In this document: piece by piece, positions 1-13,175 of the stretch | Numbering within the stretch: the first letter of the stretch is position 1 | Layout of the letters: every line of letters begins with the position of its first letter | Assembly (NCBI GenBank): GCA_031372065.1 | Contig: JANMKN010000346.1 | Coordinates: forward strand, 1-13,175 | DNA length: 13,175 nt | Direction: 5' to 3' | Source of the DNA: Abditibacteriaceae bacterium | Lineage (GTDB): Bacteria; Armatimonadota; Abditibacteriia; Abditibacteriales; Abditibacteriaceae | The notes under the pieces: generated by a model | Seen by the model: the letters and a program-made list of their open reading frames with translations, nothing else | Database searches by the model: none | Told to the model about the DNA's origin: nothing | Position numbers and translations under genes: made by a program

Positions 1-1129
1 CTCGTTCGGGAGGTTCAACAGGCCAAGTTTGTGCGTTGGAGTCAGAGTTTTTAGACGCATTTTTGCGGGGCGGGCGCAGTAACATCCAAAAACGTTTGGT
101 ATCCAAAGCCGCAGCATTTGCGGCCACGACGAGTAGGCAAATATGAGCCATTTGGGCGATTTGGCGCCGCGCTAAAACATACGAAACAATGGCGAACAAC
201 AGCCAAAACAAATGCGCCACTCGCTTATGTGGGCTATTTATCCAAGCATTAATGGAAAGCAGAGCCATTAAACATGGAATCAGAATCGCATCAGGCGACA
301 TAGCCGGATATTTAAAGATATTTTGCCATTCGTTGATGTAAGTAAATTTTTTGCTGCGCACTTCACTTAGCGAGGCCCAATAATGCACGCCATATGGATT
401 GATGTTAATCGCCAAAGCGCAAAGCAATAAAATTCCGCAGAGTAACAGCGTGGGGCGCAGCGAACGTTTTTCTTTCCAATCTTGAATGCCCTCGCCCGCA
501 ATTGTCAAACCAATAAAAACCAGTCCTGTCGCCACGCCGCCATGAAAATTTGCCCAAATCACGAACAGTAAAATCACGCCTGAAATACGCAGTAATAAAC
601 GATCTGGTAAACCGTTTGGAGAAGCCTCCGATATATCGCGTCGCTCTGTCCAAACTAATAAAAACGTCATTAAAATCAGCAAAAACAGGCTGCTGAATAA
701 TTCAGGACGTGGGTGGATGCGCGGCGAAAAACACCACAACATAATGACAAACAAAAACGGCGTCAGCACTGTTATGCGCGAACGCCGCGCCCATGCCAGC
801 CATAGCCAAATCAAAATAGTGAGCGCTACGAAAAAAGTAATAAACAACGCGCGCATAGCGCCCGTTTGGAGATCAACGCCATCAAGACATTTGAAGAAAA
901 GCAGTTGACTGAGCCACGAATGGTAAATCCACGGCACCGGCGTGCCCGGCCCCCAAAGAAACAAAGTTTCGTGAGGCACACGCCCATTTTGCACTATCCA
1001 GCGCCCGATAGCGGCGTGTGCCCAGAAATCATCTATGCCACGCAACAATTGCCACGAAAACGCAAAGCACAACACCATCAAAATCGGCAAATATAATTTG
1101 GTGATAAACGCAATTAAGCGTGAGTCCAT
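1..1129 (-). CDS. Multi-pass membrane protein, putative GT-C-fold glycosyltransferase; 3' end truncated by window edge; paralog of 1140-2879
   Basis: Not in ORF track. Manual translation from ATG at 1129 is open for 376 codons to the edge: MDSRLIAFITKLYLPILMVLCFAFSWQLLRGIDDFWAHAAIGRWIVQNGRVPHETLF...WIYHSWLSQ...RPELFS...IWANFHGG...INPYG...INEWQ. It has many hydrophobic segments and the same motif order as the upstream gene, and starts 10 nt after that gene's stop. The glycosyltransferase function is inferred. Confidence 0.85.
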   Translation of the reverse strand, partial: MDSRLIAFITKLYLPILMVLCFAFSWQLLRGIDDFWAHAAIGRWIVQNGRVPHETLFLWGPGTPVPWIYHSWLSQLLFFKCLDGVDLQTGAMRALFITFFVALTILIWLWLAWARRSRITVLTPFLFVIMLWCFSPRIHPRPELFSSLFLLILMTFLLVWTERRDISEASPNGLPDRLLLRISGVILLFVIWANFHGGVATGLVFIGLTIAGEGIQDWKEKRSLRPTLLLCGILLLCALAININPYGVHYWASLSEVRSKKFTYINEWQNIFKYPAMSPDAILIPCLMALLSINAWINSPHKRVAHLFWLLFAIVSYVLARRQIAQMAHICLLVVAANAAALDTKRFWMLLRPPRKNASKNSDSNAQTWPVEPPER

Positions 1130-1139
1130 GCGCTGAAAT

Positions 1140-2879
1140 TTAAGACTGCTCATGGCGAAACAAAAGGGCTGGGCCGCTTTTGAATGAATATTTTTTCCAA
1201 CCGGGCGTGCGCGAAAGTTCATCCACTAACGGCTTTTGCAATTCGGGATTAAGCAACGCATCAGTATAGCCTTCGCGTGTGAGAACCTCTCCAGCATTAT
1301 GCGGTTTGGTTTGAAATTTCAAATAATCGTCCCAATATTTGTCAGGATACAATTCGATGCGCGGATCGGCGCTCGGCAAAGTTTCCGGATACAAGGCCCA
1401 CATTAAATAAGAGCCAAATACCATTTCGTTATACAATCGCCCGCGCGGCGGACTTTTTCGCAGAAACTCGGCAGCTTCAACCGGCGTTGTTTTTTCCAGC
1501 ATGAGCGGCGGGTCGCCCGAAAAGCCAACCGGAAAATTGCCTTTTGGATTAGGTGCAAAACGCGCTTGATAGGCCGGTGGCAGTGGCAATTGCGGTTTCA
1601 TCCACGGTAAAACCGGCACAATTAGCAACAACAGCATAACCGCCATCACTGCGTTTACAATATAAATCGCGCGTGTTGATTCTGGTGTGGTTTTTTGCGC
1701 TGTTATCTTTAATTTTGCCGCGCCCATAGCCGCCTGCAACGCGCCGCTGAACGCAGGCGCAAATAACAGGGCGAACCAGACAATCGCACGCACATTGCGC
1801 AAACCCATCGAGAAAAGCGCCAAAAGCGCCAAAATTTCTCCAGCGCGCACGCCACAAGGTGAACAATGCCATTTATCAGCGCGCGGCGCGCTTTTGAAGA
1901 TCAAAAACACCAGAAAAAGCGGCGCGAGGAAAAACACATCGCTGTTCCATTGATCGAACCTCGGATGCTGCCATTCCTGAATAAACTTTTGCGAGGTGTA
2001 ATTACTCGCCAGACCAAAAGCGTAATTGTAAATACCTGCGCCGCGAGGATTAAGCATTACGGCACAAGAACAAAGAGCAGCCAGCAGCAAAAGTTGCCGC
2101 GTTTTTGGCATTGGCGCGCCGAAAATCGAAACCGACCGCTTATTTTGCAGAATTTCGCCTATAAAAACCATCCATAGCACAATAAGCGCAGTCATAAAAG
2201 CGCCGTGCAAGTTCGACCATAAGGCCAGCATGACGCCCAAAGTTCCTATGAAAAACGGGCGCATCTTCTCGTTGAACGGCCATTCGTAAATAATAAAAGT
2301 GAACGCCCCAAACAACGGAAACGAAAACGTTTGAGGTCGCACATCCATATTTAGCGCCGACATCAAAAACGTCAGTAAGGCGCTCAACGCGGCTATGCGC
2401 GCGGCGTCATTTTCCACTTCTAACAACTGCGCGGGACTTTCCTGCCCGCTTAATTGAGCCTGCGCCACACGGCGCGCGCGACGAAACGCAGCCCACACCA
2501 CCAAAACATAAGCTGCGCCCATACTCGCGCTGCGAAAAATCGCGATCCACGCCAGCCCACCGCGTTCTAAAACCTTGTAAAACGCCCAATGCGCAATCCA
2601 ACCTTGATTAAAATAGGATTTACTGGGCGGCACACTGATGCCGTTCCACCATCCATTGGAGAATAAATTCGTGGTCGGAATGTGGCCTGTAGTTGCTGTA
2701 ATTGAGCCAGCCCGCGCATGATACCAAAAATCGTTGGGAGAAATGGGCAAGCACAGCGAATAAATCACTACGCAGAGCGGCATAAACATCAACCAAAGCA
2801 AGCTGATGCGTCCCCACCACGGAGCGGTGAGAGTGCTAAATGAATTGCGTGAGGAGTCGTCCAGCGACGAAGAACGCAT
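1140..2879 (-). CDS. Multi-pass membrane protein, putative GT-C-fold glycosyltransferase (579 aa)
   Basis: Long ORF with many TM-like segments, an acidic first-loop motif NDFWYH..AG..G.IP, then RPQTFS, LWSNLHGAF, LNPRG, IQEWQ and a soluble C-terminal domain (GRLYNEMVFGSYLMW..DPRIELYP). The GT-C assignment is inferred from topology and the first-loop Asp. Confidence 0.85.
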   Translation of the reverse strand: MRSSSLDDSSRNSFSTLTAPWWGRISLLWLMFMPLCVVIYSLCLPISPNDFWYHARAGSITATTGHIPTTNLFSNGWWNGISVPPSKSYFNQGWIAHWAFYKVLERGGLAWIAIFRSASMGAAYVLVVWAAFRRARRVAQAQLSGQESPAQLLEVENDAARIAALSALLTFLMSALNMDVRPQTFSFPLFGAFTFIIYEWPFNEKMRPFFIGTLGVMLALWSNLHGAFMTALIVLWMVFIGEILQNKRSVSIFGAPMPKTRQLLLLAALCSCAVMLNPRGAGIYNYAFGLASNYTSQKFIQEWQHPRFDQWNSDVFFLAPLFLVFLIFKSAPRADKWHCSPCGVRAGEILALLALFSMGLRNVRAIVWFALLFAPAFSGALQAAMGAAKLKITAQKTTPESTRAIYIVNAVMAVMLLLLIVPVLPWMKPQLPLPPAYQARFAPNPKGNFPVGFSGDPPLMLEKTTPVEAAEFLRKSPPRGRLYNEMVFGSYLMWALYPETLPSADPRIELYPDKYWDDYLKFQTKPHNAGEVLTREGYTDALLNPELQKPLVDELSRTPGWKKYSFKSGPALLFRHEQS

Positions 2880-2890
2880 AAGGAAGACGA

Positions 2891-2919
2891 AGTTTAAGCA
2901 TTAGTGGCTTACCCGACAA
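2891..2919 (-). promoter_or_regulatory. Putative sigma-70 promoter for the GT-C-like gene pair
   Basis: Minus strand TTGTCG (2919-2914), 17-nt spacer, TAAACT (2896-2891), ending 11 nt before ATG 2879. No Shine-Dalgarno sequence is present. Confidence 0.55.
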
Positions 2920-2953
2920 AAAACAAGAAAGCCCGCTGTGGCAGCGGGCTTTC
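2918..2953 (-). terminator. Intrinsic terminator after flp
   Basis: Perfect 12-bp stem GAAAGCCCGCTG-CCA-CAGCGGGCTTTC (2953-2927) followed on the minus strand by TTGTTTTTT. Confidence 0.85.
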
Positions 2954-2989
2954 AAGACGACGTTTGTCCAACGCTTGTCTGAACAAGTA

Positions 2990-3148
2990 TTAGTTGTTCA
3001 ACTGGTTGGAAGCGGCACTAAAGGTGTTGGAGATGCGCTTGCCCATCAGGGTCAACACTGCGATCACTACAAGAGCGATCAATGAAATGAGCAGACCGTA
3101 TTCCACCAGCGTCTGTCCTTCTTCTTCTGCAAAAAACCGTTTAATCAT
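2990..3148 (-). CDS. flp: Flp family type IVb pilin (52 aa)
   Basis: Not in ORF track. MIKRFFAEEEG|QTLVEYGLLISLIALVVIAVLTLMGKRISNTFSAASNQLNN*. Short leader ending in G, E at +5 and Y at +6 (Flp motif), hydrophobic helix, and strong RBS AAGGAGG at 3163-3157. Confidence 0.95.
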   Translation of the reverse strand: MIKRFFAEEEGQTLVEYGLLISLIALVVIAVLTLMGKRISNTFSAASNQLNN

Positions 3149-3250
3149 TGTCTTTTCCTCCTTGGGAAAATTGCGCCAGAGATTTTCCTTTCGGATATCA
3201 ACCTTTGTTTTGGAACTCGGTTGACTGGGCGGCGCGTCGCGGTCACCAGT

Positions 3251-3266
3251 TGCAATCGTTTTGCCA
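3251..3266 (-). promoter_or_regulatory. Sigma-54 (-24/-12) promoter of flp
   Basis: Minus strand TGGCAAAACGATTGCA fits TGGCA-N6-TTGCW with exact GG-N10-GC spacing. The predicted start site is near 3240. Confidence 0.75.
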
Positions 3267-3321
3267 CTAAACGATTATTTCCGGCACCGACGATTTTATT
3301 TTCCCTGATTCCTTGCCGAAT

Positions 3322-3330
3322 TGCTATAAC
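3322..3330 (+). promoter_or_regulatory. Putative extended -10 element for rimO
   Basis: TGcTATAAC ends 8 nt before ATG 3339. No SD and no clear -35. Confidence 0.45.
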
Positions 3331-3338
3331 TTTAAGAG

Positions 3339-4766
3339 ATGCAAAATTCTGTAGACCAATCTGTTGAGAAACCTGTTGAAAAATCTGTCGGCCTGATTTC
3401 TTTGGGATGTTCCAAAAATCTGGTGGACAGCGAAGTGATGCTGGGCCTTTTGCAAGGCGCGGGTTATCGGATTACGGCGGATGCCGATGACGCCGACGCC
3501 CTGATTGTAAATACCTGTGGATTTTTAGGAGCCGCTGTTGAAGAAAGCCTCGAAACCTTAAGCGAAATGACGGCGCGCAAGCGTGATGGCAAATGTCAAG
3601 TTGTTGTCGCCACCGGATGCTTGCCGCAACGCGATGCGCAATTGATTAAAATGCGCGTGCCGGGCGTTGATGCCATTTTGGGCACCACCGATTTCCCTCA
3701 AATCGTCGCCACTTTGAATGAAGCATTTAACGACAAACCTCAACTCCGAACCCTGCCCAAAGGGCACCCGAATTCAAACCTCATAACTTTGAATGTCACG
3801 CCAACGCCACGCCACACTTTCGTTTATGACCATTCGACGCCGCGCTTGCGAGCCACGCCGCCTTGGACGGCTTATGTAAAAATCGCCGAAGGCTGCGATC
3901 ACACTTGCTCGTTTTGCATTATTCCCTCACTGCGTGGGCCGTTTCGCTCGCGCCCGATGGAATCTATTGTCGCCGAAGCCACGCGACTGGCCGAAAATGG
4001 CGTGCGCGAAATTGTGCTTGTGGCGCAGGATTCGACGCGTTACGGCCTTGATTTATACAAAAAATGGGCGCTGGGGCCGCTTTTGCAAGAACTGTCGAAA
4101 ATTGAAAAATTGGACTGGATTCGCGTTTTGTATGCGTATCCTTCGCAAGTGGACGACGCCTTTATCGAAGCGCTTTGCACGGCGCCGCGCGTGGCGCGCT
4201 ATCTTGATATTCCGTTACAGCACGCCAGCCGTGAAGTTTTAGCACGAATGCGGCGCGGCGGTCATGCCGAAAGTTATGGGCGTTTATTAGATCGTTTTCG
4301 CACTTTGTGCCCTGAAATCACGATTCGCACCAGTTTTATCGTGGGTTTTCCCGGCGAAACTGACGCGCAATTCAGCGAACTTTGCGATTTCGTCAAATCG
4401 CAGCAATTTGATCGCATCGGTGTGTTTAAATATTCCGACGAAGACACGGCACTTTCACGCGGTTTGGACGCGAAAGTGGCGCCCGAAGTCATCGAAGAAC
4501 GCTATCACACGCTGCAAACCTTGCAGCAAAAAATTTCCTTGCGCAAAAATCGGGGTTTTATCGGCAAAACGTTGGATGTCTTGTTGGAAAGCGAAGAACC
4601 CGGCGGCATTGTAGGGCGCAGCCAGCGCGATGCGCCGGGAATTGATGGCAATGTCTTGGTCAAACTCACGCCGCGCCAACGCCGCGAATGGCCTTTAGGT
4701 TCGCTGGTAAAAGTGAAAATTAGCAGCGCGTCGGAATACGATTTAAGCGGTAAATTCGCGGGGTAA
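3339..4766 (+). CDS. rimO: Ribosomal protein S12 methylthiotransferase RimO
   Basis: UPF0004 motifs SLGCSKNLVDSE, NTCGF and ATGCLPQR; radical SAM motif YVKIAEGCDHTCSFCIIP; YLDIPLQH; C-terminal TRAM-like GRSQRDAPGIDG. Confidence 0.95.
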   Translation: MQNSVDQSVEKPVEKSVGLISLGCSKNLVDSEVMLGLLQGAGYRITADADDADALIVNTCGFLGAAVEESLETLSEMTARKRDGKCQVVVATGCLPQRDAQLIKMRVPGVDAILGTTDFPQIVATLNEAFNDKPQLRTLPKGHPNSNLITLNVTPTPRHTFVYDHSTPRLRATPPWTAYVKIAEGCDHTCSFCIIPSLRGPFRSRPMESIVAEATRLAENGVREIVLVAQDSTRYGLDLYKKWALGPLLQELSKIEKLDWIRVLYAYPSQVDDAFIEALCTAPRVARYLDIPLQHASREVLARMRRGGHAESYGRLLDRFRTLCPEITIRTSFIVGFPGETDAQFSELCDFVKSQQFDRIGVFKYSDEDTALSRGLDAKVAPEVIEERYHTLQTLQQKISLRKNRGFIGKTLDVLLESEEPGGIVGRSQRDAPGIDGNVLVKLTPRQRREWPLGSLVKVKISSASEYDLSGKFAG

Positions 4767-4787
4767 CTTCATCCAAAAACAAGCGGA

Positions 4788-6284
4788 ATGACTTACTTTT
4801 ATGAAATCGCAGTCATTGTTTTGGCGCTGCTTTGCGTGGCGCTGTGGAGTTTGTGGCGGCGTTCTTTGCAATCCAACGGCGGGCGCGATCAATTGTGGCG
4901 CAACGCGCTGACGGCTTTGGCGGCGCGCGATTATGAAAGCGCGGGCGCTTTTGCCGCAATGATCGAAGATGAAAAAGACGGCGAAACCGTGCGCGGCGAT
5001 GGGCGCGCCTTGTTTGTCACGCTGCGCCGTGTGATGCGCACCATTGAATCGCTGGAATTCGCCGAACGCGAGCAGCAACGCGCACGTCGCGATTTTGAAG
5101 ATGTGCTGGCCTCGCTGCAAGACGGCGTTTTGGTCGTGGATGGCGAAGCGCGTCTGCGCTATTTGAATTTGGCGGCACTGACGTTTTTCGGCGTGCGCGT
5201 CGAAGACGTTTTAGGCGCGCAGGTTTTGGAAGCGCTGCCTTCGTTTGGCTTGGAAGCCGCCGTGCAACAGGCTTTGCGCGAAGGCAAACCCAACGCGTGC
5301 GAGGTGCAACTCTTCTCGCCGCGCCAACGCGAAATTTTTCTGCGTGTGGCGCCCGTTAGACAAAGCGATGGCACTGTCACTGGCGTCGTCGCGATTATGC
5401 AAGACCTGACCGAAATGCGACGCCTCGAACGCGTGCGACGCGATTTTGTAGCCAACGCTTCGCATGAATTGCGCACGCCGATTGCGACCATTCGCGCCAC
5501 TGCGGAAACGGTGCTTGATTCTCTGGACGATCCCGAATTGATTCAGCGTTTCGTGCCGCATATGGTGTCCGAAGCCGAACGATTATCGCGTCTGGTCAGC
5601 GATTTATTAGATTTAGCGCGCGCTGAATCGCGCGGCGATTCGTTGGAGGGCATGGCAAAAGCGCCCGTTAATCTCAGTGAATTGGCACGCGAAGTCATTG
5701 GTCATTTGCAAGACAAAGCCGACAAAAACGACATCTCCATTCACTGCGATTTCCAAGATGAAGTTTGTATCCAAGGCGATGCCGCTGCGTTGGAGCAGGT
5801 AGTTTTCAATTTGTTGGATAATGCTCTCATTTACACGCCGCAAGGCGGCAGGGTCACGTTGGAAGTCAATTATCCGAATTATGCTTTGACGAATGGCGCT
5901 TCGCCAACAGCTTTGCAAAATTCGCTGTTTGGCGAAAAAGCTAATGTCGCGCATAAAGCCCCGCATAACCGCTCTAATAACGGCGCTTCTAACGGACATT
6001 TGCAAAACGGTCACGACACGCAGCCGCACACGTCGTCGCGCTTTGCTATGTTAGCGGTGCAAGATACAGGCATTGGCATTCCCGACGACGATTTGACGCG
6101 CATCTTCGAGCGCTTTTATCGTGTGGATAAAGCGCGTTCACGGGCACAAGGCGGCACAGGTCTGGGTTTGGCGATTGTCAAACACATCGTCGAAAACCAT
6201 GAGGGCTACGTCGAAGTGGAAAGCGAAGTCGGTCAAGGCACGACTTTTCGCGTTATGTTGCCCGCCGAATTGCATAATAATTGA
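4788..6284 (+). CDS. PAS-domain sensor histidine kinase, PhoR/WalK-like
   Basis: One N-terminal TM, PAS (LQDGVLVVDGEARLRYLN), H-box RRDFVANASHELRTP, N-box NLLDNALIYT, G1 DTGIGI, F-box IFERFYRVDKARSR, G2 GTGLGLAIVKH. Starts 21 nt after the rimO stop. Confidence 0.92.
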   Translation: MTYFYEIAVIVLALLCVALWSLWRRSLQSNGGRDQLWRNALTALAARDYESAGAFAAMIEDEKDGETVRGDGRALFVTLRRVMRTIESLEFAEREQQRARRDFEDVLASLQDGVLVVDGEARLRYLNLAALTFFGVRVEDVLGAQVLEALPSFGLEAAVQQALREGKPNACEVQLFSPRQREIFLRVAPVRQSDGTVTGVVAIMQDLTEMRRLERVRRDFVANASHELRTPIATIRATAETVLDSLDDPELIQRFVPHMVSEAERLSRLVSDLLDLARAESRGDSLEGMAKAPVNLSELAREVIGHLQDKADKNDISIHCDFQDEVCIQGDAAALEQVVFNLLDNALIYTPQGGRVTLEVNYPNYALTNGASPTALQNSLFGEKANVAHKAPHNRSNNGASNGHLQNGHDTQPHTSSRFAMLAVQDTGIGIPDDDLTRIFERFYRVDKARSRAQGGTGLGLAIVKHIVENHEGYVEVESEVGQGTTFRVMLPAELHNN

Positions 6285-6422
6285 TTTAATCGGTCTATAT
6301 AGTTGCTTTAAGGCGTGTAAATCGCTAAGATTTTACGCGGCGCCCCAACTTTTGAATGAGCAACGTTGCGATTGATGAAATTTGTTGGTGCGTTGTCACA
6401 CTCCAATAAAAACGAGACTGAT

Positions 6423-6451
6423 TTGTCGAACGCGAATTTCGCATTTAGATT
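6423..6451 (+). promoter_or_regulatory. Putative sigma-70 promoter
   Basis: TTGTCG (6423-6428), 17-nt spacer, TAGATT (6446-6451). The spacer contains the inverted repeat GCGAA-T-TTCGC (6432-6442). Confidence 0.55.
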
Positions 6452-6457
6452 CTTTTT

Positions 6458-6553
6458 CCCAGCGCCCCTGACGGCTTTACACTTTGTCCCCCAATGGGCC
6501 GCCTTGTGCGGAACGTCACCCGGAACGCTGCGCCCCGGCGTCCGGGTTTTGTT
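6458..6553 (+). ncRNA. Candidate structured leader/attenuator or small RNA
   Basis: GC-rich island lying exactly between the promoter and a terminator. Nested stems CAGCG/CGCTG (6460-6464/6526-6530), TGACG/CGTCA (6469-6473/6514-6518) and CCGC/GCGG (6499-6502/6508-6511). No family recognised. Confidence 0.45.
6519..6553 (+). terminator. Intrinsic terminator upstream of the 655-aa gene
   Basis: CCCGGA-a-CGCTG / loop CGCCC / CGGCG-TCCGGG followed by TTTTGTT. Confidence 0.65.
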
Positions 6554-6594
6554 GTCTGTGAGAAAGGCAATTGCGAAGTCCGCTATTTTAAAAC

Positions 6595-8562
6595 ATGAGC
6601 ACAGCCACCACAATGGAACCGATAGAATCGCAGAAAACTGAAGCCGCTGAAGAACTCAGCGAGTTCGACTTCGACGTTCAAGAAGTTGAACAAGAAGACC
6701 CCGGCACGCGCATCGCGCGCTTGTTTTTGGAAGATTACGTTGTCACTTCGCTGCTGCGCCACGGACGCGCCCTGCGTCCCAGCGAAATCATTTCCGGACA
6801 GCCGGGTTTTTCGCTGTCACGCGCCGGATTAAAGGCCGGCTTGCACGACAGCAAGCGCGTTGTTCACACCGAGCGCGAGTGGGAATGGACTCTGCGCCTC
6901 GAACGTGCGGCTTGGACACGCGAAGAGAAAAATCGCCAACCGCTCGCCAGCGCGCTGGAAGATTTGCTGATCGCTATTGGCAAGCCAGTCAACACGCAAA
7001 TTATCGTGCGCGAAATGTCCGAAATGCGCTCGATGTTGACAGCTAACATCAAAGTGCCCGTCGAAACTTTGCTGCGCGATTCGCGTTTTGCCGTGCGCCT
7101 CAATGAAACAACGTGGCTGCATTCCAATTTCCTGCTTGATCCCGGCGCGCCGACAGCGGCATTGGTGCGCCGCGAAAATAAAATCGAAATCGATCCCGAC
7201 TGGATTGATTTACGCGAAATGCCATTGCCCGAACCCGATGGCACGCTGCGCGAACGCGCCGTCGAACTGCTCGAAACCGTCGGCCAACCGCTCTCGCGCC
7301 GTCTTTTGGGCTATTTATTATGGAATCAAACGCCCGAAAAAGTCACGCGGCAGGATTTGCTTGATTTGATGAGCGAACGCGAGACGTTCACTTCGCTTAT
7401 CGGTGGTTACATCACGCTGAAATCGCAGCTACCCCAGTGGCGCGGCTTGGTCGAAGACTGGCTTAGTGAAATGGGCGCCTCGCTGCCGGAAGTGGACGCC
7501 GTCGCGGTTTTGCGCCAGCGTCTGGCGCCTTCGCAAATTATCGCGCCCAAAGACTCCGATTTGGAATCGGTCAAGAAATTCGCGCGACGCGGCATGGCGC
7601 AAAACGGCATTCAGCCTTTTGAGGTCGCCAATGCCTTGTTGCACGCCTTGGAAATCGAATCCGACGATCCGCAATATGCGGGCACTTTGCAAGGCTTAAA
7701 CGACGCCTTGCGCCGCGACATGACCTATTTGCCGCTCGGCATTGGCCGTTTCATTTTGCGCGAAGCGGTGCCCGCCAATGTAGGACAGGTGCCGGAAACG
7801 CTGCGCCCCATTAGCTTGGAATTGCGCAACCGCGAAACCAACGAGCCGCTGGACATGGAAATGACCGACGAGGGACTTGAAGGAGACGGCGTTGAATTTG
7901 TGCATAGCCCGTTTTGGGAAGATGTCAACGAAGAAATCGAAGTTCGCTCGCCGCAGCGCCCCAAAGAACTCGAAACCAAATTCATTGTTCTCAACCACCA
8001 TTTGCGGGCAGGAACGCTGAAATTGCGCCGCATGGACGATGGTTTCTGGGGCATCGAAGGCAACCTGACGCGTCTGCCCGTTTTCGTCGAAACCGACGGC
8101 AAAGAAGAAAATTTAGCGGCGTGGGCCAGCAAAGAAAGTGGCCTGATTTATGGCCTCGGCGCTTGGTTTCCGACGCGTTTGCCCGCTTCCGGCGGCAATC
8201 TTCTTTTCGAGCGCGGCGCCAACGGCTTCCGTTTGACTATCGGCGAACCGGACAAAGCGACTTTTATCTCGCCAGAGCGCTTGCAGGTCTTGGAAGCCAT
8301 GCGTGATGCCTCGAAATTTCTTTCTTTGTATGAATTGCTACAAAACATCATGGCCGATGCAGGCGATACTGAACTTTCGAGCATTTGGGCGCAAGCCAAT
8401 GTGGTGCGCCGCACCAGCAAACGCTTGCTCGCTTCGGTTTTGTGCGCTTATTCGTGCTTTTACTTCAAAAAACGCGGCCCCGACCAGTTTTTCTGGCACT
8501 TCGCCGCTGACCGCGTAGACCAAGGCTTCAAGCGCAACAAACGCAAATTTGTCAGAAGGTAA
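6595..8562 (+). CDS. Hypothetical protein with repeated winged-helix (HARE-HTH/RNAP-delta-like) units, 655 aa
   Basis: Long ORF with an acidic N-terminus and a basic C-terminus (GFKRNKRKFVRR). A recurring L...LL...G.P(L/V)...L..d.rF...g.(W/F) pattern occurs about five times. The domain call was made by eye. Confidence 0.85.
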   Translation: MSTATTMEPIESQKTEAAEELSEFDFDVQEVEQEDPGTRIARLFLEDYVVTSLLRHGRALRPSEIISGQPGFSLSRAGLKAGLHDSKRVVHTEREWEWTLRLERAAWTREEKNRQPLASALEDLLIAIGKPVNTQIIVREMSEMRSMLTANIKVPVETLLRDSRFAVRLNETTWLHSNFLLDPGAPTAALVRRENKIEIDPDWIDLREMPLPEPDGTLRERAVELLETVGQPLSRRLLGYLLWNQTPEKVTRQDLLDLMSERETFTSLIGGYITLKSQLPQWRGLVEDWLSEMGASLPEVDAVAVLRQRLAPSQIIAPKDSDLESVKKFARRGMAQNGIQPFEVANALLHALEIESDDPQYAGTLQGLNDALRRDMTYLPLGIGRFILREAVPANVGQVPETLRPISLELRNRETNEPLDMEMTDEGLEGDGVEFVHSPFWEDVNEEIEVRSPQRPKELETKFIVLNHHLRAGTLKLRRMDDGFWGIEGNLTRLPVFVETDGKEENLAAWASKESGLIYGLGAWFPTRLPASGGNLLFERGANGFRLTIGEPDKATFISPERLQVLEAMRDASKFLSLYELLQNIMADAGDTELSSIWAQANVVRRTSKRLLASVLCAYSCFYFKKRGPDQFFWHFAADRVDQGFKRNKRKFVRR

Positions 8563-8633
8563 TGGGTTATCGGTGATAGGTTATAGGAGAAACAAAACCC
8601 ATCACTCATCACCAATAACCAATTACCTCTTTT
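8557..8633 (+). repeat. Heptamer-repeat inverted hairpin, probable terminator or mRNA stabiliser
   Basis: Left arm GGTAATG GGTTATC GGTGATA GGTTATA GG (8558-8587), right arm CC CATCACT CATCACC AATAACC AATTACC (8598-8627), then TCTTTT. Overlaps the stop codon at 8560-8562. Confidence 0.8.
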
Positions 8634-8636
8634 GTC

Positions 8637-8665
8637 TTGTGCCGAATTTCACAAGGGGCTAAACT
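8637..8665 (+). promoter_or_regulatory. Putative sigma-70 promoter of nuoAB
   Basis: TTGTGC (8637-8642), 17-nt spacer, TAAACT (8660-8665). Confidence 0.5.
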
Positions 8666-8701
8666 GCGGCTGGAATTGACCCCAAATCAGGAATTCACGT
8701 C

Positions 8702-9091
8702 ATGAATCAATTTTTCGATGGCACATTGCTTGACCCGAAAGCACCTTATTTAGCGCTGATTATTTTGCTGGTTATCGGGCTGGCAGCAGGCGGCATTTTT
8801 CTGTTGATGTCGAATTTTCTGGGGCCGCGCCGTCCCAGCAAAGTGAAAAGTATGCCGTATGAATGCGGCATAGACCCGGTGGGCGATGCGCGCATTCGGT
8901 TTTCGGTCAAGTTTTACATCATTGCGATGTTATTTATCTTGTTCGACATCGAAGCGATTTTCATGTATCCGTGGGCCGTGATGTTCAAGCAACTGCGCTT
9001 ATTTGGCTTATTTGAAATGCTGGTTTTTCTTGGCCTTTTAATCGGTGGCTACATTTATTTGTGGCGACGCGGCGCGCTGGAATGGGAGTAA
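8702..9091 (+). CDS. nuoA: NADH-quinone oxidoreductase subunit A
   Basis: Three TM helices; [34 protein letters not shown] and C-terminal WRRGALEWE. Confidence 0.97.
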
Positions 9092-9093
9092 AA

Positions 9094-9747
9094 ATGAACA
9101 ATCCGAATATCATTTCGCTGGAACCACACGGGCCAATTACCGGCGCCAATCCGACATCGGAAAATTTAGAAGACCATGTTGGATTGGCGATGCTGGAAGA
9201 CCTTGTCAATTGGGCGCGCAAAGGCTCGCTGTTTCCGCTGACCTTTGGTTTGGCCTGCTGCGCCATCGAAATGATGGCAACCGTCGGCGCCAAATACGAC
9301 ATTGCGCGTTTTGGCTCCGAAGTGTTTCGCGCTTCGCCGCGCCAAGCTGATGTGATGATCGTCGCGGGCCGCGTTTCGCAAAAAATGGCGCCCGTGTTGC
9401 GTCAGATTTACGACCAAATGGCCGAGCCGAAATGGGTGATTTCGATGGGCGCCTGCGCTTCGTGTGGCGGCGTTTTCAATAACTACGCCATTGTGCAGGG
9501 CGTTGACCGCATTGTGCCCGTTGATATTTATGTGCCCGGCTGCCCGCCGCGTCCCGAACAATTAATTTGGGGCATCATGCAATTGCACAAAAAAATCGAG
9601 CGCGAAGGCTTGCGACGCGGCAAAGGCGATAGCATTAACAAACCCACCGCCGTGCGCACACCCGCTATCGAAGACGCGCGCCGCACTTTGGACGCTATCG
9701 TCAAAAGCAATGGTAAACCCGGCGTGCCGGATGTCATTGAGTTGTAA
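9094..9747 (+). CDS. nuoB: NADH-quinone oxidoreductase subunit B
   Basis: [50 protein letters not shown]. Start set at ATG 9094 (GGAG at 9085-9088, 2 nt after the nuoA stop) rather than GTG 9061. Confidence 0.97.
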
Positions 9748-9750
9748 GGT

Positions 9751-9827
9751 AACCCCATCCCCGGCCTCCTGCCCACAAGTGGGCGCCCGCATTGAAACAG
9801 CAAAGGGGAAGGGCCGGGGATGGGGTT
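9751..9827. repeat. REP-like palindromic element
   Basis: Perfect 16-bp inverted repeat AACCCCATCCCCGGCC (9751-9766) / GGCCGGGGATGGGGTT (9812-9827), with an inner palindrome GCCCAC-AA-GTGGGC (9771-9784). Confidence 0.75.
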
Positions 9828-9835
9828 TTATTTCC

Positions 9836-10390
9836 ATGAAAAAACTTCTGCCCTTCGCCGTTGCCGCCGCATTGTTTTCTGCCCCTTCTCATGCCGATAC
9901 AAATTCGGCCTCGAAATTTGCCTCCGGCGCCGGAACGGTGCTTTATTTGGGCATTGGCACGCTTCTTCCTTTAGCAACGGATGGCAAAGCGGGCAAAGAA
10001 CACAGCATTCGCGCGGCGGATTCGATTCTCACGTCCGTTGCCATTTCCGAAGCGCTCAAGCGCGTGGTGCATGAAGAGCGGCCCGATAAATCGGATGATC
10101 AGAGTTTTCCCAGCACGCACGCTACGGCAGCGTTTGCGCTTGCGACGGTGCAAAGTCATTATCATCCCAAGCAGGCGCTGCTTTGGTATGGCGGCGCGAC
10201 GTTAATTGGCGCTTCGCGGGTGGATTTGGATAAGCATCACTGGCACGATGTCGCTGCCGGTGCCGCTTTGGGCTATTTCACGGCGAAGTTTGAATTAAAG
10301 CAGTCGCGCGGTCTGATTTTGCGGCCTTTTCTCAAACGCGAAGGCGCCACGCGCACTGTTCAAGGCTTGCAAGTGACGCATTTGTTTTGA
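9836..10390 (+). CDS. PAP2-family phosphatase with signal peptide (184 aa)
   Basis: Motifs KRVVHEERP (KX6RP), SFPSTH (PSGH variant) and SRVDLDKHHWHD (SRX5HX3D). N-terminus MKKLLPFAVAAALFSAPSHA is a signal peptide. Start moved to 9836 because the 9710 start overlaps nuoB and reads through the palindrome. Confidence 0.9.
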   Translation: MKKLLPFAVAAALFSAPSHADTNSASKFASGAGTVLYLGIGTLLPLATDGKAGKEHSIRAADSILTSVAISEALKRVVHEERPDKSDDQSFPSTHATAAFALATVQSHYHPKQALLWYGGATLIGASRVDLDKHHWHDVAAGAALGYFTAKFELKQSRGLILRPFLKREGATRTVQGLQVTHLF

Positions 10391-10429
10391 TTGTTAAATT
10401 TTCTTGACGCCAATATTTCACGCAACCAC

Positions 10430-10458
10430 TTGTTGTTTTTAACGTTTCTCTGTATGCT
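10430..10458 (+). promoter_or_regulatory. Putative sigma-70 promoter for the speD leader
   Basis: TTGTTG (10430-10435), 17-nt spacer, TATGCT (10453-10458). Predicted start near 10465, where the structured sequence begins. Confidence 0.55.
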
Positions 10459-10464
10459 TTAAAC

Positions 10465-10596
10465 GCTGCCTGACGAAGCCGTTCGCGGCGCGAAAAAATC
10501 AAAGTTCAGACCCCAAATCATGGTCTGTAAAGTCACACTGGGGGCCTAACTCGCAAGAGCGAGGATTAGTCCTGATTCTGGTGTGGCCTTTTTTTT
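10465..10596 (+). ncRNA. Candidate riboswitch/attenuator upstream of speD
   Basis: Three hairpins ending in an 8-T tract (10589-10596), with loop-bulge complementarity AATCA (10516-10520) / TGATT (10573-10577). No named family recognised. Confidence 0.55.
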
Positions 10597-10718
10597 CGCC
10601 CGAAACCGGCACATCGTGCAGCCAAGACGGAACTGCAATGCCCGTTCGCGGTGCGGACAGCGCAGAAAAATCCATAAGAAATAGCCGCGAAAGGAGTGTG
10701 GCCCGGTTAACAAAAAGG

Positions 10719-10783
10719 TGGAATGGCGAATGCGGAGTGCGGAATAAATATTCCGAATTCCAAATTCTGAATTCCAACTTCCA
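10719..10783 (+). repeat. Heptamer-repeat inverted hairpin inside the speD leader
   Basis: TGGAATG GCGAATG CGGAGTG CGGAAT, loop AAAT, then ATTCCGA ATTCCAA ATTCTGA ATTCCAA CTTCCA. Confidence 0.75.
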
Positions 10784-10845
10784 AAGGTCGGGCATAACGG
10801 ACGGCGTGGGGCCAAAACGTCCCCGTCGTAAAAAGGAGAGCGAAA

Positions 10846-11373
10846 ATGCATCTGGTAATTGAGGGACGGGGCGGCGACTGGCACAAACTGCAAGATTTGC
10901 CCGCATTGTATGAGTTGTTGGACACACTGCCGGGGCGGATTAACATGACCAAAATCATGCCGCCGATTGTTACCCGCTACGTCGGCGTGACACCGGAAGA
11001 TTGGGGCATCAGCGGTTTCGTGATGATTGCAGAATCGCACATCTCCGTTCACACGTTTCCCGAAAGTGGCGAAGTTTCGATTGACGTGTTTTCCTGCAAG
11101 GAATTCGACCCAGCCAAAACCTGCGACATCTTGATGGAGCAATTCGGCTTGGCTTCGGTGGAAACTTGCGTGCTGCGTCGCGGTCTGGAATATGGACTCG
11201 AAACCACCATGCTGCCCACGCGCATGGCGAAACAGGTGACGGCTTACACACCAAACGTCACCCGCCCAGACGCCGCATTGGAATTGGCTGGCGTCGGTGC
11301 AGAGGAACTCTCCACCGCACTCAACGGTTATCATCCCAATGGTTACGAAACCAATGGCACGCCGTTGAACTAA
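10846..11373 (+). CDS. speD: Pyruvoyl-dependent S-adenosylmethionine decarboxylase family proenzyme (class 1b SpeD-like); substrate not certain
   Basis: N-terminal HLVIEG, self-cleavage motif GISGFVMIAE|SHISVHTFPE (E63/S64), IDVFSC, LRRG; RBS AAGGAG at 10833-10838; ~60-aa C-terminal extension. Confidence 0.88.
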   Translation: MHLVIEGRGGDWHKLQDLPALYELLDTLPGRINMTKIMPPIVTRYVGVTPEDWGISGFVMIAESHISVHTFPESGEVSIDVFSCKEFDPAKTCDILMEQFGLASVETCVLRRGLEYGLETTMLPTRMAKQVTAYTPNVTRPDAALELAGVGAEELSTALNGYHPNGYETNGTPLN

Positions 11374-11386
11374 AATTCACACCCCC

Positions 11387-11426
11387 AAAAGCCCGCACCT
11401 GTCAAAAGGTGCGGGCTTTTTGTTTT
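11387..11426 (+). terminator. Intrinsic terminator after speD
   Basis: Perfect 14-bp stem AAAAGCCCGCACCT-GTCAAA-AGGTGCGGGCTTTT followed by TGTTTT. Confidence 0.9.
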
Positions 11427-11458
11427 ACTGGCGGTGAATTCACGCGCCATCTCATCCG

Positions 11459-13175
11459 ATGAACCACCAATTTCTCCTTTGCACCCTTCTTCTTGCGCCT
11501 TCGCCGGCATTTGCCGCGCCTGCGCCGACGTATAACCGCGATGTGCGGCCTATTTTGTCGGATAAATGCTTCCCTTGCCATGGGCCGGACTCGGCCAAGC
11601 GCAAGGCAGGCTTGCGACTTGACCAACGAGAGAATGCCCTTGCCAAAGGCGCCTTTGTGCCGGGCGATGTCGTCAAAAGCGAACTCGTAAAACGCATCCT
11701 TTCGCACGACGAAAACGAAATTATGCCGCCGCCGGAAGCGAAATTAGAGCCGCTCAAAGCCTCGGAGATCGAAACGATCAAGCAATGGGTCAAAGCGGGC
11801 GCCAAATATGAGGCGCATTGGAGTTTTATCGCGCCGCAAGCGCCTAAAGTGCCCGCCGAAGGCGCGCTTTCGCCGATTGACAACTTCGTGCGCGCCACTT
11901 TAAAGCAGCGCGGCCTCAAGCCGCAGCCCAAAGCGTCGCGTGAAACGCTCATGCGCCGCCTGAGTTTTGATTTGACCGGACTGCCGCCTACGCCCGACGA
12001 GATTCGCGACTTTTTGGACGACAAATCGGCTAATTCTTACGAAAAAGTCGTGGATAAACTGCTGGCAAGCCCTCGTTACGGCGAACGAATGGCGACTGAT
12101 TGGCTGGATTTGTCGCGTTACGCCGACAGTTATGGCTTCCAAGTTGACCGAGAACGCGATATGTGGATGTGGCGCGATTGGGTTATCAAGGCGTTCAACG
12201 AAAATTTGCCCTACGACAAGTTTGCAACGTGGCAGATTGCCGGAGATTTGCTGCCCAATGCCACTGATGAGCAGATTTTAGCCACTGCGTTTAACCGTTT
12301 GCATCAACAAGAAGCCGAAGGCGGCAGTGTCGAGGAGGAATATCGCGTTGAATACATCTCTGACCGTGTTCAAACCTTCTCGACGGCCTTTTTGGGGCTG
12401 ACAAACGAGTGTGCGCGCTGCCACGATCACAAATTCGACCCGATTTCGCAAAAAGAATACTACCAACTGGGCGCTTATTTTCAGAACATAGACGAAGCGG
12501 GGCTGTATTCTTTCTTCACGCCGTCGCCGCCCACGCCCGCGCTCATGCTTTTGGACGAAAAAGGCAAGGCGCGACACGCCGAATTACTACAAAATATCGC
12601 CAAATTGGAAGCGCAAATCGCCCCAAACGAGGCGCAAATCGCTTCTTTCGAGGCTTGGATGAAAAATCGTCCGACAAATATCGAAATTCCGGGCGAAATC
12701 GGGCATTTTTCCTTCGAGGCACTCGATAAAGGCAAGTTGGCTAACGAAATCAGCGCCGATAAACCTGCCACTTTGAACGGCGAAAACAAAATTGTGCCCG
12801 GCAAAATCGGCAACGCCGTCGAGTTTTCCGGCGATGACGCCGTGGATTTGCCCTTTGGCAACTTTCAAAGGCATGAGCCGTTCTCTGTTGCCTTGTGGCT
12901 CAAAACGCCGGACGAAAAAGAGCGCGCGGTGGTTTTTCATCGTTCGCGGGCGTGGACAGATGCCGCCAGCCGGGGCTATGAATTGCTCATCGAAGGTGGC
13001 AAATTGAAGTGGTCGCTCATTCATTTCTGGCCCGGCAACGCCATTTCCATCGGGGATAAGAATAAATTGCCGCTCAACCAGTGGACACACGTCCTTGTCA
13101 CCTACGATGGCTCCAGTCGCGCCGCCGGTTTGCACATTTATGTCAATGGTGCGCCGGTTGAAAGCGAAATTATCA
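11459..13175 (+). CDS. Planctomycete cytochrome c domain / DUF1549 / LamG protein (DUF1553 expected downstream); truncated at window edge
   Basis: Not in ORF track. Open from ATG 11459 to the edge: signal peptide MNHQFLLCTLLLAPSPAFA, YNRDVRPILSDKCFPCHGPD (CxxCH 11567-11581), MPP, HWSF, PIDNFV, LMRRLSFDLTGLPPT, YGERMATDWLDLSRYADS, CARCHDHKFDPI (CxxCH 12410-12424), LamG-like FSVALWLK...QWTHVLVTYDG...IYVNG. Confidence 0.93.
   Translation, partial: MNHQFLLCTLLLAPSPAFAAPAPTYNRDVRPILSDKCFPCHGPDSAKRKAGLRLDQRENALAKGAFVPGDVVKSELVKRILSHDENEIMPPPEAKLEPLKASEIETIKQWVKAGAKYEAHWSFIAPQAPKVPAEGALSPIDNFVRATLKQRGLKPQPKASRETLMRRLSFDLTGLPPTPDEIRDFLDDKSANSYEKVVDKLLASPRYGERMATDWLDLSRYADSYGFQVDRERDMWMWRDWVIKAFNENLPYDKFATWQIAGDLLPNATDEQILATAFNRLHQQEAEGGSVEEEYRVEYISDRVQTFSTAFLGLTNECARCHDHKFDPISQKEYYQLGAYFQNIDEAGLYSFFTPSPPTPALMLLDEKGKARHAELLQNIAKLEAQIAPNEAQIASFEAWMKNRPTNIEIPGEIGHFSFEALDKGKLANEISADKPATLNGENKIVPGKIGNAVEFSGDDAVDLPFGNFQRHEPFSVALWLKTPDEKERAVVFHRSRAWTDAASRGYELLIEGGKLKWSLIHFWPGNAISIGDKNKLPLNQWTHVLVTYDGSSRAAGLHIYVNGAPVESEII

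Follow-up and report, generated by a model that had tools for sequence, protein, structure and literature searches.

A conserved two-part RNA leader ahead of a SpeD-family gene in Abditibacteriaceae, a candidate riboswitch

The SpeD-family gene of an Abditibacteriaceae bacterium (assembly GCA_031372065.1, contig JANMKN010000346.1; the window is the whole stretch of 13,175 nucleotides that was analysed) is preceded by an untranslated leader of ~380 nt that includes two conserved, covarying RNA structures, here called elements B and C. The leader is a genuine cis-regulatory RNA in two parts, apparently undescribed so far, and can be tested as a candidate riboswitch; as expected of a riboswitch, it has conserved noncoding structure with covariation together with invariant unpaired bases. 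We would put at about 0.4 the probability that it is a tandem OFF riboswitch that controls a probable arginine decarboxylase and responds to a polyamine of the pathway by binding it directly. No description of the leader was found in the literature, in a search that covered few subscription papers. The features are listed in Table 1.

Table 1. Features of the leader and the transcription unit (positions in the window).
Feature	Position	Strand	Remarks
Sigma-70-type promoter	10430..10458	+	-35 at 10430-10435, -10 at 10453-10458, 17-nt spacer; aligned promoter columns
Variable 5' segment	10465..10531	+	Contains hairpin 1 (10478-10489) and hairpin 2 (10507-10527); unconserved beyond the genus
Element B outer stem	10532-10541 with 10578-10587	+	Predicted intrinsic-terminator stem, G-U pairs at top
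Element B embedded core	10540..10577	+	G-run stem, C/U mismatch, two GA bulges, apical hairpin with replaceable loop
U tract and conserved GCC	10589-10596; 10598-10600	+	GCC in 36/41 leaders
Element C pseudoknot	10640..10691	+	Hairpin P1 10640-10658; its loop 10645-10652 pairs with 10684-10691
AGGAG	10692..10696	+	Directly 3' of the pseudoknot; invariant in 35/35 rows; SD-like
P3 stem	10701-10706 with 10788-10793 (10701..10793)	+	Invariant stem columns; A-rich internal loop
Variable P4 insert	~10715-10783	+	Heptamer-like repeat hairpin here; length random modulo 3
P5 hairpin	10800..10827	+	Conserved hexaloop 10813-10818
SD of the gene	10833..10838	+	Mostly unpaired in predicted ensembles
SpeD-family pyruvoyl decarboxylase, 175 aa	10846..11373	+	PF02675, E 3e-25
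Intrinsic terminator 3' of the gene	11387..11420	+	Closes a monocistronic unit

Promoter, terminator and element B

A SpeD-family protein is present in 26 of the 27 genomes of Abditibacteriaceae, the family to which the named relatives carrying the homolog belong. The 41 leaders compared are 25 from protein-selected loci (this genome included), one from L087 and 15 from metagenome loci, and the set is partly redundant, with two pairs having identical coding sequence. Of 32 metagenome pattern matches, 15 were kept (14 with the gene and one cut off ahead of it) and 17 were dropped as chance because they had neither speD nor the other motifs. Since the pattern fixed the 3' strand of P3 and the loop of P5, these columns are biased in the 15 metagenome rows; both motifs are also found in all 25 protein-selected loci. 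A search at the DNA level gave two conserved blocks, at ~10530-10600 and ~10680-10720.

Hairpins 1-3, the U8 tract (10589-10596) and the promoter, as read off the sequence in an initial annotation, all lie where that annotation placed them. The promoter with its 17-nt spacer is conserved among the leaders: TTG-spacer-TANNNT was found by pattern upstream of element B in 31 of 41, some leaders being truncated. It is missing from the list given by the consensus scan. Transcription is predicted to start at ~10465. Promoter-like sites between element B and the SD occur in 2 of 41 leaders, against 13.4 expected, and the gene therefore depends on read-through past element B, in support of the earlier suggestion that transcription has to pass a terminator-like stem between promoter and gene. 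A 598-nt contig of a relative from an RNA library runs from element B into the gene, a weak hint in the same direction in which a DNA origin is not excluded; the RNA data are two runs with small shares (0.05-0.06), as contigs only and mostly from relatives. No tRNA or tmRNA was found.

Hairpin 3 with its U tract, that is element B, is a genuine structure on which selection acts. For the region 10455-10605 the folding z is -2.56, and a fold as good is reached by 3 of 200 shuffles. The median pairwise identity of element B (378 pairs) is 93%; in the gene it is 47% at fourfold-degenerate sites and 95% at second codon positions. In an alignment of 30 rows, from which duplicates and five core-less leaders were left out, 98.8% of 659 cells are paired and 5 of 22 pairs are altered on both sides. 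The outer stem is paired in 100% of cells over 10 pairs, and the core in 97.6%, with three pairs altered on both sides. None of 500 shuffles paired as highly, in a test that is inflated by kinship among the leaders, and slid controls reached 35-48%. All 41 leaders keep the outer stem and a U tract with 7-8 T among 9 nt, and 36 have an intact core. The GCC stands at a fixed distance past the U tract in 36 of 41 leaders, compared with 22 of 314 (7%) ordinary sites with a hairpin and T5 in this genome.

The G-run, C/U mismatch and GA bulges of the core are invariant or nearly so, and the apical loop is replaced or extended by an extra hairpin in L151, L156 and L179. Invariant unpaired bases at the bulges and the mismatch, next to a replaceable apical loop, are what is expected for binding, and for this reason the core may be the sensing pocket. 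The core is decayed in four leaders (L009, L010, L012 and L170), which group with weak support on the gene tree, and is deleted in L024, which stands apart from them on that tree. L024 keeps a plain terminator with a small loop and has no second promoter, so that read-through does not need the core.

As to an expression platform, there is a terminator that has to be read through; no conserved alternative fold was seen for either element. Co-transcriptional folds of the 36 leaders share no conserved antiterminator helix, and the full terminator dominates most predicted ensembles. Pairing of the terminator 5' arm with upstream sequence ranges from 0.04 to 0.81 without a shared partner. One candidate for such a partner, an upstream UGAC, was rejected, as it offers just 4 bp and is not common to the leaders.

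The segment ahead of element B has a length of ~39-134 nt and cannot be aligned between homologs. Hairpins 1 and 2 are present in this genome as described before; they are not conserved parts of an aptamer. The stem of hairpin 1 is confined to this genome and L002, and hairpin 2 to four leaders of this genus among the 36 whose core is intact. The initial annotation had proposed that the loop of hairpin 2 and the bulge of hairpin 3 (AAUCA with UGAUU) form a ligand-binding pseudoknot, with CCCCA/UGGGG as the alternative pairing. In favour of this proposal are the five perfect Watson-Crick pairs in this genome and the retention of hairpin 2 in four genomes of the genus. Against it, the arrangement is absent from 32 of 36 leaders with the same core, the three congeners make 3-4 pairs and the other 35 leaders as a whole 2-4, which is chance level, and five pairs are reached by 10% of shuffled leaders. 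The alternative pairing needs hairpin 2 and is present in three leaders, all of the genus. The bulge of element B measures 3-6 nt, and only U or C stands at its first position, as would be expected if this base pairs with G10542 and is not free in the bulge. As a feature of the family the loop-bulge pseudoknot is contradicted, and we find the proposal as a whole scarcely believable; of the structures expected to be conserved upstream of the homologs, it is hairpin 3 with the U tract that is found throughout, and not hairpins 1 and 2 or their pseudoknot.

Element C

Element C (10640-10838) was overlooked by the earlier description and is present in 41 of 41 leaders. Its P1 hairpin is variable in sequence, and the partner of the P1 loop lies directly 5' of the invariant AGGAG. 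The pseudoknot helix has 5-9 bp in 39 of 39 distinct pairs, and in 30 of these 39 the P1 loop pairs better with its own partner than with the average of the others' (mean -11.7 vs -10.6 kcal/mol). In the commoner type of pseudoknot (28 leaders, 23 distinct pairs) one pair is G-C in 14, A-U in 6 and G-U in 3 with no mismatch, and the terminal pair shows four pair types with 4 mismatches; in four rows of the pseudoknot count the script took the stem copy of the motif instead of the loop. The AGGAG region is complementary over 6-9 nt to the 3' end of the 16S rRNA of this genome in 41 of 41 leaders, and this complementarity is kept through two different flanks, the 5' flank in 28 and the 3' flank in 13. 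No start codon is found at a usable spacing after AGGAG.

P3 is predicted with pairing probabilities of 0.58-1.0 in all 39 leaders folded. The repeat that makes up the P4 insert has many weak copies elsewhere in this and related genomes, and congeners carry different repeat families at the same position. P5 is paired in 94.3% of cells, with 4 of 8 pairs altered on both sides. Most relatives have a further small hairpin, P6 (73.9% paired), whose loop contains the SD; this genus lacks it. Taken together, P5 and P6 are 87.2% paired with 7 of 13 pairs altered on both sides in 35 rows, six near-duplicate or partial leaders being left out; shuffles were as high in 17 of 500 cases for two-sided changes and in 0 of 500 for cells. 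Covariation in the leader as a whole rests on few independent events among relatives.

The inner stem of element B and P5 have in common a G-run stem with a G-U pair, followed by C-x-M-A. This shared motif, a pattern chosen post hoc, turned up in 26 of 200,000 shuffles of the B core and at 37 sites in the genome. An exchange of strands between P3 and P5 was considered as a switch for the SD and rejected as inconsistent among 39 leaders: when forced, it has a median cost of 6.6 kcal/mol, and it closes the SD in 11 of 39 and opens it in 1. As the exchange is costly and the SD is rarely closed by it, no expression platform is shown for element C.

The gene and its probable pathway

The initial annotation took the gene to be a SpeD-family decarboxylase, a reading that we revise in view of the neighbouring genes of its homologs and the pathway profile, both of which point to arginine decarboxylase and not to SAM decarboxylase. 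From this context the SpeD homolog is probably a SpeD-derived arginine decarboxylase (SpeDA) that feeds homospermidine synthesis. It is the only PF02675 gene in the genome (94% complete), and its TIGR03330 score of 68.5 is below the cut-off of 75.65. SpeA and SpeC were not found in this genome, nor were PF01276 and PF04371, and the sole PF02784 gene is LysA. A SpeY-like gene is present in 27 of 27 family genomes, and this genome also has a SpeB-like gene. Canonical spermidine synthase is mostly absent from the family: PF01564 has matches in 6 of 27 family genomes and strong ones in two, each near a second SpeD; the match in this genome is a 775-aa protein that scores far below the NCBIfam cut-offs. 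The second, distant SpeD beside a strong spermidine-synthase match in G008 C14 (L063) and G010 C196 (L064) is probably part of an acquired speD-speE pair.

Among the nearest outside homologs, 52 of 56 loci have a downstream ORF. It belongs to the arginase/SpeB family in 22, to the SpeY family in 7 and to the carbon-nitrogen hydrolases (AguB-like) in 4; none is SpeE, and 19 are other or unnamed proteins. In five Aenigmatarchaeota loci (L107, L122, L127, L128, L129) the SpeD homolog stands directly 5' of arginyl-tRNA synthetase, which hints that this clade acts on arginine.

The proline that follows the catalytic histidine, which we take to be the marker proline of SAM decarboxylases, is retained in the SpeD homolog. 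According to the accessible text of the report on SpeDA this proline is not conserved there (PMC10407285), and the published marker is thus uninformative here and does not favour SpeDA. The same text describes SpeDA arginine decarboxylases that were identified by this gene profile, one of them from Armatimonadota (Li et al. 2023, PMC10407285). In the pathway as outlined in the available part of a later report, SpeY makes G44G out of two agmatines, and a SpeB-like enzyme turns G44G into homospermidine (Li et al. 2026, PMC13625781). The window agrees with that pathway in having a SpeD homolog without canonical SpeE and with SpeY and SpeB in the genome, SpeA and SpeC not being found, and in that the nearest outside homologs sit ahead of speB or speY. 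It differs in that the gene stands alone and has a C-terminal extension and a long structured leader. The extension (~60 residues, 11190-11373) has blocks conserved in the family without a Pfam match and is possibly a regulatory tail. If the enzyme is SpeDA in a homospermidine pathway, then spermidine, SAM, dcSAM and MTA are unlikely ligands.

Distribution, proposed mechanism and alternatives

Elements B and C were found in one copy per genome, in no family but Abditibacteriaceae and ahead of no other gene, with 32 candidates scored per genome. In 151 genomes of the phylum model R1 gave 10 strong matches, all in the family, and 12 weak ones, and model R2 gave 14 strong matches, again all in the family, and 4 weak ones. 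Fourteen of the 16 weak matches were inspected and are plain terminators or coding sequence, none ahead of a polyamine gene; the remaining two are the family's own copy in G009, which is decayed, and the reverse strand of a site already inspected. Neither model found anything significant in 66 other loci, three Firmicutes speD loci among them, or in 30 other speD loci. Three further genomes gave one model match at E 0.04, and viral contigs gave no match to the leader. Metabolite riboswitches usually recur ahead of several genes of a pathway. No such recurrence was seen among the 32 candidates scored per genome, and neither element was found ahead of speY or speB of this genome. The leader of a speD-speY locus in the sister family (L095, ~1315-1490), which was not scored by R1 and R2, folds strongly (z = -4.49) and carries stems that resemble P3, apart from one additional A-U pair, and P5; it is possibly a remote homolog of element C.

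The novelty claimed for the leader holds against Rfam, in which the leader of the window has no match at E up to 5 and 19 family or sister loci have none at E up to 1; nor was one found in 20 outside SpeD loci and 19 other Armatimonadota speD loci. The absence of a SAM-I core, noted before, is likewise upheld: no SAM-family match was obtained at E up to 5 in the window and E up to 1 in the 19 loci. In the accessible literature one validated class of polyamine riboswitch was found, the authors of which expect more; it is a SAM-I variant that senses spermidine upstream of polyamine genes and acts as an OFF switch (Salvail et al. 2023, PMC10853860). Like that RNA, the leader stands ahead of a polyamine biosynthesis gene and has an intrinsic terminator, and OFF by termination is also the logic predicted here. 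Unlike it, the leader has neither a SAM-I fold nor an Rfam match and lacks a separate antiterminator (none that would compete with an aptamer P1 is seen among 36 leaders); it belongs to Abditibacteriaceae and not Firmicutes, its pathway is probably one of homospermidine or agmatine, and it has a second element that would act at the level of translation. A parallel to the build of element B is the HMP-PP riboswitch (thiS motif), described in the available part of its report as a conserved core in an otherwise classic intrinsic terminator, where HMP-PP suppresses termination and turns expression ON (Atilho et al. 2019, PMC6478431). Element B also has its conserved core within a terminator; its sequence and gene are unrelated to thiS, no alternative fold was found and the logic would be OFF.

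From the observed anatomy we infer a ligand, a direction and a switching step. In the absence of the ligand the 36-nt core within the terminator would fold slowly or loosely, and polymerase would often read through. A ligand bound at the core of G-run, G-U pair and GA bulges would stabilise the stem, giving more termination near 10596, and on transcripts that escape, the same ligand would stabilise element C and lower the loading of ribosomes. Candidates for the ligand would be homospermidine, its bis-guanidino precursor and agmatine. As the regulated enzyme would make agmatine for SpeY, the switch would amount to end-product feedback. More doubtful is the wider reading that the leader represents a new architecture, in which one binding motif is used twice, inside a terminator and, behind a pseudoknot, next to the ribosome site, for a ligand that no known RNA senses (homospermidine, bis-guanidino-homospermidine or agmatine), as two-tier feedback on a neofunctionalised arginine decarboxylase. 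The tandem OFF switch is weakened by the lack of an antiterminator and of a consistent SD switch, by loss of the B core in 5 of 41 leaders, and by the restriction to one gene and one family.

The same facts may be read in favour of a protein. A protein that recognises the motif common to the B core and P5 could set termination or read-through at B and block ribosome loading at P5; the RNA would then be a binding site and not a sensor, and the short terminated RNA could titrate the protein. The occurrence of the same stem, G-U pair and C-x-M-A motif twice within 300 nt agrees with this, as do the narrow range, which fits a lineage-specific protein, the failure to find an intrinsic switch in B or C, and L024, which needs some route past its plain terminator. 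We consider such a protein possible, if on the unlikely side, as no regulator gene lies beside speD in the window and most protein sites are simpler than such a pseudoknot, with its many invariant joining bases. Control by CsrA was rejected, CsrA being absent from 27 of 27 genomes (the control matched in 3 of 14). A search for ANTAR proteins gave none in the one genome covered, and its control matched nowhere. In another Armatimonadota family (L050 of G141, ~1501-1620, minus strand) a promoter is followed by a small hairpin whose six-base loop has A as its first and G as its fourth base, by another small hairpin that overlaps the 5' arm of a terminator and then, as judged by eye, a glutamine synthetase III-like gene, an arrangement resembling what we take to be the ANTAR two-hairpin leader.

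Constitutive behaviour of the leader is unlikely. Element B would then be a leaky terminator with a fixed ratio between a small RNA of ~130 nt, acting elsewhere, and the mRNA, and element C a ligand-free structure for translation or stability, such as a standby ribosome site. Such a leader would explain why 5 of 41 have lost the core and kept stem and U tract, why complementarity of the inner AGGAG to the anti-SD is kept over 6-9 nt by way of two flanks, and why the SD is predicted to be open. However, it needs neither invariant bulge bases nor a covarying pseudoknot, the 5' half of the short RNA is unconserved, and the complementarity of the 5' flank is also explained by the pseudoknot. Quite improbable is the derivation of B or C from the ldcC RNA motif, which is, in the accessible text of its report, an orphan bulged hairpin with a possible pseudoknot upstream of arginine, ornithine or SAM decarboxylases, known from Firmicutes and two Spirochaetes and with a proposed role in polyamines (Weinberg et al. 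2017, PMC5737381). The gene context is the same and the description loosely similar, and a bulged hairpin upstream of an Arg/Orn/SAM decarboxylase gene is too general a likeness for membership. B and C are from a different phylum, the named relatives being Abditibacteriaceae, R1 and R2 found nothing in the three Firmicutes speD loci, no examples of ldcC surfaced in seven Firmicutes decarboxylase loci, and Rfam, in which the presence of ldcC is unconfirmed, gave no match in the window or the 19 homologous loci. The pseudoknot of ldcC is invariant and that of element C covaries, a distinction that is drawn from the published description and not from a consensus. A leader peptide (SpeFL-like or MAGDIS-like) that couples translation to termination is barely credible: one frame is open from element B to the gene in this genome, but no conserved uORF was found in the leader, a start with an SD covers any anchor in at most 4 of 41 leaders, and the spacings between anchors are random modulo 3 (17/13/11, 16/9/16, 10/18/12). 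An attenuator of the SpeFL type was rejected in the absence of a conserved uORF with an SD and a fixed frame over the hairpin.

The agmatine/SpeY route to homospermidine was worked out in 2023-2026, and the accessible parts of the pathway papers do not address its regulation. The leaders offer two compact RNAs of ~70 and ~200 nt, the latter of which can be shortened by trimming P4, together with a short list of ligands and natural variants without the core as controls. Should a protein read the leaders, they would be a pointer to an unknown RNA-binding regulator in a barely studied phylum.

Elsewhere in the window, the gene for a 655-aa protein without a Pfam or NCBIfam match (6595-8562) precedes nuoA and nuoB; the other genes of the complex I operon are missing at this site. 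Two neighbouring genes, at 1140-2879 and 2-1222 (minus strand), code for multi-pass membrane proteins that are built alike, and the complete one has no Pfam or NCBIfam match. Long intergenic hairpins at 8554-8631 and 9747-9831, which match microRNA models only below threshold, are probably repeat or terminator hairpins.
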